Source: an uncultured Nitrososphaerales archaeon (GTDB taxonomy: Archaea; Thermoproteota; Nitrososphaeria; Nitrososphaerales; Nitrososphaeraceae). Taken from it: a stretch of DNA of 64,000 nucleotides. The stretch spans positions 96,001 to 160,000 of the forward strand of contig CAVPXM010000055.1 in assembly GCA_963709405.1 (NCBI GenBank). The letters are read 5' to 3'. Below are positions 1 to 64,000 of this stretch, in pieces. Below the pieces are notes generated by a model. It was not told the origin of the DNA. It saw only the letters and a program-made list of their open reading frames with translations, and ran no database searches. A program made the translations under genes and the position numbers. The first letter of the stretch is position 1. Each line of letters opens with the position of its first letter.

Positions 1-1
1 G

Positions 2-1354
2 GTACACCTGAAGGAACGTGGAATGTTGCCATCTGAAATTATGATATCGGAATCTCAGGAGAGGATGTTAGTCATTACTGATCAAGTCAAGCTAGCAAGT
101 CTAACAGCAGTTCTTGATAAGTATGGTACACGTTACTCAATTATAGGGACTGTAAAGGGGAATAGAAACCTAATCATCAGGGTCAAAGGAAAGATAATTA
201 TGAATATGACCTCCTCTTTTATCTGTCATGCCCCACAAATTAATAGAAAATCTTTAAAACCGAAAATTCAGAGGGACGTTACTATTCACGATTCCCACAA
301 AAGTCCTATCGATCTCGCAAAGAGTATCCTTCATCTCCTGTCTAATCCCAGTATTGCAAGTAAAGAGTGGATCTACCAGCAGTATGACCATGAGGTTGGT
401 ATTAGAACGGTTTTGAAGCCAGGAAAGGCCGATTCGAGTGTTCTAAGTTTAGAGAACGGCAAATTCTTGGCAATAAATCTGGATGGTAATTCCAAACAAT
501 GTAATTTAGATTCATATCAAGGTACCTTAAATGTTCTGTCGGAAGCATGCAGAAATGTTGTATGCACAGGTGGTTATCCAATAGCAATCTTTGATCATCT
601 TCAGTTCGGAAGCCCCGAAAAGCCAGACATCTTTTGGACCTTCAAACAGACCATCCAGGCAATTATTGATTTTTGTGATTTCATGGCTCTGCCAGTAATA
701 GGTGGAAAGGTTAGCTTTTATAACGAGACTCCGGAAGGCCCCATCAAACCTTCACCAGTGATCGGCGCCATCGGTCTGATAGATCAGGCAGAATTGATAA
801 CGCAACCAGGTTTGCAATCTAATAATTCTCTCTTTATAATTGGGAACACAAAGGATGAACTGGGGGGCTCAGAATATTTTCAAACAATAAGGAATATGAC
901 TGGAGGAAGAGTACCTAAGGTAGATTTCGAGGTAGACAAGCGGAATACTAGAGCTGTTTCAAAACTAATCCGTCGTAATGTTGTGACATCCCTCCATGAC
1001 TGTTCAAAAGGAGGGTTAGCTATAGCACTTTGCGAAATGGCTATAGCTGGAGAGACTGGCTTTGACGTCTCTTTGGACAAGATCCCTAATTCTTGCTCTA
1101 GCATAGAGAATCTACTGTTCTCAGAATCTGCTTCCAGATACATACTGGGAACCGACGATCCAGACAAGGTCCAAAAGCTACTCTCTGCAATTGACGGAAT
1201 AGAATACTCCGAAATAGGCTCATCTACTGGTAAAGGAGCCGATGCCATACTGTACTCTCGAAAAATGACGGTACCTGTAACGCTATCTTATGAAAATCTA
1301 GTACGAAGATATGGGATATTGGAAGCTATTATGGAACAGAATTTTAAAGATTGA
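2..1354 (+). CDS. purL: Phosphoribosylformylglycinamidine synthase subunit PurL, C-terminal part (5' truncated by window edge)
   Basis: EIMISESQERM, QYDHEVG, GGKVSFYNET, HDCSKGGL and LFSES motifs; frame is open back to position 2. Confidence 0.95.
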   Translation, partial: VHLKERGMLPSEIMISESQERMLVITDQVKLASLTAVLDKYGTRYSIIGTVKGNRNLIIRVKGKIIMNMTSSFICHAPQINRKSLKPKIQRDVTIHDSHKSPIDLAKSILHLLSNPSIASKEWIYQQYDHEVGIRTVLKPGKADSSVLSLENGKFLAINLDGNSKQCNLDSYQGTLNVLSEACRNVVCTGGYPIAIFDHLQFGSPEKPDIFWTFKQTIQAIIDFCDFMALPVIGGKVSFYNETPEGPIKPSPVIGAIGLIDQAELITQPGLQSNNSLFIIGNTKDELGGSEYFQTIRNMTGGRVPKVDFEVDKRNTRAVSKLIRRNVVTSLHDCSKGGLAIALCEMAIAGETGFDVSLDKIPNSCSSIENLLFSESASRYILGTDDPDKVQKLLSAIDGIEYSEIGSSTGKGADAILYSRKMTVPVTLSYENLVRRYGILEAIMEQNFKD

Positions 1355-1576
1355 CATCAAATTGCAGAAGGATTTGGATCTGCCGCAACCGTGATAGTGA
1401 AGTGAGAATTGCTGTGGTCTAGTCTGCACAGTCACTGAATTCGACACATTTTTTAGTGGATTCAGATAAATAAATGTACATTTGGAAACCAGTGGTTTAC
1501 GAATTGATTTATTTATACGTACTGGTACTATTTTAGGCGTTTATTTAGGATTAAGCAATGTTACGTGGATGCGATA

Positions 1577-3012
1577 ATGGTACGCGAGAATTCGGCGTAT
1601 TTGGCGCGTTTTCAACAAACGGCAATAATGTGATACCCTTTGTCATAGATTGCCTTAGAGCTTTACAACACCGGGGTCAAGAGGCTTGGGGTATCGCTAT
1701 TCCTCGTAGAATGCCGTTCAAGAGATTGGGTCTGGTCTCTGCATCAGGTCCTGAGTTTAAGAGTATTTCCAAAAAATATAGATCTGACGTTGCTATCGGC
1801 CATGTTAGATACTCTACCTTTGGTAAGAGTACCCTAAGTAATGCTCAACCTATTAAGGTGAAGGATCTCTGTATAGCTCATAATGGTACGATAGCAAATG
1901 TAGAAGAAATGTCTGGTATGGTTGGAGGATGTACCTTCACACCTCACACAATGAGCGACACCCTCGTTGCTGCGCAGAGACTCATAATGCACCTGGATAA
2001 TAATCATAGTATGAAGGATTCCATTTCCATTTTAAAGAGCGAGATGGTGGGCTCATTTTGTTTTATGTTTCTGACTGACGATGGTTCAGTTTATGCCGCA
2101 AGGGATCCTAGAGGTTTCAGACCATTGGTCCTTGGAACTCATGTAGAAACGAACACATTCATGGTTGCTTCAGAGTCGTGTGCTTTTTCAGCAGTTGGAG
2201 CGAACTTAATAAGAGATGTTGAACCAGGAGAAATTATCAAGCTAGATAGATATGGGATTAAAAGTGAACACTTTGCGGATGAATCTCATTCACATTGCGC
2301 TTTCGAATTTACGTATTTTGCCCACCCGACCAGCATAATGGAAAGGGTCAACGTATATCTGGCTAGGAAACGGATTGGACACTTACTTGCAAAAAAATAC
2401 CCGATTTTGGATGCAGATTTGGTAATCCCAGTACCTGATTCCGCTAGGCCAGCGGCTCTAGGATACTCAGAAGCACTTGGTTTACCAATCGAGGAGGGAC
2501 TATTAAAAAACAGATATAGTAAGAAGGGCTCTATGCGTAGTTTCATAGAGCCTTACGGCGAAACAAGAGTAGAAATCAATAAAGGAATTATACCAATAAG
2601 AGAACTTATTCATGGGAATAAGATCGTAGTGATTGACGATAGCATAGTTAGAGGTACCAGCTCGCATTCGATTGTAAAAATGTTACGTGGGGCTGGTGCT
2701 AAAGAAATTAGCGTGATAGTCACCTATCCACCCATTCGTTTTCCCTGCTACGCGGGCATTGATTTTCCATCGCAGGAAGAGCTCATCGCGTATCAAGAAA
2801 CCAAGAATGATAATACCATAGAAAAAATTGGATCAAATATATCGAAAATAATTGGCGCCGATTTTACAGGGTATAACGACACATCTAGCCTCGCACAGGC
2901 AATTGGAATTCCAGAAGATCAGCTTTGCTTTACTTGTTCTACCGGTGACTATTCTTCCCTAGGGATTAAGCCAATATTCCGAACTAGGAAGCAGATGAAA
3001 GGAGAAGAGTGA
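1577..3012 (+). CDS. purF: Amidophosphoribosyltransferase; likely true start ATG 1577 with a 1-bp deletion near 1592
   Basis: LQHRGQE, GHVRYST, HNG and VVIDDSIVRGT (PRPP) motifs; ATG GTA CGC GAG AAT T(G)C GGC would give MVRENCG with the catalytic Cys. Confidence 0.93.
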
Positions 3013-3111
3013 ATCTTTTCGATTCTGATCATGGTGCTACGATCAAAATAGGGATTTCGAGCTCACCTGTGAAAAGGCCTAACCTGTCCAAGATATCCGA
3101 ATTAAATCAAA

Positions 3112-3603
3112 TCAATTTTTTCTTTCGACATCCCTAGCGCCTTGCAATACCTTATGCTCAGTATCTTCTCTATATTTGCGAAGCTTGGATGACAACTCTT
3201 CATCACTGATCGCCAAGATCTGGCAAGCCAATATGGCAGCGTTCTTGGAACCATTGATTGCTACCGTAGCCACAGGAACTCCAAATGGCATCTGAACGAT
3301 TGAGAGTAAGGAATCTATGCCCTCAAGGGAAATCCTGATTGGCACTCCAATGACAGGTATAGTTGTTAATGAAGCTAGCATCCCTGGCAAATGAGCTGCA
3401 CCGCCGGCTCCAGCGATGATGACCCTAATCCCGCGAGTCCCACAAGTCCGGCCATATTCAATCATCTTATCTACGGTCCTATGGGCAGAAACGATTTTAA
3501 GCTCATATCTTACATCAAAGAGCTTCAGGACTTCAGCGGCTCCAAGCATGACATTGAGATCAGATTCGCTTCCCATCAAAATACCTACAACATTTTCTGT
3601 CAA
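3112..3603 (-). CDS. purE: N5-CAIR mutase
   Basis: [23 protein letters not shown] and SIVQMP motifs. Confidence 0.97.
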
Positions 3604-3615
3604 CTCAATTCGCCT

Positions 3616-4791
3616 CTAATTTGCTTGAATTATCTTCAAAGATCTGTTAGCAAGCTCTGCTCTCCGCATAGATTGTATTAATGAGTTAGCCACGGCAGTG
3701 ATATGTCCGAGCTTCCTCCGAGGTTTGGTTATCATCTTACCGTAGAGATGAAGTTTTACCCCCGGTATGGAGAGAAGTGTTGTCAGTCCTGTCAGAGCAT
3801 ATGACCCTTGAAATTCGTTTGGTCCTAATACATTGTACATAGTTGCGGGTGACAATAATTCTGGTTTGCAGAGAGGAAGGTCCAAGACCGCTCGCAAATG
3901 TTGTTCGAATTGTGATACCGAAGAGGCCTCGATAGTATAATGTCCTGAATTGTGCGGACGAGGTGCAATCTCGTTCAACATCACCTTTTCATCAGCCGTT
4001 ACAAACATCTCTATACCAAAAATGCCTGTGGTTTTGAAAGCACGCATCACTTCACAGGCAATTTTTGTTGCCTTTCTCTTGATGTTGTTTGAAACCCTAG
4101 CAGGCACAATAGTCCGGTCCAATATTCCTTGCTTATGAAAGTTTTCCGCGACAGGAAAACTTTCTATCTGTCCACTTCCATTTCTAGCAACCATTATAGA
4201 TATCTCCTTTTCAAACTCCACGAACCTTTCAAGCATACATTGTCTGCCGGCAAAATACTTGAATGCGTCATGAATTTGATCGAGAGAGTTTATGAAATAG
4301 TTTCCCTTTCCATCATATCCATCTTCGCACGCCTTCAGAATTACCGGTAACCCATACGTCCTTGATCCACGGATCAGATCCTCTTCTGAGTTAATAATGG
4401 TAAAATTTGCAACAGGAATTTTATTTTTCTTCATAAAACTCTTTTGTCTATACTTATTTTGTATAATATAGAGCGTCTCCGGTGAAGGATATATTTTGTA
4501 ATTCCTGGATCTCAGATCCATCAACACAGCAGAATTAGTAAGCTCAATTTCATAAGTCAGCAGGTCGGATTTACTTGCCAATAATTTGATAGATTTGTCA
4601 TTTTTGAAATCGGAAACTATTAGCTCATCGCAAACTTTTGAGGCTGGGCAATTTGGGTCTGGATCTAAGATTACTACTTTAAGTGACATTCGTTTTGCCT
4701 CCTGCGACAACATTTTTCCAAGCTGTCCTCCGCCTATTATTCCTACGGAAGGCGGATCTGCCAGACTGAATCCTCCCTTTACCAAATGCAT
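3616..4791 (-). CDS. purK: N5-CAIR synthetase (ATP-grasp)
   Basis: GGGQLGKM, GYDGKG, NEIAPRPHNSGH and RKLGH motifs; adjacent to purE. Confidence 0.96.
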   Translation of the reverse strand: MHLVKGGFSLADPPSVGIIGGGQLGKMLSQEAKRMSLKVVILDPDPNCPASKVCDELIVSDFKNDKSIKLLASKSDLLTYEIELTNSAVLMDLRSRNYKIYPSPETLYIIQNKYRQKSFMKKNKIPVANFTIINSEEDLIRGSRTYGLPVILKACEDGYDGKGNYFINSLDQIHDAFKYFAGRQCMLERFVEFEKEISIMVARNGSGQIESFPVAENFHKQGILDRTIVPARVSNNIKRKATKIACEVMRAFKTTGIFGIEMFVTADEKVMLNEIAPRPHNSGHYTIEASSVSQFEQHLRAVLDLPLCKPELLSPATMYNVLGPNEFQGSYALTGLTTLLSIPGVKLHLYGKMITKPRRKLGHITAVANSLIQSMRRAELANRSLKIIQAN

Positions 4792-4854
4792 CTAATTGAT
4801 AATCGTCTGGCTAAATCAAATTAATAGTATTCGCATTATCGAACGACCTGCAAC

Positions 4855-5356
4855 ATGAATATATTACTAACATTAAATATTGATACATCTTTTATTTGCA
4901 CATACATTGCGAGCATTCATAAAAATCCAAATATACCTCTCAATCAAAGAGACCTATTGAAAGACATCTTTCAGCGATTTTGCGACAAGATCATACAGCT
5001 GGATAAATCTATTCGATTTGCAGGGCTTGCCGACGATCAGGGCGTATTATTAGGCGTTGCAGAAAGAGAGGGTCTAAAACCACTTTTAACTCCTGAACAG
5101 AGAGCTCAGTATGCTATCACTGGCAGCGACCAGGCAATACACTAGACTAAGGTGGCAATACCATCTTGGAAAGATCCATTATGCAAGCTCTCACTACTCT
5201 AAACTTGCAAGAGCGACCATTCCTATAACCGACTCTAACAACACACTAAAGTATGTATTATTACTTTCATTCGACGCTAAAACTGAAAATATACACGAAA
5301 TCATATCAGGTAAGATAATTCCAGAAGTGAAAAAGACTGGTAATGAGCTATCGTGA
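4855..5356 (+). CDS. Thaumarchaeal conserved protein (roadblock/profilin-like, DUF6659-type), split by a probable 1-bp insertion near 5122
   Basis: ORFs 4855-5145 and 5111-5356 join into ...SIRFAGLAD...GLKPLLT...AITAATRQYTR...LGKIHY if one G of TGGCA is removed; start uncertain. Confidence 0.6.
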
Positions 5357-5430
5357 AATATTGCTCAATTCCTAGGAGATGCGACCCAACCTTGCATCTA
5401 TAACTTTGTTTATAATGGTAAAGGCCAGAA

Positions 5431-6189
5431 TTACTGTTTGGCGGAGATGCCCCCATCCACGGTAATGACTGTTCCGGTAATCCACTTGGCATCTTGAGAA
5501 CAAAGATAGCTGACTGCCCCCGAGATGTCTTCTGGTTCCCCTATGCGTTGCAAAGGGAAAGATGACTCAAGCATCTGTCTTGCATTGTCGTCTTGGAGGT
5601 AAGGCTCGATTACAGGACTTTTAATTGTAGAGGGTGCAATGCAATTACATCTGATGCCATACTGACCATACTCAACTGCTATGCTCTTTGTCAACATAAT
5701 CACCCCTGCTTTCGTTACACCATAGACGGATAGTGGAACATTCGGTATAGACCTAATCCCAAGTAGAGACGAGATATTTATAATATTGCCTGCCTTTTTT
5801 TCAATCATGATAGGTAAAACAGATTTTATGGGCCTGAAAGTCCCGATGAGATTTACGTCGATCAGCATGTTCCATTGATCATCGTTCATTAGATGAAATG
5901 GAGTAGGATCGTTAATTGCGCCTACACTATTTACCAAAATATCAATAGTGTCAAATTTCGATATAGTTTGATCAATAGCACTCAAGACCTCAGCTTCTTT
6001 TGTAATATCAGTACGTATGGCTAACACTTCTCTCTTGTTACCAAGGCCAGCGCTAATCTCGGCAAGCTTAGTCCTGTCTCTTCCAATCAACACAACTTTG
6101 CATCCCTCTGAAAGCAATCTCTTAGCGGTAACTCTACCAACCCCTCCCGTAGCTCCAGTAATGATAGCGACCTTCCCCCTTAGTTTCAT
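5431..6189 (-). CDS. SDR-family NAD(P)-dependent oxidoreductase (FabG-like)
   Basis: TGATGGVG Rossmann motif, YGVTK catalytic motif, C-terminal VDGG. Confidence 0.9.
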   Translation of the reverse strand: MKLRGKVAIITGATGGVGRVTAKRLLSEGCKVVLIGRDRTKLAEISAGLGNKREVLAIRTDITKEAEVLSAIDQTISKFDTIDILVNSVGAINDPTPFHLMNDDQWNMLIDVNLIGTFRPIKSVLPIMIEKKAGNIINISSLLGIRSIPNVPLSVYGVTKAGVIMLTKSIAVEYGQYGIRCNCIAPSTIKSPVIEPYLQDDNARQMLESSFPLQRIGEPEDISGAVSYLCSQDAKWITGTVITVDGGISAKQ

Positions 6190-6429
6190 ACTTGGTACAA
6201 CCTATTGCCTTTTTAAAGTACTTTTCGCATTCTGTCATACTCGACAATAAATAAATGATATTCTGACCAGTGAATCTAATACAGACATTAGCGTCTCGTC
6301 AGCACTACACTTGTAAGGATTTCATTTACTAATCAATCGCCAAAGAATAAAAATACCTGAAAAGGATCAGTCGGATTTGCTACAAGTTAGTAAAAGATAC
6401 TTTAAGCTGTAAATCTAATTCAGGATTAG

Positions 6430-8253
6430 TTGGAATCCAAAAAGTTCGTGGTAGATACGAGCATAATCATAGATGGGGAAATAACAAGGATGCTCGAGCT
6501 TGAAAAGATCCGAACTGGCAGTGAAATAATCATACCCATAGCAGTTTTAGATGAGCTACAATCACAAGCGTCAGTCAATAAAGAACATGGCTTTGTGGGT
6601 CTAGAAGAAATTAGAAGAATTAGAGATCTTTGCTTTAAAAAGGAAATAATTCTCAATTTCATTGGCGAACGGCCTGGTTTAGAAGATATTAGATTAGCCA
6701 GACGTGGTAGAATTGATGCCATTATCAAAGATATCGCCTTAGCCGAAAATGCCACACTTGTAACTGCTGATCGAGTTCAATCGTTAGTTGCGGAAGCTCA
6801 GGGCGTGGATTCCATGTATATATCAAAGCCTCCTAAGGTATCAAATCTTTCGTTTGAAGATTACTTTGATGAAAATACGATGAGCGTCCACATAAAGGAG
6901 GGTGTTTGTCCGCTTGCCAAGAAGGGAATACCAGGCGAGTCCAAACTCATAAGGCTTAGGCAGGCTGCTACCTCACGGAAAGAAATTTCTGCTATTATAA
7001 CTGAAATTAGTGAAGCTTCACGAGTGAGTGGCTTTGGAACAGTCGAGATCAGTAGGAGCGGTGCAACGGTCATACAGTATGGTAAGTATCGGATTTCAAT
7101 TACTAGGCCACCATTCTCTGACGCTATCGAGGTAACAATAGTACAACCAATAGTCAAATTGTCCTTAAGTGATTATTCCATCTCAAAGAAGCTAACTGAG
7201 AAATTGTCAAATGGCGCCGAAGGTATCATTATATCTGGTCCTCCCGGATCAGGTAAGAGCACTTTTGCCAGTAGCTTGGCTAACTTTTACGTACTGAATG
7301 AGAAAATAGTTAAAACCTTTGAATCTCCACGAGATTTGCAGGTGCCGGCTGAGGTCACTCAATATGGACCGTTGGAAGGAAGTTTTGATAAAGCAATTGA
7401 CATCCTCTTGCTTGTAAGACCAGATTACACTATATTTGATGAAGTTAGAAGGGCTCCAGACTTTAGGGTATTTTCAGACATGAGATTAGCAGGAGTTGGA
7501 ATGGTAGGCGTTGTACACGCTAGCAGCCCACTTGACGCAATTCAGAGGTTTATAGGGAGGGTCGAATTAGGTATGATACCACATATCCTAGACACAATAA
7601 TATTCATTAAAGGAGGAAAAATTCAAAAGGTATATGAAATAAAGCTGACCGTAAAGGTACCGAGCGGAATGGCTGAAGCGGATCTTGCAAGACCGCTGGT
7701 TGAAGTACGAGACTTCGAATCCGGGGAAGTTGAATATGAAATTTATACTTATGGTGAGGAAAATGTCGTAGTACCTGTAACTGAATCAAAGTCGACTATT
7801 TCAGATAATCCGATGTTTAGATTGGCTGAATCTCGAATTAAGGATATAATAAGAAGGTTTGATCCCGAAGCGACTGTAAGCATTATTTCCAACAATCGCG
7901 CGCAAATCTTAGTCAGTAAGAATGTTGTTCCACGGATTATTGGTAAGGGTGGATCTACCGTTTCTGAGCTAGAAAAAATTCTCGGGATAAAGCTTGATGT
8001 TGATGTAAGAGATACCTTCACAGAGCAAGAAATAGACTTCGAATTAGACGAAATTGGTTCGTCAATTACAATTTATTTGCCTGATTCATTGATTGGTAAG
8101 ATGGTGGAAATTCATATTGATAATGAATACGCATTTAGTAGCCAGGTGGGAAAGAAGGCAAGAATCAAAATTGACAAAGGAACTGACAATGGAAAACGTC
8201 TGATCAACGCCTCTCGCGAAGCGCAAAAAATAAAGATATTTCGTTCAAAATAA
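6430..8253 (+). CDS. PINA-type ATPase (PIN + VirB11-like P-loop ATPase + KH)
   Basis: N-terminal VVDTS PIN motif, GPPGSGKST Walker A, IFDEVR Walker B, IIGKGG KH motif. Confidence 0.92.
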   Translation: MESKKFVVDTSIIIDGEITRMLELEKIRTGSEIIIPIAVLDELQSQASVNKEHGFVGLEEIRRIRDLCFKKEIILNFIGERPGLEDIRLARRGRIDAIIKDIALAENATLVTADRVQSLVAEAQGVDSMYISKPPKVSNLSFEDYFDENTMSVHIKEGVCPLAKKGIPGESKLIRLRQAATSRKEISAIITEISEASRVSGFGTVEISRSGATVIQYGKYRISITRPPFSDAIEVTIVQPIVKLSLSDYSISKKLTEKLSNGAEGIIISGPPGSGKSTFASSLANFYVLNEKIVKTFESPRDLQVPAEVTQYGPLEGSFDKAIDILLLVRPDYTIFDEVRRAPDFRVFSDMRLAGVGMVGVVHASSPLDAIQRFIGRVELGMIPHILDTIIFIKGGKIQKVYEIKLTVKVPSGMAEADLARPLVEVRDFESGEVEYEIYTYGEENVVVPVTESKSTISDNPMFRLAESRIKDIIRRFDPEATVSIISNNRAQILVSKNVVPRIIGKGGSTVSELEKILGIKLDVDVRDTFTEQEIDFELDEIGSSITIYLPDSLIGKMVEIHIDNEYAFSSQVGKKARIKIDKGTDNGKRLINASREAQKIKIFRSK

Positions 8254-8381
8254 TGGTTGTTCATGTTTGAAATATTGATGCTTACTTTTTCCTTATTTGG
8301 CAATATCAGAAATGTTAATTCTCATGGAAGACAGGCTTGGTCTAGGGCCAATTATCTGGATCATATAGGTAACGTGAGTTA

Positions 8382-9716
8382 ATGAAAATTGCATTAACAA
8401 TTGCAGGGAGCGATACCTCGGCAGGAGCAGGAATTCAAGCAGATCTCAAGACCTTTTTATCATTGGGAGTATATGGATGCACAGCTATCACGACGATAAC
8501 ATCTCAAAATAGCACTGGCATTTCAGGAATATTAGAGATACCTCCAAATATGATTGAAAGGCAAATTTTGGGAATACTGGACGATATCAAACCTGACGCA
8601 ATTAAAATAGGCATGATGTACGGCAAGAACGCGATCATTTCAGTCAGCAAGGTCTTGAAGGATTCTAAAATTCCTATGATATTGGATCCACTCATGATCG
8701 CAGGAACAGGAGAACGGCTTTTACATCCTGATGCAATCGCTGCACTGTGTTCTCATCTTTTACCGTTATCCACAGTAGTTACGCCTAATGTTTTCGAAGC
8801 ACAAGTACTGTCAAATATAAATATTACGTCACTAAACTCTGTAATTTCGGCGGCTTTCAAGATTAAGAAGATGGGTGCTACAAACGTTGTTGTGAAAGGA
8901 GGGCATTTGTCAGGGAGATTCTCGACAGATATAATTTTGAACTCCCAAAATCAAGTATCTAAAATCTCTAATCCCAGATTAAAGTACGAGCGAATGCACG
9001 GAGGAGGATGCACGTTTTCAGCATCTTTAACTGCGTACATCGCCAAAAATTTTTCGTTTAGCGATGCTTGCAAATTAGCGAATCGATTTACTAACGAGAC
9101 ATTAAGGACTAAGCTTCTGATTGGTCAGAAGCTGATTGTCAATAACCAGATGTCAAAACTCTACGCGCTTGCTGATAGCTACGAAGTCTTTGTCCATCTG
9201 CAACGTGCTGTTGAGATGATTGAGTCGACCCCTCGTTTTGGGAGATTGATACCTGAAACTCAATCAAACATAGCATATTCTATTGCTAATCCCGATGGGA
9301 CCGATGATATCATGGCCGTCAAAGGAAGAATAATCAAAGTGGGAGACATTGCGAAACCAGCATCGGGTTTGGCATTTGGTGCCTCAAAACATGTAGCGAT
9401 GGCAATTCTAGAATATATGAATTTCATCCCCGATGTGAGATCTGCGATGAACATAAAGCATGATCCAAGAGTTATCTCACTCGGCCGAAAGATTTTTTCA
9501 ATCGCAAGTTACGATCGTATGAAGGAACCTAAGCAATTGAAGAATAAAGAGGGACTCTCGATTTCTTGGGGGATTAAGCAAGCTCTACTAAAAAATCCCA
9601 GTGCCGAGCTTATATACCACAAGGGAGATTTTGCTAAGGAACCTATGACGATGGTATTTGCACCTACACCTGTGGAAGTGGTAAAGAAGATAAAACGTAT
9701 TCTACGAGATTATTAA
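8382..9716 (+). CDS. thiD: Bifunctional HMP/HMP-P kinase / thiamine-phosphate synthase (ThiDN)
   Basis: IAGSDTSAGAGIQADLKT and HGGGCTFS motifs; C-terminal ThiN domain (LIPETQSN, FGASKHVA). Confidence 0.92.
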   Translation: MKIALTIAGSDTSAGAGIQADLKTFLSLGVYGCTAITTITSQNSTGISGILEIPPNMIERQILGILDDIKPDAIKIGMMYGKNAIISVSKVLKDSKIPMILDPLMIAGTGERLLHPDAIAALCSHLLPLSTVVTPNVFEAQVLSNINITSLNSVISAAFKIKKMGATNVVVKGGHLSGRFSTDIILNSQNQVSKISNPRLKYERMHGGGCTFSASLTAYIAKNFSFSDACKLANRFTNETLRTKLLIGQKLIVNNQMSKLYALADSYEVFVHLQRAVEMIESTPRFGRLIPETQSNIAYSIANPDGTDDIMAVKGRIIKVGDIAKPASGLAFGASKHVAMAILEYMNFIPDVRSAMNIKHDPRVISLGRKIFSIASYDRMKEPKQLKNKEGLSISWGIKQALLKNPSAELIYHKGDFAKEPMTMVFAPTPVEVVKKIKRILRDY

Positions 9717-9776
9717 GATCATTTGGTGAAAGCTTTTTATAAATAGAAGATTTCGAACATCATTGAAGCTTAGCAA

Positions 9777-10511
9777 ATGAAAGCAGCTATTCTTGCCGGA
9801 GGCCTTGGCACTAGATTGCAACCTTACACCTTTTTCATACCTAAGCCGATGTTGCCGCTTGGTAATAAGCCACTGTTAGAGCACATCATAGAATGGCTAA
9901 AGAGTAAGCGAGGTGGGAAGATCGATCATGTTGTACTATGCGTAAGCTACTTACATAGAGCAATAGAAGAGTATTTCGAGAACGGAGCTAGATTCGGTAT
10001 CGAGATTGAATATGCAAGATCAGATCGTCCCCTTGCAACTGCTGGGCAGCTGAAGACTGCAGAAAAGCACCTTCAAGATGAAAGCTTTGTGTGTGTATAT
10101 GGTGATTCCATCTATGAATTTAATCTCGATAGGATGATAATTGAGCACAATAATTCACATGCGTTCCTTTCAATGGCTTTGTTGTCATATAAGACAAAGC
10201 TAAAGTATGGTTTTATTGATATAGATTCAAGCAATTCCACGGATGGTCCTGATTGTAGGGTAACAAAATGGAGAGAAAAGCCTGAGATCACCGGCCTTAT
10301 TAATATCGGTTGTTATGTAGTTGAACCAGAGTTCTTGAAGCTAATTCCAAAATCTAGTACCTTTGGAATGGATGATGCCGTCAGAAAAGCCCTTGATGAC
10401 AACAAGATGATAAAAGGCTTCAAAACTAAGTCTGGATTTATTGATATAGGTGACAAAAGGTCTTATCTTCAAGCTTACAAAAAGTACGTAGAAAGATTAG
10501 GAAGAATATAG
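9777..10511 (+). CDS. Sugar-phosphate nucleotidyltransferase
   Basis: ILAGGLGTRL...PKPML signature. Confidence 0.9.
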   Translation: MKAAILAGGLGTRLQPYTFFIPKPMLPLGNKPLLEHIIEWLKSKRGGKIDHVVLCVSYLHRAIEEYFENGARFGIEIEYARSDRPLATAGQLKTAEKHLQDESFVCVYGDSIYEFNLDRMIIEHNNSHAFLSMALLSYKTKLKYGFIDIDSSNSTDGPDCRVTKWREKPEITGLINIGCYVVEPEFLKLIPKSSTFGMDDAVRKALDDNKMIKGFKTKSGFIDIGDKRSYLQAYKKYVERLGRI

Positions 10512-10607
10512 GTCCAGGTTAGTTTGTTTCATCAAGATTTTCCGTCGAATTTTTCATGAGATGGCAATTTTGAGTAGTAGTATCTGGTGCTCAAAGGGAG
10601 AGCCTAT

Positions 10608-11054
10608 TCATTTAAGACTGATTCTATTTTTTCTTTTATCTCGAGCACTCAGGAACTGGTAGATTCCTATAAGTATTACTGCTATTCCTGCTATAAGAAA
10701 TACATAGTTTAGTGGCTCAAAGTTCGATATCATCATTCTTTCAGGTATTTTGGTAACGACAGACTTTAATGAAACGATACCACTAATAAGTATTATACCT
10801 GCCGCTAAAAGAATGAGTCCGGCATTCTTATTACGAGAACCTTTTGTCATTGCAAAAACAATACCGCATAGTACCAAAGCTGGTGCACCCGATATTGATA
10901 CGATTTGTACGATTATTGCAGTGGGATCAACAACGGTATTCGGACCATTACCATTTGGGCCTATTAAAAAATTATAGAATGACAATAGGAGAGCTACATA
11001 CATAGCGCAGAGTCCTAAGCAGGCGAAACTAAGCCAGGTCTCAAGTTTCGCCAT
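10608..11054 (-). CDS. Conserved membrane protein (about 4 TM helices)
   Basis: Four hydrophobic segments and a basic C-terminal tail. Confidence 0.7.
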   Translation of the reverse strand: MAKLETWLSFACLGLCAMYVALLLSFYNFLIGPNGNGPNTVVDPTAIIVQIVSISGAPALVLCGIVFAMTKGSRNKNAGLILLAAGIILISGIVSLKSVVTKIPERMMISNFEPLNYVFLIAGIAVILIGIYQFLSARDKRKNRISLK

Positions 11055-11092
11055 GCAATATCCTCATACTTACCATAATAAATAACATATCA

Positions 11093-12121
11093 TCATGTGA
11101 TGCCAACTAGACATGCCAGCTCTTTCCTACAGGCAGAACCTAAACGTTCAGCAGATTTCTCTGGAGTCACACCATTGACATAAACCCCGAAGCCCCGCTC
11201 CAATCCAGACCAGGTGTTCAGCTGTGGGTAAACCTCAATATGCCAGTGTATTTGTCGACTGTTCTTCTTTTCTGGTGATAGATGGAAAACTAGATTAAAA
11301 GGCGCATCATCCAATGCCTTAGACATTCCCCCTAATGTGGCGCGCAGCATGAGTGCTAAATCGCCTATTTCCTTTTGAGTTATCTTTGAAAACGCTGTGC
11401 TATGCCTCTTTGGATAAATCCAAAATTCGTAAGGGTAGGTAGGGGCCCAGGGTGAAAAAGTTAAAAAACTATCCGTCGCCAATATCTGTCTTGGTCCGCT
11501 CGACTCTACGCCTACAATATGGCATGCTGAACAGCTGCCATGATCGTTCATGTATTTATGATAGGCTTCTGCCTCCATCTCGATTGTTGGAGGAATTGCT
11601 GAAAACGTCACCATATTCAAATGTGGATGAGGTATGGAGGCTCCTGCGCGAGCTCCACTATTGACGAAAATTGAAACATAAGTCACACTCTTTTGTGAGT
11701 ATAACCATCTCACTCTATCTTGCACGACAAGTAATACGTTTGCCCATTGATCTATAGATATTTGAGATAAACTCTGGGTATGGTCAGGAGAAGCAACTAC
11801 AACATGATGATATCCATAGGCAGGTTCACTGTAATGCGGTTTGTCTGAAAATTCGGATAGAGATACCGTCGATACGGCGGGATTGCTGCTTTGGAACACC
11901 CTCACGCACCAATCGTCGACACAATTTTCCTCAGAATCAGATAGCCTTTGCAGCATACCGTCCTTGGCAACTAGAGCTATTAATGCAGGCTCGGTCATCG
12001 ACTCATTTCCAGGACAATAGGGACACTGATTCTGTTGAATGTCCTTATGCTCTTTCTTAACATTAACTATTGGAAGAACTACGAATTTGTCTAAAACATA
12101 ATCCTTTCTAAGATTGCTCAA
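11093..12121 (-). CDS. galT: Galactose-1-phosphate uridylyltransferase family protein
   Basis: CPYCPGNE, AGASIPHPH and HWHIEVYP motifs. Confidence 0.88.
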   Translation of the reverse strand: MSNLRKDYVLDKFVVLPIVNVKKEHKDIQQNQCPYCPGNESMTEPALIALVAKDGMLQRLSDSEENCVDDWCVRVFQSSNPAVSTVSLSEFSDKPHYSEPAYGYHHVVVASPDHTQSLSQISIDQWANVLLVVQDRVRWLYSQKSVTYVSIFVNSGARAGASIPHPHLNMVTFSAIPPTIEMEAEAYHKYMNDHGSCSACHIVGVESSGPRQILATDSFLTFSPWAPTYPYEFWIYPKRHSTAFSKITQKEIGDLALMLRATLGGMSKALDDAPFNLVFHLSPEKKNSRQIHWHIEVYPQLNTWSGLERGFGVYVNGVTPEKSAERLGSACRKELACLVGIT

Positions 12122-12540
12122 CTAATTTGTCATACCTCTAAACATCGTAGGATACCTTTTAATTAAAGGTTCTCTGCGAAAAAAGCTTTTAATTATTAAT
12201 CTTAAGCACATGCATAAACTGTCAAAACGAATGTGACGAAGCTACTGAATCGCCATCAAGTTTAAAGTTGCATCACTAGCGCAAGAATCAAGATGGTAGA
12301 CATACTATAATACCATGGTGTGAGTTCACTCTGCGCTGTACTAAAGAATATGGAATAAGAAATTTGATAGTTTCTGACCAGACGAGGTTAGCCACCCAAC
12401 AGATCTACGTATAATGAGCACGATTTTGTCTTTGAATCCACAAGACTGACGAATATGACCTTTCTCCACAGGAATATCTATCTTGAATATGCGTAATCTT
12501 CCATTAAAAATAAATTTCCCGCGACTATCCTTGTTTTCTA

Positions 12541-13827
12541 ATGAGTGCAAATGCGAGTAGCAGGAAATTTATTTACGTTCTTTTGGATGGCATAGGCGAT
12601 CTTCCTCATCCTGCTTTTGGAAATATGACTCCGTTGGAAGCAGCAAGGACACCAAACTTGGATTTTCTAGCCAAGAAAGGAAGTATGGGGAATGTCTTGA
12701 CTGTCGGTCGTGGAATTGCCCCTCAATCAGATATCGCAGTTTTCAATATGCTTGGATACAGCTTTCATGATGGCACCTATGTCGGAAGAGGTGTGATCGA
12801 ATCCATCGGTTCAGGAATTGAGTTCAGGAATGGGGATCTAGCCCTGCGGGGAAATTTTGCAACGGTACGCGATGATCTTCGAATCATAGACAGGAGAGCT
12901 GGCAGAAATATAAGCGAACGCGAATCCCGCGAAATATGTCTTAGTCTTGATCAAAATGTCAAATTTAGCGACGTGAATGCCAACGTTCAAGTAGTCCCTA
13001 CTATCGCGCACCGAGTTGTTATTAGATTTAGACATGCGAAATGTGCCCTCTCGGAAAATATTTCAAATACTGATCCCGCATATTCCAGAATCAATGGGAT
13101 TGGAATTGCGACACCCTCAGCTGATAGCGAATCGATCTTGCTTAGTAAGGCACAGGATAATTCTGAAGCGTCCACTGCATCAGCAAAACTACTGAATGAG
13201 TTCACTATTCAGGTCGTTAAGTTACTAAAGGATCATCCAGTGAATCAAGCACGGTCTTCATTAGGTCTAAAGCCCATAAACGGAATTTTGGCCCGGGATC
13301 CCGGTACAAAATATCCACATCTCGAATTTATGAACAAAAAATATGGATTGAATATAGGATCTATTGTGGATATGCCGGTAGAGGTTGGGATTTCTAAGGT
13401 TCTTGGAATGAAGATGTTTAGAGCGGGAGGTGTTCAGGACTACGAAACTAAGGCTCTCGTCGCTGCCGACAAATTGAGTGATTTGGACGGTATATATGTT
13501 CATATCAAAGGGCCAGACGAATATGGACATGACGGGGATTGGCAGGGGAAGAAACGCAGCATAGAAGTTATCGACAATTCCTTTTTCGGCCCGCTGTTGC
13601 GAAAGTTAGATTTTCAAAAGACTCTATTTGTAATTTCAGGAGACCATTCCACCCCTTGCATAAAGAATAATCATAGTGATGATCCAGTTCCTCTATTGTT
13701 TTCCGGAGATAACATGGAAACAGATGGCAGCGAAAGATTTACGGAATCTTACGCTAAAAAGGGTAGTAAGGGTTTAATGATGGGCGAACAGATCATTGGT
13801 CAAATAATCAAAATATTAGGAAGGTAA
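12541..13827 (+). CDS. apgM: 2,3-BPG-independent phosphoglycerate mutase (archaeal type)
   Basis: DGIGD...TPLEAA, HIKGPDEYGHDG and GDHSTP motifs. Confidence 0.93.
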   Translation: MSANASSRKFIYVLLDGIGDLPHPAFGNMTPLEAARTPNLDFLAKKGSMGNVLTVGRGIAPQSDIAVFNMLGYSFHDGTYVGRGVIESIGSGIEFRNGDLALRGNFATVRDDLRIIDRRAGRNISERESREICLSLDQNVKFSDVNANVQVVPTIAHRVVIRFRHAKCALSENISNTDPAYSRINGIGIATPSADSESILLSKAQDNSEASTASAKLLNEFTIQVVKLLKDHPVNQARSSLGLKPINGILARDPGTKYPHLEFMNKKYGLNIGSIVDMPVEVGISKVLGMKMFRAGGVQDYETKALVAADKLSDLDGIYVHIKGPDEYGHDGDWQGKKRSIEVIDNSFFGPLLRKLDFQKTLFVISGDHSTPCIKNNHSDDPVPLLFSGDNMETDGSERFTESYAKKGSKGLMMGEQIIGQIIKILGR

Positions 13828-13918
13828 GGGATCTTTCGAACAAACATAGTTTACTTTCCTAGATCTTGTTATTGCTTTAAGAGTACCTAACCGACTATAA
13901 TGTCAGAATACGGCCAAC

Positions 13919-14332
13919 TCAGCTTATGCTGCTGTTACCGATCATGCCTACTTTGCACTGCTCACACACCTGTTCATCAATGTTTGATTCAATGTCATGA
14001 TGGACGTCACAAATAATCATTGTATACCGCATATAATTACAAAGCTGCAAAAACTTCGACATAGTAAATGGAGTATACGTATTATTTCCAGCCAAATCTT
14101 GAGCTATCTCATCTATCATTCTCATAACTTCTTGAAACGAAGAGAGTTTAGAAATTAAATCTGTGTCGCCTCTGGTTCCTCTAATGTAATTGCTTACTGC
14201 GGCTTGAGTAATGCCCAAGGCCCTTGCTGCTAACTCCTCCTTCATCTTGTATTCTCGGATCAACTTCACTGCGAGAATTGCTCTTATTGCCGGAATAAGA
14301 GATTTGGCTTCTATTTCTGCAGGCAAGAGCAT
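13919..14332 (-). CDS. Predicted HTH transcriptional regulator (COG2522-like)
   Basis: LPAEIE...IPAIRAILA and AARALGITQAAVSNYIRGTRG helix-turn-helix. Confidence 0.8.
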   Translation of the reverse strand: MLLPAEIEAKSLIPAIRAILAVKLIREYKMKEELAARALGITQAAVSNYIRGTRGDTDLISKLSSFQEVMRMIDEIAQDLAGNNTYTPFTMSKFLQLCNYMRYTMIICDVHHDIESNIDEQVCEQCKVGMIGNSSIS

Positions 14333-14512
14333 ATTAAAAAAAACCTTAGCTTATTATATAAATCTTCTTCATAACTTGGTCTAAATACGCTCCGCCTATA
14401 TTCGAGAACCTTTCAAAGACAAAAATGTTAGCTCATATTTAAATAAGCGTTTCCTTTGAATCTACTAATTAATGAAATGCCATACACATTCATAGGAGTT
14501 TTCTGACATAAT

Positions 14513-15592
14513 ATGAAGCTTAAATTTGGATTTACACAAGGACTAAATGTTGCTCGGTTAGGATTAGATGAGACACAAATCCTTACTGCATGTCAGATAG
14601 CCGATCGATTGGATTATGATTCAGTATGGGTAATGGATCACTCCAATGTGCCTCAGTGGAAGAACGCCGTCGTCAATGATGCCTGGCTAATGTTGGCAGC
14701 CATTGGAGCTTCTACTACGAAAGTTGAACTGGGAACATGTGTTACCGATGCTATTCGGAGACACCCCTCGAGCATTGCCCTCTCTGCAATCACTCTTGAT
14801 AGAATAACGAAGGGCCGCGCCATATTGGGAATTGGTGCAGGAGAGGCACAGAACGTCGTCGACTTTGGCATAGAATTCAATAAGCCTGTGTCTAAATTTA
14901 AAGAGCAACTCGAGGTTATAGAACGGCTCTTTGAATCTGATCCAGATAACCACGTGAATTACTCTGGGCAATACTATAAATTAATAAATGCCTGTCTCCA
15001 GGCGAAATCAATTCGAAAACCTAGGCCCCCAGTTTACATAGCGGCCGGAGCACCAAGAACACTTGAATTGTGCTCTATATATGGAGATGGCTGGATCCCA
15101 ATTGGTTATACGCCAGAATTGTTTAGACATCATGCCAAATTTATTATAGAAAAGGCGCAAAAGTTAGGTAGAGATCTATCTGACTTTCAATTTGCTAACG
15201 ATGTTGACATCTACTTTACTGATGATGGAGAAGAGGCATGGGATAAGATGAAAAATGCAGTGAAGGTCAGCCTCTATAAACCAGAACTCCTTATGGTTCA
15301 TAATATTAAACAGGATTCGGAATTTGACTTCCGTAGGTACTTCACAGAATATGCTATGAATAAACCTGAGTTAATGGAACAAATGAAGAAGGCCGCATTG
15401 CAGATACCCGACTCTGTGGCAAGGACTGCGATTGGGGTTGGAAAACCTGACGATGTGATCCAAATGTTGGACAGATTCATAAAAGCAGGGACAAACCACT
15501 TTATTATTCGATTCTGGGGTTCTGGCTATTTCAAAAATATTGAATTATTTGGTAATAAAATAATTCCGTATTTTAGAGATCAGTACAAATAG
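14513..15592 (+). CDS. LLM-class (probably F420-dependent) oxidoreductase
   Basis: YDSVWVMDH, LDRITKGRAILGIGAG and YGDGWIP luciferase-like motifs. Confidence 0.88.
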   Translation: MKLKFGFTQGLNVARLGLDETQILTACQIADRLDYDSVWVMDHSNVPQWKNAVVNDAWLMLAAIGASTTKVELGTCVTDAIRRHPSSIALSAITLDRITKGRAILGIGAGEAQNVVDFGIEFNKPVSKFKEQLEVIERLFESDPDNHVNYSGQYYKLINACLQAKSIRKPRPPVYIAAGAPRTLELCSIYGDGWIPIGYTPELFRHHAKFIIEKAQKLGRDLSDFQFANDVDIYFTDDGEEAWDKMKNAVKVSLYKPELLMVHNIKQDSEFDFRRYFTEYAMNKPELMEQMKKAALQIPDSVARTAIGVGKPDDVIQMLDRFIKAGTNHFIIRFWGSGYFKNIELFGNKIIPYFRDQYK

Positions 15593-15600
15593 TTTGCTCC

Positions 15601-16641
15601 TTACAAAAAAGGATCAAGCTTCGAATTCTTTACATGACTAGAACTCGATCGCTTTTGATTAGTAGCCTTCTGGAGAGCAAAAGCTTCGAAACCCATAGCG
15701 TTTAACGTAGTAGCAAATTCTACAGCGAATCCGTGAAATGTGTAGACCTTCTTTGGTTGGACCTTTTCTACTACAATTAATAACTCTCTGAAATCGCAAT
15801 GATCACTCATTGGTAAAGCATAATCTAAGCCCATCATAAACTTGTATCTATTGTTGACTGCCCATCCGCTAAATCCTATTGTTATAGCATTGTATCTGTC
15901 CTTCAAGCTTCGAATAAATTTGTTCTTGTGATTCATTAAAGGCGCAATCAAGAGCCATGGCAATCCTTTCCTGATTTTGCCCTTTCTCTCAGCATCAAGA
16001 AAGGTTGAACTTTCTTTTAGCTTTACTCCAAGAGCCCTATAAAGACTATTAATTCTATGTACTGAATCATAAACATACATGGGTTCCCAATGCTCAAAAA
16101 GTTGAGTCAATAGCTGTGCTTTACCTAACTGATAACCCATTAGCACAACCGGAATTCCTCTATCATAGCATTCTGAGATGATCTTGTTTACTAACTGCAC
16201 TAAAGATGATATCTCAGGAAAGACGTATTCAGGCCGCCCAAACGTTGATTCGATAATGAGTGTATCTGCATGTGGCAATATAGCTGGCCGCATGAAACTC
16301 CTACTCCTAGTTGAGAGATCTCCCGTGTAGTAGAGTTCATTATCGATCAATAGTCCTTTCGATCCTAAAATATGGCCGCTATGTAATAATTCAAAACCAG
16401 GATGTTCTTCCGCGATGTCACCTAGTGAATACCCCCTTTCGTTTGCAATTAAGAAGGTTTCTTTGGATGTTAATGTCACAGACCTGGTATCCTCATTGTT
16501 CGTCCTATGCAAATGATCGGTATGTGCGTGAGAAACAAAAACAAAATCTGAAATCGTCTTCCTGTTGGGATCCAGTAATATCTTCTTGTGGCCGTCCTGT
16601 GCTACCATATTTGTCTTGATGAAGTCTACAGTCCATTGCAA
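15601..16641 (-). CDS. MBL-fold/beta-CASP nuclease-like metallohydrolase
   Basis: SHAHTDH, GHILGS, YTGD, ESTFG and MSDHCD motifs. Confidence 0.88.
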   Translation of the reverse strand: MQWTVDFIKTNMVAQDGHKKILLDPNRKTISDFVFVSHAHTDHLHRTNNEDTRSVTLTSKETFLIANERGYSLGDIAEEHPGFELLHSGHILGSKGLLIDNELYYTGDLSTRSRSFMRPAILPHADTLIIESTFGRPEYVFPEISSLVQLVNKIISECYDRGIPVVLMGYQLGKAQLLTQLFEHWEPMYVYDSVHRINSLYRALGVKLKESSTFLDAERKGKIRKGLPWLLIAPLMNHKNKFIRSLKDRYNAITIGFSGWAVNNRYKFMMGLDYALPMSDHCDFRELLIVVEKVQPKKVYTFHGFAVEFATTLNAMGFEAFALQKATNQKRSSSSHVKNSKLDPFL

Positions 16642-16786
16642 TAGATAGTCGAGAAATTAAGATCACATCATTATTTTAATTTTAGGTATTAGGTTGTTAA
16701 CTTAATCAGGTAGGGATCAAATAAATTCTCTCATTTAATTCAAAAGACATACATTCATTTAATTATGAATCTATTCGTAAAATCAG

Positions 16787-17407
16787 TTGTCAGCAGATTT
16801 AAGCCAAACCCACCTCGTGATATTAATATCTGGAAGAGGGTCTAATATGAACGCCATTCTTTCAGCAATCCGATCTGGGTCCATAAAGAATGTCATACCA
16901 GAGATCGTTATATCGAATCGAGGTGATGCAGCTGGTCTTGAAATAGCAAAAAAATTTGGTATACCTGCCGTCGTTTTTCAAAATAATGATTTAAAAGGAT
17001 GGGCTTATGACGTGCAAATCGCGAATCTACTTGATTATCGCGGCTTACAAAAGCCGTCATTACTTATTTGTCTTGCAGGATATATGAGAATTTTGAGCCG
17101 ACAATTCGTAGAAAAATACAAGATGCGAATTCTGAATATTCATCCATCACTTTTACCATCATTTCCCGGATTAAATGCACAGGGCCAGGCCATTAAATAC
17201 GGAGTTAAGATATCAGGATGCACTGTTCACATTGTAGATGAAGGAGTCGATACAGGACGAATTCTTATTCAGAAGGCCGTTCCGGTTTTTAATTCCGATA
17301 CGCCTGAAACACTCTCTGCTAGGATATTGATATGGGAACATATCATCTATCCTAAAGCTATAAGTATGATTGTGCAAGGCAAGATTAGGCTTGATAACAG
17401 AGAATAA
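16787..17407 (+). CDS. purN: Phosphoribosylglycinamide formyltransferase
   Basis: ISGRGSN, LAGYMRIL, NIHPSLLP and GCTVH...DTG motifs. Confidence 0.95.
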   Translation: MSADLSQTHLVILISGRGSNMNAILSAIRSGSIKNVIPEIVISNRGDAAGLEIAKKFGIPAVVFQNNDLKGWAYDVQIANLLDYRGLQKPSLLICLAGYMRILSRQFVEKYKMRILNIHPSLLPSFPGLNAQGQAIKYGVKISGCTVHIVDEGVDTGRILIQKAVPVFNSDTPETLSARILIWEHIIYPKAISMIVQGKIRLDNRE

Positions 17408-17531
17408 GTATTCAATAATTTGAGGAGCCACTTAAAACGTCGATTGACGATACTATTTGTAACTCAAAGGTTTGAACTAGATTCTATCTGAAAGAAAACA
17501 AAATAAAATGGGTGGTTGCTTCCCGAATACG

Positions 17532-18387
17532 ATGACTGCGCAGATAATCGATGGCCTACATGTTGCAAAATATATAAAATCAAGCATGATGAAAAAGATC
17601 CACTCTCTCAAGGCTCAAAACATGGAACCTTGCCTTGCTACAGTTCTGGTAGGAGATAATCCTGCTTCTGCCACATATGTTAAGAACAAACAAAGAGCCG
17701 CGATAGAATTGGGAATGAAGACTAAAGATCACAAATTAAGCTCAAATTGCGCGCAAACCGAGTCTGCTAGAATTATTAAGCGATTTGAATGAAGACGCGA
17801 GTGTTCACGGAATACTTGTCCAGCTTCCACTTCCTATACATCTGGATACGTCCATTATCACGAATGCTATTGAACCACAAAAAGATGTGGATGGCCTAAC
17901 TATCGTCAATATGGGCCTGCTTATTAGTGGCAGAGGCATATTAAGACCCTGCACCCCTATCGGTATTTTAGAACTAATGGATCACTATAGGATTAACGTC
18001 TCTGGTTCTGACGTCGTTATAGTAAATAGAAGCCAGCTAGTAGGTAAACCACTCGCTTTTCTGCTCTTGGAGAGGGATGCTACTATTACAATCTGTCATT
18101 CTAAATCTAACGATATTCTTAAGAAGATCAAAGATGCAGACGTAGTCATAACCGGTGTTGGTAACAGGGAAAAGTTCACTTTGACAGGGGAAATGATCAA
18201 GAATGATTCAGTAGTCATTGATGTGGGTATCACGAGATATAAAGGTAAACTAGTTGGCGATGCAGACTATGCCTCTGTTGGGAAAAAGGCATCGTGGATC
18301 ACTCCAGTGCCTGGAGGGGTAGGTCCGATGACTGTCTGCATGTTGTTGAATAATACGTTAATTGCGGCATCCTTGTCAAAGACCTGA
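17532..18387 (+). CDS. folD: Methylene-THF dehydrogenase/cyclohydrolase, split by a probable 1-bp insertion near 17763
   Basis: N-part IIDG...ASATYVKNK; C-part GILVQLPLP, KDVDG, PCTP, TPVPGGVGPMT. Confidence 0.92.
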
Positions 18388-18402
18388 AATTCACGAGTTC
18401 TA

Positions 18403-18999
18403 ATGACGACCGGTAATGACAAGACACGCTTGCGTAGAGAATTTCTTGAGAGACGTAATTCTTTGACTGTACCGCAAATTCGTGCATGGAGCAGTATAAT
18501 TCAGGATAAGGTTATTAATCGCTCAGAATATAAATCTGCATCAGCTATTGGAGTCTACTTCCCTTTTAACTCAGAAGTAATGACTCAAGCTATCATAGGG
18601 ACGTCTCTAGGCAAGAAAAAAATTGGCTTACCTAGGATAGTAGGAAATCAAATCAAGTTTTATGAGATTGCTTCGTTTGACTGGCTAGACCAATTGAGTG
18701 TTAACAAGTACGGCATTAAAGAACCGATTATATCTAATGACATATCAGAATCTATCAGTTTATTAATTATTCCTGGAACTGTTTTTGACTCGGAGGGGTA
18801 CAGACTTGGGTACGGCAAAGGCTATTACGATAGGTTCATCTCACATATGAAACAACTTGAGAAACCACCTTTTACTATAGGATTAGCATTTGACCTTCAA
18901 ATATTTGACGGATCATTACCATATACGAAACTCGATGAAAGAATGAATATGATAGTCACAGAACGAAGAATAATAAGTGTAAATAGAACTAACCAGTAA
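18403..18999 (+). CDS. 5-formyltetrahydrofolate cyclo-ligase
   Basis: GIKEP and RLGYGKGYYDR motifs. Confidence 0.92.
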   Translation: MTTGNDKTRLRREFLERRNSLTVPQIRAWSSIIQDKVINRSEYKSASAIGVYFPFNSEVMTQAIIGTSLGKKKIGLPRIVGNQIKFYEIASFDWLDQLSVNKYGIKEPIISNDISESISLLIIPGTVFDSEGYRLGYGKGYYDRFISHMKQLEKPPFTIGLAFDLQIFDGSLPYTKLDERMNMIVTERRIISVNRTNQ

Positions 19000-20284
19000 C
19001 TTGGGCAATATCCTTTCGATAGTACTGATCATTATCGCCCCATGAGATCTTTGAGACTGCATCGTAGGCATGTGCAGCTGCTGAATGAAGATTTGCACCG
19101 CGTGCTGCAACTCCTAAAACTCTTCCACCATTTGTTATTAATTGGCTATCGGATTTACGAGAGGTACCCGCATGAAATACAGTCACATCTTTCCCAAGAT
19201 CTGAGTCTATTCCCCTAATTGCTAATCCGCTCTTATATCTTCCAGGGTAACCTCGCGATGCCATCACGACGCACACAGCAGATTCGTCACTCCACTCCAT
19301 TGGATCCATATTGTCAAGGGCTCCGGACAAAGTTCCTCGAATGTATGGATAAAGATCTGACTTCATTCTCATCATTATTGCTTGACATTCCGGGTCTCCC
19401 ATTCTGACGTTGAATTCCAACAAGTACGGTTTACTTGTAAACTCTTCCAGTAATAGACCAAAATATAGGAATCCTTTGAAAGGTTTAGGAAAAGTCCTGA
19501 TAGCGTTCATCGTCGGTCTAACAATTTTTTTCAATGTGGTAGCATAAATATCATCGCTAAAGAATGGTACTGGTGAAAAGCTTCCCATTCCTCCTGTATT
19601 AAAACCTAGGTCATTGTCCAGAATTCTTTTATAGTCTTTTGCAGAAGCAAGCAATTCGAAATTCTTTCCGTCAGTTAGGACTATCAACGACACTTCTTTT
19701 CCTGTTAATTTTTCTTCAACTATTATTTTGTTGCCGGCTTCCCCGAATTCCTTTTTAACCATTGTTCTGTCAATCGCTAGAAGAGCGTCATCGGGATTAC
19801 TTGATACAAATACGCCTTTGCCTGAAGCAAGCCCATCAACTTTTATAACTAGCCCCACGTTCCTACTCTTGACATAAGCAGTAGCTTTTTCACTGTCGGT
19901 AAAAACACGAAAATCAGCTGTTGGTATATTATTTTCCTTCATAAATTGTTTTGAAAAGGCTTTACTTGATTCCAGTAATGCGCCTTCCATCGAAGGTCCG
20001 AGGATAGAAAGATCTGCTGCAAGAAAGGAATCAACTAGACCTTTTGCGAGTGGGAGCTCCGGTCCAACAATAGTCAAACAGTCATATTTCTTTGCGAAAC
20101 TGATAAGATCTGATACTTGGCTAGATTCGATTGCAATATTATTATGTGTTCCGCCATTGCCAGGTGCAAAATATATCTCGTTAACAAATTTGCTTTGACG
20201 CAGCTTCCAACCTAATGCATGTTCCCGACCTCCAGAACCGACTATTAAAATATTTCTTGATTCCTCATCAGATGAATTTATCAT
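18989..20284 (-). CDS. purD: Phosphoribosylamine-glycine ligase
   Basis: GSGGREHAL, DGLASGKGV, NTGGMG, EFNVRMGDPE and GGRVL motifs. Confidence 0.97.
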   Translation of the reverse strand: MINSSDEESRNILIVGSGGREHALGWKLRQSKFVNEIYFAPGNGGTHNNIAIESSQVSDLISFAKKYDCLTIVGPELPLAKGLVDSFLAADLSILGPSMEGALLESSKAFSKQFMKENNIPTADFRVFTDSEKATAYVKSRNVGLVIKVDGLASGKGVFVSSNPDDALLAIDRTMVKKEFGEAGNKIIVEEKLTGKEVSLIVLTDGKNFELLASAKDYKRILDNDLGFNTGGMGSFSPVPFFSDDIYATTLKKIVRPTMNAIRTFPKPFKGFLYFGLLLEEFTSKPYLLEFNVRMGDPECQAIMMRMKSDLYPYIRGTLSGALDNMDPMEWSDESAVCVVMASRGYPGRYKSGLAIRGIDSDLGKDVTVFHAGTSRKSDSQLITNGGRVLGVAARGANLHSAAAHAYDAVSKISWGDNDQYYRKDIAQVTG

Positions 20285-20676
20285 CTATACACTAATAATC
20301 TATGCCTCAAAATAAATCGAAGGGTCATAATCGTTGAAGACTAATGGATACCGCTCTCTTGGTTATGAAATATATACTCGTATTTATTGATGGAGTTTCA
20401 ATTATTCGATCTTTCGAGCATTTGTAAGAATTGGATTAATAACAATAATAATAACGTAGTGAAAGCTTGATATTCTGAAAAGATTTTTATGTACAGTACA
20501 TGGTTTTAGTCATGGTAATGACCAACTATGGAAAATTCTATAACTGGAGTTCATATGTAACAATCCGATATGTGTCATCAATACTGCAGTCAGACACTAA
20601 TCATGATTAGTTAGATACTGAACAGTGATATCCTAGGGTATATATAAATCTCATGTGATATGAAGTCTGCGAAATA

Positions 20677-21882
20677 TTGAGAAATATTTTTATCGTTATT
20701 ATTCTTTTTGCGGCAATAGCCAGCTTTTTGTATGTTTACGATCACTTCTTTCATTTCATAAATTATTCATATTTTGGTACAGTACAACCACCTGCAATAG
20801 AAAATCGAATTGGTATTTCTGAACCTCTTCTGGACAAGAATTCACACGTTATAGGCGCCATTGCTTCGTCGCACAACAATGTCAGCCTTGACTTGCCTCG
20901 ATTATTCAAACAATCACAAGATTCAGTTGTACAGATTGCCGGGATACATGGCATTGACGCTCAAGAGTCTGGTAGCAGACTAGGGTCAGGATTTGTTTAT
21001 GATACTAATAGACACATCGTCACTAACGGTCATGTAGTAAGCGGAAACAACATGCTTGACGTTACATTTTCGGATGGCACGATTTATCGAGCTAGATTAA
21101 TAGGATTAGACCCTTTTACGGATATAGCTGTCTTGTATGTTACAAAGGTTCCATCACAAAAACTGATACCACTGCCGTTAGGTAATTCAACAAACGTAAG
21201 GGTCGGAGAACAGGTAGCGGCTATTGGGAATCCCTTTGGTCTATCTGGGTCTCTGACAGAGGGGGTAATCAGTGGGCTTGGAAGGCTTCTTCCGTCGAAC
21301 TCTAACTCCACATCACGTTATTCTATACCAGACGTGATCCAAACAGATGCCCCAATCAATCCAGGGAATTCAGGCGGGCCTCTTCTTAACATGAAGGGCG
21401 AAGTCATAGGAATGACTTCTGCAATATATTCAAGTACTGGGGAGTTTTCTGGAGTAGGGCTTGCAATTTCTTCAGACACTATGAAAAAGGCTATCCCGCT
21501 ACTTATTACAAACGGCTCGTACGCTCATCCTTGGCTAGGGATTTCTGGAACGAATATGACTCCAGAGCTCGCGTCTGCCCTTGGGCTAAACGAGCCGAGG
21601 GGTTTCTTGGTAATTGGTGTAATACCCGGAAGCCCAGCTGCTAATGCTGGTTTACGTGGAGGAGACCAAGTTGTTAGCATAAATGGTCAGCAAGTCCCAC
21701 TAGGAGGCGACGTCATACTAAGAATAGGCGATATGCCAGTAAGAAAAATAGATGATGTGCTTACATATTTAGAGCGATATAAAATGATTGGGGATTCTGT
21801 GGACTTCACAGTTTTGCGGAGTGGGGTGGAAAGGAATATGATTGTGAAATTAACTGCAAGGCCATCCACAATAATTCAATAA
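20677..21882 (+). CDS. HtrA/DegP-like serine protease with N-terminal membrane anchor and PDZ domain
   Basis: GSGF, TNGHVV, DIAV, TDAPINPGNSGGPL; C-terminal PDZ. Confidence 0.93.
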   Translation: MRNIFIVIILFAAIASFLYVYDHFFHFINYSYFGTVQPPAIENRIGISEPLLDKNSHVIGAIASSHNNVSLDLPRLFKQSQDSVVQIAGIHGIDAQESGSRLGSGFVYDTNRHIVTNGHVVSGNNMLDVTFSDGTIYRARLIGLDPFTDIAVLYVTKVPSQKLIPLPLGNSTNVRVGEQVAAIGNPFGLSGSLTEGVISGLGRLLPSNSNSTSRYSIPDVIQTDAPINPGNSGGPLLNMKGEVIGMTSAIYSSTGEFSGVGLAISSDTMKKAIPLLITNGSYAHPWLGISGTNMTPELASALGLNEPRGFLVIGVIPGSPAANAGLRGGDQVVSINGQQVPLGGDVILRIGDMPVRKIDDVLTYLERYKMIGDSVDFTVLRSGVERNMIVKLTARPSTIIQ

Positions 21883-21969
21883 GCTAGCATGGAGGTGAAT
21901 TCAATCTCCTAGAAGTTTCCTCATAACTAGAAATAAAATTAATATGTAGCCCAGGACCAAGCAATTTAA

Positions 21970-22284
21970 TTGAAGGACTATGACCACTACATTCTTTGGC
22001 TAGATTATTTTAATAGAAGTCTTTCGAGGCGTAACGGACGCAAGCTTAAAAAAGACCTTGCTGTATTCGATCCAACGCTGGAAGATCTTATCGAAGCTGC
22101 CAAGTCTGTCGGATATCAACCTCCCCTGGAGGACACCAACGATCGTGCAAGATATCCCAGAAGACCTTTTGTAAGATCAGGTTACGTAATGCTACCCAAG
22201 CAGGAAAAAAAATCTGTATTAATTCAATCAATCGCAGAAAGACTAGTACAAATGAAGAACAAAAACAGGCCGTCAAATCGCTAA
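21970..22284 (+). CDS. srp19: Signal recognition particle protein SRP19
   Basis: ILWLDYFN.SLSRRNGRK...PTLEDL..AA...YPR pattern. Confidence 0.88.
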   Translation: MKDYDHYILWLDYFNRSLSRRNGRKLKKDLAVFDPTLEDLIEAAKSVGYQPPLEDTNDRARYPRRPFVRSGYVMLPKQEKKSVLIQSIAERLVQMKNKNRPSNR

Positions 22285-22374
22285 AAAGTACGAAGTCGAT
22301 CAAAATTCGGCTTAGAGAAACTATGATAGGGCAATATTTTTAAATAGAGGACAACTTTTACGTGTTTCATTGAC

Positions 22375-22668
22375 TTGTTGCTAATTGGTGAAGTGATACA
22401 TCTAGCAAAAAGTGGAAGGTATGTAGTCAAGTTATTTGAATCTGGCTATAAAATACGCAGTGGCGAGATAATTTATGATGATTCTGGAAGGCGTACAGGA
22501 AAGGTGATTGAGACCATTGGACCTGTTTCTGCTCCATATGCTTCAGTACTACCTCTTCTGGATCGGCCAAAAAAAGCTGTGGGTGAAAGGGTGTTTTCTG
22601 CTAATAATAAACAAGTCAAAATAACTCGCAGAAGGAATTTCGGGAAAAAAAGCAAACTACCTAGGTAG
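22375..22668 (+). CDS. gar1: H/ACA RNP protein Gar1
   Basis: IGEVIHLAKSG...GKVIETIGPVSAPYASV; follows srp19. Confidence 0.85.
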   Translation: MLLIGEVIHLAKSGRYVVKLFESGYKIRSGEIIYDDSGRRTGKVIETIGPVSAPYASVLPLLDRPKKAVGERVFSANNKQVKITRRRNFGKKSKLPR

Positions 22669-22861
22669 AATCCATCATACTATCTCAGTGATGGTAACAG
22701 CGTTAAGGTCAGTCATTATTGAATTGATGATTTATCTGTTGCTAACTTTGACCCACATCTCCATATAAAGACTATTCTGTGATTTGTATTACCGGTTCTC
22801 AAAGATATTCAATTAATGAATTTAGTTTGATTGGAGTCTTCCCTTCTGAGCAACATATCTA

Positions 22862-23803
22862 TCAATACTTGTGTGCCATCCCTACGATATCCGCAACAGT
22901 TTTGAAGCCCTTGATCTCCAAATAATGTTTTATACCCCTAGAAATTTGCCTAAAAATGCCAATACCAGTATATCCTACGGCACTACCAATTTGAACGGCA
23001 GAAGCACCTGCCAAGAGGAACTCTATCGCGTCTTGCCACGTGAATATTCCTCCACATCCGATCACTGGCATTCTTAGTTTTTTTGATATTTCATATACGC
23101 ACCTTATCGCTACTGGCTTGATCGATCTGCCTGATAGTCCTCCAACCCTATTACTAAGTATAGGCATACCGGTTTGAACGTTAATTGTCATCGCCCTGAT
23201 AGTATTTATAGCAGTAACTCCGCTTGCATTTTCATCCCTTGCAACTTCAGCGATTTTGAGAATATCGGTGTTACCGATTCCAACTTTTACAAATATTGGT
23301 TTGCTTGTATTATGTCTAACAGTACTAATTATGTCGCCTACCATTTCCAAATCGTCACCTACCTCCATTCCCATCTTTTCCACATGTGGACATGAAAGAT
23401 TAATTTCATAGCCCAGAATATTCAAAGTGTCGAATCTTTTCACCATAGGGCCGAAATCCTTTTGATTAGAACCGACAAGGCTCAAAATCAAAGGGGTTTT
23501 ATTCATTTCGATTTCCTTAGCAAAGGCTTTAAACCCAGGATTTGCAAGTCCTACTGCATTGATATAGCTCTTTTCATTAATGGCTACTACGGTCGGATTA
23601 TGATAGCCTTCTCTGGGAAAAATGCTAATAGATTTTGAAACTAAACATCCAGCTCCTGCCTTGTAAATTCTATCAAAGATATCCTGAGATATCCCCAAGA
23701 AACCAGAAGCTAACATTGTCGGGTTTTGAAGCTTCAATCCACCGACTATTACGGCTAAGGATTCTGTCCTCAACGTATTATATTCCTCCACAACAAATCT
23801 CAC
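22862..23803 (-). CDS. pyrD: Dihydroorotate dehydrogenase (class 1)
   Basis: NPTMLASG, NAVGLANPG, EINLSCPH, GGLSG and GASAVQIG motifs; start may be slightly downstream. Confidence 0.95.
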   Translation of the reverse strand: MRFVVEEYNTLRTESLAVIVGGLKLQNPTMLASGFLGISQDIFDRIYKAGAGCLVSKSISIFPREGYHNPTVVAINEKSYINAVGLANPGFKAFAKEIEMNKTPLILSLVGSNQKDFGPMVKRFDTLNILGYEINLSCPHVEKMGMEVGDDLEMVGDIISTVRHNTSKPIFVKVGIGNTDILKIAEVARDENASGVTAINTIRAMTINVQTGMPILSNRVGGLSGRSIKPVAIRCVYEISKKLRMPVIGCGGIFTWQDAIEFLLAGASAVQIGSAVGYTGIGIFRQISRGIKHYLEIKGFKTVADIVGMAHKY

Positions 23804-23939
23804 ATAAAAATAGCTGGTATTAATAATAAGTTGTATACTGGAGCGTCAGTACTAATGATTTATGCTCGGTCGCCTGTCATGAATTTGGACTAATATTTTG
23901 GGAATATACATTTACGACACCGGCAACACTAGTGACAGT

Positions 23940-24770
23940 ATGAAATTAGCCTTCAGTTCAAATGCGTTCAAAGCACACACAATCGAAACTTGCATCAAAG
24001 AAGTCAGCAGTTTAGGCTATGAAGGAGTAGAAATTTTGTGTGATTATCCACATGCATATCCCCCCGCAATGACCCCGGATAAGATAAGATCATTACTAGC
24101 CTTAGTAATCAAAAGACACATTAGCATCTCCAACTTGAATGCTTTCTCCCTCTATGCTATAAACGATGTATATCATCCTTCTTGGATAGAGGCCAGCGAA
24201 CCTCTACGAAAGCTACGGATGCAGCATACTGTTAACTGCATTAGACTTGCAAAGGCGCTGGGTGCTAGAACGCTGTCTACAGAGCCAGGCGGGATATGTG
24301 ACAGGTCTAAGGATAACCTAATAGAGATTAGGAAAATGTTCATCAAAGGCATTTCTGAAGTTGCTCTTGAAGCTGAGAAAAATGATATCAAGATATTAGT
24401 AGAACCGGAACCAAATTTGTTACTCGAAACATCAAAGGATTTTTTAGATTTCATAAAAGAGGTAACGTCTCATGCAATAGGACTAAATTTTGATATAGGC
24501 CATTTCTTTTGTGTAGGAGAGGATCCTACTCAATTGGTATATAAGTTGGCAGACTACATAGGCCATATTCACTTGGCAGATATCGCAGCTAGTAGAATAC
24601 ACAACCATCTGATTCCTGGAGACGGAGCAATTGATTTGAGGGCAGTATTGAAAGCAATATCGGACATTGGTTATAACGGCTTCATAACGGTCGAGCTATA
24701 TCCGTACCAAGACGACCCAGTTTATGCTGCTAGACAAGCATACGATTATCTTAACAGCATCATAAATTGA
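23940..24770 (+). CDS. Sugar phosphate isomerase/epimerase (xylose-isomerase-like TIM barrel)
   Basis: GYEGVE, VEPEP, NFDIGH, HIHLAD, H.IPGDG and TVELY metal motifs. Confidence 0.85.
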   Translation: MKLAFSSNAFKAHTIETCIKEVSSLGYEGVEILCDYPHAYPPAMTPDKIRSLLALVIKRHISISNLNAFSLYAINDVYHPSWIEASEPLRKLRMQHTVNCIRLAKALGARTLSTEPGGICDRSKDNLIEIRKMFIKGISEVALEAEKNDIKILVEPEPNLLLETSKDFLDFIKEVTSHAIGLNFDIGHFFCVGEDPTQLVYKLADYIGHIHLADIAASRIHNHLIPGDGAIDLRAVLKAISDIGYNGFITVELYPYQDDPVYAARQAYDYLNSIIN

Positions 24771-24986
24771 TAGCAACCCCGTTTGAAGAATAGAATTGCA
24801 CCGAAAAACCTTGAGAGAGGCTGTAGGATTATCAGACTGATAAAAATCTGATGTTCCCTCGCTAGGGATTGTTAAATTAAGTTGAATCAGACTTAGTTGT
24901 ACACGTTCTTTAAATACTATTGTATTCATTCGAATCGAATTCCGTATAACTACGAGCCATTGGTTCAGACTACTAATGAGCAATGA

Positions 24987-25985
24987 TCAAGGTTTAGAAA
25001 TCCCATGTTTATTTTCTAGAAAGATAACGGTAGTCAGATAGATGCCTAGCCATGGCAAAAACATTATTTCCCCTGCAAAAGAGTGAAATGCTTCCCACTC
25101 CTTTACGTTAGAGGTTACCGTTATGGCGACCATAGACAATGAGATAATCCTCAAGATATTAACTGCTGCCGTCCCCAAAGCTCCTATCACAAAGTAAACC
25201 AATTTGTAACCAAGTGGAATTCTTAATCTAAGTAGAATGGATAGCATCACTAGAGAGTAGATAATTACGCTTTGAACGCCAGCCGATGGCCAAAAGACCT
25301 GTAAGAAGAAAGGGCCATGCAAACCTTTCAACACTAGTAAATTTCCGCTGGCCGTCGCTGGCGTTTCACTTCCCAAATAAACAACGTGATCTCCAATGAA
25401 GCGCAAAATCCATTGATCGAATTGCAAGTATGTTGGGACGATCATTTGAAGAGGTCCCAGAGAATCATATGGAAAAAATGAATCAAGTGACAAAATTACT
25501 GCACTTCCGGCAAGATACACAACCCCGGCGGGTGCTATCTTGTACCATTTCCTTCCAAGTAGCAATAATAGCGATGCTATCGTATAAAGCGTGACCACGA
25601 GGTACTCAGACATTAGGATCCAACTATCGACTATGGCTACATTGTATGTGTGCCCGATTAAGACAATCCGTTGGTTCAAACCTAAGGGCAAGGCTATAAA
25701 GTAACCTATGACCAGACCGGAGAGTAATGATATGAGTAGAACCTTCAAAGCAGAAATGCGAAAACTGATTCCGACGATTTCAGCTAAAATAAAGGCCGCA
25801 GCGAAGGCAAAACCAGCATGACCTATGTTCCAAGAGAGCAAGAAAGATTCCGGAAAAAGTACAAAACAAGCCAAGAATGGACTGACGACAATAATACAAA
25901 TAGTTATGCGATAAAGATCCTGACCTTGAAAATGCACATTTTTGATCGCGCTGACGATGTACCTCTTGGCTCGATCTCCCTCCAA
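24987..25985 (-). CDS. Thaumarchaeosortase (archaeosortase/exosortase family)
   Basis: Multi-TM protein with FWPSAGVQS (Ser at the usual Cys), NILRI and FHSFAGE conserved Arg/His positions. Confidence 0.85.
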   Translation of the reverse strand: MEGDRAKRYIVSAIKNVHFQGQDLYRITICIIVVSPFLACFVLFPESFLLSWNIGHAGFAFAAAFILAEIVGISFRISALKVLLISLLSGLVIGYFIALPLGLNQRIVLIGHTYNVAIVDSWILMSEYLVVTLYTIASLLLLLGRKWYKIAPAGVVYLAGSAVILSLDSFFPYDSLGPLQMIVPTYLQFDQWILRFIGDHVVYLGSETPATASGNLLVLKGLHGPFFLQVFWPSAGVQSVIIYSLVMLSILLRLRIPLGYKLVYFVIGALGTAAVNILRIISLSMVAITVTSNVKEWEAFHSFAGEIMFLPWLGIYLTTVIFLENKHGISKP

Positions 25986-26176
25986 CTTAAGAGCTTATTT
26001 TTGACTCAAAAATAAAAACGTATGAATATTAAAAAGTAGGGATCTAACCGAACAAACCCTATCAAATACATAGGTCATAAAGCGGTACTTACTAGTTGTA
26101 AGAGTAGATTTCAAATGATTTACTAATTGAACAAATCTAGGTACAAAGTTTCAAGAAAGACCATTAACATTCAACA

Positions 26177-26794
26177 TCACTTCCAGTGCTTTCTCACAAA
26201 GTACTTTCCTGATTCTCGTGCAAGCAATTTTGCGAGTCTAATGGGTTCTGGAATAGAACCCTGGAGCGTGAACGAATTTAAAAGCGTTGTAACTAAGTCG
26301 TAGGATGACCCCCAATAGCGTATAAAGATTCTCTTACCTGTTCTAAGATCAACTGCTTCTCTGTTTCCAAGCATATTATATTTTCTCAATTTAGTAGCAC
26401 TTTCTGAGCAAAAATGATGGCGTATTGAACCCTCAAGACCCACTGAATCCCTAAAGGTTATAGCGATTACTGGAAGACCAGTGACGTCAGATATATTCCT
26501 ACCATCAATTATATTATACATGCTAACGATCAACCCATCTAAAAAAATACAACAAATATCGGTGCGGTCTAAATTCTTCCACATAGTTATTATATTCTCG
26601 GTAGCATCGTCTCCTTCGATCGTGGAGCTTCCAAACGATAGACCATCTACGACTAGATCACGTCGCATCACAATTCCTGCCCAGATTGATCTAGAGTCGG
26701 TTTTACTGAAACTTTCTGCTATTCCGAACACTCTAATACCCTTCTTATCAACGTGCAGTTGCTTCAGATTTATTTCGTCAACATATATCAGCAA
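26177..26794 (-). CDS. DUF99 family protein (endonuclease V-like fold)
   Basis: GIAESF, GDDAT, YNIID and IPEPIRLA motifs. Confidence 0.8.
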   Translation of the reverse strand: MLIYVDEINLKQLHVDKKGIRVFGIAESFSKTDSRSIWAGIVMRRDLVVDGLSFGSSTIEGDDATENIITMWKNLDRTDICCIFLDGLIVSMYNIIDGRNISDVTGLPVIAITFRDSVGLEGSIRHHFCSESATKLRKYNMLGNREAVDLRTGKRIFIRYWGSSYDLVTTLLNSFTLQGSIPEPIRLAKLLARESGKYFVRKHWK

Positions 26795-26944
26795 ATCTCA
26801 GAAGATTAATGTTTTGCCTTATTTCCCTCAACGATAAAATAACTGTGCTAGAACTTGTTATTTTTGATACAAATAATATCCTAATGACTAGAATTACCTA
26901 AAGTGAAGTCTATGCATTTTGAATAAAAATAGCATCCTTGATCT

Positions 26945-27520
26945 TTATTTTCTGTCTACCCTCCTGTCGCTAGTCGATGATTTAGAGGCTCTTGTTACTA
27001 AATAAAATGCGTGAGCTGAGATGAGAAACCCTGCAAGTGTCATCTTTGTTGCGAAAACGAGGTTCCATGGCGTATTGGGGTTTGGATAGGAAATGCTGAT
27101 GCTGTCTAGGTCTAAATGACCAGTTGCCAAGTTATATGTTATGAGAGAACTCCAAACAAAAAAGTTGTAAACTAACTCGTACAGTGATATCACGCATGCG
27201 ATAAGAATTATTAGTTGCAAGGCTGATTTGATAGGACTCGGTACAGTTGATAGCTTATCACCAACAAGTTTCATTGCAGAATACCACGAAATAACAGAGA
27301 AGACCATCAAGTATGTCACAAGCTTCGCCGCTCCGTGAATCGGAAATTCAGTGCTCACTATCACCTGGCCAATTATTACTGTCTTTGTTTTCGTGTATTG
27401 AGTAGCACTAGCATAGATACCGTAGGAACATATTGCAAGCATTGAAATGGCAGAGAAATAAAAGATGACTACGTAAATATTCAGTGTTGGAAAACGCTCC
27501 GATACACCCAAGCTACGCAT
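26945..27520 (-). CDS. Thaumarchaeal conserved membrane protein
   Basis: About 4 TM segments; YPNPNTPWNLVFATKM motif. Confidence 0.7.
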   Translation of the reverse strand: MRSLGVSERFPTLNIYVVIFYFSAISMLAICSYGIYASATQYTKTKTVIIGQVIVSTEFPIHGAAKLVTYLMVFSVISWYSAMKLVGDKLSTVPSPIKSALQLIILIACVISLYELVYNFFVWSSLITYNLATGHLDLDSISISYPNPNTPWNLVFATKMTLAGFLISAHAFYLVTRASKSSTSDRRVDRK

Positions 27521-27982
27521 GATAAATCCTGCTGATTAATCTAATATAAAAATAAGTGATTATGTTGCGAACTGAATTGCGGTAAATGACAATATTCAGG
27601 GCTGCGGTTTAACTATTTTTGAATTTTGGTAGTTTCACCAGGAATACATTTAATCTTTCTCATTATTCAAATAGCAAGGGAAGTTCTATTCAGGAATTGT
27701 GTCTGAGACTAACTTGTTATCGGATCACTTGGATTAATAAATAAATATTATTATCAACGTATGGGACAATATTAGATGTTATACGAATCCCACTACACGA
27801 ATCCTGCATAGATCGAATAACACATCTATTTGATAACGATTTACAGCACGTTAACGCATAAGCACTTTCAGAATGGGCTTGATCTATTAATATCTCTTAT
27901 CTTATCGTTGGGTGGTATATTAGCGAACGTAGATTACTTTACTAGATGCTTAGTACCTTCACAAGTCTAACAATAATCATTC

Positions 27983-28078
27983 GTTTGAATATTTCTAGCT
28001 TTTCTTACAACTGTTTATTCATACCTATACCTAGTATGCATGTATTAAGTTTCAATCCTATATTAGTCAAATTACAAC
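27983..28078 (-). CRISPR. Orphan mini-array remnant: one perfect 30-bp repeat (28049-28078), a 37-bp spacer (28012-28048) and a probable degenerate trailer repeat (27983-28011)
   Basis: 28049-28078 = GTTTCAATCCTATATTAGTCAAATTACAAC, identical to the consensus at 55395-55424. The upstream GTTTGAAT...TTACAAC keeps both repeat ends at spacer distance. Confidence 0.75.
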
Positions 28079-28102
28079 CTCAACTACTTTTCGGATAGGT
28101 TC
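28079..28102 (-). mobile_element. Isolated IS5-type left terminal inverted repeat fused to the CRISPR repeat
   Basis: CTCAACTACTTTTCGGATAGGTTC is identical to 55558-55581 and its reverse complement matches 54266-54289 at 22/24; followed by TAA (reverse complement of the TTA target). Confidence 0.88.
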
Positions 28103-28643
28103 TAAGTAACATTCTCCATTTGCCATCGCTGTGCGTACTGCGTTTCTAAGCTTGCTAAAAGATAGGTTTATCCGTTTGAACGACAGCTGTACACAAACGC
28201 CTTAGAACTTATTCTTAGATCGAGGGAGTACGGCATCGTGCAAGGAGCAAAGGCAAGATATGGGTGATACCCTCTTAAGCAACCAAGCACCAAGTCTGTA
28301 GAGAAATCTCAAGATATCACACATTGGATCCTAACGTACTAGACTAGTTGATACCAACACCTTGCAGGTCACCTTTCATGTGATTCCAGCAGGTGATATC
28401 TTTATCTTTTGTGTTACGACTACGCTATTGTAATTCCTAGTCGGGAGCTGTCCGATTCAGCTTTAGTATATGTCTCATATGGATTCGTAATTCTTACCTC
28501 GATAACTCGATTGCTTCGACAAGTAATGCAATCTATCAACTGTTCGCAACCCTACCTGCCTCTCAATCGGTTGCTGGGTCATCAAGTTTAACAGCTTACT
28601 GATATAATTTTTTTAATGTCGTGGATTGAATTTATTATTCAGG

Positions 28644-28730
28644 CGGGCCCGTCGGGAATCGAACCCGAGACAGCCGGATCTCTTCCGATTGATAAAAGTC
28701 CGGTACTCTACCTGGCTGAGCTACGGGCCC
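28644..28730 (-). tRNA. tRNA-Lys(UUU) with a 13-nt intron at canonical position 37/38 (28680-28692)
   Basis: Reverse strand folds as GGGCCCG acceptor, CCGGA-CT-TTT-A[intron]A-TCCGG anticodon arm and TCGGG-TTCGATT-CCCGA T-arm. Confidence 0.92.
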
Positions 28731-28901
28731 CAGCTACATTTAGGCTCAGACGCAGCATAATTTAATTTTATAGATAGTAAGAATAAAGACTAGTTCCATT
28801 TTGATAACAATTCTTTTAGCTATTGAGATATCGTCTATTTCCGACATCGCATCTCATTTGATCAAAACATTTTAATTTGTTTCTAGAATCCGTCCTTATA
28901 T

Positions 28902-29007
28902 GCCCGGGTAGTATAGAGCTGCTGGGTTTGTTCCCGGCTTCATACATTCCGGTCCAGTATGGGGGACTGTCACTCCTTCGACCCGGGTTCGAATCCCGGC
29001 CCGGGCG
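28902..29007 (+). tRNA. tRNA-Asp(GUC) with a non-canonical D-loop intron (about 28917-28947, 31 nt)
   Basis: GCCCGGG/CCCGGGC acceptor, GGGGA-CT-GTC-AC-TCCTT anticodon arm, CCGGG-TTCGAAT-CCCGG T-arm; the extra 31 nt contain a GTAT/ATAC helix with 3-nt bulges (BHB-like). Confidence 0.9.
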
Positions 29008-29020
29008 TACATTTGTTAAC

Positions 29021-29827
29021 CTATTTGAAAACGTGGACTTCAGAAGTAATTCTTTCATAACACTGATCGTCTCTTACTGCAATGAAGGATAAGGTTGCGT
29101 TTTGAGTAAGATCAGAGTCTAGGACTTGGCCATTCATTGCATAAACTTTAGCACCTGCTTCCTTTACAATCAGATAGGCTGCTGCCATATCAGTTATTCT
29201 GATTTTATTTCTAAAATCTAAATATGCGTCCAAAAATCCTCTTGCAAGATAGCATAGTTCCAATGCGTTTGCTCCCAAATGACGCGCATGCTTGAACTTT
29301 GATAGAAGGTATGATAGACTACTCAAAACCTCATGTGAGATTCCAGATATATTCATACCAACGACCATAGTCTCCAAACTGGCCTCTGACTTCTGATCAA
29401 CTTTAATCCTTTCGCCATTGATAAATGCTCCTTTGCCTTTCGAGGCACTGTAAAGATCTCCTCTTCCTAGGTCCATCACAACTGCATCTGTGATCGAACT
29501 CATTTTATAATCGGCAGCATATGCTAGAGAGCAGCAATAAAACGGGATACCACGCATGGCATTGGTTGTGCCATCAATCGCGTCCATCACGAGGTATCCG
29601 GAGTCTCCCTCAATAACTCCACATTCTTCTCCGATAACAGTAGGATTAAAGCCATTTTTTTCCAAGCTGTCGAATACTGCCCGCTCAGCAACAAGATCAA
29701 GGCCAGTTGAAATGTCTCCACCCGCACCTCTACCAAATTGAGCGCTCGCTTCTTTAGTTCCGGCGATCAATTTAGTCTGCTTCAGGACTTGATGCGCTGA
29801 TTCCGCTAATATATCCACTATTGCCAT
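29021..29827 (-). CDS. Inositol monophosphatase / FBPase family protein
   Basis: GEE, DAIDGTTN, GANALELCYLARG and DMAAA motifs. Confidence 0.9.
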   Translation of the reverse strand: MAIVDILAESAHQVLKQTKLIAGTKEASAQFGRGAGGDISTGLDLVAERAVFDSLEKNGFNPTVIGEECGVIEGDSGYLVMDAIDGTTNAMRGIPFYCCSLAYAADYKMSSITDAVVMDLGRGDLYSASKGKGAFINGERIKVDQKSEASLETMVVGMNISGISHEVLSSLSYLLSKFKHARHLGANALELCYLARGFLDAYLDFRNKIRITDMAAAYLIVKEAGAKVYAMNGQVLDSDLTQNATLSFIAVRDDQCYERITSEVHVFK

Positions 29828-29901
29828 ATAGAATTATCTATCGAAAGGATACTACCTATAAACCAAAACTTTAGTTGAAGAATTATAGGCCTAAATTACA
29901 C

Positions 29902-30009
29902 TTAGATAGAAATCTCTTTTTCGTCACTCTTTTTCTTGCCTTTTAATAATTGATAAAGCCAAACCTTCAACGCAAGATAAACGCTATAACCGCCGAATTT
30001 GGTTCTCAT
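29902..30009 (-). CDS. Small unannotated ORF MRTKFGGYSVYLALKVWLYQLLKGKKKSDEKEISI (35 aa; C-terminus may be affected by a homopolymer indel)
   Basis: Translated by hand; TATA-like TTTATAA on the minus strand about 25 bp upstream. Confidence 0.5.
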   Translation of the reverse strand: MRTKFGGYSVYLALKVWLYQLLKGKKKSDEKEISI

Positions 30010-30316
30010 TAATTATCATGACAATACATACATTATAAACTTTTTCAGCGAACACGCGCTCCTTGGAGGCTGAATTAGTCAAGTATTAATATTTAGTTCT
30101 CAATTGCAATCTTCCCATGAAACTGTAAAGATAGACTAGTTTGCACATTTACGAGTAGGACCAGTTTTCGTCAAAGAACAATATGCCTCATCAGTGATCC
30201 AAATATGACGAAATTAGGCATTTAGGCATTTAGGCTTAAGATACGTTACTCTGTCAAACTAGAGATTAATTGGCACGAGTTAAACAAGCAATTCCGGAAT
30301 ATATTCTTCGCCCATA

Positions 30317-30982
30317 CTAAGCACTCTTGTCCGGATCGTGATTCTGATTATTATTGTTGTTAACGTCTACGAGTCCTGGGAACCACCGATTGATGATTTT
30401 CTCCCAGTCTATCTTCAGTGATAGGTATATCAAAAGTCCGAGAGATGCGACACTAGCTACTGTTACTAGGATGAGTGTAATTGGGTCTATATTATTTGAA
30501 ATGACCTTATCAATAAATGGTCTGCCTAAATAAACCGAACCCCATACAATTATCTCATTCAGTATAAATTTGCCCAGAAACGTAGATACAACAAACTTCC
30601 AAGGAGTAAATTTTACGAGCCCAAGCGGAATGTACACTAAATCATCTGGTATAGGGGTCAGGGCCGCGATAAATGCGGCTAGTGAACCGTATTTTGCCAC
30701 CAACTTTTGAAGTGGATAAATACGCTTCTTGGTTTGTTTACTTAGGGACTTTCTGCCATAATAGCTTGCATAAAAGATTATTGTTTTTGCCAAGATAGCA
30801 CCCAATGCACTTGACAAGGACACCAAATTTGGGTCTAGTTCCTTGTTAAGAGCAGCAGCTATTAGAACGGGAAAGTAAGGGATTGGAACAAATACAATAA
30901 TGCTTCCAATAAAGCTAATTACAAACACACCAAGGTACCCCAGATTCTCAAAAAAAGCTAAGAACCCGGCTAAATCTAACAA
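30317..30982 (-). CDS. DedA/VTT (SNARE-associated) membrane protein
   Basis: LGYLGVFVISF and AALTPIPDD motifs, hydrophobic profile. Confidence 0.82.
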   Translation of the reverse strand: MLDLAGFLAFFENLGYLGVFVISFIGSIIVFVPIPYFPVLIAAALNKELDPNLVSLSSALGAILAKTIIFYASYYGRKSLSKQTKKRIYPLQKLVAKYGSLAAFIAALTPIPDDLVYIPLGLVKFTPWKFVVSTFLGKFILNEIIVWGSVYLGRPFIDKVISNNIDPITLILVTVASVASLGLLIYLSLKIDWEKIINRWFPGLVDVNNNNNQNHDPDKSA

Positions 30983-31103
30983 ATATTGTACTTCAACCTG
31001 TCCCTTATATCTACATTAGATTCTAAGTATTTTCTAATGATCGATTCCTGTTAGAATTCCGGCTGCACAATTACAAAATATATTGGATGTTCTTAGTCCA
31101 TGC

Positions 31104-32558
31104 CTAATATGCCCTTGCGAAAAGTACGATAGTGCTTGGCTTTTGTCTACAAAAAATACATTCAATATCATCTTTAACTGGGCTGTCGTCTGAGGGTATG
31201 ATCCTTATGTCGGCGCCAGTTTGTTCCTTTATTTGTGTCTCACACACATCTTCGCCGCACCAGCCGGCAGCAATGAATCCGCCCTTCCCTGAAAGTATTG
31301 CTTTAAAAGATTCGAAATCGGAAGCTGAAGTGGTATTACTTGAAAGAAACCCTTTTGCTCGTACGTATAGGTCATTTTGAATCTGGCTTAGTATCTCTTT
31401 TATTTCAGTTACCAATTCGGCGCGGGCTATGTTTATCTTTTTTCCAGTATCCCGTCTAGCAATTTCTAGGGTTCTATTCTCTATGTCTTTCGGCCCGATA
31501 TTTATCCTGAGGGGGACACCCCGTATTTCCCAGTCATTGAACTTCCATCCAGCTGTGTATCCATCTCTCTCGTCAATATTAGCTCGAACATTTGCTTGTA
31601 CCAGCTCTTGCAGAAGCTGGTTTGTATGCCCCTTTACAAGGCCTGCATCTGCTTTCTTATAGATCGGGATAATAATTACCTGTATTGGTGCTATTCGTGG
31701 AGGAATGATTAGTCCCCTGTTATCTCCATGAACCATTGCTAACGCTCCTATCAGACGCCACGAAGTACCCCATGAGGTCTGCCATGCGTAGTGTTCTAGG
31801 TTGTCCTTACCCAGGTACTTTATTTCGAAAGGTTTCGAGAAATTTTGCCCAAGATGGTGGGACGTAGCCATCTGTAAAGCTCTTCCATCCCCCATTAAAC
31901 TTTCCAGTGAGGCCGTTGATACCGCTCCAACAAACTTTTCTTGACTGCTCTTGAGGCCTTGCCTGACAGGTATAGCCAAGTATTCCTCCATCAGTTTCTT
32001 ATATACTTCTAGAATCAGATCTACTTCTTTTTGAGCTTCTTCACTGCTGTCATGCACGGTGTGCCCTTCTTGCCACAAAAATTCTGAATTCCGTATGAAA
32101 GGCTTCGTTGCTTTAATTTCTGCCCTAAGCGCAGTATTCCAGAAATTGATCTTGAGCGGTAAGTCTCTATAACTAGATATCCACTTTGCAAACGCCCAGT
32201 ATGCTATTGTTTCAGAAGTAGGGCGAAGCGCAAGTTTTTCAGTCAAATCATTACTACCAGCTCTTGTTACCCAGAATACCTCAGAACTAAATCCTTCAAA
32301 GTGTTCTTCTTCTTTTTTTAATAAACTCTCTGGTATCAGAACTGGTAAGAAGCCATTCTGGTGACCTGTAATTTTTAGAGATCTGTCGAGGATTTCTCTA
32401 ATCGATTCCCAGATAGAATAGCCGTACGGTCGCAAAATAAGAGTCCCCTTTGTCGATCCATAATCTGCAAGTCCACTCTTGAGGACAAGTTGACTATACC
32501 ATTCACTAAAGTTATCTTCTTTTCTTACAGTTAGCCCGACTTCCTTTACGGAACTCAA
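31104..32558 (-). CDS. proS: Proline--tRNA ligase (archaeal/eukaryotic type)
   Basis: RPTSET, FLWQEGHT, HHLGQNFSK and SWGTSWR motifs; C-terminal ARAY. Confidence 0.97.
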   Translation of the reverse strand: MSSVKEVGLTVRKEDNFSEWYSQLVLKSGLADYGSTKGTLILRPYGYSIWESIREILDRSLKITGHQNGFLPVLIPESLLKKEEEHFEGFSSEVFWVTRAGSNDLTEKLALRPTSETIAYWAFAKWISSYRDLPLKINFWNTALRAEIKATKPFIRNSEFLWQEGHTVHDSSEEAQKEVDLILEVYKKLMEEYLAIPVRQGLKSSQEKFVGAVSTASLESLMGDGRALQMATSHHLGQNFSKPFEIKYLGKDNLEHYAWQTSWGTSWRLIGALAMVHGDNRGLIIPPRIAPIQVIIIPIYKKADAGLVKGHTNQLLQELVQANVRANIDERDGYTAGWKFNDWEIRGVPLRINIGPKDIENRTLEIARRDTGKKINIARAELVTEIKEILSQIQNDLYVRAKGFLSSNTTSASDFESFKAILSGKGGFIAAGWCGEDVCETQIKEQTGADIRIIPSDDSPVKDDIECIFCRQKPSTIVLFARAY

Positions 32559-32605
32559 TAGTTACGTCGAATGGCCTTTTATTTATGAAGCTTTGGTCGT
32601 GGGTG

Positions 32606-32893
32606 TTAAAATGGCTCTCCTTTACAATAGACCTGTCCAGTTATTCTACTATGAAAATTCTTACAAACGTAGCACTGGATAAACCCCACCTCTTTCTCAA
32701 GAACAGGACAGTCTACTGCTTCTAACTTCATCCGTTTTAGCATTTTAGGACTGACACCCTTTAACTTCAACTTCCCTTTATCATCCATCATTCCAACACT
32801 ATGTAATTCGGCCTTAGCCTGATCGGTGAGCTTCAGCGATTTTTCAACTTGCTTCACTGGAACCACGTATTTTGATTCCGATGTATCATCCAT
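32606..32893 (-). CDS. Conserved hypothetical Cys-containing protein
   Basis: 95-aa ORF with C...CxxC...C pattern. Confidence 0.6.
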   Translation of the reverse strand: MDDTSESKYVVPVKQVEKSLKLTDQAKAELHSVGMMDDKGKLKLKGVSPKMLKRMKLEAVDCPVLEKEVGFIQCYVCKNFHSRITGQVYCKGEPF

Positions 32894-33071
32894 GGAGCAA
32901 AGAAATGCCGCGGTAGTATAATACTCTTATTAACTAGTCATGGATTCCTACCGCACACCAGAATAGTTACATAGAAAAATTAATGTAAATAATCTAATAT
33001 TAGTCGGAACAACTGATTTGTGTGACAAGATTAATATATCTTAGGGAAGGTTTTGGCAATAAGCACGCTAT

Positions 33072-33728
33072 ATGCTGATTATCTTTGATGTAGAGGGCGT
33101 TTTGTTAAATGCAGAGTATCTCCCAGTGCTAGCACAAGTCTTTGGTCAGGAAAAGGAAAAAGAGATCTGGGATATCACGAAACAGGGAATACGAGGTGAG
33201 ATAAATTGGGAGGAGGGATTAGAGAAGCGTGTGGCTGCGTTGCGAGGCGTAGAATTTGAAAAAGCAAAACAAATCGCCGAGAACCTTGAAATAATGCCTG
33301 GAGCCAAAACCTTATGTTCTGCGCTAAAAAGGGCAGGTTGGAAGCTAATTGCTGTGTCTGGTGGTTTTACGATAATTACTGACAGATTAAAGGCTGAGCT
33401 GGGATTAGATAGAATATTCTCGAACAAGCTCTTATTCAAGGATGGGAAGCTGCAGGGTGTAAGCCTTACTGTGACATCGGATAAGGCAGCAGCTGTAGTC
33501 CCAACAATTAGAGAATGGAATTATTCCAAGGAGGATATTGTTGTAGTAGTCGACGGCGCAAATGATCTAAAACTTTTCGATCTATCTGGCTATACCGTCG
33601 GATTCTGCCCAGTTGACAAGGTGAAAGAAAAAGCTGACGCCGTCATAGAGGTGAGGGATTTATCGATCTTATTGCACTTACTGGAAAAGAAGTTTGGCAA
33701 GGCAGTACTATTAGCTAAGTCCTCATAA
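33072..33728 (+). CDS. serB: Phosphoserine phosphatase (HAD family)
   Basis: FDVEGVL, VSGGF and DGAND HAD motifs. Confidence 0.85.
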   Translation: MLIIFDVEGVLLNAEYLPVLAQVFGQEKEKEIWDITKQGIRGEINWEEGLEKRVAALRGVEFEKAKQIAENLEIMPGAKTLCSALKRAGWKLIAVSGGFTIITDRLKAELGLDRIFSNKLLFKDGKLQGVSLTVTSDKAAAVVPTIREWNYSKEDIVVVVDGANDLKLFDLSGYTVGFCPVDKVKEKADAVIEVRDLSILLHLLEKKFGKAVLLAKSS

Positions 33729-33764
33729 AATAAAAATTTATACTAGTAAATCAAGTCTACATGC

Positions 33765-34526
33765 TTGGTCACAAGAATCGAAATTATTCCAATTAACGTT
33801 CATAAAGATGTATGTGTAGGTGACGATCTGGTAGGGCTAATTATCCAGGCTGTGGACGAAATAGGAGAATGCATTAAGGATGGCGATATCCTAGTTATTG
33901 CGCATAAGATCGTATCAAAATCTGAAAACAGGTTCGTCAACTTAAAAGACATTGAACCATCCGCAGAGTCGATGGCACTAGCAGCAAGAAGCTGTAAAGA
34001 TCCCAGACTAATTGAACTGATTCGTAGAGAATCTAAAGAAATAGTCAAAATGTCAAGAGGAATTGTAATTGTAGAGACGAAATTAGGATTCATCTGTGCA
34101 AACGCTGGAATAGATCAAAGCAATGTTAGCACCGAAAGCGACATTGCTCTAATGTTGCCTGAGAACCCTGATAATTCAGCTAACATGATAAGAAAATGCA
34201 TAAAGAATATAACTGGAAAGGAAGTAGCGGTCGTAGTTAGTGATACCTTTGGAAGGCCATTCAGACAAGGTCAGACGAATGTTGCCATCGGACTCGCTGG
34301 TATTGAACCAATTGAAAGTTACATTGGAAGGCCAGACATTTTCGGCAAGAAGTTGAAAGTAACTGAAATAGCCATCGCCGATGAAATTGCTTCAGCGGCT
34401 GAATTGGCTATGGGAAAGATTGACAAGATTCCAGCAGTCATAATAAGGGGCTATTCTTATTCAACATCCAATGATTCTAGTGTTTCAAGTCTGATTAGAA
34501 ATAGAGAAATGGATCTTTTTAGATGA
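33765..34526 (+). CDS. cofE: Coenzyme F420:L-glutamate ligase
   Basis: KIVSKSE, ANAGIDQSN, DTFGRPFR and ADEIASAAEL motifs; C-terminal DLFR. Confidence 0.93.
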   Translation: MVTRIEIIPINVHKDVCVGDDLVGLIIQAVDEIGECIKDGDILVIAHKIVSKSENRFVNLKDIEPSAESMALAARSCKDPRLIELIRRESKEIVKMSRGIVIVETKLGFICANAGIDQSNVSTESDIALMLPENPDNSANMIRKCIKNITGKEVAVVVSDTFGRPFRQGQTNVAIGLAGIEPIESYIGRPDIFGKKLKVTEIAIADEIASAAELAMGKIDKIPAVIIRGYSYSTSNDSSVSSLIRNREMDLFR

Positions 34527-34608
34527 ATTAGATGAAAAATCGTGACACAAATGTCATGTTTCTAAACCTTTAATATATTGAAATTGTTATTTATCTTGCT
34601 AAAGTGAA

Positions 34609-34857
34609 ATGAACGAAGCCAATAGTGACCTTTTTAATAAGACTATCGATGTGCGTGGTCTCTTCTGTCCTGAACCCGTGTTTAGAACCAAAATGGAAAT
34701 GGAAAAATTGCATATAGGAGATAGAATAAAAATAGTTGCAGATGACCCTGCCTCGGAGGAAGATATATCCAGATGGGTGAACAGGAATGGTCACGAATTG
34801 CTATCCTTGAAAAAAGCAGAGAATGATTTGGAATTCATAATAAAAAAGGCTAAATAA
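34609..34857 (+). CDS. TusA/SirA-family sulfur carrier
   Basis: IDVRGLFCPEPV...ADDPASEEDI signature. Confidence 0.9.
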   Translation: MNEANSDLFNKTIDVRGLFCPEPVFRTKMEMEKLHIGDRIKIVADDPASEEDISRWVNRNGHELLSLKKAENDLEFIIKKAK

Positions 34858-34860
34858 AAA

Positions 34861-35871
34861 ATGACTGCTTTAACCAGTTCCAATCTAATTGAACGAATCG
34901 GCAATACGCCCGTTGTAGAATTAAAGTCATTTTCAACCAAGAACGTAAGATTTTATGCAAAGCTGGAATGGTACAATCCGTATGGTTCTGTGAAAGACAG
35001 GGCAGCATATTGGATGATCAAACGAGCAGAGAAGGAGGTTGTATTGAAGAAACATAAAAGCATTATTATTGAACCCTCTTCTGGAAATACTGGGATTGCA
35101 CTCGCCGGGATTGCGAGTACCTTGGGATATAAAGTTGAGATCGTGATACCTGAAAAGGTGAGTACAGAAACAAAGAGCATTTTGAGAAAGCTAGGCGCCA
35201 CAATACACGAGACATCAGATGACTTATGTCCTAGGGTAGGAGCAGGTACAGATCAAAGTATTGCTCTTGCAAAGGCGATTTCAAAACCAAGACCAGATAT
35301 CTACTATATGCCTAATCAGTATGAGAACGATGCTAACTTCATGGCGCATTATGAAAGCACAGGGCCAGAAATTTGGAAACAGATGAATGGACATTTGACC
35401 CATTTCTTCACCGGATGTGGAACCGGGGGAACTGTGACAGGAACCGCAACATTTCTGAAGGAACAAGATCGTAATATTAAAATTGTTGCGGTGCAAGCCC
35501 AGAAAAATCATTTACTTCAAGGCCTTAGGAACTTTGAGGAATCTGCCATGCCAGAGCTGTTTAGACGACGACAACAGATTGTTGACGCATGGATAACCGC
35601 AAGGAATGATGACTCATTTCGTATGGTTAAAGAGTTGGCAACGAAGGAAAAGCTGCTTGTCGGGCCTTCTTCCGGAGCTGTTATGGCTTCCATGGTAAAT
35701 GTCGCAAAGCAACTGGACAACGGAATTATGGTCGGCATATTTGCTGATGATGGCAGGAAATTCAAAAGCCTTTACGTTGAGCAAGATGTGTTTGACCAGA
35801 CCGAATACGAGCAATTGTTGCGAGTTAATAAATTTCTTCCAGACACGGCTTGTCCTTATGCAGATGGCTAG
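34861..35871 (+). CDS. PLP-dependent cysteine synthase family protein
   Basis: IGNTP, AKLEWYNPYGSVKDR, SSGNTG, GTGGT and GPSSGA motifs. Confidence 0.9.
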   Translation: MTALTSSNLIERIGNTPVVELKSFSTKNVRFYAKLEWYNPYGSVKDRAAYWMIKRAEKEVVLKKHKSIIIEPSSGNTGIALAGIASTLGYKVEIVIPEKVSTETKSILRKLGATIHETSDDLCPRVGAGTDQSIALAKAISKPRPDIYYMPNQYENDANFMAHYESTGPEIWKQMNGHLTHFFTGCGTGGTVTGTATFLKEQDRNIKIVAVQAQKNHLLQGLRNFEESAMPELFRRRQQIVDAWITARNDDSFRMVKELATKEKLLVGPSSGAVMASMVNVAKQLDNGIMVGIFADDGRKFKSLYVEQDVFDQTEYEQLLRVNKFLPDTACPYADG

Positions 35872-36872
35872 GTTTTTTTCTCTGTAAGCAAGTTCATCTT
35901 AGATACATGTTTCTTTTCAGTCAGCCATTTTTCAATGTCCAGAGCAGCCATGCAACCAAAACCTCCGGCAGTTATAGCTTGTCTATATCTATAGTCGTGA
36001 ACATCTCCGGCTGCAAAAACGCCATCTACACTTGTTAATGTGCGTTCCTTTAAAATTATATAACCTTTGTCGTCTAAATCGAGCTGTCCTTTGAAGATGT
36101 CTGTATTCGGCTCATGCCCAATTGCTACAAACAAGCCTCCAGCAGAAATGTTTTGTTCTCTTCCAGTCATAATGTCTCTAGCGACAATGCTCTTAATTTT
36201 CTTATCTCCAGAAATGTTGGCTACTACATGATTCCATAAGAAATCAATCTTGGGGTTTTCGAATGCCTTTTCCTGAAGAATCTTGCTCGCTCGCAGCGAC
36301 TGTTTTCTATGTACAATCTTGACAGACTTGCCAAATTTTGTCAAGAAGGTTGCCTCCTCAATTGCCGTATCTCCTCCTCCGACTACGACTATATCTTCTC
36401 CCTTAAAGAATGGCCCGTCACACGTCGCGCAATACGATACGCCCCTTCCTGCAAATTGCTGTTCTGCTTCAATGCCTAGCTTCCGAGGCGAAGCACCAGT
36501 ACACACAAGAACTGCTTCGGCCCGAAACGATTGCGAGTTGGTCTCTATCTTGAAGGGATTAATTTTAAAATCAACTTTTGTGACTTCATCATCTATAAAA
36601 GATGCCCCGAATCTTTCGGCTTGCTGCCGCATATTCATCATAAGTTCAGGTCCAAATATTCCATTTGGAAATCCTGGATAATTTTCGACCTCGCTAGTTG
36701 TCATTAATTGGCCACCAGGAAGTGAACCAGATATTATTAGCGTGCTGAGCTTAGCGCGAGCAGTGTATATTGCAGCTGTGTAGCCTGCTGGGCCCGAGCC
36801 AATGATTACAACATCGTAGAATTTCGTAGGCTCAGTATTGTTGGCTTCATGTTCTTCATTAACTCCATGCAT
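35868..36872 (-). CDS. trxB: Thioredoxin-disulfide reductase
   Basis: GSGPAG, CATCDG, GGGDTA and FAAGDV motifs. Confidence 0.96.
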   Translation of the reverse strand: MHGVNEEHEANNTEPTKFYDVVIIGSGPAGYTAAIYTARAKLSTLIISGSLPGGQLMTTSEVENYPGFPNGIFGPELMMNMRQQAERFGASFIDDEVTKVDFKINPFKIETNSQSFRAEAVLVCTGASPRKLGIEAEQQFAGRGVSYCATCDGPFFKGEDIVVVGGGDTAIEEATFLTKFGKSVKIVHRKQSLRASKILQEKAFENPKIDFLWNHVVANISGDKKIKSIVARDIMTGREQNISAGGLFVAIGHEPNTDIFKGQLDLDDKGYIILKERTLTSVDGVFAAGDVHDYRYRQAITAGGFGCMAALDIEKWLTEKKHVSKMNLLTEKKT

Positions 36873-37154
36873 AACGTTACGAAGAGTAAGGATGCATTAA
36901 CCTGTTATTAATTTGTTCGGAATGAGCGAATCTGACTTTCAATATCGTGTAAACCTATTCGAAATAAATTAAAATTTGACTTCATGTTTCGTTATACTTA
37001 AAAATGATCGTTTAGGAATATGGAATTATGGTCCTCTAATTCATCTGAATCATTTTTGTCTGTATTTGAGAACTCTTTCTTAAAACAAAAGAGAATTAGC
37101 ACCAAAACAAACCATACTTTTTAGAAAAAAAGGGCGAAGCTGTCCTCGAAGGCC

Positions 37155-37982
37155 CTACGGACTCGCCTTTAGTTCTGGTTTTGTATAAATCTCTTGGAGT
37201 TTGTCGATTGCTACTTGCGCGGCTTTCTTTCCAGAAAGCAGCATGGAACCAAACGTTGGTCCCATCCGAGGTAATCCATGAGTTTCAGTTACCGACATAC
37301 CTGATGCGATTAGACCCGGAAAGACCTCTCCAGTTCGTTCTACTACTAGATCCTCGCCACCATTTACCCACATTGGTTCCATACCCTTCCATTTTATATA
37401 GCCACGATCCATCAAACGCTTAACCGCAACAGAATCATGTCCAGAGGCATCAATTACAATTTTGCTTTCTAAAGCTATCGGATCTACGCAAGTAACGTTT
37501 CTTGGCAAGGCGGAGACGGGCATCCAGTTGATGACCACTCCGGAAACTCGTCCGTTCTTCAAAACTAGGTCATCAAACTTCGATAATTGCAAGAATCTGA
37601 CACCAGCATCGCACGCTCCGGCAATGAGCTTTGAACATGCATGCGGGCCCCATGTTGCAAATAATCCCTCAGTCACCCTCCTATAAGGAACTCCAAGTTC
37701 ATCCCAGATCTTTTGAGCAGGAGCCCGCACAGTTACGGGATTCATCATGTACCCTCCTACCCAATAACCCCCGCCCAAATAATTATTCTGCTCAACTATG
37801 AGAGTTTTTACCCCAAACTTTGCCAATTCCATTCCTGCTGTTAGACCCGAGGGCCCAGCCCCGATAATGATAACATCTGAATCAGCATAATCTGCGATCG
37901 TCTCACCAAACATTTTTACAATAGTTCTGGTAATCTCCTTCTCCCCAATCTCACTAAATATTTTTGTCATGTGAAGAGTCAA
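37155..37982 (-). CDS. thi4: Thiazole biosynthesis protein Thi4 (Cys-type)
   Basis: GAGPSG, TCVDP, DASGHD and RMGPTFGSMLLSG motifs. Confidence 0.93.
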   Translation of the reverse strand: MTLHMTKIFSEIGEKEITRTIVKMFGETIADYADSDVIIIGAGPSGLTAGMELAKFGVKTLIVEQNNYLGGGYWVGGYMMNPVTVRAPAQKIWDELGVPYRRVTEGLFATWGPHACSKLIAGACDAGVRFLQLSKFDDLVLKNGRVSGVVINWMPVSALPRNVTCVDPIALESKIVIDASGHDSVAVKRLMDRGYIKWKGMEPMWVNGGEDLVVERTGEVFPGLIASGMSVTETHGLPRMGPTFGSMLLSGKKAAQVAIDKLQEIYTKPELKASP

Positions 37983-38125
37983 ATAGAAATATTATAAATA
38001 CATTATTAAATTTACCTTTAGAATCGTTGTGATTATAGTCTACTATATTCCAGTTGAGTTTGCATAGACAAAGTTATTCGAAGGTGGCTCTTGCCGTTTA
38101 AGCTATGGAGTCACTCAAAATAATA

Positions 38126-39259
38126 CTAAAGATCTTCAGCTTTGTTAGATACTGCACCATTTCTTACCTTTATATCCATTCTGTTTATTAGCTCTAGCAG
38201 ATTTGTCTTGTGAGAATTCAAATATTCCTGTCCCTTATCTCTGAGGCGTATTAGAAATAGCCTAAGATCTCGGTGCTCCTCAAAGAATTGCTCCACGACT
38301 ATATTACCGTGGATCGCAGGATTAATTAGCTGTTCTAAGCTCTCCATAGTTAGCTTGATGTCTCCTTTTTCTATCGCCTCTCTGGCTTTCGAAAGAATCA
38401 TGCTGATATCATGCAACTGTTCGATCGGAGCTAGCATTTGCTGGTTTTTCCTCAAGAAGCCTACCTTTTTCGTATAGCCGACCTTTTCTGCTATTTCCTT
38501 AGTAAGCTCGTAATATTCCTCTTTACCTCTAAATGGGTAAGTCCTCTCCTTCCGAACAACCAATCCCTTTGTGAGAAGTCTAGTCATTGCATCTTGGATT
38601 TCCTCCCTGTCCATACTTGTCGTCCACACGATCTTGCCCACGTGATCATGGCCCTGACGTATTGACTCCAAAACCACAACCTCTATTATACGTCTGAAGC
38701 CATCTTCGTTCCTTGCATTCTGTAAGTCTCGATCGCTTACAGCTTTCTTTGCGTAGGTGATATCGATTTCTATCGAGCGTTTCAACGCCTCTACGCCGTC
38801 ATCTACTCTTCCACTAAGTATCAAGAAACAAGCTTCGTTATACCAAGACATGCCATCGGTAGGATCAAAATCAATAGCTTTTTCGCATGCCTCGATGGCT
38901 TTTTCATAATTTTTCATTTTATAGTATGTAAGACCTTTAAGATTCCACGCTTCTGGATTAGTGAGGTCAACTTCCAGGGCTTTGTCGTAGGACTGAATTG
39001 AAGCGGGGTATTGTTCCAAGTGAAAATGAGCATAACCCTTCTTTATCCAAGCATCAACATATTTCGGATCTATTCGTAATGCTAATTCAAAATTACGTAT
39101 AGCATCTTCTAACTTATCGTTTGCCATTTGGCTCACTCCTCTTTTAAACAGCTCATTTTTTTGAAATTCAGACTTTTCAGAATTAGAGGCAGGCTCATCG
39201 TGAGCTGAGGGCTGTAATGACGTATTTTTAGGCTTCCTGCGAAGGAACGGGCCCATCAA
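38126..39259 (-). CDS. TPR-repeat protein with a probable central winged-helix segment
   Basis: Four TPR-like repeats (AIRNFELAL, AWIKKG, AWNLKG, SWYNEAC). Confidence 0.8.
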   Translation of the reverse strand: MMGPFLRRKPKNTSLQPSAHDEPASNSEKSEFQKNELFKRGVSQMANDKLEDAIRNFELALRIDPKYVDAWIKKGYAHFHLEQYPASIQSYDKALEVDLTNPEAWNLKGLTYYKMKNYEKAIEACEKAIDFDPTDGMSWYNEACFLILSGRVDDGVEALKRSIEIDITYAKKAVSDRDLQNARNEDGFRRIIEVVVLESIRQGHDHVGKIVWTTSMDREEIQDAMTRLLTKGLVVRKERTYPFRGKEEYYELTKEIAEKVGYTKKVGFLRKNQQMLAPIEQLHDISMILSKAREAIEKGDIKLTMESLEQLINPAIHGNIVVEQFFEEHRDLRLFLIRLRDKGQEYLNSHKTNLLELINRMDIKVRNGAVSNKAEDL

Positions 39260-39593
39260 TTAGGCTAATTCACATCGCAGATAAATAGATTTGGACTTGG
39301 TGATCGGCCAATGACTTGGCGAATACTTTTCTATATTCATCTGTTCCATTTATGAGCAACACTGCTTTTTAATTCATTTCATTGTGGTCATGTTTATTGA
39401 CACTATGATCTAATTATCAGCATAATGTTATTTGAATTGGACTATCATGAGAGCTATCATCTATCTAAATTTTACATCATCATTGATTCGTCGTTAGAAT
39501 CCACAAGCAATTACTTTAAGCAGAATGCCTTAGCCTTACTCAAAATTCGAGCATTAGATGTTTTTAGCAATTAAATCCTACTCAACTATCATA

Positions 39594-39779
39594 CTATTGG
39601 GGGAAGTTGAAATGAGAATAAAAAGGTCGCATATTTACCAATATTGGAGCGTTGGAGGGAAAAGCGGCAAGAAACTTTGGATGAGGTATTGAAGTTAGAT
39701 AGATTAACACTGCCGGAACCGATGCACAGACCAGAATCGTCAGAATGATCAACCAGACAGCTGTCATTTTTTCTACCAT
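39594..39779 (-). CDS. Small single-TM hypothetical protein
   Basis: Hydrophobic N-terminal helix; TATA-like TTATATAT about 25 bp upstream on the minus strand. Confidence 0.4.
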   Translation of the reverse strand: MVEKMTAVWLIILTILVCASVPAVLIYLTSIPHPKFLAAFPSNAPILVNMRPFYSHFNFPQ

Positions 39780-39873
39780 GAGCCAGATTTTCTTGATTAC
39801 ATATATAAGTTTTCAACGAGGACTACAGTTTAGAAATAGGATTATAAATGCCTGCGATAGAATCCTGCCCTAC

Positions 39874-41001
39874 ATGCGACTACTTGAACATCAAGGAAAG
39901 GAGCTATTTAGGCAATACGGGATTCAAGTTCCCCGATCTGCAGTAGCATTTTCCACCGACGAAGCATATCGCCTTGCTATGGATATAGGCTACCCCCTCA
40001 TTCTAAAACCACAGCTAACCGTAGGTGGACGTGGAAAAGAAGGTGCTATTTTGAAATGTATGGCCAAGACAGATATTACGAACAAGTTTGAGTATCTTCT
40101 GAATAATAAGGTGAAAGGGGAGTTACCCAAGGGAATACTTTTGGAACAAGCAGTTGATATTAAAGGCGAACTATATATTTCGTTTTTTCTCAATAGAACC
40201 AAGAGATGCTACTCCCTAATCGCTTCTTCGGAAGGTGGGGTAGAGATTGAAAGCACAGAAAATAAGGTAGTGGTGGATATCCCCCTAAGCGGGATTTCAT
40301 CGGAAATGGCTTATGATGTCGCAGTCAAACTTTCTATTCAACATGATCTAAGGGACGCCCTTAAAGACTCCATAATGAAGTTATCGAAGCTTGTAGTGGA
40401 AAAGGAAGCAGAATTAGCTGAAATTAATCCCATAGTCGTCGTCAAGGATGGATCCATCATTGCACTTGATTCTAAGGTGATAATAGATGATAACTCTCTC
40501 TTTAGACATCCTGAACTAAAAAAATATGAACACCTTTCGGAGCAGGAATCTCAGGCACGAAGAAATGGATTCTCGTTCGTGAAATTGGACGGAAACGTCG
40601 CAATCGTCGGTAACGGCGCCGGTTTGGTTATGTCGACTCTTGATATGGTATCAGATCGAGGCGGTAAGGCCGGCGCATTTCTCGACTTTGGCGGAAGCGC
40701 TACCCGAGAATCTATATATGAAGCGCTTAGGCTAATTAATGGACTAAACCAAATCGAGGTTATATTAATAAATCTATTTGGAGGCATAGTAAAAACTAGT
40801 CTCGTGGCAGAGGCTATTTTTGATGCATACAAAGAGGGGATTATTTCAGTACCTTTGTTCGCAAGGGTATCTGGATCAGAATCTGATAAAGCTAAGGAGA
40901 TACTTAGCCAAGGAAGGGCCAGAATATACGATTCAGTTGAGGAATCTATAACTGCAGCGCTGGACGCCATTCGTCCTAAGGAGAGGAATATCCATGGATA
41001 A
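39874..41001 (+). CDS. sucC: Succinyl-CoA synthetase beta subunit
   Basis: MRLLEHQGKELF start, GGRGKEG, EINP and NGAGLVMSTLD motifs. Confidence 0.95.
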   Translation: MRLLEHQGKELFRQYGIQVPRSAVAFSTDEAYRLAMDIGYPLILKPQLTVGGRGKEGAILKCMAKTDITNKFEYLLNNKVKGELPKGILLEQAVDIKGELYISFFLNRTKRCYSLIASSEGGVEIESTENKVVVDIPLSGISSEMAYDVAVKLSIQHDLRDALKDSIMKLSKLVVEKEAELAEINPIVVVKDGSIIALDSKVIIDDNSLFRHPELKKYEHLSEQESQARRNGFSFVKLDGNVAIVGNGAGLVMSTLDMVSDRGGKAGAFLDFGGSATRESIYEALRLINGLNQIEVILINLFGGIVKTSLVAEAIFDAYKEGIISVPLFARVSGSESDKAKEILSQGRARIYDSVEESITAALDAIRPKERNIHG

Positions 41002-41909
41002 TTTTGACATAATGAAAATACTGGTAGGGATTCCCGGAGAAGATGATTATATGAATAAACAAGTCATAATTCAGGGTATTACTGGCAGCTTCGGTTCGAC
41101 ACATACAAGATTAATGAAGGGATATGGGACCAATATATCTGCAGGAGTCACCCCGGGGAAAGGAGGTACTTTCTTTGATGGCATTCCTGTATTTGATTCT
41201 ATGAAGGAGGCAGTGACGTTAACTGGTTCAAAGATTACTGGGATCTTCGTACCCGCTCCATCATTTCTTTCTGCAGGGAAAGAGGCCCTTGAATGCGGAA
41301 TAAAGGCTAATAGTGGCTATCCCAGAACATGTCCCTGTTCGGGACTCTATAGAGCTATTTGAACTATCAAGAAAATACGACGCAAGGATAATCGGCCCAA
41401 ATACACCAGGTATTATACTTCCAGAAGTAATGAAAGTTGGAATAATGCCGGGGCAACCGTTCAATAGAGGGAATACGGTCGTATTGTCAAGGAGTGGAAC
41501 TCTTATGTATGAAGTATCATATAATCTCTCGAAAGCTGGTTATGGACAGCATCTATGTTTGGGCATAGGTGGTGATCCTATAAATGGGACTAATCTTATT
41601 GAAGCCTTGGAGATGGTTCGCCATAATGAAGATATAGACTCGGTGGTTATTGTGGGTGAAATAGGTGGCGATGCTGAAGAACAATTTGCCAAACATTTAT
41701 TGGAAATTGGATTTAGCAAGCCAGTGATAGCGTATATCGCAGGCAGATCTGCTCCAAAAGAAAAGACAATGGGGCACGCTGGTGCAATTGTATATGGGAA
41801 TTACGGGTCAGCCGAATCCAAATTTTCTAGCTTCCACGAGGCACATATTCCTGTAGCGAAGAGCCCTTCTGAGGTCCCAGTGTTACTTCGCGAAGAACTT
41901 GCGCGATAG
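40994..41909 (+). CDS. sucD: Succinyl-CoA synthetase alpha subunit, split by a probable 1-bp insertion near 41305
   Basis: QGITG and GVTPGKGG in the first ORF; IIGPNTPG, GEIGG and MGHAGA (phospho-His) in the second. Confidence 0.93.
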
Positions 41910-42394
41910 TCCTTGAAATTGAATGCCCTTGACGTGCCCGACTCGACAGGAAGTCTGTACAAAACAGAGGATCGAACCTGGATCTCATACCTACGGTGAA
42001 TGTTTAGACTTTTATAGTATCCTTTTGAGCGATGCATTCAGAACTACGATTCTGTGACAAGTGTTTGTCAAAAAGTATACATCAAATTTTTGAAGAAGAT
42101 GATATTATTTATACATATAAACGCAGAAGGCTATACCGATGCGTTCAATGCGGAAATCGAACATTCAAAAGATCCTTAAGGCCATCCGCGGAATCAGTAT
42201 ATTAATTCTTAGTTGAAAATGATTTTACTGTACTTTGGCGAGCGCCGTGGTGCTGTTGAAATCATAGAGCTGGTTGTATAAGAATGCAGTATATTGCGAT
42301 TTCGCAGTATAGATGGCCAAAGTTCCCGTCGTCTTGGCTCTGCAACTACGAGAAAAGACTTATCCCTATATCGATATATTTCAAATATGATCCA

Positions 42395-42958
42395 ATGAAA
42401 AGATACATGGTCTATTTATTTAATGATAAGTTTAAACCGGAAGATGCGAGAGAGATATTGAAAAAGGCTAGGAATCTGGCTGTTGACTCCAATGTCATAC
42501 TGCGAGATGTTAGAGTAGCAACTGATTTCTTAGAGATCGACGTCAGTATCCCCGATGATGCAGTATTACCGGAAATCTTGTCCTCACTTGGCCAAATTGG
42601 ACGAGTCATAGAATATCAACAGATAGAGGACAAATATATGGAAAAAAAGGACTCTATCGATTATGCAAGAATTCTTTTTAACTCGCAAAAATATTGGAGA
42701 GCGCACGAGGTACTTGAAGCAATCTGGAAACGTTCAGAAGACGCTGAGAAACAAATCCTTAACGCCATTATCTTGATATCTGCAGCATTTGTGCACTATC
42801 AAAAAAATGAAAACAACGTATGTATCTCAATTTTGGAGAGGGCCTTGCAGAAGCTCGATAAAATTGATGGAATTTACTATGAAATAGATCTTGACAGAAT
42901 TAAGGCTCACATATCCAAGAACATTAGAACAGGCATCGTAGAAAGAACAACTATTTAA
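42395..42958 (+). CDS. DUF309 domain-containing protein
   Basis: FN.QKYWRAHEVLEAIW...AAFVH motif. Confidence 0.82.
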   Translation: MKRYMVYLFNDKFKPEDAREILKKARNLAVDSNVILRDVRVATDFLEIDVSIPDDAVLPEILSSLGQIGRVIEYQQIEDKYMEKKDSIDYARILFNSQKYWRAHEVLEAIWKRSEDAEKQILNAIILISAAFVHYQKNENNVCISILERALQKLDKIDGIYYEIDLDRIKAHISKNIRTGIVERTTI

Positions 42959-43153
42959 TTTAATTAGAATATTAAGGGTAAAAAAGACGAAAGGGCAATT
43001 TTGAATTTAGCATAAGAATAATTTTATTGTAATCAGGATCGAAAATTTATTCCAATTTGGAAGATCATTGCAAAGGTTCGTAATAAGCTAATTAGTCAAC
43101 TTAAGTTCAATACGGAATAAATAAAGGGAGGCTGGTATCACGGTATAATAGGT

Positions 43154-44848
43154 ATGAGTACCGAATTAAGGGTCCATCCTTCGTTTTTTAGAGAGTTTGC
43201 GACTAAGACTTGGGTTTCGCCAAACGAGATAGTCAAAGAGCTCATAGAAAATGCATTTGATGAAGATGCAACTAAGGTTTTGCTCACTATCTTGGCTAAT
43301 GGATTTGTGGTCATAGAAGATGATGCAGGAATGGACGAGCTTGCTATGGAAAAATTCTTACTATTAGGTTCACCTCACAAAAGGGACGACCACATCTCTC
43401 CGAAGTTTAAGAGGATCAGGACAGGTAGATATGGGACTGGCAGATTATCATTTCTCACCTCATTTGAAAAGATGAAGATCAGGACAAAACATGAAGCCTT
43501 TGTGAAGTCGATAGTAATTGATGCTGGTACTCTTGATAAGCTATATAATGGAAATGTGGTACTGGATGAGGTCAGGGATGCCTCCTTGGGGAGGAATGGT
43601 ACAGAATTACTCCTCAGCGATCCGAAAGTTACGATAGATAGCAGTAAACTGATAAAAGAAATCAGAAAGCTTGCTATACTTCGACAGCCTATGTTTGAGG
43701 TCTATTTTAAGGTATCCGAAAACTATCAAGAATGGAATTTTCAAGGAGCGTTCGTCGTTAAACCACCTGAAATTCAGGGCCATAGAATTCCAGTTGATCT
43801 GGATGACGCTAGGATATCGGGTGAAATAGTTATAGCAAGAAGGCCATTGTCTGAAGACGAGAGAGGCATTGCGATAATGGTTGGAAGCCATACCGTAACT
43901 AGAAGCAACTTCGGATTCGATACTAAGCTAAATAGAGTGTCTGGCTATGTAAGGTGTGATTCATTGACATCTCGATTTGCTGATAAATCAGCATTGATAG
44001 AGGATGCTGAATACTCTAGGTTTAATGACATAATGAAGTCATTTGTACACTCGACTGTTCTGCCAGGTTTAAGCCAATATGAAGACGTGCTAATTACTCG
44101 CGAAGAATCAAGAATCTACAAGGAAATTGATAAGGTACTGGGACAAGCCTTAGTTGAGAGTACTGAAACCCACGAAGAAATCCAAGAATTGAGCACCGTA
44201 GATGTTACGGGGGTAACCGAATCCAATAAGTCTGACATATATGAAGGTAACCCTACCGAACTAGATCAGTCAGATACAGAGCCTGTGATCCGTGATACTT
44301 CACGAACCGATTTCGAGCAATCAACAACTGATATAGCTCGTCATAACTTAACTGGGCAGTTAAATAGATCTGCTATGCGTGAGGAAGATGAAAATAATAA
44401 TGCACTGCCATCGAACACTTCAGGAGGGGCCACCATTGTACCTAGTATTAGCAATCAAGCTGCGGTATACGGAATTGAATCATCAGATAATCGCGGAAGC
44501 GTTAATCTTGGAGAGGTCTCTGTCAAAACTAGGAAATTTCGCACACCTGTGGTCAAGAGAACCTTTGCTCTAAAGAAAGTGGGTTACAAGGTTATTCCAT
44601 ATGAAGATGGAAGTGATTCAAGGTATAGCTTTACTAGCGAGAACGTGGTATTCGTCAACAAAGCAAATTCTACATACAAAGCTGAGGCGAACAGAGGAGA
44701 TGAATTTCTCCTAAGACACATTATCAATATGGTGGCTGAAGCTGTAGCTCAAGCAAAACATCCAGAAGGTAAGGAAGCATTGGAATTGCAAAACCACCTT
44801 ATAGGAGAAGCCATTAGAATACATGATGGCTCGACGGTTAAAAAGTGA
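43154..44848 (+). CDS. GHKL (HATPase_c/MORC-like) ATP-binding protein
   Basis: VKELIENAFD, EDDAGM, GRYGTG and GTE motifs; long low-complexity acidic linker. Confidence 0.8.
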   Translation: MSTELRVHPSFFREFATKTWVSPNEIVKELIENAFDEDATKVLLTILANGFVVIEDDAGMDELAMEKFLLLGSPHKRDDHISPKFKRIRTGRYGTGRLSFLTSFEKMKIRTKHEAFVKSIVIDAGTLDKLYNGNVVLDEVRDASLGRNGTELLLSDPKVTIDSSKLIKEIRKLAILRQPMFEVYFKVSENYQEWNFQGAFVVKPPEIQGHRIPVDLDDARISGEIVIARRPLSEDERGIAIMVGSHTVTRSNFGFDTKLNRVSGYVRCDSLTSRFADKSALIEDAEYSRFNDIMKSFVHSTVLPGLSQYEDVLITREESRIYKEIDKVLGQALVESTETHEEIQELSTVDVTGVTESNKSDIYEGNPTELDQSDTEPVIRDTSRTDFEQSTTDIARHNLTGQLNRSAMREEDENNNALPSNTSGGATIVPSISNQAAVYGIESSDNRGSVNLGEVSVKTRKFRTPVVKRTFALKKVGYKVIPYEDGSDSRYSFTSENVVFVNKANSTYKAEANRGDEFLLRHIINMVAEAVAQAKHPEGKEALELQNHLIGEAIRIHDGSTVKK

Positions 44849-45012
44849 GAATCCTTTACACATTTTATCAATATTTCATTTTCTGTGTTAGAGATGAACA
44901 ACTCGATACGGCAATGCGAACACAACTATGGGCTAAACCTATAACGAGTTTATGGTAAAGGTCTAATAGAAACGACTAAATCTAACTGGTATAAGATATA
45001 TCATGAAAATAG

Positions 45013-45609
45013 ATGGCATTTCAATTTATGCCTGGTGCGACTGCGGTCGGAATCACTTTTTCTGAAGGAGTTGTGTTAGCGGCAGAAAAGCGTGTTTCAT
45101 ATGGAAATTTTGTGATAAATAAGAATACAAAGAAAACGTTCCCGATAACAGACTATGTTGGAGCTGCATGCGCTGGAATGATTGCGGACATGCAAGTATT
45201 GGTCAGGCAGGTTGGAGCTTTAGCGAAGATAAGAAAGCTTGAGACGAGACGCAATGTGGCCCCAAATTCTATTGCCAAACTAATGTCTGTGATAATGTTT
45301 GAGCGTAGATTTTTTCCGCTTTTAACTCAGGTCATCGTTGGCGGAATCAATGACAAACCCCGAATTTATACACTGGATCCTGTTGGCTCTGTTCTCCCAG
45401 ATGACTATGCGGCCGTTGGTACTGGAGCAGAAATGGCTCTGGGGGTACTAGACTCAGAATTCAAACAAAAAATGTCTCAGGATAAAGCCCGTGAATTAGC
45501 TGTCAAGGCGATCAAATCATCGATTCAAAGAGATTCGGCTAGCGGCGATGGGATAGACGTCCTTATCACGACTCACGATGGATATACCGAAGAAACTATG
45601 AGCTTCTAG
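45013..45609 (+). CDS. psmB: Proteasome beta subunit (probably non-catalytic)
   Basis: GVVLAAEKR, AGMIAD and RDSASGDG motifs; GATAVG instead of GTTTVG. Confidence 0.9.
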   Translation: MAFQFMPGATAVGITFSEGVVLAAEKRVSYGNFVINKNTKKTFPITDYVGAACAGMIADMQVLVRQVGALAKIRKLETRRNVAPNSIAKLMSVIMFERRFFPLLTQVIVGGINDKPRIYTLDPVGSVLPDDYAAVGTGAEMALGVLDSEFKQKMSQDKARELAVKAIKSSIQRDSASGDGIDVLITTHDGYTEETMSF

Positions 45610-45716
45610 ACTTGTTACTCGACAAGGTGGAAAGTCTTTATAATACTCTACAAGCGAGACTGTGGATTAATTAGAAAAAATAAATATGCATCAACCGAAC
45701 ATGTTATTGTTGAGCT

Positions 45717-45827
45717 ATGTCTGAACCCGTAAATGAAGAGGTAGAAGAAGAATTCGAAGATGACTTGGATGAAGATATCGACGAAGATATTGATGACGAA
45801 GGTACAGCCGTGGCCGATGGTAACTAG
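45717..45827 (+). CDS. Unannotated very acidic 36-aa peptide MSEPVNEEVEEEFEDDLDEDIDEDIDDEGTAVADGN
   Basis: Translated by hand; 19/36 Asp/Glu; A-rich TATA-like element about 30-40 bp upstream. Confidence 0.55.
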   Translation: MSEPVNEEVEEEFEDDLDEDIDEDIDDEGTAVADGN

Positions 45828-46203
45828 ACATTCAATAACACATTCGTCGTTCTGAAGATAACAACAAATTGGTTGCAGATGAAGTACTCAATGCATCTTT
45901 TAATAGCCATACCTCACGATAAAAAGCAAAACAACGTCAATGTTTATAATCACTTAGTATATCCCTGTACCTCGGGTCTTTATATGCAATATATTTAACG
46001 TATTCACCGTACGTCATATATAGAGCGCAGCTTTCACATCGAACAAAAGAAAAGTCGTCCGATAGTTCCGCCACCTTCTTACAATCAGGACAGTGAACCT
46101 TCAATGCCAATGGTTATGCATTAAACAATAATAAAATTCTATCTGAATACATCTATTGTAAACCCATCATGGAGCCTGTTTGACATAAAAGTTGCGGCAG
46201 TAT

Positions 46204-46365
46204 CTATAGAGCTTTAACCTGCTTTACTATAGGTTGACGCGATTTCCTAAAAACGCGAAAGCCACAGATACACTTAATTTCCGGTAATCTTGAGAGCTCT
46301 TCAACCGAAACTGACATGCCGCATCTCATACACTCATAGATTACGTCCCCAAGACTTTCAGCCAT
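46204..46365 (-). CDS. rpoP: DNA-directed RNA polymerase subunit Rpo12 (RpoP); missing from the ORF track
   Basis: MAESLGDVIYECMRCG...LPEIKCICGFRVFRKSRQPIVKQVKAL zinc-ribbon signature. Confidence 0.92.
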   Translation of the reverse strand: MAESLGDVIYECMRCGMSVSVEELSRLPEIKCICGFRVFRKSRQPIVKQVKAL

Positions 46366-46609
46366 TGAATTAATTAATAAAATAAACTAGATTTAAAGAT
46401 TATGAGTTTGAATTGTGAAGTGATTCGTAAATAACTGCATTTAGAAGTTATTTACTTTTATACGGTGTGCGAAAACGCCGTTGACCGACAAAGAATCAGC
46501 AGGAAATAAGCCAATGGTGATCCCCTTCTTGGTCGTGTCTGTATCTGCTCGCCTATAACCTCTAACACCAGGCAGAGTTTGGCAAGACATGGTATCCGGA
46601 AGCAGTTAA

Positions 46610-47845
46610 TTAGGGATTAGCCGGAGTTCGAGGTTGCCTCTTCTTTCGCGCTGACACAATGGAAAGGATGTCTCTGTCCTTTAGATGATAAGTAGTTGGT
46701 AATCTCAGGCCGTCTCGAACGTCTATGGCATAGAGCAAGCCTTTAGCTAACTCTGTATGAATATCCTCAGCTAGATCCTTTATTGTTGAGCCAGTTTTCA
46801 TCAAATATACATCCGGCAAAACATTACCGTACTTGTCAGACATCTTTGTTGGGTCTGCAACCGGATATATAGCGTTCATCCTCAATAGCTTGAACACCGC
46901 CACGTTTATTGCGAACTGAACGCCCGTCCTCATATATTCATTAAGTACATCTTTCCTTATGAAATTCAGAGCCCATTTTTGTTTGTCATTCAAACTTGAT
47001 TGATCCGTCATTTCGAACCGTTCGTCACCTGGTAGATACTTTATCAATCCACGATTCTGAGCACGACGCAACGTCAACTCAGCATCTGCGCTAGTAGGTA
47101 CTATTATCGAATCCTTATACTCTTCTCGCAACCTCCTAAAATTCTCAGTTGCTACTGGCAGGTCAACCTTGTTTGCTACTATGAGTGTAGGTTTTGAAAT
47201 TTCCCTCAAGCTCCAACAAAAATTTCTCCGATTTTCTGGATTGAAATCGTCAAATTTTACATTCAGCAAATCGTTCGCATGAAGGGCATATTTGACATGA
47301 TCCTCTCTAACACCAATCCCTCTAAAAATCTCCGTGATTGACGTGACCATATCATTGGATGAATTGATTGCCCTTGAAATCTTGTCATAATTTCCTTCGA
47401 GCAATTTCAGATACCACATTATTACTTCTTCTTCTATATCCGCAACATCGGCAACAGGGTCGCCTGTCCCAGGTTCAGCAATCTTGCCAGAGGCGTCAAT
47501 GCTCCCTGATGCATCTACTATATGTAGGAGGGCATCCGACTGAGCAGCTACAGACAAAAATTGATTTCCAAGGCCTTTACCTTCCCATGCACCTTTTATT
47601 AGTCCGGGCAAATCGACCAATTCTATAGGGATAAATCTCCATCCGTCAACACACCTTGAATTTCGTGGTGAATCAAGAACTCCTAGCTCTTTGTGGACAC
47701 ATAGTGTAATGGCGTTCGCATTACCCACATTAGGTTGCTTGGTTACAAAGGGGTAATTAGATATCTCAGCCGATCCCAGTGTAGCCGCGTTAAAAAAAGT
47801 CGTCTTGCCTGTATTAGTTTTACCAATCAGACCTATCTTTATCAT
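46610..47845 (-). CDS. ychF: Obg-family YchF-like translation-associated NTPase with TGS domain
   Basis: GKTNTGKTT, YPFVT, DLPGL...GLGNQFL and NKVD motifs. Confidence 0.9.
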   Translation of the reverse strand: MIKIGLIGKTNTGKTTFFNAATLGSAEISNYPFVTKQPNVGNANAITLCVHKELGVLDSPRNSRCVDGWRFIPIELVDLPGLIKGAWEGKGLGNQFLSVAAQSDALLHIVDASGSIDASGKIAEPGTGDPVADVADIEEEVIMWYLKLLEGNYDKISRAINSSNDMVTSITEIFRGIGVREDHVKYALHANDLLNVKFDDFNPENRRNFCWSLREISKPTLIVANKVDLPVATENFRRLREEYKDSIIVPTSADAELTLRRAQNRGLIKYLPGDERFEMTDQSSLNDKQKWALNFIRKDVLNEYMRTGVQFAINVAVFKLLRMNAIYPVADPTKMSDKYGNVLPDVYLMKTGSTIKDLAEDIHTELAKGLLYAIDVRDGLRLPTTYHLKDRDILSIVSARKKRQPRTPANP

Positions 47846-47914
47846 AAAACATTCGATTAACTAAAGTTTATAAATATATTCGTCAGGTTGCTATAGGTTA
47901 TCAGGATGACAAGA

Positions 47915-49598
47915 TCACTTTGCGGCTAAAGGAACTGTTATAGCTCCAATTGAAGCAGATTGGACCAAGGAAGCATACTTTGCGAGTGCCCCGAACTTAT
48001 AACGTGGCCGTATTGGCTTCCACGATTTCCTTCTTTTGATAATCTCTGCCGAGGTTAACCGTGTACTCAATTTTCCCTTCAAAATGTCTATTTCAATTAG
48101 GTCACCGTTTCTTATAAGCGCAATAGGTCCACCGACAAAAGCTTCTGGGCTTACATGTCCTACCATAAAACCTCTCGTTGCTCCTGAAAATCTTCCATCT
48201 GTAATCATTGCTACTTTTTCTCCCAAGCCTTGTCCTACAACGGCAGCCGTCACAGCAAGCATCTCTCTCATACCAGGTCCTCCCTTGGGTCCTTCATACC
48301 TTATAACGATGACATCGCCTTCAATGACTTTGTTCTTCGTCAAGGCTTCAAATGCGTCTTCTTCAGAATTAAAGACTTTCGCCTTGCCGACGAATCTTGT
48401 TTTGTGAATGCCTGCAATCTTTATTACGGCTCCTTCTGGTGCAAGGGTTCCTTTCAGAATTTTCAGGGTTCCCTCTTTATGGATAGGATTTTCGATGGGT
48501 TTCACCACTCTCTGGGAATCTACACCATCAAATTGGATCATTTTAATATTTTCGCTGATACTTTTGCCGGTTACCGTAATAGCTTCCCCATGTATCAATC
48601 CCGCTTTCAAAAGACTATTAGTCACAATCGGGATACCACCAATATCATCCAAATCTCTCATGACATACATTCCTCCCGGCCTCAGATCCGCAATATGTGG
48701 AACTTTTCGGCGTATTCTCTCGAAATCATCTAGACGTAACTTGATGCCAACCTCCTTTGACAATGCCAGCAGATGCAACACTGAATTAGTTGATCCACCA
48801 ATTGCATTCACGATTGCGATCGCATTCTCAAATGCTTCAAACGTCATGATATCCTTCGGTCTGAGGTTGTTCTCGATCAGGCGGTAAATTTGCTTACCTG
48901 CGTCATAACATAACCTTTGTTCTTAACTCACTTTCAGCAGGCGGAGACGAACTGCCTGGAAATGATATGCCTATTGCCTCGGCAACTGATGCCATTGTAT
49001 TTGCAGTGTACATTCCTGCACATGAACCTGCGGAAGGACAGGCAACATTTTCCAAGCTGAGAAGTTCTTCCGCAGTCATCTTGCCAGAATCATACATTCC
49101 CACGGCTTCATATACATCCTGAATAGTTACTTGTTTTCCATTCCAAGATCCGGGCAAAATAGTGCCTCCGTAGACAAAAATTGAGGGCAAATTTAATCTT
49201 GCCATGGCCATCATGGTGCCAGGCAGACTCTTGTCACAGCCTGAAATGCCAACTAATGCATCATATTGATGTGCACGCATCATAACTTCTATAGAGTCAG
49301 CAATGATTTCCCTACTAACAAGAGATGCCCTCATACCTTCATGACCCATCGCTATCCCATCAGAAACCGCTATTGTAGTGAACTCTCTCGGGGTACACCC
49401 ACCATCCTTTGCTCCCTGTTTTGCTACCTGTGCTAGTCGTCCTAAGTGGATGTTACATGGAGTAGCTTCATTGCAGGAAGAACAAATTGCGACCATGGGA
49501 CGGGCCAGGTCCTCATCTACCAGGCCCATAGCCTTGTACATTGCCCTGTGAGGTGCTCGGGAGAGCCCTTGAAGAACCGTTCGACTGGGTAAATCCAA
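47915..49598 (-). CDS. ilvD: Dihydroxy-acid dehydratase, split by a probable 1-bp insertion near 48912
   Basis: [15 protein letters not shown] and [10 protein letters not shown] in the 5' ORF; GGSTN, GPGMREM and TDGRFSG in the 3' ORF. Confidence 0.95.
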
Positions 49599-49663
49599 TT
49601 CAGATTGTATTTCTCTTTTGTATATTTTAAGATTCGTTGCCGAATACCAATTTTACAAGGATC

Positions 49664-49852
49664 TTATTCAAGCGTAGCGGTAATTTTGATAGCATCAAGC
49701 CCTTCTAGCTTAAAAATAGTCTCGCACATTCCACATTCGGCATTCCCACTGGAGAGGTCGTTAGCTGAAATTTCTTCATTCTGGTAGTCGCATTTGGGGC
49801 ATCGAAATGAAAAGGATATATCAAAATTATCAAGTTCTACTGTTTCGGTCAT
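49664..49852 (-). CDS. Small zinc-ribbon protein
   Basis: CPKC...CGMC. Confidence 0.6.
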   Translation of the reverse strand: MTETVELDNFDISFSFRCPKCDYQNEEISANDLSSGNAECGMCETIFKLEGLDAIKITATLE

Positions 49853-50037
49853 GGTATCTACTAGCATGAATATATTATATTTAAGATCTGCTGTGTGTTA
49901 ATTCGCGACCTGGCCTCACTTAATCTCAATAAAATAACCATGGTACTAGTATCATGCTACCAAACTTCGTTAATCTTATCTATTACACATCCTGAAATAA
50001 ATATATAATATATAATTAATTATCCGTAAATAGAATA

Positions 50038-50490
50038 TTGCATAAAACACCGTCGTGCCTTTTTTGTTCTATAATTCAAGGGAAGGCACCAGTAGCACTA
50101 GTGTATACGGATAATGAGTTCGTGGCACTAATGGACAAATATCCAGTAAATCATGGACACACACTATTGATACCCAAGGTACATTATAATGATCTTCTGT
50201 CTATGCCGTTAAATCAAATCGGTAGAATGTACTGCGTTGCCGCAAACTTAGCCAAGGCAATAGTTTCCTCGGTTAGGGCTGACGGGTTCAACCTCGGTCA
50301 GAATAATGGGCGTGCAGCAAATCAAATTGTCCCTCATGTTCACGTCCACATTATTCCTCGATATAACTATGATAGTCCTAACGGAAATTGGCCGTCTAGA
50401 AAAGTCGCATCACTCGCAGACCTTACCAAGATCGCTGAATCAATCAGAAATTCCATAGCCAAGCCATTAGCTTCTGGTTATCTTCAGTAA
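50038..50490 (+). CDS. HIT family hydrolase
   Basis: CLFC, GHTLLIPK and HVHVHIIPR motifs. Confidence 0.93.
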   Translation: MHKTPSCLFCSIIQGKAPVALVYTDNEFVALMDKYPVNHGHTLLIPKVHYNDLLSMPLNQIGRMYCVAANLAKAIVSSVRADGFNLGQNNGRAANQIVPHVHVHIIPRYNYDSPNGNWPSRKVASLADLTKIAESIRNSIAKPLASGYLQ

Positions 50491-50633
50491 GGATTAGTGA
50501 AGATCTTTTCGGCTCCCTAGCATGTTAATTCAATATTATGTGATTAAGCTTAGGCTTCCAGTCCATTCGATGTTCATTTGTTGTAAAAAAAAACCAAGTA
50601 GATTCCTTTTAAACTGTACTGTAAACATGTTTT

Positions 50634-50867
50634 ATGGTGGATTCAGTCCAGATAAACAGGAGTTCCAAGTATAACACGGTTGAATTAGTTTATTCCATGA
50701 TACAAAAGCACAGTGGAGAACTGACTTCGAAACTATTAGAAAAGGAAATTGGAAATAAATATGTAGTACATTACGCAATCACACGTTTGACAAAGGACGG
50801 TAGAATAAAAAGAGTGCGCGGATTCGGACCAAATCGAATAGAATTTTTTTACTTGGATATTGGATAA
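50634..50867 (+). CDS. Small winged-helix-like protein
   Basis: Helix-turn-helix pattern ending YAITRLTKDGRIKR followed by a beta-wing. Confidence 0.55.
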   Translation: MVDSVQINRSSKYNTVELVYSMIQKHSGELTSKLLEKEIGNKYVVHYAITRLTKDGRIKRVRGFGPNRIEFFYLDIG

Positions 50868-51002
50868 ATCTGTAGTTTGATCATGCGAACTACAAATATA
50901 GCATGATTCTCCAATTTATTGATTGCAAGACACAGAAAAAAAGGACTTGAGTTAAGGCCTTTCGTCATCTAAGTCCTAAAAGTGCCCTCATGATGTCCAG
51001 TT

Positions 51003-51188
51003 CTAGAATATTTCCTCATCTTTTCTTAGACCACCCAGACCAGTCTTTACCTGAGCAGAACATTCGAGGCAAATGCTTTCGGAAAATGGGAAGGTCTTCA
51101 GGCAATGTTTGCAAACTGGTCTTTTGCAACTAGGGCAAACCAGCGTGTACTTTCTAAGGTTACAAAGGTAACAAAGACTCATCATCAT
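51003..51188 (-). CDS. Small Cys-rich zinc-finger protein
   Basis: Four CxxC pairs. Confidence 0.55.
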   Translation of the reverse strand: MMMSLCYLCNLRKYTLVCPSCKRPVCKHCLKTFPFSESICLECSAQVKTGLGGLRKDEEIF

Positions 51189-51269
51189 AACTATATGGGG
51201 TAAATGGTGTAAAAGTTTATCGAATCGAATCAGAATACTAGCTGGCTAGTCGCTAATTAATAAATTACT

Positions 51270-51449
51270 CTACTCTTCAAAGACCCTCAAATCCTGATGC
51301 TTCTTAATTTTTTTTATGTAATGGTTCAGATAGCTTTTTGCTTCACGTTCTGTGTCGAACCGTGCTTCACCTCTAAATGATCCGTTTTCATCGATAAAGG
51401 ATACTGCAGACCATATCCCATTTTTTCCCATTTTCTTTACAACGAACAT
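51270..51449 (-). CDS. Unannotated 59-aa protein MFVVKKMGKNGIWSAVSFIDENGSFRGEARFDTEREAKSYL...
   Basis: Translated by hand; clean ATG-to-TAG ORF with natural beta-beta-alpha-like composition. Confidence 0.6.
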   Translation of the reverse strand: MFVVKKMGKNGIWSAVSFIDENGSFRGEARFDTEREAKSYLNHYIKKIKKHQDLRVFEE

Positions 51450-51615
51450 CTCTTAGTTATTGTAATTATTGAATTAAAAGATACTCAATTCATTCCCACG
51501 TTTCAGTACATGGTGACGTCTTAGTTTGTCACCATTTCAGATTTGTATGGACAGGCCTAATAATTAATGTGGTTACGGGCAGTATATCGCTATGTCAAAT
51601 AAGAATCTTAACGAA

Positions 51616-52005
51616 TTATTCAGTTACCAAATTCTTAAGCTGGGACATCTGAATCGGTTTTATCAGGACTTTTATATTCTTATCAGAAAAAAAGGTATCA
51701 TTTTTCATTTCTTGCCTGACTTTATCAAAAGCTGTTAAGATAATGATTTTCGCCTCAGAGTGGGCAGTGAGTATCACTTTTGCAGCTTGCAGCCCGTTTC
51801 TAATTCCAGGCAACTTGTAATCCATTATTAACAAATCGGGCTGATAAGAATTATAATCTACAAGGATTTCATCGGCGGTAGTCGAGGTGACCATGACTTC
51901 ACATCCCTTTTTTTCGAGATAATCCTTGTAAAGGATCAGTAAATCTTGCTCATCCTCAACTATCATAACTTTTCTTGGATCCGGAACCTTTTTTAACTTC
52001 TTCAT
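51616..52005 (-). CDS. Stand-alone response regulator receiver protein
   Basis: IVEDE, DLLIMDYKLP..NG, LTA and KP motifs. Confidence 0.92.
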   Translation of the reverse strand: MKKLKKVPDPRKVMIVEDEQDLLILYKDYLEKKGCEVMVTSTTADEILVDYNSYQPDLLIMDYKLPGIRNGLQAAKVILTAHSEAKIIILTAFDKVRQEMKNDTFFSDKNIKVLIKPIQMSQLKNLVTE

Positions 52006-52039
52006 AATTTTATGGATGTAATTTAGTATAAAATCTTGT

Positions 52040-53327
52040 TCAGTTTACAGTACTCTTGGCCCTAAACCTAAGTATTGCACCTATCTTACCCAGGCTAGCC
52101 ATTTGTGTTCCTTCCTCAGACCTACCAGATATAACTTCGATTTTGCTACCAGTCATTGTAGTCAGCTCTTCTAGATAATCAACAATATCTTGCTCACTTG
52201 TTTCGTAGTCTAAACCTTGACACGAGGGGCAGGGTGTAGAGATCAAATCCTGTTTTTCCGCAAAGACCTTACTTTTATCTATTATAATTTCCCTAGAATA
52301 GCCACATTTCTTGCATTTAGCTGATACACGTACAAGCGTGACGTCATCAGTAACGATTACCAAATCGACGGCTCCCTTTTGTAAGGCCTTTATAATATCA
52401 TTTAGTCCGTAAATACCGAGGCCGCTTTCAGAATGAACTTCACTCATAAATTTCTTCACCAGCTTCTTTTCCTCCATGAGTCTATATTCTGACATTATTC
52501 CTTGGTCATTTATTTTGTCCACGATCTCTCTCACGCCCTCATCGCCCGAATACGATGTATCTAAAGTTGAAATCACGTTGTTTCGTAGGCGGTAATCCAG
52601 ATATTCTTCCCTTAAAAAATTCTCCTTAGTAGGACCTGGCCCTCCTACGATGATCCCCTTAACTGCGTATTGGTCGATAAAGATGGTCTGTGCTCTATTT
52701 GCGACGCGATGATAGTACTCATTAAGTTCATTATCTCTCAGGCGTTCAAATCGTCTAGCAGACTGACCACCTTGTCTATGCTTTCCAGCAACCCCCGAAG
52801 TTAGCTCATCGACTGTTTCCCATCGATCACCTGTTAGGACACCCAGACCAGCTTCCTGTGTATCCAAAGCCAAGATAGCAATAACCCTATCGTCTCTTAA
52901 CATGTCCTTTAGATGATCAATCCAAAAATGATCATCACATCTGTACAACTGAATTTGTACCGGCTTAGGAGGAATCACTGGAAAAATCTCTATTTTTTCA
53001 GTCCCCAGGCCCTTCCCAGTGGAAAGAGCGCCACAAAAAATGACTAATCCATTTTCTGGTGTAGTTTTGTATAGCTTTAGATACTCAATCGTTCTGCTCA
53101 ATGCATCCTGCACGTGTGTCCTTGTCAGATCAGATTTGATATTTGACGCTGTACCAGATTCATCTCGGAGTTGGGATATAACTTCAAAGATAGGCCGACG
53201 TGGAGGTATATAGACAGTTACGAGCTCGGTACCATGACCACTAATCTTCGATAGCTCATTTAGCATTTTCTTTCAGCTTGTACCTCTTCACCGAGTCCCA
53301 CTTTGTCTCTGCAGTCTCTTTACTCAT
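52040..53327 (-). CDS. prf1: Archaeal peptide chain release factor aRF1; N-terminus (ATG 53327) in another frame, indel near 53272
   Basis: TASNIKS, YRCDDHF and GGQSARRF motifs; the upstream MSKETAETKWDSVKRYKL segment fits the N-terminus. Confidence 0.95.
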
Positions 53328-53447
53328 TAATAATTGCGATAACAAAATTCTACACGTAAGCAATATAAGGCTATCAAGTAAGCAGAAACGCATTTTTGAA
53401 TGCGCACTCAAGATTATAAGGTAATATATTGCATAAGCAAACATGAG

Positions 53448-54005
53448 ATGATGCTTCCTAGACTAGAATACATCAAGCAACTGAGGACTAGACTGGGAAT
53501 AACGCAGCGGAAGCTCGCCACTCACGCAGGTATTAGTGCATCGATGATTAATCAGATTGAAACCGGAAGATGCAAGCCTAGCTATGAGACCGCGAAAAAA
53601 ATCTTTGAATTCCTAAATTCACTTGAGGGGCAGTCCTCTATGAAAGCCGCTGATATCTGCAGTAGGACATTAATATCCGTTCAGAAAAACGAATCGATCC
53701 ACGCGGCGATTAGCAAGATGAGAGGTCATTCAATAAGCCAGCTTCCCGTCTTTGAGGATGGAATAGTGGTAGGAATATTGAGTGAAGATCGGCTTGCGAA
53801 GACTATTGCTGAAGGTAACAACAAGAACCTTAGTGATATGTCGATTGCCTCTGTTATGGAACCTCCACCGCCGATCGTTGATATATCCACTCCAGCAAAA
53901 GCCTTGATTCCTCTCGTCAGGTTTTCAAAATGCGTATTGGTAAGTGAGACCGGGAATGTAATCGGCGTAATCACCTTAACGGATACACTAAAAATGGTGG
54001 AGTAG
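53448..54005 (+). CDS. XRE-HTH transcriptional regulator with CBS domains
   Basis: GITQRKLA..AGISASMINQIETG HTH; ISQLPV CBS motif. Confidence 0.9.
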   Translation: MMLPRLEYIKQLRTRLGITQRKLATHAGISASMINQIETGRCKPSYETAKKIFEFLNSLEGQSSMKAADICSRTLISVQKNESIHAAISKMRGHSISQLPVFEDGIVVGILSEDRLAKTIAEGNNKNLSDMSIASVMEPPPPIVDISTPAKALIPLVRFSKCVLVSETGNVIGVITLTDTLKMVE

Positions 54006-54246
54006 TGTTATTCCTTTGCGTCCTCTAGTCCAATGCAACAGTCCGCACTCTTGATACATTCCGGACATAGGCTCACAGAACAATTCGGCACTAATGACAG
54101 ACCGCATAGGGCACATCTCTTTTTAGCTGCAGTGTCGATCAAGTTGTTATACGCCACGAAAATATATGACGTCGACACTATATAATTCATAATTTTAAAC
54201 ACATATCATACTTGGAAATTCGAGGAAAAGCGATGCAATCTTCCGC

Positions 54247-54252
54247 AAAAAA
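54247..54252 (-). terminator. Oligo-T tract, probable original terminator of the epimerase gene, now displaced by the element
   Basis: With the element removed, the minus strand reads TAA-GTTAAAGAAG-TTTTTT right after the mce stop. Confidence 0.4.
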
Positions 54253-54265
54253 CTTCTTTAACTTA

Positions 54266-55253
54266 AAACCTATCCGAAAACTAGTTGAGTTTTATTGGGT
54301 TATAAGCAAACTGCATTTAATCAATAAAGCTAAGCTGTACTGCACTTTCTTCTGAGTTGTATTGATATCAGGTGCTACTGGAGTTGATTCATCGTACTCC
54401 ATACCTGATATTGTATGGGACAGACAGAATCATTGCATTGCGCTGCTACCGTCACCATCATCAATACATTGGAATAGAAAAAAGACTGGTCGTCCAAGAA
54501 TGAATGACAGGACGGCCATGAATGCTATTTTCTACGTCTTAAGAACTGGATGTCAATGGAAGGCTCTACCAAGAAGTCTTGGTGCTTCAAGTACAGTACA
54601 TGATAGATAGATTCCAAGAGTGGAGGAAAGAAGGTGTATTCAAACGCATGTGGATCGATGGATTGTCAGTATATGATTAAAATAATAGAATAGATTGGAA
54701 ATGGCAGGCTATGGATGGATGGTGTTATTACAAAAGCACCTCTTGGGGGAAAAAGTACAGGACCAAATCCCTACACACAGACAGACAGAAGTAAATCAGG
54801 TACAAAGCGTAGTATATTGGTGGTAGATGGTAAAGGAGTTCCTATTGGTGTATCCGTAGATGGTGCTAACAGACAGACATGATATGAAAATGAGTAAAAC
54901 AACACTTCAGAGTATAGTAGTAATCTATAGACCTGAACCAACAATCAGATCAAAGCAGCACATGTGCCTTGACAAGGGTTATGACTTTCCTGAAGTATAC
55001 GAATTACTAGAAGAAGAGTATGGTTATACAATTCACATCCGATTAAGAGGAGAAGAAAGTAGCAACATAAAAAGAGAAAAATTACCTAAATATAGAGCTA
55101 GACGATGGGTCGTTGAAAGGACTCATTCTTGGATGAACCGGTTTAGACGCTTGTTAATTAGATGGGAGAAAAAGGTAGAGAACCATACTGCGAAGTTACA
55201 TTTTGCTTGTGCTTGGATCACTTACAGAAAAGCAGGAATTTTCGGATAGGTTC
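54266..55253 (+). mobile_element. IS5-family insertion sequence (IS1031/IS427-like), 988 bp, defective
   Basis: Right IR TTTTCGGATAGGTTC at 55239-55253 pairs with the left IR; followed by TTA; transposase stop TAG lies inside the right IR. Confidence 0.9.
54362..55249 (+). pseudogene. IS5-family DDE transposase pseudogene
   Basis: GRPR...NAIFYVLRTGCQWKALP...STVHDR, LDKGYD and RWVVERTHSWMNRFRRL motifs; in-frame TAA at 54678 and several 4-bp duplications that shift the frame. Confidence 0.9.
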
Positions 55254-55557
55254 TTAGTCAAATTACAACGGTTCACCCTCCATATCTAACATTACTTCTT
55301 TCATGATGTTTCAATCCAGTATTAGTCAAATTATAACATTTTCTCGCATCTCATAGAGTTTAATGTTACTAATTGCGAATCCGGGAGCAACTAAGTTTCA
55401 ATCCTATATTAGTCAAATTACAACCATCAAGGCGAGATGTGTGAACACCGCCTAGTCATTGTTTCAATCCTATATTAGTCAAATTACGACACAACAACAT
55501 ACACACCTACAATCTCAGATGAAGAGTGTTTCAAATCTATATTAGTCAAATTACAAG
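55254..55557 (-). CRISPR. CRISPR array with 30-bp repeat (minus strand GTTGTAATTTGACTAATATAGGATTGAAAC), 4 full repeats + 1 half repeat, 4 spacers; no cas genes in window
   Basis: Repeats at 55254-55269 (half, cut at TTA), 55308-55337, 55395-55424, 55461-55490 and 55528-55557; unique spacers of 38, 57, 36 and 37 bp; the 3' ATTGAAAC end indicates minus-strand orientation. Confidence 0.93.
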
Positions 55558-55581
55558 CTCAACTACTTTTCGGATAGGTTC

Positions 55582-55986
55582 TTAATGGGCTCGTCTGCTA
55601 TCCTCACACAATTCTACTAAAACCCCGTTCATCGATTTAGGGTGAAAAAATGTGATTCTTCTATCATAAGAGCCCTTTCGGACATCTCCCAACATCCTAA
55701 TCCCATTGCTGCATGCCCTGGAAACGTCCTCCTGTATATTATCGGCAGTAATTGCGAGGTGATGGAGTCCCTCTCCATTTCGGTCAAGGAATTTATTGAT
55801 GGGACTATCTTTAGCAGTAGGTTCCATCAATTCTATTCTAGTATCTTCCAAATTCAGTATAGCAACTTTTACCTTCTCGTTCGGAACATCTTCTATGTGT
55901 ATCTGATTTATTCTAAACAACTTTTCATAGTTCTTCAAAGCTAGCTCTATATTATTAACTGCTATGGCAACATGATCAATCCTCAT
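55582..55986 (-). CDS. mce: Methylmalonyl-CoA epimerase
   Basis: IDHVAIAV, IELMEP, GEGLHHLA and FFHPK..NGVLVELCE motifs; clustered with the mutase. Confidence 0.94.
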   Translation of the reverse strand: MRIDHVAIAVNNIELALKNYEKLFRINQIHIEDVPNEKVKVAILNLEDTRIELMEPTAKDSPINKFLDRNGEGLHHLAITADNIQEDVSRACSNGIRMLGDVRKGSYDRRITFFHPKSMNGVLVELCEDSRRAH

Positions 55987-56125
55987 GGTTTAGTATTAGA
56001 TTGGCTCTACTTATTATTATTAACTTACTTTGAACGATTTCGGCTCTTATCGGTCACATAGGTGTCTAAAGATATTCTAATTTACCAATGAAGCGTATAT
56101 AAGTTGCTATATCGAAACTAAATAA

Positions 56126-56224
56126 ATGAAACAACCAACTCGCCGGACCTTTGCTTTCAGCTCTAAACGCAGTGGAAGCAAGAAGATTGCCAAGGCTGAC
56201 AGACGACTTCGAAATAAGCCCTAG
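56126..56224 (+). CDS. Unannotated very basic 32-aa peptide MKQPTRRTFAFSSKRSGSKKIAKADRRLRNKP
   Basis: Translated by hand; 12/32 Lys/Arg; TATATAAG at 56096-56103 at leaderless-promoter spacing. Confidence 0.55.
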   Translation: MKQPTRRTFAFSSKRSGSKKIAKADRRLRNKP

Positions 56225-56343
56225 CCAGCCTTGGTCATTTCATACTACTGCTTTTTCTCATGACATCTCTACTTTTGTTTATTGATTCGATCATTTTGAA
56301 AGTATATGCTGATCGATTGATCTAAACGAGCTCCCAGAAAATC

Positions 56344-57942
56344 CTAAAATGATATCCTAGGCTGGTATGAACCGAATACCTGCTTGAACGAATTGTTTAT
56401 CTCTCCTAAGGTTACGTGATATTTGATGGCGTTCACAATGTGCGGCATTACATTATCCTGCCCTTCAGCGACAGTTGTGAGTTTATTCAAGGCTGCATTG
56501 ACTTTTGATCTATCACGCGAGTTCTTGAACTCTTTTAATCGCGTAACCTGTCTACCTTCAATGGTTGAATCTACGAGGTTTAGGTTGGGTTCAACGCTTG
56601 ACGAGTCCTGAAATTTGTTCACTCCTACAATTATACGCTCATGCTTATCGATCTCTTGCTTCAGTTGGTATGCATTGGTTCGAATTTCATCTTGAAAGAA
56701 CCCCTTCTCGACCGCAGCCAATGCTCCCCCCATCCTTTCAATTCTTTTCAGGTACTTCTCTACTCGGTCTTCAATTTCAGAAGTGAGGTTTTCCACAAAA
56801 TATGAACCTCCTATAGGATCTACAGTCTTGGTAACACCTGTTTCAGCTGCTATTATTTGTTGAGTTCTTAGTGCTATCTTGACGGCATCCTCAGTAGGGA
56901 GAGCCAAAGCTTCATCCTTAGAATTTGTATGAAGAGATTGACAACCTCCGAGTATTGCGGCCATAGCTTGAGTGGCAACTCTAATGATGTTATTATCAAC
57001 CTGCTGCGCAGTCAGAGATTCTCCGCTAGTCTGTACGTGAAACCTTAAGTGTAGAGACTTTTCATCCTCCGCATGAAATCGCTCCTTCATTATCCTGGAA
57101 TATATTCGTCTCGCCGCTCTGAATTTGGCAATTTCTTCAAAGAATTCCATCGTGCAGCAAAAGAAAAACGAGAGCCTAGGGGCAAATTGATCAACTTTCA
57201 ATCCCCTCTCAATGCAGGTATCAATGTATTCGATCGCGTTAGCAAATGTAAATGCTAGTTCTTGTACCGCATTTGCACCAGCTTCTCTCATGTGGTACCC
57301 GGAAATGCTAATTGGATACCAAAGTGGGACATGTTGAGAGCAATACTGTATCATGTCCCCAATTAATCTAATCGATGGCTTGGGCGGATATACATAGGTG
57401 TTTCTCGCGATGTATTCTTTGAGGATATCATTTTGTGTTGTTCCTCTCAATTGGCCAGGAGAAACGCCTTGAGATTCCCCAACGACTAAATATAATGAGA
57501 GCAGAGTAGATGCCGTAGAATTTATCGTCATTGAGGTACTTACCTTTTCTAGAGGTATAGAGTCAAAACAGGTCATCATATCATTAATTGAGCTTATGGC
57601 TACGCCCGTTCGACCAACCTCTCCCTCGGCAACAGTATCATCCGAATCGCGACCAGTCTGTGTTGGGAGATCAAATGCTAAGGAGAGTCCAGTTTGGCCA
57701 TGATCTAACAAAAATTTGAATCTTTCATTTGTTTCCTCCGCACTACCAAAGCCACTATACTGACGCATCGTCCAGAGTCTTTCCCTATACATCTTGGGGT
57801 AAATCCCTCTAGCAAAATACAACACTCCAGGCTCATCATCCTCGATTTTGTCGGCAGGCAGATCTCCTTTCTTGTATACTTCCTTAACAGGTATTCCTGA
57901 ATCAGTCTTAACTTTACTTGTTTTCATATAGTTTTCCATCAC
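56344..57942 (-). CDS. Methylmalonyl-CoA mutase, large (substrate-binding) subunit
   Basis: WTMRQYSGF, GLSLAFDLPTQ, QNDILKEY, SISGYH and SLHTN motifs. Confidence 0.96.
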   Translation of the reverse strand: MMENYMKTSKVKTDSGIPVKEVYKKGDLPADKIEDDEPGVLYFARGIYPKMYRERLWTMRQYSGFGSAEETNERFKFLLDHGQTGLSLAFDLPTQTGRDSDDTVAEGEVGRTGVAISSINDMMTCFDSIPLEKVSTSMTINSTASTLLSLYLVVGESQGVSPGQLRGTTQNDILKEYIARNTYVYPPKPSIRLIGDMIQYCSQHVPLWYPISISGYHMREAGANAVQELAFTFANAIEYIDTCIERGLKVDQFAPRLSFFFCCTMEFFEEIAKFRAARRIYSRIMKERFHAEDEKSLHLRFHVQTSGESLTAQQVDNNIIRVATQAMAAILGGCQSLHTNSKDEALALPTEDAVKIALRTQQIIAAETGVTKTVDPIGGSYFVENLTSEIEDRVEKYLKRIERMGGALAAVEKGFFQDEIRTNAYQLKQEIDKHERIIVGVNKFQDSSSVEPNLNLVDSTIEGRQVTRLKEFKNSRDRSKVNAALNKLTTVAEGQDNVMPHIVNAIKYHVTLGEINNSFKQVFGSYQPRISF

Positions 57943-58862
57943 CCTAGTAGATTATCTGCTAATAGTTCAGCAGCACGGTATGGATCGATCCTTTTGTGAA
58001 CAAGCTCGTCAACCAGACGATTATACATATCATTTTTGCTCGTTAACATCATATGAAATTTCTGAGTGAGTATATCTATGGCCATTTCTTTAAGTTCAGA
58101 CTCCAGCATTATCTTTTCTTTTGCTTTGTAATTAATATTTTTTGAGTTTAGTAGATTTGAAATTGTAAGAGCAAGGTCTTTAATTCCCTTTCCCGATCTG
58201 ACCGAAGTCTTTGTGATTATGGGCTTCCTGTCAATGTTACCAACTAAATCTAAGATAGAATTGAATAGAGTCATAGATCCTTCGAGATCTGCTTTATTTA
58301 TAACGTACAAGTCTCCAATTTCGTTAAGTCCGGCTTTTACAGCTTGAATTTTGTCACCTGTCTGAGGACTCAAAACTACGACTGTTAGATTGACTACATT
58401 GGCTATGTCAACTTCTAATTGCCCAGCACCTACACTTTCTACTAAGATTAAACCATATCCTGCCGCATCCAAGACTCTTATAACGTTTCTCAGTGACTTT
58501 GAGATTCCTCCCGAAGCCCCCCGCGATGCCAAACTCCTCATGAAAACGCTGTCATCATCAGATATCCCTTGCATCCTAACCCTGTCCCCTAAGATAGCTC
58601 CACCAGTCACCGGACTAGACGGATCAACAGCTAGTACCGCAGTCTTGTGACCTAATTGCTGAAAATATGATATCAATTTTCCTATCAGTGAACTCTTTCC
58701 TGCCCCTGGAGCGCCGGTAAATCCCACAGTCTTTGCTCCTCCTGTCATACTAAAAATTTCCTTGATCAATTCGTGCGATTCTGGTTCATTATTGTCTATA
58801 ATCGTTATGGCCTTAGCCAATGACCGTCGATCCGAATTAATAACCCCTTCTACCAAAGACAA
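57939..58862 (-). CDS. meaB: Methylmalonyl-CoA mutase-associated GTPase MeaB/ArgK (probable start TTG 58862)
   Basis: GAPGAGKSS, AVDPSSP.TGGAILGDRVRM, ESVGAGQ and NKAD motifs. Confidence 0.93.
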   Translation of the reverse strand: MSLVEGVINSDRRSLAKAITIIDNNEPESHELIKEIFSMTGGAKTVGFTGAPGAGKSSLIGKLISYFQQLGHKTAVLAVDPSSPVTGGAILGDRVRMQGISDDDSVFMRSLASRGASGGISKSLRNVIRVLDAAGYGLILVESVGAGQLEVDIANVVNLTVVVLSPQTGDKIQAVKAGLNEIGDLYVINKADLEGSMTLFNSILDLVGNIDRKPIITKTSVRSGKGIKDLALTISNLLNSKNINYKAKEKIMLESELKEMAIDILTQKFHMMLTSKNDMYNRLVDELVHKRIDPYRAAELLADNLLG

Positions 58863-58992
58863 TATAGTTAATCCATCAATGAAGATTCTAAATACCTTTT
58901 TGCTATAACAATCGAGAGGAATGTACAAAAGAATTGAAGTCTGAAAAACAGCATGTTTAAACCTAATATATCTAGTATAACTAGTTCTTACG

Positions 58993-59418
58993 ATGCTATC
59001 AGGACAACAGAGACAAAAGCCCATCAGAGTGCTTGTATCAAAGCTTGGACTGGACGGCCATGATAGAGGAGCACTTGTTATTTGTAGAGCACTTAGAGAT
59101 GCTGGTATGGAAGTCATCTATTCAGGCTTATTTTGCACACCTAGCCAAGTGACAAAAATTGCAGTTGAAGAAGACGTTGATGCCATAGCAATGAGTTTGC
59201 TGAATGGGGCCCATTTAGTACTATTCTCGAAAGTGGCTCGTCTTCTCAAAGAAAGAGGTGTTAATGATGTACTGGTAGTGGGCGGAGGTATCATTCCCGA
59301 GAAGGATAAGAAATTGCTCGAGATGGAAGGAGTAATGGGGAATTTTGGTCCTGGGACCCCACTATCGGACATTATCAGCTACATATCAGATAATGTCGTA
59401 AGACGCAAGATTCGATAA
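58993..59418 (+). CDS. Methylmalonyl-CoA mutase small (B12-binding) subunit
   Basis: GLDGHDRGA (DxHxxG), S.L.GAH and GGGIIP motifs. Confidence 0.95.
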   Translation: MLSGQQRQKPIRVLVSKLGLDGHDRGALVICRALRDAGMEVIYSGLFCTPSQVTKIAVEEDVDAIAMSLLNGAHLVLFSKVARLLKERGVNDVLVVGGGIIPEKDKKLLEMEGVMGNFGPGTPLSDIISYISDNVVRRKIR

Positions 59419-59661
59419 GATAAGAACGGGTTAGTTAGTGTACATATTAATTGGCTTTCGATAACTCGATTAACTGGCACTAATCCAGGAATAATCTTAG
59501 AGAATATTTGTGAGGCCTCGCGAAATCGCAGCGCGATAAAATAAAGGTAGGTTGGTTCGTTTAGGGCGTGGCCCAGCATTGAGAAATTTCATTGCAATTG
59601 CCACCGGTTTATGATATTCAAAAAAACCGGGGATATAGGATTGACTTGAATGTCCAGTTTG

Positions 59662-60210
59662 TTACCTTACATTTGGGTATCTTTTTATTCTAACTGGATA
59701 TTCTACCTTACTGAGTATCTGTATCCGCCTTATGCCATCCACTTTCTCAATTAGTAACGCAACGCTAGAAGGAACTAACTGATTCCATGGCCTCTCGCGC
59801 GCAATTAGGTTCCTAATATTCGTACCGTTGTAGGCTCGCTTTTTCACGAATGTCGGAGACTGAACTTGAACTTGAGTCCCAACTAAATATTTTACGAATT
59901 CATTCCCGGAATACAAAACATGAAATTCAGGAACTAGAGATCGGAGATGTGCATACCACGTTGAATTATTTTCATCATTGATGACTGGAATGATGTAGCA
60001 TCGTTCAACGGGAATGCTTGACTGCAAAAGAGCGCTATGAATCATCAATATCCTCTCGCCCGCAGTGAATGGGTCGGTATACAGGTAATTGAATTGCGCG
60101 CTGCCCACAACTATTATTAGCTCTTGACAATCCTTGAAAACAGAATCCACGAGGTAGAGATGACCTTTATGAAACGGTTGAAATCTTCCCACTATTAATC
60201 CTCGTTTCAA
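59662..60210 (-). CDS. nadM: Nicotinamide-nucleotide adenylyltransferase
   Basis: GRFQPFHKGH, GSAQ and PFTAGER motifs. Confidence 0.93.
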   Translation of the reverse strand: MKRGLIVGRFQPFHKGHLYLVDSVFKDCQELIIVVGSAQFNYLYTDPFTAGERILMIHSALLQSSIPVERCYIIPVINDENNSTWYAHLRSLVPEFHVLYSGNEFVKYLVGTQVQVQSPTFVKKRAYNGTNIRNLIARERPWNQLVPSSVALLIEKVDGIRRIQILSKVEYPVRIKRYPNVR

Positions 60211-61887
60211 TCCTTCCCAAGATCACCTAAAGTGTCAATTTTTAGTCTATCGATTGTTTCTTTTTCAATTTTTTTGAACAGAGGTACTACGTTTCCTATG
60301 TTGTGGGCCGGTTCTATTGTCATTTCTGCAGATGAAGACCATCTTTGTTGGTGGACGCTACCTCCAATATTCAATTGCGCCCAAATTTTATCTGATGAAA
60401 TTGGAATGAATGGTGCCAAAACAATTGCAAGAGTCCTAACGGCGTTTATAGAAATATACAAGGTTGTACCTGAAGAAGAGCTACTACTCCAAGGCTCGCT
60501 TACCCTGAAAATACTGGTTCAAACATGAACTGAATAACAAGATCTCTTTAATTGCTCTATTCATCTGGTTCGCGCTAATAAGAGTCCCTACTTCTGCACC
60601 TATATTTTTGATCCTTGTAATGGTTTCTATATCGGAAGTTTCTAGGCTTGAAAATTGAGGCACCGATTTTGCGAATGTATTTTTAATGAATGAAAGAGTT
60701 CTGTTTATGAAATTACCTACATTTGCGATAAGTTCGTTATTAATCTTTTCATAAAACACATCCCAATCAAAATTTACGTCATCTTGCGAGTATGGAGTTA
60801 TAGATGCAAGATAAAATCTAAGGTAATCCGGATCAAAATTCTCAGTGAAGTCGTTAATACTGATATACCAGTTCCTACTTTTGGAAATCTTTTTATTTTT
60901 TAGCATTAGATGTCCTCTTGTCGGTAAATAATCAGGCAGCTTGTATTCTTCGTTAATTCCTAGCCGAATTGCTGGAAGAAAGAGGTAGTGATGATAAACT
61001 ATATCCTTCCCAATAAAATGATATATCGTCGATTCATTCCAAAGCTTCTTTCCATCTCTATGTGACTCCCTAGCAAGTGCCAATAGTGAAGAAATGTAAC
61101 AAATATGATTATCAAACCAGCCATAAAAAACTTTACCATTGGCATCATTAGTTGGTATCGGGATCCCCCATTCAATGTCTCGAGTAATATCCCAATCGAC
61201 CAGCCCATGATCTATCCAATTAAGAACGTACTTTATTACATCATGTTGTAAGTTGGCATTAAGAGTCAACCATGATCTCAGCTTATCAGAGAATTCTGAT
61301 AGTCTAAAGAAATAATGATTGCTAATTTTCTTTATTGGAGCAGCTCCGCAAATTCCACATCTAGGGTCAAGAATTTCTTCCGGAACCTTCCCACAATTTT
61401 CGCAGAGATCGGAATATTGGCCTTCTGCACCACAATTTGGACATTTTCCAACCACAAATCTGTCAGGCAAGAATTTATTATCAACTGGACAAAAGGGTTG
61501 AATGACCTCTTTTTCATAAATATGTCCGTTTTCCAATAATTTATTAAAAATGCTCTGCACCAGTGACTTATTATCTGGCGAACTTGTCTTTGAGAATAAA
61601 TCAAAAGTTATACCGAGAGAATGAAAATCATTAACATCACGCTTGTTCCAGTACTCGACATATTCACTAGGTGATTTTTTTTCCTTTTCAGATCTTATAA
61701 GAATTGGAGTGCCATAGTCGTCAGACGCACATATATGAAATGTCGTCAAACCTGCAAGACGACTATATCTGGTAAAAATATCCGCTGGGAGGTAGGTAGA
61801 GGCAATATGACCCAAATGGATCTGTCCATTTGCGTACGGAAGGGCGCTTGTAACAATGATACTCTTTGAGTGAGTTTGATTTGGCAT
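60207..61887 (-). CDS. metG: Methionine--tRNA ligase, split by a probable 1-bp insertion near 60498
   Basis: ALPYANG..HLGH, GKDI and KISKS motifs; the downstream ORF continues the anticodon domain (LAPFIP). Confidence 0.95.
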
Positions 61888-61994
61888 TCCTTGAGCTACT
61901 ATAATAATAAAACGTCATAATTTATCTTTATTATCGAGTATTGATGATCGTTCTCCTTGTCACCGGCTTGAGCTACGAGATGATTTTACAAAAG

Positions 61995-63260
61995 TCATTC
62001 AAGTCGTTTATTAACACAAGTCTTGATCACAATGAAATCCCTGTGTAACGCCTGCTGCATGTTAGTCAATTTATCAATCTCTATGTTCATAGCTTTGAGG
62101 GCGTACTGAGCAACTAATTGATCTATTTCTTTAGGAACACAATGTATGCCAGGCTCCATAGCCTCGTAATTTCTAGCTATATGATTAATTGACAATAGCT
62201 GATTAGCAAAAGACAAGGCCATAATTTCAGGCGGACTTCCCTCTGATCCCACAAGATTCAAAACCCTCCCACCAGATACCAAGTAAACGATCTTACCATC
62301 GAAATGAAATTGTTCAACGTATGGTCTTACTTTTACTGGAGATCGATCTCTCGAAAATAGGTATCCGACATCGATCTCTACGTCAAAATGGCCTGCATTT
62401 GCAAGTACGACGCCATTTTTCATTTTTAAAAAGCTGTTTGTACCAATAACATGTTTCTGGCCTGTACAAGTTATAACAAAGTCCGCCTTGTCTACAGATG
62501 CGGAAAGCTTCGTTACATAAAAGCCATCCATGGATGCTTCTAATGCTCTTATAGGATCAACTTCGGTTATGCTAACAATCGCCCCCATACCCCTAGCCCT
62601 TGAGGCAATACCCTTTCCGACCCAGCCATAACCGCAAACTAGAATATGTTTACCCGCAAGGAATAATCCAGTTGCTCTCAAGAGACCGTCTATTGCACTT
62701 TGTCCTGTGCCGTATCTATTATCGAACAAATGTTTTGTGCTTGCGTTATTTACGGCAATTACTGGATATGTAAGCTCTTTTTTTGAATGAAGGATATTTA
62801 GTCTTGATACTCCAGAAGTAGTCTCTTCTGTTCCGCCCATAATAGGAGTTGGTCCTAATTGATGGATTGTATGATGCAAATCTCCCCCGTCATCTACCAC
62901 TATATCTGGATGAAATCGTACTATTTCCCTAATACATTCATGGTACTCCCTATTTGACTCTCCTTGCCATGCATAAGTCAATATTTTTTGAGAAGAAAGA
63001 AAAGCAGCAATATCGTCTTGGACAGACAATGGGTTAGCAGAGCATATCGCGACTTCAGCACCCAACTTTTGCGCGCACATAACCAGTACTGATGTCTCCT
63101 TTGTAATATGTAAACACAAGCCCAGCTTTATTCCCAATAGTGGCCTAGATTTTCGACTTTTCTTTGATATGTAATCGAATATTGTCATATGAGCACGTGC
63201 CCATTCATACGACCTTTTTCCTAATGGTGCTAGCTTCGTATCAGCGATTTTTCCCAACAT
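61995..63260 (-). CDS. ahcY: Adenosylhomocysteinase
   Basis: EETTSG, KHLFDNRYGTGQS, GYGWVGKG and NAGHFDVE motifs. Confidence 0.96.
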   Translation of the reverse strand: MLGKIADTKLAPLGKRSYEWARAHMTIFDYISKKSRKSRPLLGIKLGLCLHITKETSVLVMCAQKLGAEVAICSANPLSVQDDIAAFLSSQKILTYAWQGESNREYHECIREIVRFHPDIVVDDGGDLHHTIHQLGPTPIMGGTEETTSGVSRLNILHSKKELTYPVIAVNNASTKHLFDNRYGTGQSAIDGLLRATGLFLAGKHILVCGYGWVGKGIASRARGMGAIVSITEVDPIRALEASMDGFYVTKLSASVDKADFVITCTGQKHVIGTNSFLKMKNGVVLANAGHFDVEIDVGYLFSRDRSPVKVRPYVEQFHFDGKIVYLVSGGRVLNLVGSEGSPPEIMALSFANQLLSINHIARNYEAMEPGIHCVPKEIDQLVAQYALKAMNIEIDKLTNMQQALHRDFIVIKTCVNKRLE

Positions 63261-63402
63261 CCTTAATATTCTAGGCAGAATGCTGACTATAAAACCGCTC
63301 TACGAGCCGTCGCGGTAATTTGAAACAAGAATCTAAGACATTAATTAAATTCTCATAACAATTTATAGCCCTTATATATCATCAGAAGTGTAGTTCTGAA
63401 AA

Positions 63403-63708
63403 ATGACATTGACACGCATAGCTGGGGTAAAAGAGATTTCAAATGGTTGTGGTAAAGAAGTTAATATAAAAGGCAATAGGATAGCAGTATTCTGTGCTAA
63501 CTATAATTATTATGCGATTGAAGCTCTATGTCGTCATCAAGACGGATCTTTAGCGCCTGGAAGGGTTGATGGTGAGGTCGTAGAGTGTCCGCTTCATTCG
63601 TGGCATTATAACATAAGGACTGGAGAATTGCTAGATTTCCTACAGGACGTGAAATTAAATACGTATAAAGTCGAGGTTAAAGGTGAAGACATTTATATTG
63701 ACATCTAA
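63403..63708 (+). CDS. Rieske [2Fe-2S] ferredoxin
   Basis: CRH...CPLH Rieske ligands. Confidence 0.92.
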   Translation: MTLTRIAGVKEISNGCGKEVNIKGNRIAVFCANYNYYAIEALCRHQDGSLAPGRVDGEVVECPLHSWHYNIRTGELLDFLQDVKLNTYKVEVKGEDIYIDI

Positions 63709-63760
63709 ACGGACAACAACCTGGCCTATTTAGTAAGTCATTTGATGGGAGATATTATTT

Positions 63761-64000
63761 GTGAATATATACGATACACTCACGAAGGAATATCAGAGCT
63801 TACCATGCGATAGTAACGAAATAGGAATATATGTTTGTGGAGTTACCGTATACGATAGATCCCATATAGGACATGCAAGAACGATAGTCGTCTTTGATGT
63901 GCTTAATAGGTATCTAAAGTCAAAAGGTATTGCGACATATTTAGTAGAAAACTTTACAGATATAGATGACAAGATCATAAACCGATCTAGAATAGAAGGA
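63761..64000 (+). CDS. cysS: Cysteine--tRNA ligase, N-terminal part (runs off the window)
   Basis: Hand translation: IYDTLT...YVCGVTVYDRSHIGHAR...NFTDIDDKII. Confidence 0.93.
   Translation, partial: MNIYDTLTKEYQSLPCDSNEIGIYVCGVTVYDRSHIGHARTIVVFDVLNRYLKSKGIATYLVENFTDIDDKIINRSRIEG

Follow-up and report, generated by a model that had tools for sequence, protein, structure and literature searches.

Truncated and complete copies of a CRISPR repeat fused to an IS5-family end in an uncultured Nitrososphaerales archaeon, probably a dispersed compound transposon carrying an array fragment

The window analysed here is a stretch of 64,000 nucleotides, positions 96001-160000 of contig C55 in the 100-contig assembly (G000) of an uncultured Nitrososphaerales archaeon. 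Near 28 kb, a CRISPR repeat runs directly into the end of an insertion sequence (IS). On the minus strand, the locus comprises the last 7 nt of a truncated first repeat (TTACAAC, 28005-28011), a 37-nt spacer designated b (28012-28048) and a 30-nt repeat designated R (28049-28078), which ends in ATTGAAAC on that strand and is identical to the array consensus and to 55395-55424. It is followed on the plus strand by E (28079-28102, tip at 28102), a 24-bp terminal inverted repeat of the IS5 family and of the left-end type, which is identical to 55558-55581 and differs at two positions from the left inverted repeat (IRL) at 54266-54289, read on the other strand. A target trinucleotide, TAA (28103-28105), adjoins the tip of E. 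The truncated repeat marks the left break of the copy, with unique DNA upstream that contains nothing of the element termed IS-A below. The element at 28 kb is not intact: 98 bp of it remain (28005-28102), truncated and with one end only. Its spacer b recurs with 100% identity on contigs C50 and C97, with one mismatch on C30 and in part on C49, and in three other copies b is preceded by the IS-A|TTA|GTCAAATTACAAC junction. Further along, ARAGORN reports an 89-nt "tRNA-Stop, anticodon tta" on the minus strand at 28642-28730, which by eye looks like a mis-read intron-containing archaeal tRNA, and a tRNA-Asp lies at 28931-29008.

The original prediction had described 28049-28102 as a perfect repeat followed by the same IS end as at 55558-55581 and ending at TAA, a description that holds in full. 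It had also taken the 54-mer to be shared exactly by the two loci. The junction point and the 24-bp end are indeed exact, whereas the repeat beside E at 55 kb (55528-55557) carries 3 mismatches to R in 30 positions, so that 51 of the 54 positions agree. As had been foreseen, similarity stops at the tip of E, beyond which the two loci are unrelated in sequence (TAAGTAAC versus TTAATGGG) and begin with TAA at 28 kb and TTA (55582-55584) at 55 kb, and the spacers adjoining the junction differ. None of 100 dinucleotide shuffles of the window matched R and none matched the 24-mer E, which indicates that the junction sequences are not a product of chance. Misassembly, named in advance as a possible refutation, was checked against contigs from public soil-metagenome runs of separate studies, which reproduce both sides of the locus: X5 covers 27525-28078, from the left flank to R, while X7 (28050-28166) and X1 (28063-28730) cover R|E to the right flank, no one contig spanning the whole copy. 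In one soil-metagenome run, a contig joins 27912 to 28556, lacking 643 bp (27913-28555) that include the mini-array remnant. This join was rejected as an empty site, given that its ends differ from those of the element and define no insertion. No empty site was found, and around 28 kb the intergenic DNA is unconserved in six genomes of the same genus, in which only two flanking anchors match.

The only copy complete at both ends in the whole genome lies in the same window, at 54266-55581. This 1316-bp unit is preceded by TTA (54263-54265) and begins with IS-A, an IS5-family element of 988 bp on the plus strand (54266-55253; IRL at 54266-54289, right inverted repeat, IRR, at 55239-55253), whose transposase gene is broken into at least four frames. 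Next come, on the minus strand, TTA with the truncated repeat GTCAAATTACAAC (55254-55269) and a mini-array (55270-55557) consisting of spacer a, R, a decayed c-R-g stretch of 57 nt, R, the palindromic spacer e (55425-55460), R, spacer f and the R with three mismatches. The unit is closed by E on the plus strand (55558-55581), inverted relative to the IRL of IS-A, and is followed by a TTA (55582-55584) equal to that at 54263-54265. The IRL and E, which agree at 22 of 24 positions, therefore face each other in inverted orientation with the cargo between them, and the unit contains the IS5 pseudogene and the array only. The flanking TTA/TTA can be read as a 3-bp target duplication of the whole unit. 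Equal trinucleotides also flank a copy at C21:283k (TAA/TAA), each such agreement having a chance of about 1 in 2, and TTA/TTA fits a simple insertion of IS-A equally well; the evidence for target duplication of the whole unit is suggestive only.

The partner end, which the original prediction had left to be named, belongs to an IS5-family element. E agrees with the IRL of IS-A as given above, shares only the terminal 15 nt with its IRR, and matches the left ends of whole IS elements in three genomes of the same genus at 22 to 23 of 24 positions, which identifies it as the 24 bp that form the outer part of an IS left end. The repeat is joined to the inner side of E (IS position 24), with the tip pointing away into the flank. 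This arrangement indicates a relic of an IS whose body has been replaced, and not an IS that was inserted into the repeat. The earlier view of the junction as a transposon end at a new site thus remains valid for the tip and its flank and needs amending for the rest, E being an inner-fused relic and the 28-kb copy a truncated one. Fragments of IS-A match the IS4/IS5 transposase domains PF13340, PF01609 and PF13586 in profile searches, with the frames broken in every copy. There are six IS-A copies in the genome, with at least 93.5% identity to the one in the window, and all of them end in one junction, IRR|TTA|GTCAAATTACAAC; none occurs away from an array. A seventh array (C63:86k) has kept an 18-nt relic of the IS-A IRR. 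The copies diverge by 2-6.7%, which suggests that the spread is old. In the IS-A tree, three copies with spacer a next to them separate from three with spacer b, and the pairs C21/C40 and C97/C50 are well supported. This division by spacer indicates that IS-A and the array were inherited together.

A second element, IS-B, is about 82% identical to IS-A and encodes, on C58, an intact transposase of 280 amino acids that matches NF033580 at 234.9 bits (cut-off 110) as well as PF13340 and PF01609. The IS ends are 15-nt inverted repeats, and those of IS-B differ from the tip of E by 1 and 2 of 15 nt. Each of the eight full IS-B copies is flanked by a matching pair, either TTA or TAA. The genome holds 132 IS-type ends, and 111 of 124 adjoin TWA; the next base is G in 68 of these 111, followed by T in 50 of the 68. 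TTAGTC, a hexamer within R, is the commonest flank of IS ends in the genome. Other repeated ends were also observed. One of them, beginning CAAGTGTCATATTTAATG, occurs in six copies (C49:12304, C51:23728, C54:49666, C58:2644, C58:32515 and C89:1828), each after CTAAGT or TTAAGT, and in another metagenome an end with this start directly adjoins E. A loose-end flank beside E in another metagenome run proved to be the end of another multi-copy IS and gave no empty site. A further IS-like end has three copies (C37:45880, C65:8911 and C87:14380) with identical flanks on both sides, which points to a segmental duplication or else to redundancy among the contigs of the bin.

Across the genome, R occurs 37 times at up to six mismatches, in 15 loci of one to five repeats. 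The R|E fusion is present at 11 loci, 10 found by a strict search and one on C59, in which R is one base short, and every one of them has a unique flank of its own. The original prediction had called for a genome-wide count, which gives many more junctions than the two first seen, and had anticipated a preference for TWA, which is present: TTA or TAA comes next at nine of the 11 junctions (8 of the 10 strict ones and that on C59), compared with a genome background of 4.95% (P = 1.5e-9 for the strict set). With 11 fusions, unique flanks and shared spacers, its proposal of a dispersed element family rather than a one-off accident is upheld. Outside this genome, R|E was found in none of 40 relatives, and a degenerate form of the pattern was found in neither species-representative genomes nor JGI metagenome contigs in exact-pattern scans that may have excluded the window's own record. 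Near-identical copies of R|E do occur in soil-metagenome runs of four studies. Apparent matches in the genus g12 were rejected: there, ordinary large arrays end in repeats that happen to be followed by CACAACTA.

The loci have the spacing of CRISPR arrays, with 30-nt repeats, 36-38-nt spacers and a period of 66-68 at 14 of them. These 14 mini-arrays draw on just seven spacer families, a to g, so that the spacers recur across arrays in place of being acquired uniquely in each: a is present at five loci, b at five and f at six, and e-type spacers are found in 11 of the 14 arrays. All arrays fit one arrangement, {a,b} < c < g, d < e < f < E, and none of 10,000 within-array shuffles was consistent with a single spacer order. 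Seven shared families in one order indicate that the mini-arrays are paralogous, ordered subsets of one parental array, which is the outcome that the earlier suggestion to compare spacer sets had in view. The parental array would have been thinned into these subsets by repeat-repeat deletions, which would also account for a constant IS|repeat junction with a changing first spacer. Divergence is of much the same size in R, in the spacers and in E (0.04-0.11 per site), and R, being no better conserved than the others, shows no sign of selection. The copies vary in their ends. Those at C50:68716 and C97:2766 are sister copies of IS-A with an array, carrying spacers b, e and f with an identical e centre; both stop exactly at the last repeat, without E, and have unique and different flanks. 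In five copies that lack an IS, just one IS end is present; at the left these copies are not alike, two of them starting at TAGTC preceded by A or C instead of the expected T. The C21:283k copy, bounded by TAA on each side, has apparently lost an IS.

Spacer family e is set apart by its symmetry. The 12 e spacers include two in tandem on C30, and each is palindromic, with arms (CTAGGCGG / CCGCCTAG) that are reverse complements on sight. Differences per site amount to 0.052 in the arms CATCTAGGCGG and ACCGCCTAGTCATT and to 0.483 in the centre of 12-13 nt, which is different in nearly every copy; the other families have 0.04-0.11. Ongoing hypermutation of the centre is unlikely, as e spacers in contigs from other studies equal those of G000 or differ by one base, with two further variants. 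This agreement suggests that the diversity is old and not ongoing, and a series of unlike e-type spacers was probably already present in the parental array. Of the palindrome, G000 has 11 occurrences, all of them inside arrays, and 200 other genomes of the family have one (G168:C17:1375-1400), which has a different centre and sits 20 nt past the stop codon of a 162-amino-acid ORF.

The only cas genes found in the assembly are on a separate contig, C46, beside a repeat different from R. Type I-B effector genes for Cas6 (C-terminal part), Cas8b, Cas7, Cas5 and Cas3 occupy C46:1024-7570, with an array of five repeats between cas6 and cas8b. In the crRNA sense, R shares 23 of 30 positions with this cas-linked repeat, 13 of them among the last 14 nt, and the orientation of C46 suggests that the crRNA sense of R would be the minus strand of the window. 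Cas1 had no match in the assembly, which is 91% complete, and no cas4, cas1 or cas2 follows cas3 on C46. The first 900 bp of this contig (C46:1-900) have 60-71% GC compared with about 37% in the rest and encode an ABC-transporter-like C-terminus, and the break cuts off the N-terminus of Cas6; this is probably a chimeric assembly join. With a chimeric contig start and an assembly of this completeness, cas1 may have escaped detection. None of the four spacers in the cas-linked array matched the IS elements.

Arrays of the R family are also found in relatives, in which arrays of 9 and at least 24 repeats have spacers that are all different, and the 19-nt core of the repeat is also present in Nitrososphaeraceae MAGs. 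These real arrays have a degenerate repeat on the side opposite to the position of E, which indicates that E occupies the position of the leader. The mini-arrays thus have E on their leader side and cas genes elsewhere. Against the repeat, the Rfam family CRISPR-DR2 scored 24 bits (E = 0.16), with a gathering score of 37. In G017, a genome of another genus of the family that is 98% complete, R-family arrays of at least nine repeats occur, with no match to Cas1 above the cut-off and none to type I-B Cas7, which raises the possibility that R-family arrays without cas genes are widespread in the family. At three loci of a MAG from another Nitrososphaeraceae genus (L009, L031, L034 and L038), a solitary R-like repeat lies within about 100 bp of conserved flank, this stretch being a multi-copy element that bears a single CRISPR repeat.

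Taken together, the 28-kb junction is probably a truncated copy of a dispersed compound transposon, made up of IS-A, a leaderless array fragment and a 24-bp remnant of a second, inverted IS, which spread by transposition and is now decaying. What was observed directly is a family of copies with shared, ordered spacers and flanks of TWA, in which IS-A is linked to the array and has diverged together with it. The use of the IRL and E as true ends, the origin of the R|E fusion and the lack of function are inferred. In the proposed course of events, IS-A would have entered the TTAGTC of a repeat and a second, inverted IS of the same type would have settled on the leader side, after which one deletion would have fused the last repeat to position 24 of this second IS. 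An IS5-family transposase could then have moved the unit into TWA sites, using the left end of IS-A and E as inverted termini of the left-end type. The enzyme may originally have been that of IS-A itself, and today could only come in trans from a related element such as IS-B. After dispersal, repeat-spacer units would have been lost by repeat-repeat deletion, IS-A lost or truncated, and the copies left to decay. The presence of the unit at several sites (six copies of IS-A with an array and 11 R|E ends, on unique flanks) and the signs of decay (transposase frames of IS-A all broken, many copies truncated) are consistent with this course.

Several points weigh against the compound transposon. 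Only one copy is complete at both ends, and its TTA/TTA, being also expected from a simple insertion of IS-A, is weak evidence. The C50 and C97 copies without E and the two IS-less copies that start at TAGTC are left unexplained by it, and the loss of IS-A from the five IS-less copies has to be supposed. Some IS|repeat junctions could be independent hits, as IS-B adjoins the same TTA|GTC site and TTAGTC is a favoured target. Finally, no empty site was recovered, the divergence among the IS-A copies points to an old spread, and the lack of function is argued from negative searches.

The function of the arrays is the issue on which the foremost alternative turns. The mini-arrays may be functional, their transcripts being cut by the host's type I-B Cas6 into guides against rival mobile elements, or serving as repeat decoys (RNA anti-CRISPRs) that protect the IS family. 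The genome does encode the effector proteins on C46, the cas-linked repeat resembles R above all in its last 14 nt, and, relative to the IRL relic, the array has the downstream position and the sense that the transposase gene has in the IS. Virus-borne mini-arrays and single repeat units with such roles are known, as described in passages of PMC11656645, PMC8616872 and PMC10651486. Yet no protospacer was found for any spacer family in the searches made. No spacer matches anything else in its own genome, or DNA near the insertion sites; in 200 genomes of the family only marginal matches appeared (E >= 0.002 in spacer ranges); viral contigs, scanned by exact words for three of the families (the arms of e, and words from f and from b), gave none; and neither did metagenome contigs for the e arms. 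The native leader has been replaced by E, the copies are truncated, and R, spacers and E diverge alike. The repeats of viral mini-arrays, moreover, are identical with the host's repeats according to the relevant passage of PMC11656645, as opposed to 23 of 30 here. This alternative is judged unlikely. Two RNA runs contained just 0.06 of the sampled words, too little to bear on expression. A more specific form of it, in which an IS5-family transposon recruited the mini-array as working cargo that is read from the IS end and cut by type I-B Cas6, with RNAs that disarm the host's CRISPR or target rivals, appears quite unlikely; the e spacers would then be guides diversified to match a hairpin target that itself varies, and this would make the element the first known case of an insertion sequence that carries CRISPR RNA genes and multiplies them. 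The lack of targets, the missing leader and an R that is no better conserved than its surroundings suggest that the array is most likely passive cargo and not working immunity.

The junctions might also be independent insertions, with arrays dispersed by another route and IS ends gathered at a preferred target in the repeat. TTAGTC is the commonest hexamer beside IS ends, and at two loci IS-B copies adjoin the same TTA|GTC site as IS-A in the opposite orientation. However, E meets R by its inner side, and eleven identical inner fusions cannot be repeated insertions, which contradicts this explanation for R|E. Nor is the reciprocal junction, a left half-repeat joined to an IS end, present anywhere in the assembly; the IS-A clades track the array type, and the DNA past the tips of E is unique and starts with TWA. 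We therefore regard this explanation as very improbable. Scattering of a single chromosomal array by IS-mediated inversions and translocations, without duplication, suits a genome so rich in IS-type ends, in which arrays are cut by IS elements; but fragmentation cannot multiply spacers, and with the same spacers in up to six loci, and e-type ones in far more, this is hardly credible. An assembly or binning artefact, by which a repeat was collapsed or made chimeric in a metagenome-assembled genome, has in its favour the 100 contigs, a contamination of 3.67% and the clearly chimeric start of C46, but can practically be dismissed in view of independent contigs from runs of four studies that show R|E with the same flanks and spacers, and of 11 junctions located within contigs and bordered on each side by unique sequence.

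Other classes of element were considered and set aside. A MITE does not fit IS-less copies with one IS end only and differing left ends. A CRISPR-associated transposon (CAST) was rejected on the 1316-bp unit, which is without Tn7/Mu or cas genes, and on spacers that match nothing elsewhere in the genome; CRISPR-guided transposition was rejected for the same gene content and for the want of a spacer match near the insertion sites. The viral type of mini-array or solitary repeat unit does not apply to a repeat with 23 of 30 positions in common with the cas-linked one and no targets found.

The compound transposon would represent a route by which CRISPR array DNA is copied around a genome by an ordinary IS, without cas genes, leader or adaptation. 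In metagenome surveys, copies of this kind look like orphan arrays, and they raise the numbers of arrays and spacers counted. The best target of the IS family, TTAGTC, lies within the repeat, which hints at why R-family arrays attract such elements. If the arrays were expressed, the exploitation of host CRISPR by mobile elements would extend to the simplest transposons.

Compound transposons of the Tn5/Tn10 type, passenger-carrying IS (tIS) and mobile insertion cassettes enclose a cargo between two inverted ends of one IS type. The unit described here resembles them in its two inverted ends of one type around a cargo, in the IS-family target, with what may be a short duplication, and in copies at different flanks. 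It differs in that its cargo is a non-coding CRISPR array fragment and not genes, that one IS is reduced to 24 bp fused to a repeat and the other has a dead transposase gene, and that most copies are one-ended remnants. With virus-borne mini-arrays and RNA anti-CRISPRs, as outlined in passages of PMC6858448, PMC10651486, PMC11656645 and PMC8616872, it shares short cas-less arrays with host-like repeats on a mobile carrier. Unlike these, the carrier is an insertion sequence with many chromosomal copies, the arrays have up to five repeats, the repeat is identical to the host's cas-linked one at 23 of 30 positions only, and no targets in related elements were found. Tn7-like and Mu-like CASTs also have a small CRISPR array beside a transposon end, according to parts of PMC11656645 and PMC8616872; the present unit of 1.3 kb is distinct in having no Tn7/Mu genes, tniQ or cas, an IS5-family DDE transposase and a TWA target.

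A parallel by lineage is provided by conjugative elements of Thaumarchaeota, for which the relevant section of PMC6563490 describes single large stand-alone arrays of 69 and 96 spacers that still gain spacers. Arrays on these integrated elements belong to the same archaeal group, are cas-less, lie on mobile DNA and have repeats related to type I-B, as far as that section goes (PMC6563490); those reported here, in contrast, have one to five repeats, are carried by an IS, were multiplied in one genome and contain no newly gained spacers. Inactivation of cas genes by inserted IS elements is the subject of a passage of PMC10359306. In those cases IS elements likewise enter CRISPR-Cas DNA (PMC10359306, same passage), whereas here an array fragment became part of the mobile unit. 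In the relevant parts of two reviews, the carriers listed are viruses, plasmids and Tn7/Mu-like transposons, and the term "insertion sequence" has no occurrence in the 2024 review. No IS-borne, multi-copy CRISPR mini-array was found in the literature searched. The order of parts in the complete unit, inverted IS ends around a cargo, is that of a Tn5/Tn10-type compound transposon, with a CRISPR array fragment in place of genes.

What the first reader, a model, noticed from the sequence alone, without database searches (positions are those of the whole stretch)
54263..55584. Transposon-packaged CRISPR mini-array: IS5 plus array enclosed by outer inverted repeats with a target duplication
Seen in sequence: TTA | IS left IR (54266-54289) - decayed IS5 transposase - inner right IR (55239-55253) - 5-repeat/4-spacer array (55254-55557) - inverted copy of the LEFT IR (55558-55581) | TTA. 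The outer end matches the left end over 24 bp (22/24), while the normal right end matches over only about 15 bp. The whole 1,316-bp unit is bracketed by TTA, and 3-bp TWA duplications are established for IS1031-type IS5 elements. There are no cas genes or leader nearby; the neighbours are housekeeping genes. Inference: the array was moved here as cargo by IS5 transposition, making this a mobile, cas-less spacer cassette. It differs from CASTs and TnpB/IscB elements because no guided effector is encoded.
Basis: partly seen in the sequence, partly recalled or inferred. Interest (0 to 1): 0.9.

Follow-up and report, generated by a model that had tools for sequence, protein, structure and literature searches.

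The report
IS5 transposon that carries a CRISPR mini-array
A broken IS5-type jumping gene in this soil archaeon has a short CRISPR array locked between its ends, and copies of that array have been scattered to about fourteen places in the genome, showing that a plain insertion sequence can move and multiply CRISPR arrays.

Summary
The 1,316-bp unit is TTA | left IR | decayed IS5 transposase | inner right IR | 16-nt repeat stub, 4 spacers and 4 repeats | inverted left IR | TTA. All six congeners searched have mce next to the small upstream gene with no insert, and the four aligned at base level carry a single TTA, the mce stop codon. Contigs from three soil studies bridge both outer junctions.

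The unit is not unique. The genome holds 14 mini-arrays of this repeat. Eleven end in the same repeat-to-IR junction, and nine of those are followed by TTA or TAA. Six carry the same IS-to-repeat-stub junction. Their seven "spacer" types are shared between copies and always occur in one order.

This is therefore a family of non-autonomous IS5-derived elements with a CRISPR-derived array as fixed cargo, not a one-off capture. An intact IS5 transposase exists in trans in a sister IS. The host has cas8b-cas7-cas5-cas3 beside a related repeat (23 of 30), a truncated cas6, and no cas1 or cas2.

Repeats and spacers diverge about as fast as the dead transposase, and no targets were found. The arrays look like neutral, decaying cargo. 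Function is unproven.

The parts
54263..54265 (.). Left copy of the 3-bp target duplication (TTA)
   Evidence: Congeners have a single TTA at this point.
54266..54289 (+). Left terminal inverted repeat of the IS (here called IS-A): AAACCTATCCGAAAACTAGTTGAG
54266..55253 (+). IS-A body, an IS5-family element whose transposase gene is decayed
   Evidence: Five other IS-A copies are 92-98% identical (gap-free columns), and all are broken.
54362..54610 (+). Transposase fragment 1 (DUF4096 domain)
   Evidence: PF13340, E = 2.7e-15.
54860..55249 (+). Transposase fragment 3 (DDE domain). Fragment 2 is 54715-54882 in another frame.
   Evidence: PF01609 and PF13586.
55239..55253 (+). Inner right terminal repeat of IS-A (TTTTCGGATAGGTTC)
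   Evidence: The same IS-to-repeat-stub junction occurs at 6 loci.
55254..55269 (-). Truncated CRISPR repeat (TTAGTCAAATTACAAC). The IS end sits at the TTA inside a repeat.
55270..55307 (-). Spacer type A
   Evidence: shared by 5 copies, 96% mean pairwise identity.
55308..55337 (-). Repeat, 3 mismatches to the commonest form. The canonical CRISPR orientation is the minus strand (GTTGTAATTTGACTAATATAGGATTGAAAC).
55338..55394 (-). 57-nt spacer: the head of type B fused to the tail of type F
   Evidence: by comparison with C21, C59 and C63 copy c.
55395..55424 (-). Repeat (the commonest form)
   Evidence: Weak Rfam CRISPR-DR2 match of 24 bits, below the 37-bit gathering score.
55425..55460 (-). 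Spacer type C: a GC-rich hairpin (stems CTAGGCGG / CCGCCTAG, here decayed) with a hypervariable loop
55461..55490 (-). Repeat, 1 mismatch
55491..55527 (-). Spacer type D
   Evidence: shared by 6 copies.
55528..55557 (-). Repeat, 3 mismatches. It directly abuts the outer IR.
55558..55581 (-). Outer terminal repeat: an inverted copy of an IS left end (GAACCTATCCGAAAAGTAGTTGAG on the minus strand)
   Evidence: It is fused to a repeat at the same base in 11 loci, and matches 23 of 24 positions of the left end of IS copies in congeners.
55582..55584 (.). Right copy of the target duplication (TTA), which is also the TAA stop codon of mce
55582..55986 (-). Methylmalonyl-CoA epimerase. Its ORF is left intact, and the array lies directly 3' of it in the same direction.
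   Evidence: TIGR03081, 138.5 bits against a cut-off of 114.95.
28012..28102 (-). Second, IS-less family member in the window: spacer A' (28012-28048), repeat (28049-28078), outer IR (28079-28102), followed by TAA at 28103-28105

Best explanation
The unit is a complete copy of a non-autonomous, IS5-family-derived transposon whose cargo is a segment of a type I-B CRISPR array.

Anatomy. On one side, an IS copy (IS-A) sits with its right end in the TTA inside a CRISPR repeat. On the other side, 24 nt of an IS left end is fused, pointing outward, to the first base of a repeat. The two left-type ends (the IS-A left IR and the outer inverted left IR) therefore bracket IS plus array.

Movement (inferred). 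A transposase supplied in trans, most plausibly by the sister element IS-B, moved the whole unit as one piece and duplicated a TWA target.

History (inferred). The ancestral element carried at least 7 spacers. It spread to at least 11-14 loci. Copies then lost repeat-spacer units, lost or truncated the IS, and picked up further insertions. In the window it landed exactly on the mce stop codon.

Present state. All IS-A transposases are dead. The repeats and spacers drift about as fast as that pseudogene. The genome has no cas1 or cas2 and only a truncated cas6. The arrays are therefore most likely neutral, decaying hitch-hikers rather than working guide cassettes.

Shown: the anatomy, the copy family, the empty site, and the junctions. 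Inferred: one-piece transposition, trans-mobilisation by IS-B, and neutrality.
For: - Clean insertion. All 6 congeners have mce within about 150 nt of the small upstream gene, against 1,379 nt here. The 4 aligned at base level have a single TTA.
- Junctions are real. Contigs from three DNA soil runs of three studies cross flank-to-left-IR and array-to-outer-IR-to-mce with 0-2 differences.
- Copy family. There are 37 repeats in 15 loci outside the cas-linked array.
- Shared junctions. The 24-nt outer IR abuts a repeat at the same base in 11 loci. The IS-A-end/TTA/repeat-stub junction is the same in 6 loci.
- Flanks. They are unrelated between loci, and 9 of 11 begin with TTA or TAA. I estimate about 6% by chance, hand-calculated from the 37% GC.
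- Spacers. There are 7 types, and all 14 arrays are colinear with one order, A|A'-B-F-E-C-D.
- Second composite. At C63:38134-39264 the outer IR, the array and IS-B are bracketed by TAA...TAA.
- IS-B behaviour. 8 of 8 copies carry matching TAA or TTA duplications. One copy has an intact 280-aa ORF that hits NF033580 (IS5 family) at 234.9 bits against a cut-off of 110.
- End similarity. The outer IR differs from the IS-B left IR at 1 of its first 19 bases.
- CRISPR origin of the repeat. It ends in ATTGAAAC. It matches 23 of 30 positions of the array beside cas8b-cas7-cas5-cas3 on C46, and 26 of 30 of a 9-repeat array in another genus.
- Neutral-looking drift. Mean pairwise identity is 0.92 for repeats and 0.89-0.98 for spacers A, A', D and E, against 0.92-0.98 for IS-A. 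There is no extra conservation of the 8-nt handle.
Against: - Only the window copy has both outer ends. The other 13 arrays are partial, so one-piece transposition is directly supported at one locus, plus the TAA-bracketed IS-B composite.
- The matching TTA is weak by itself, because the family nearly always targets TAA or TTA.
- Both termini of the window unit are left-type ends. Use of such a pair by this transposase is untested.
- Empty-site tests for three other copies could not fix the boundaries. Their flanks are other repeats or unconserved intergenic DNA.
- How the 24-nt IR became fused exactly at a repeat boundary is not explained by a simple insertion.
- The genome is a 91%-complete, 100-contig assembly. 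A native long array of this repeat, or cas1/cas2, could be unassembled.
- Neutrality rests on small samples. The hairpin spacer C shows conserved stems with a hypervariable loop, which a purely neutral model does not predict.
Confidence: 0.75

Rival explanations
1. Working guide cassette. The IS-borne arrays are transcribed, for example by read-through from mce in the window copy. They are then cut by a host Cas6 and loaded into the host type I-B effector. The transposon would thereby spread and amplify crRNA genes, for competition with other mobile elements, as a decoy, or for regulation. This is compatible with the transposon anatomy. It differs only in claiming a function.
For: - The repeat is a close relative of the host's cas-linked repeat: 23 of 30 positions, with the same handle except its last base.
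- cas8b, cas7, cas5 and cas3 are present.
- In the window the array lies directly 3' of mce and in the same direction.
- No spacer matches the host's own genome outside the arrays, so there is no self-targeting cost.
- Virus-borne and ICE-borne cas-less arrays are accepted precedents (passages read in PMC8616872 and PMC6563490).
- The hairpin spacer keeps its stems in 11 of 12 instances.
Against: - Repeats within single arrays differ at 1-3 positions and drift about as fast as the dead transposase. The handle is no better conserved.
- The only cas6 hit is a 146-aa C-terminal open frame.
- cas1 was not found in this genome or in the 6 congeners searched, and cas2 was not found in this genome.
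- There is no leader. IS sequence occupies its place.
- No protospacer was found in 30 relatives. Exact scans of the viral collection for spacers D, A, A' and C found none. An exact scan of the metagenome collection for C found none.
Confidence: 0.12
2. Two separate insertions at one TTA. IS-A first inserted at the mce stop codon. An independent array-bearing mini-element then inserted into the duplicated TTA next to the IS end. Under this view the array element is the mobile unit and merely tends to land beside IS ends.
For: - The array segment is itself flanked by TTA on both sides and by an exact 18-nt direct repeat.
- The IS-less copies C21 copy b and C63 copy d keep the same repeat-stub boundary, minus one base.
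- A different IS (IS-B) abuts the same kind of TTA in two loci.
Against: - The repeat-stub side has no inverted repeat for a DDE transposase to bind.
- The identical IS-A/TTA/stub junction at 6 loci with unrelated flanks would require six identical coincidences.
- The IS-less copies are equally explained by loss of the IS.
- IS-B at a TTA of a repeat is expected anyway, because every repeat contains that preferred target.
Confidence: 0.08
3. A former native array broken up without transposition. One long chromosomal array was invaded by ISs, and its pieces were dispersed by recombination between IS copies.
For: - The genome is extremely rich in ISs and rearranged. Several copies sit among other multi-copy elements.
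- Spacer order is conserved, as it would be in fragments of a single array.
Against: - Fragments of one array would carry different spacers. Here the same spacers recur at many loci: A in 5 copies, C in 11, D in 6.
- The window copy is a precise insertion with a target duplication into a conserved gene pair.
- 9 of 11 outer ends are followed by the IS family's target triplet.
Confidence: 0.03
4. Not CRISPR at all. The 30-nt repeats are subterminal transposase-binding repeats native to this IS lineage.
For: - The repeats sit only at one end of the element.
- They are always next to the IR.
- Their 'spacers' are fixed rather than private.
Against: - Related ISs in this genome (IS-B, 8 copies) and in congeners have ordinary interiors after the same IR and no such repeats.
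- The repeat is homologous to cas-adjacent arrays in this family of archaea and has the ATTGAAAC end.
- Similarity between the repeat and IS subterminal sequence is at chance level (empirical P = 0.18-0.87).
Confidence: 0.02

Closest known systems
Virus-borne mini-CRISPR arrays and solitary repeat units (Medvedeva et al. 2019 and Faure et al. 2019, seen only as cited in passages of PMC8616872)
   Same: Short cas-less arrays of 1-4 spacers carried by a mobile element. Their repeats closely resemble those of the host's own CRISPR-Cas system.
   Different: - The vehicle is a DDE insertion sequence, not a virus.
- The array is amplified to about 14 chromosomal loci in one genome.
- Spacers are fixed and shared between copies.
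- No target was found.
- There is no sign of ongoing acquisition, and cas1 was not found.
Stand-alone CRISPR arrays on integrated conjugative elements of Thaumarchaeota (PMC6563490, passages read)
   Same: Same archaeal lineage, type I-B-like repeats, and arrays without cas genes riding on mobile DNA.
   Different: Those are single large arrays (69 and 96 spacers) on large integrated elements. Their spacers are still being acquired in trans. Here the arrays are 1-4 spacers long, bounded by IS ends, and multi-copy.
Non-autonomous IS derivatives with passenger DNA (MITEs, 'transporter' ISs, composite transposons; recalled general knowledge, not read here)
   Same: Terminal inverted repeats, a short target duplication, no working transposase of its own, many copies, and likely mobilisation in trans by a related IS.
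   Different: - The passenger is a CRISPR array.
- Only one full IS plus a solitary 24-nt end bracket the cargo, so it is not a classical two-IS composite.
- At 1.3 kb it is larger than a typical MITE.
IS insertions that inactivate CRISPR-Cas (PMC10359306, search listing and start of abstract only)
   Same: ISs landing in CRISPR-Cas loci. Here the IS end sits in the TTA of a repeat.
   Different: That work concerns disruption of cas genes. Here the consequence is mobilisation and amplification of array DNA.
CRISPR-associated Tn7-like transposons (CASTs) and TnpB/IscB elements (recalled; CASTs are mentioned in passages of PMC6563490)
   Same: Transposon and CRISPR-type RNA genes in one mobile unit.
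   Different: No effector or guide-dependent targeting module is encoded. Insertion follows the ordinary TWA preference of the IS, not a guide.

Membership tests
IS5 family insertion sequence | DDE transposase of the IS5 type | tested here: met
   The IS-A fragments hit DUF4096 (56.8 bits; cut-off 34.3), DDE_Tnp_1 (33.9; 23) and DDE_Tnp_1_2 (36.1; 29.2). The sister IS-B has an intact ORF that hits NF033580, IS5 family, at 234.9 bits against a cut-off of 110.
IS5 family insertion sequence | Terminal inverted repeats and a short fixed target duplication | tested here: met
   The left and inner right ends share about 15 nt. TTA flanks both sides of the window unit. 8 of 8 IS-B copies are flanked by matching TAA or TTA.
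   No ISfinder library was available. The 3-bp TWA duplication is compatible, but that rule is recalled, not tested.
CRISPR array | Regularly spaced, near-identical direct repeats of 25-40 nt with spacers of similar size | tested here: met
   30-nt repeats with a 66-68 nt period and one 87-nt unit. There are 37 repeats genome-wide with at most 6 mismatches.
CRISPR array | Repeat homologous to repeats of cas-adjacent arrays | tested here: met
   23 of 30 positions match the array next to cas8b-cas7-cas5-cas3 on C46. 26 of 30 match a 9-repeat array in another genus. The repeat has the ATTGAAAC 3' end. The Rfam CRISPR-DR2 hit is only 24 bits, below the 37-bit gathering score.
CRISPR array | Leader sequence and adjacent cas genes, including adaptation genes | tested here: not met
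   A 24-nt IS end lies where the leader would be. The neighbours are mce, methylmalonyl-CoA mutase, aRF1 and a CBS-HTH protein. No Cas1 or Cas2 hit was found in the genome.
CRISPR array | Spacers of foreign origin, private to the array and acquired in polar order | tested here: inconclusive
   Spacers are shared between copies and colinear. No protospacer was found.
CRISPR array | Transcription and processing into crRNA | not testable with these tools
   Only assembled contigs of one oligo-dT soil RNA run were available. They cannot show transcription.
Non-autonomous transposon (MITE-like element) | No functional transposase, terminal inverted repeats, target duplication, multiple copies, related autonomous partner | tested here: met
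   6 of 6 IS-A copies are broken. The outer ends match at 22 of 24 positions. TTA is duplicated. There are 14 loci. IS-B has an intact ORF. Actual mobilisation in trans was not tested.
Classical composite transposon | Cargo flanked by two complete IS copies | tested here: not met
   Only one IS is present. The other side is a solitary 24-nt end fused to a repeat.

The most novel reading that the evidence does not exclude
The outer 24-nt 'IR' began as part of a CRISPR spacer that the ancestral array had acquired from the terminus of this very IS. A normal 37-nt spacer would consist of about 13 nt of flank or circle junction plus 24 nt of IS end. This would explain why IS homology stops exactly at a repeat boundary and is shorter than a spacer. 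The transposase then recognised this immune memory as a genuine transposon end. It paired that end with the IS copy that had landed in a downstream repeat, and so turned the array into a transposon that multiplied through the genome. Under this reading, a defence record against a transposon became the handle by which the transposon mobilised the defence locus. Some copies may still feed the host's type I-B effector.
Probability: 0.25. Interest if true: 0.85.

Novelty: new variant of a known kind. Interest (0 to 1): 0.65.

Why it matters
- Cas-less CRISPR arrays are known on viruses, plasmids and conjugative elements. Six full-text searches turned up no case of an array bounded by the ends of a simple DDE insertion sequence and amplified to many chromosomal sites.
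- It gives a concrete, checkable route by which orphan and mini-arrays can arise, spread within a genome and, potentially, move between replicons.
- It warns that scattered short arrays with shared spacers can be transposon cargo rather than independent immune loci. This affects spacer-based host-virus linkage and CRISPR typing.
- The exact fusion of an IS end to a repeat boundary raises a testable idea: a spacer taken from a transposon end can be used by the transposase as an end.
- The insertion sits on the stop codon of a carbon-fixation-pathway gene without breaking it. This makes a natural read-through test case for array expression.

Tried and rejected
**Dead ends and negative results**

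1. Empty-site tests for other copies. C21 copy b, C63 copy b, the second window copy and the IS-B composite were tested. Their flanks are other multi-copy elements or unconserved intergenic DNA, so the boundaries could not be fixed. This is no evidence either way.
2. Protospacer hunts, all negative.
   - Own genome outside the arrays, no match of 20 nt or more.
   - 30 relatives, with the window array as query.
   - Exact scans of viral contigs with spacers D, A, A' and the hairpin pattern.
   - Metagenome contigs with the hairpin pattern.
   - These scans find exact matches only. Spacers B, E and F were not scanned.
3. IR-to-repeat junction 27-mer: 0 hits in genome contigs and 0 in metagenome contigs. 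The tool says the window's own genome may be left out.
4. 26-mer of the repeat: 1 hit in genome contigs, a 2-repeat orphan in a congener.
5. Homology between the CRISPR repeat and the IS subterminal sequence, considered as an origin for the junction. It is at chance level (P = 0.18, 0.87 and 0.87) and was rejected.
6. The idea that C21 copy a and C63 copy d are two halves of one element split by rearrangement, since both have ACT flanks. Rejected, because C63 copy d has its own repeat-stub boundary.
7. Spacers of the cas-linked array and of relatives' arrays against this genome. 25 spacers gave only 15-19-nt matches, so there is no evidence of IS-targeting spacers.
8. The hairpin motif occurs nowhere in the genome outside the arrays. 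All 11 hits are in arrays, so it is not a dispersed palindromic element.
9. Rfam search of 54100-55700: only the sub-threshold CRISPR-DR2 hit.
10. Expression. One RNA run was laid, but only as contigs from an oligo-dT library. It cannot show transcription. No contig joining across the insertion (an empty allele) was seen in the 4 runs laid. That is not evidence of absence.
11. Literature. Six searches found no IS-borne dispersed arrays. The supplements of PMC6563490, which list IS elements and arrays, could bear on this.
Full report
**Observation**

- TTA lies at 54263-54265.
- A 24-nt left IR lies at 54266-54289.
- About 1 kb follows, carrying three out-of-frame pieces of an IS5-type transposase: DUF4096 in 54362-54610 and the DDE domains in 54860-55249.
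- A 15-nt right end lies at 55239-55253.
- Then comes TTAGTCAAATTACAAC, which is the last 16 nt of a CRISPR repeat.
- Four spacers of 38, 57, 36 and 37 nt alternate with four 30-nt repeats, up to 55557.
- A 24-nt sequence at 55558-55581 is the reverse complement of the left IR at 22 of 24 positions.
- TTA lies at 55582-55584.

Shuffled windows gave no match to either the IR or the repeat. The right-hand TTA is the stop codon of methylmalonyl-CoA epimerase. The other neighbours are methylmalonyl-CoA mutase, aRF1 and a CBS-HTH protein.

**Is it an insertion, and is the assembly sound?**

All six same-genus genomes found with the left flank have mce next to the small upstream gene. The gap is about 80-150 nt, against 1,379 nt in the window. 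I aligned four of the six at base level (L002, L003, L004, L006; L005 and L007 were extracted but not aligned). All four read ..TTAATGGG.., with a single TTA where the window has TTA + 1,316 bp + TTA.

Contigs from three DNA soil metagenomes of three different studies cross both outer junctions: flank into the left IR, and last repeat through the outer IR into mce. They show 0-2 differences. One of those runs may be the source of the assembly. No contig with the empty allele was seen in the four runs laid.

**The unit is one of a family**

The 30-nt repeat occurs 37 times with at most 6 mismatches, in 15 loci on ten contigs. That is 14 arrays of 1-4 repeats plus one solitary repeat. No hit lies within 1 kb of a contig end.

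- In 11 of the 14 arrays, the last repeat is followed at the same base by the same 24-nt IR. In 9 of those 11 the next three bases are TTA or TAA, which I estimate at about 6% by chance from base composition.
- In 6 arrays, the other side shows the same junction: IS-A right end, TTA, 13-nt repeat stub.
- Sequence shared between loci stops at the element borders.
- A second member, with one spacer, one repeat and the IR but no IS, lies in the same window at 28012-28102.

**The spacers are cargo, not private memory**

Only seven spacer types occur (A, A', B, C, D, E, F). Each is shared by 2-11 copies. All 14 arrays fit one order, A|A'-B-F-E-C-D-repeat-IR, with different units missing. That is the pattern of one ancestral array of at least seven spacers, copied and then eroded by repeat-to-repeat deletions. 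The window copy carries A, a B/F fusion, C and D.

**The insertion sequences**

Two relatives exist in the genome.

- IS-A is the array-linked type. There are 6 copies, 92-98% identical to one another in gap-free columns, and all have broken reading frames.
- IS-B is about 941 bp long and about 81% identical to IS-A. There are 8 full-length copies, and each is flanked by a matching TAA (7 copies) or TTA (1 copy).
- One IS-B copy has an intact 280-aa ORF that scores 234.9 bits on the NCBIfam IS5-family model, against a cut-off of 110.
- The outer IR of the arrays differs from the IS-B left end at 1 of its first 19 bases. It matches 23 of 24 positions of the left ends of ordinary ISs in three congeners, whose interiors carry no repeats.
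- At C63:38134-39264, an IS-B copy sits at the same kind of TTA in a repeat stub. There the whole block of outer IR, array and IS-B is bracketed by TAA...TAA. A sister of this arrangement lies on C59.

Every repeat contains the family's preferred TTA. Independent hits by IS-A and IS-B at 'the same' position are therefore expected.

**CRISPR identity and host machinery**

Read on the minus strand, the repeat is GTTGTAATTTGACTAATATAGGATTGAAAC.

- Contig C46 carries a 5-repeat array with four private spacers. Its repeat matches 23 of 30 positions and ends in ATTGAAAG. It is followed by cas8b, cas7, cas5 and cas3.
- The only cas6 hit is a 146-aa C-terminal frame just upstream. An odd GC-rich stretch precedes it.
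- Cas1 and Cas2 models found nothing in this 91%-complete assembly. Cas1 was also not found in the six congeners, although it was found in 4 more distant relatives.
- In the CRISPR orientation, the IS end occupies the place of the leader.
- In the window, the array lies directly downstream of mce and in the same direction.

**Function**

- Repeats have a mean pairwise identity of 0.92. Spacers A, A', D and E range from 0.89 to 0.98. These are no better conserved than the dead IS-A (0.92-0.98).
- Changes are spread over the repeat, including the handle.
- No protospacer was found in any search made. Most of those scans find exact matches only.

I therefore read the arrays as neutral, decaying cargo. 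A working-cassette role keeps about one chance in eight.

**What remains unexplained**

1. **Spacer C.**
   - It is a GC-rich hairpin.
   - Its stems are kept in 11 of 12 instances.
   - Its 13-nt loop differs at roughly half its positions between copies whose IS-A parts are 95-96% identical.
   - One array carries two different C units in tandem, so part of the variation may be paralogy: several spacers taken from variants of one target.
   - Hypermutation of the loop is not excluded.
2. **The IR-to-repeat fusion.**
   - The IS end points outward, so the array lies 'inside' the IS and a simple insertion cannot produce the junction.
   - One possibility is a deletion that happened to end at a repeat boundary.
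   - A more interesting one is that the 24 nt are the remainder of a spacer once acquired from the IS terminus and later used by the transposase as an end. I rate this at about 0.25.

**Comparison and novelty**

Cas-less arrays on viruses and on thaumarchaeal conjugative elements are described (passages read in PMC8616872 and PMC6563490). IS insertions that disable cas genes are also known (PMC10359306, listing and start of abstract only). Six searches found no report of an array bounded by IS ends and multiplied within a genome. Supplements were not available.

- The junction 27-mer was absent from the species-representative genome collection and from the JGI metagenome contigs.
- The repeat itself occurred in only one other genome, as a 2-repeat orphan.

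I class the finding as a new variant of a known kind: mobile-element-borne mini-arrays, and IS derivatives with cargo.

**Verdict**

Confidence is 0.75 that this is an IS5-derived, trans-mobilised transposon family carrying a CRISPR-derived array. Interest is 0.65.

Noticed in passing
window 28012-28105: A second family member lies in the same window. It consists of spacer A', one perfect repeat, the 24-nt outer IR and a TAA flank, with no IS. It sits in a 1.3-kb non-coding stretch that is not conserved in congeners.
   Followed up: partly
G000 contig C46:1-7570 (L046): This is a type I-B effector locus: a 5-repeat array, then cas8b, cas7, cas5 and cas3. There is only a C-terminal cas6 frame, preceded by a strikingly GC-rich stretch (about 400-980) in a 37%-GC genome. 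No cas1, cas2 or cas4 follows cas3. The GC-rich stretch may be an insertion or an assembly chimera.
   Followed up: partly
12 instances in 11 arrays, e.g. window 55425-55460 and C30:63786-63888: The hairpin 'spacer' C has invariant stems (CTAGGCGG / CCGCCTAG) and invariant flanks. Its roughly 13-nt loop varies far more than the rest of the element. The motif occurs nowhere else in the genome.
   Followed up: partly
L015 / L060 (congener G006, contig 190, about 2928-3022): An orphan two-repeat array in a congener. Its repeat differs from the IS-borne repeat at one base. It has one private spacer and no IS end beside it. It may be a relic of the native array type from which the cargo came.
   Followed up: no
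G000 C21:283514-283540 (L033): At the IS-less copy C21b, the left border reads TTGACTAAATAGTCAA, a near-palindrome. A TAA lies just outside it that matches the TAA beyond the outer IR. This may be a footprint of IS excision from a former composite.
   Followed up: no
G000 IS-B copies (e.g. C25:61391-62340, C86:1357-2301, C58:12584-13527): Some IS-B copies have two overlapping ORFs (136 and 231 aa), while one has a single 280-aa ORF with a lysine/A-run near its start. This may be a programmed frameshift rather than decay.
   Followed up: no
L033:2546-3301 and L033:502-970 (G000 C21): Other high-copy elements occur here. One is a roughly 750-bp segment with at least 8 copies at 97-99% identity; the other has 4-5 copies at 91-94%. 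The genome is unusually rich in ISs for this family of archaea.
   Followed up: no
G000 C13:43231-43260: A solitary copy of the repeat (2 mismatches), with neither spacer partners nor an IS end beside it.
   Followed up: no

Follow-up and report, generated by a model that had tools for sequence, protein, structure and literature searches.

The window, by which we mean the whole stretch of 64,000 nucleotides analysed here, belongs to the genome of a soil ammonia-oxidising member of the Nitrososphaeraceae (G000 in the following; 4.83 Mb, 100 contigs, 37% G+C, 91% complete). At two places it holds a short array of CRISPR-like repeats that ends in the terminus of an insertion sequence (IS). At the larger place, locus 2, a 988-bp IS (IS-A) is followed by a piece of a repeat, by a series of spacers and full repeats, and finally by the 24-nt sequence CTCAACTACTTTTCGGATAGGTTC, which is the reverse complement of the left end of that same IS copy with two mismatches. 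The smaller place, locus 1, has one full repeat followed by the same 24 nt. The 30-nt repeat reads GTTTCAATCCTATATTAGTCAAATTACAAC in the orientation of the window, and the mini-array repeat is given also as GTTGTAATTTGACTAATATAGGATTGAAAC. The arrays were located by pattern search, while Tandem Repeats Finder returned 0 rows for the window and thus no array. Matches to the repeat at up to three mismatches number five in the window against an expectation of 0.00, and matches to the 15-nt IS terminus number four against 0.22; chance is excluded for both. The coordinates of all features are collected in Table 1.

Table 1. Features of the two loci in the window.
Feature	Position	Strand	Remark
TTA, left copy of the composite's target-site duplication	54263..54265	.	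79 nt after the conserved TATATAAT motif
IS-A, IS5-family insertion sequence, 988 bp	54266..55253	+	Transposase gene in at least four pieces
IS-A left end	54266..54289
IS-A, DUF4096 fragment (Pfam)	54362..54610
IS-A, DDE_Tnp_1 fragment (Pfam)	54860..55249
IS-A right terminal repeat	55239..55253
Partial CRISPR repeat, last 16 nt, TTAGTCAAATTACAAC	55254..55269	+	IS right end inserted at the repeat's TTAGTC
Spacer, family S_a, 38 nt	55270..55307	+	Five genome copies
Repeat 1	55308..55337	+	3 mismatches
Spacer, 57 nt	55338..55394	+	Start resembles S_b, end resembles S_g
Repeat 2	55395..55424	+	0 mismatches; weak Rfam CRISPR-DR2 match, 24 bits vs 37-bit threshold
Spacer, family S_c, hairpin type	55425..55460	+	Degenerate stem in this copy
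Repeat 3	55461..55490	+	1 mismatch
Spacer, family S_d, 37 nt	55491..55527	+	Six copies; also in contigs of metagenomes X1, X2 and X3
Terminal repeat, leader-proximal in crRNA sense	55528..55557	+	3 mismatches; final base G
24-nt inverted IS left end, the composite's outer right terminus	55558..55581	-	Abuts a TTA present at 6/6 empty sites
TTA, right copy of the duplication	55582..55584	.	Also minus-strand stop codon of a glyoxalase-family ORF, 55582-55986
Locus 1: last 7 nt of a partial repeat (28005-28011) and S_e spacer (28012-28048)	28005..28048	+	Homology to contigs C97, C50 and C30 begins at 28005
Locus 1: sole full repeat	28049..28078	+	0 mismatches
Locus 1: same 24-nt inverted IS left end	28079..28102	-	Followed by TAA, 28103-28105

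The repeat and the insertion sequence

At both loci the 24 nt start on the base directly after the repeat. The original prediction had placed the IS end exactly there, which is confirmed to the base, and had seen in this precision, met at two loci, the mark of integration by Cas1-Cas2. The boundary is indeed exact at each locus, but the two are copies of one ancestral junction, two among 11, and the precision counts only once.

The repeat itself resembles known CRISPR repeats of this group of Archaea in several respects. G000 has 36 near-identical direct repeats of about 30 nt at up to five mismatches (mean 1.3 mismatches in 30 to the consensus), distributed over 15 mini-array loci with 1–4 repeats each, and the 34 spacers that were read are regularly sized, most of them 36–39 nt long with exceptions of 45, 46 and 57 nt. 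In the minus-strand reading the repeat has the 3' end ATTGAAAC, and it is related to the repeats of cas-linked arrays that end in ATTGAAAC/G. A genome of the same genus (G002) has an array downstream of cas6 and a leader, and with the repeat of that array the mini-array repeat agrees at 25 of 30 positions. To the repeat of the cas-linked array of G000 itself (C46:1439-1740, between a cas6 fragment and cas8b-cas7-cas5-cas3) it is identical at 22 of 30, the 3' half being common to both. Judged by these likenesses it is evidently a genuine CRISPR-derived repeat of the local type I-B kind. Both cas6-linked arrays read ...ATTGAAAG/C downstream of cas6, which agrees with the crRNA direction originally predicted for the mini-arrays (minus strand, 3' ATTGAAAC), and because of this agreement the 24-nt end is assigned to the leader side. 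No cas gene adjoins any of the 15 loci; on the leader side stands the 24-nt IS end and then unrelated flank. No match to Cas1, Cas2 or RAMP was found in the 91% complete genome, and locally acquired unique spacers were not found either, the spacers being common to several loci.

The array-linked IS belongs to the IS5 family, as its transposase domains, its terminal inverted repeats and its short target duplication indicate. An intact relative of 282 aa on C58 matched the Pfam families DUF4096 (8.6e-22) and DDE_Tnp_1 (1.8e-19), and fragments of both domains are left in the window copy. The 15-bp termini read GAACCTATCCGAAAA, and 118 termini of the family were counted in G000. TTA or TAA follows at 105 of the 113 other family termini, and the target consensus drawn from these 113 is T-W-A-(G/A)-T-(C), which is fitted by the TTAGTC inside the CRISPR repeat; the frequency of TWA in the genome is 0.05 per position. 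The transposase frames of IS-A are fragmented in all six array-linked copies, and three of these copies, those in C30, C40 and C50, are truncated at the left. All five long copies with an identity of 88% or more to the window IS, besides the window's own, are array-linked, a tally of long copies that leaves the short fragments of 105–280 nt on C38, C29 and C44 aside. The copies are 88–94% identical to one another, with the exception of one pair at 98.4%, and the divergence of repeats and spacers is about equal to that of the dead transposase genes. A related IS, IS-B, is 81% identical to IS-A and has copies with intact genes in G000, and these could act in trans.

Copies in the genome and movement of the unit

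The 24-nt sequence has 20 matches in G000 at up to four mismatches, of which 11 directly follow a repeat, three form the left termini of complete IS-A copies and six are the ends of other IS-like elements. In all 11 junction copies the length of the IS end is exactly 24 nt, one of them having a 1-nt deletion in the repeat. This length is uniform because the 11 junctions share common descent, and the flush junction is a single historical event that was inherited 11 times. The spacers likewise point to one source. They fall into about seven families that keep the same relative order across the loci, which differ from each other by missing units; the mean pairwise identity within families is 0.96 for S_a (n=5), 0.93 for S_d (n=6) and 0.98 for S_e (n=3), and no locus has a private spacer apart from variants of the common families. 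Since the spacers are common and colinear, all the arrays go back as copies to a single ancestral array, from which they derive by loss of repeat-spacer units.

Outside the elements there is no homology among the flanks of the 11 junction copies. Nine of the 11 outer ends abut TTA or TAA, the flanks of the other two being CTA and ACT, and from TWA at these nine ends we infer that a transposase acted on the outer 24-nt end. Locus 2 gives a closer view. The stretch 54266-55581 is absent from all six genomes of the same genus, and these relatives have a single (T/C)TAATGG where G000 has GGTTC directly followed by TTAATGG. On the left side the TTA lies 79 nt past TATATAAT in G000, and the single TTA lies 81, 80 and 80 nt past it in G055, G033 and G044. 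Because the empty sites have their TTA in the matching register, the IS, the array and the 24-nt end are taken to lie together in one duplicated TTA. There is also a second composite type, in which IS-B, in the opposite orientation, adjoins the same partial repeat. At C63:38134-39263 this type has a TAA on both sides, and the four relatives shown have one TAA at the matching place. An empty site was readable at locus 2 and C63:38k, and not at locus 1, C21:283k, C63:192k and C63:258k; at C63:192k the intergenic DNA is too diverged from the relatives, and at C63:258k the right flank had no match. Direct evidence for transposition of the unit thus comes from one site, with a less clean case at another, and a complete IS together with the 24-nt end is present at one locus only, the 55-kb locus of the window. 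The original prediction that an IS end had become a working transposon end and had mobilised the array is borne out by the 11 junctions in unrelated flanks with TWA at nine, and also by two target duplications for which relatives show the empty site, that of TTA at locus 2 and that of TAA at C63:38134-39263.

It is very probable that we are dealing with a composite ('transporter') IS, which consists of an IS5-family IS, a truncated mini-array of type I-B-like kind and an inverted 24-nt left end. The machinery of the IS family appears to have used the left end and its inverted 24-nt copy, identical at 23 of 24 positions, as the two termini. The whole package inserted into T-W-A targets with a 3-bp duplication, and it has spread to at least 11 sites in this one Nitrososphaeraceae genome. 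One flanking target duplication with an empty orthologous site, and several copies in unrelated flanks, are what speaks for a composite. At locus 2 and C63:38k the history may also have had two steps, in which the array came first and the IS later re-inserted at TTAGTC. Whether in one step or in two, the outer terminus of the array was the 24-nt end when the array came in.

The inner junction, at which the right end of the IS meets TTAGTCAAATTACAAC, would be an ordinary insertion into the TTAGTC of the repeat, because the repeat contains in this motif the best target of the family, the one it prefers. The arrays without an IS would then be remnants that were left after the IS part had excised or had been deleted. 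Two of the IS-less loci with a 24-nt end start with TAGTC and lack a single base relative to the IS junction, and three others, locus 1 among them, have ragged left edges. One of the former two, C21:283326, has on its left TAA, one base and then TAGTC, and on its right TAA; with TAA on both sides, these flanks fit excision of the IS from a composite with a TAA duplication. The 24-nt end is absent from four of the 15 array loci. Two of these four, C50:68498-68715 and C97:2767-2984 (98.4% identical), end flush with a repeat and lie in unrelated unique flanks, and these flush-ended copies that lack the 24 nt are unexplained by the composite-IS model.

Origin of the outer junction

How the 24 nt came to stand flush with a repeat is a separate question. 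As the IS terminus faces the other way, transposase action cannot have produced the junction of repeat and 24 nt. No microhomology was seen at this junction. Homology between the subterminal parts of the IS and the repeat was considered and rejected, as 75–93% of shuffles score at least as well with the four IS variants, and given this lack of similarity homology-driven recombination fails to explain the flush edge. There is one constant difference between the 24 nt and the left end of the linked IS, at position 16, with G in the 11 junction copies and C in the three left ends, and owing to this difference the 24 nt are thought to come from another member of the family.

An ordinary rearrangement, for which we hold belief and doubt in equal measure, would begin with a second, inverted IS beyond the leader-side repeat, and one illegitimate deletion would have taken out everything from the end of the repeat to position 24 of this IS; the flush edge would have arisen by chance and would since have been copied 11 times. 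The genome offers the material for such an event, being packed with this IS family (118 termini). Truncations are common in it, as seen in the IS-A copies of C30, C40 and C50 and in the ragged left edges of array loci, and rearrangement is seen as well, the flanks of the C50 copy lying on different contigs in relatives. With junctions that are identical by descent, one coincidence suffices. What this account has to accept is a breakpoint exactly at the repeat boundary, for which the prior is roughly 0.015–0.03, and a join made without microhomology or similarity; no intermediate was seen.

The other account is that of the original prediction, and we regard it as possible but on balance doubtful. 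Cas1-Cas2 would have integrated a self-spacer of about 37 nt, in which 24 nt from the left end of an IS were joined to some 13 nt of flanking sequence, and a transposase would afterwards have cut at the IS terminus within this spacer, so that the inner edge was left flush with the repeat. The position of the junction suits this account well, exactly at the repeat boundary and on the leader side, where a random breakpoint would fall about 1–2 times in 67, and so does the fact that neither microhomology nor IS-repeat similarity accounts for the flush edge. It is also in keeping with the derivation of the 24 nt from another copy of the family (position 16), and with the whole 15-bp terminal repeat lying within the 24 nt. 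On the other hand this was one historical event without replication, and none of the 11 copies has kept the postulated 13 nt or an outer repeat. The other spacers match no IS, nor anything else in G000, and thus give no hint of IS DNA having been sampled by the ancestral array, and no Cas1 or Cas2 was found in G000.

Nor was the parental array found in the collections searched: an array with a full spacer that contains the 24 nt was seen neither in G000 nor in 101 and 151 genomes of the family nor in collections of genomes, metagenomes and viruses. The repeat pattern occurred in two of the 101 family genomes, G000 and G065, the latter with one mini-array of two repeats. The genome-contig collection gave one record, the same G065 contig, and the metagenomes gave two contigs with mini-arrays that have other spacers and no IS end. 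Viral contigs gave 0 matches to the repeat pattern and 0 to the 24-nt end. With a looser 20-nt core of the repeat, related cas-type arrays were found in 78 of 151 family genomes, a tally that takes in G076 and G098, two genomes flagged as unpublished that support none of the conclusions, and none of these arrays has an IS end. If the spacer account were true, the immune record of a transposon end would have been recognised by the transposase, and part of the array would have been made cargo and spread. CRISPR adaptation and transposition would thereby be linked in a direct molecular feedback, and arrays would have a route to becoming mobile. With a spacer as the source of the outer end, a transposon end made by CRISPR adaptation would have its first example.

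Related systems and activity of the arrays

In transporter IS and in units of the ISEcp1 type, the transposase pairs its true end with an end-like sequence beyond the cargo, and a target duplication is formed around the whole unit. The element described here is like them in that an IS and the adjacent DNA move as one unit. It is unlike them in that the outer end is a true inverted copy of 24 nt of the left end, in that the cargo is a CRISPR array, and in that the internal right end is retained, which gives an element with three ends. Insertions of IS into CRISPR arrays are also known, for example IS6110 in the DR locus of mycobacteria. There as here the IS sits inside a repeat of the array, but in our case a fragment of the array was carried off by the IS and multiplied. 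A MITE was considered and rejected, as the IS-less arrays have a single 24-nt terminus and a ragged edge on the opposite side.

Viruses, plasmids and conjugative elements are known carriers of mini-CRISPR arrays and of single repeats, and virus- or MGE-borne mini-arrays and solitary repeat units appear in several published accounts (Medvedeva et al., 2019, PMC6858448; PMC11656645; PMC8616872). As far as those accounts describe them, the virus-borne mini-arrays resemble ours in having 1–4 repeats, no cas genes, a mobile carrier and a host with a related type I system. Set against the same accounts, our array is carried by an IS, its repeat differs from that of the host and no target of its spacers was found; moreover the copies are many and decaying, and a transposon end forms the border. 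Integrative-conjugative elements of Thaumarchaeota carry stand-alone CRISPR arrays as well (Krupovic et al., 2019, PMC6563490), and in what is related of them there they are of the same phylum, with type I-B repeats on a mobile element without cas genes. They differ by having 69–96 spacers, repeats identical to those of the host array and ongoing acquisition (PMC6563490), as compared with 1–4 repeats, common spacers and no acquisition here. CRISPR-associated transposons (CASTs; Tn7-like and Mu-like), as outlined in the review PMC11656645, have a transposon physically linked to a CRISPR array. We rejected a CAST in our case, as the 1316-bp element contains only remnants of an IS5-type gene and the array, without cas or Tn7-like genes; its target moreover is the TWA motif and not, as outlined for CASTs, a site defined by a guide. 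No description of a mini-array on a simple IS was found in the main texts of the literature searched (supplementary tables, including the IS table of PMC6563490, aside), and the term 'insertion sequence' occurs nowhere in the text of the 2024 review PMC11656645.

The case bears on how isolated arrays are interpreted. Where the target that an IS prefers, here TTAGTC, lies within a CRISPR repeat, the IS can disrupt an array, and it can carry a piece of that array off between two working ends and then scatter orphan mini-arrays over a genome. Such an IS thus offers a concrete origin for 'orphan' arrays, and for false positives when hosts and viruses of soil ammonia oxidisers are linked by their spacers.

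In its present state the composite element would be a non-autonomous, neutrally decaying passenger without adaptation, and its mini-array would at most be transcribed by read-through and then cut by the Cas6 of the host. We adopt this reading because the transposases are broken, the divergence of repeats and spacers is comparable to that of the IS copies and no targets of the spacers were found, and we accordingly regard the locus as a decaying IS-borne mini-array and not as a working immune system. A use of the IS-borne arrays, in which the type I-B Cas6 of the host cuts their transcripts and the host effector is loaded with the guides of the element, as happens with virus-borne mini-arrays, or the repeats serve as decoys (an RNA anti-CRISPR), seems improbable to us. 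The host does have cas6, cas8b, cas7, cas5 and cas3 beside an array with a common 3' half of the repeat, and the element at locus 2 lies at the stop codon of a glyoxalase-family gene, from which read-through would give pre-crRNA in the sense direction. Yet its cas6 is truncated at the chimeric start of a contig and its cas5 carries a TAG, the mini-array repeat is identical to that of the host at just 22 of 30 positions, and repeats and spacers show no less divergence than the dead transposase genes do. Protospacers were not found in G000, in the same-genus genomes compared, in phage records or, for two spacer cores, in viral contigs, in a search that for S_f and S_g against the relatives used strict E-value limits and that drew on databases poor in thaumarchaeal elements; the phage records gave no protospacer and one match at chance level (E 0.03). 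An MGE-borne array that hijacks the Cas proteins of the host was rejected on the same repeat identity and on spacers without target, of which the target search is weak evidence. Contigs over the array sequence were present in the RNA-library run X15, for which DNA carry-over or other copies are possible sources. Some pattern remains in the S_c spacers, whose hairpin stems are conserved and whose loops vary, a point in favour of function. The variation in their central ~10 nt is far above the prediction of neutral decay, a point against our reading of a passive passenger, and the fold of the S_c unit in the window, the copy with the degenerate stem, was not better than that of shuffles (z -0.33 and -0.85).

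The second proposal of the original prediction, that the IS end acts as a minimal leader and arrays grow within the element, is hardly credible. It draws on the position of the 24-nt end on the leader side and on the end-proximal spacers, which differ between the two window loci (S_e at locus 1, S_d at locus 2). Both of these families recur elsewhere in G000 in the same relative order and belong to the roughly seven common, colinear ones, so that the difference cannot serve as a sign of growth, and neither Cas1 nor Cas2 was matched in the genome. The heterogeneity of spacers expected at the IS-end side in metagenomes did not appear either: contigs from three metagenomes of three studies (X1-X3), spanning 55460-56200, 55492-56200 and 55505-56200, all show S_d next to the terminal repeat.

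Scarcely conceivable, finally, is that the joins of repeat and IS end are chimeras of metagenome assembly, as the 100 contigs of this assembly and the high-GC, foreign-looking first ~880 nt of C46 might suggest, for the 11 junction copies have consistent TWA flanks and the same junctions with their flanks recur in contigs from three other soil metagenomes of three studies. Locus 2 occurs in 13 studies. A contig joined across the empty site was not seen in X1-X3, which is not evidence of its absence. Both outer junctions of locus 2 are bridged by the contigs of these three metagenomes with 0–2 differences.

Insertion site and composite copies

The composite element, which joins IS-A (the array-linked IS5-family insertion sequence), the mini-CRISPR array and the 24-nt inverted copy of the IS left end, is inserted at locus 2 where a glyoxalase-family gene ends, exactly on its TAA stop codon, which is the duplicated TTA; the gene presumably encodes methylmalonyl-CoA epimerase. 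Read-through from the gene would transcribe the array in the crRNA sense. Two further copies in the same genome (G000), which are 98.4% identical to each other, consist of IS-A with a three-repeat array; both end flush at the last repeat (plus CT), lack the 24-nt end and lie between unique, unrelated flanks. Since the sequences on either side of the C50 copy are found on separate contigs in three same-genus genomes (G002, G044 and G065), this site may be a chimera of the assembly or mark the breakpoint of a rearrangement. Near locus 1, at a distance of about 540 nt, ARAGORN reports a "tRNA-Stop" of 89 nt (anticodon TTA) that neighbours a tRNA-Asp; the former is probably a misread archaeal tRNA containing an intron.

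Locations of the features discussed
Feature	Location	Strand
Glyoxalase-family gene	window 55582-55986	minus
S_c spacer, locus 2	window 55425-55460	
S_c spacer	C50:68581-68618	
S_c spacer	C30:63786-63889	
Lone S_c-type relic	C63:86030-86095	
S_c-like hairpin	C30:43371-43398	
Flush-ended copy	C50:67546-68717	
Flush-ended copy	C97:2765-3968	
"tRNA-Stop"	window 28642-28730	minus
tRNA-Asp	window 28931-29008	
Two-repeat mini-array, L001/L013	G065:C190:2928-3022	
Two-repeat mini-array, L014		
Two-repeat mini-array	L015:1974-2067	
cas locus, L036	C46:1-7570	

A hairpin spacer family with a variable loop

One of the spacer families shared by the mini-arrays, S_c, contains an 8-bp GC-rich inverted repeat with stems CTAGGCGG and CCGCCTAG, and is present in the window and in 11 more copies in G000. 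Stems and flanks are nearly constant across the 12 copies and the central 10 nt or so differ in almost every one; members of each of the other families are 93–98% identical. At one locus two S_c units stand in tandem, and another loop variant was found in a contig of the RNA-library run X15. Some 360 nt upstream of the array at C63:86k there is a lone relic in reverse orientation, consisting of a repeat end and an S_c-type hairpin, and a second, similar hairpin has no adjoining repeat.

Related repeats and the cas locus

Two-repeat mini-arrays carrying the mini-array repeat (0–1 mismatch) occur in one same-genus genome and two metagenome contigs, where their spacers differ from those of G000 and no IS end is present; the 16-nt partial repeat of the composite element also stands at the start of L015. 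G015, which belongs to a different genus of this family, has a multi-copy element of which three copies (L052, L063, L064) contain a solitary repeat unit apiece, identical to the mini-array repeat over its final 20 nt, near a putative integrase-like ORF.

The cas contig of G000 opens with about 880 nt of high-GC sequence unlike the remainder, and the join therefore looks chimeric. Beyond it follow a C-terminal cas6 fragment, a five-repeat array, cas8b (CXXC), cas7, cas5 (with a TAG within its first part) and cas3, and cas1, cas2 and cas4 are absent after cas3 on this 7,570-nt stretch. The cas-linked array leaders in L062 (G002) and L066 (G051) both finish with TAAAAAGTA(T/C)(A/G)G immediately before the first repeat. 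AAAAGTAG also occurs inside the 24-nt IS end, 5 nt from the repeat; the register is unlike that of these leaders, and the likeness may be due to chance in AT-rich DNA.
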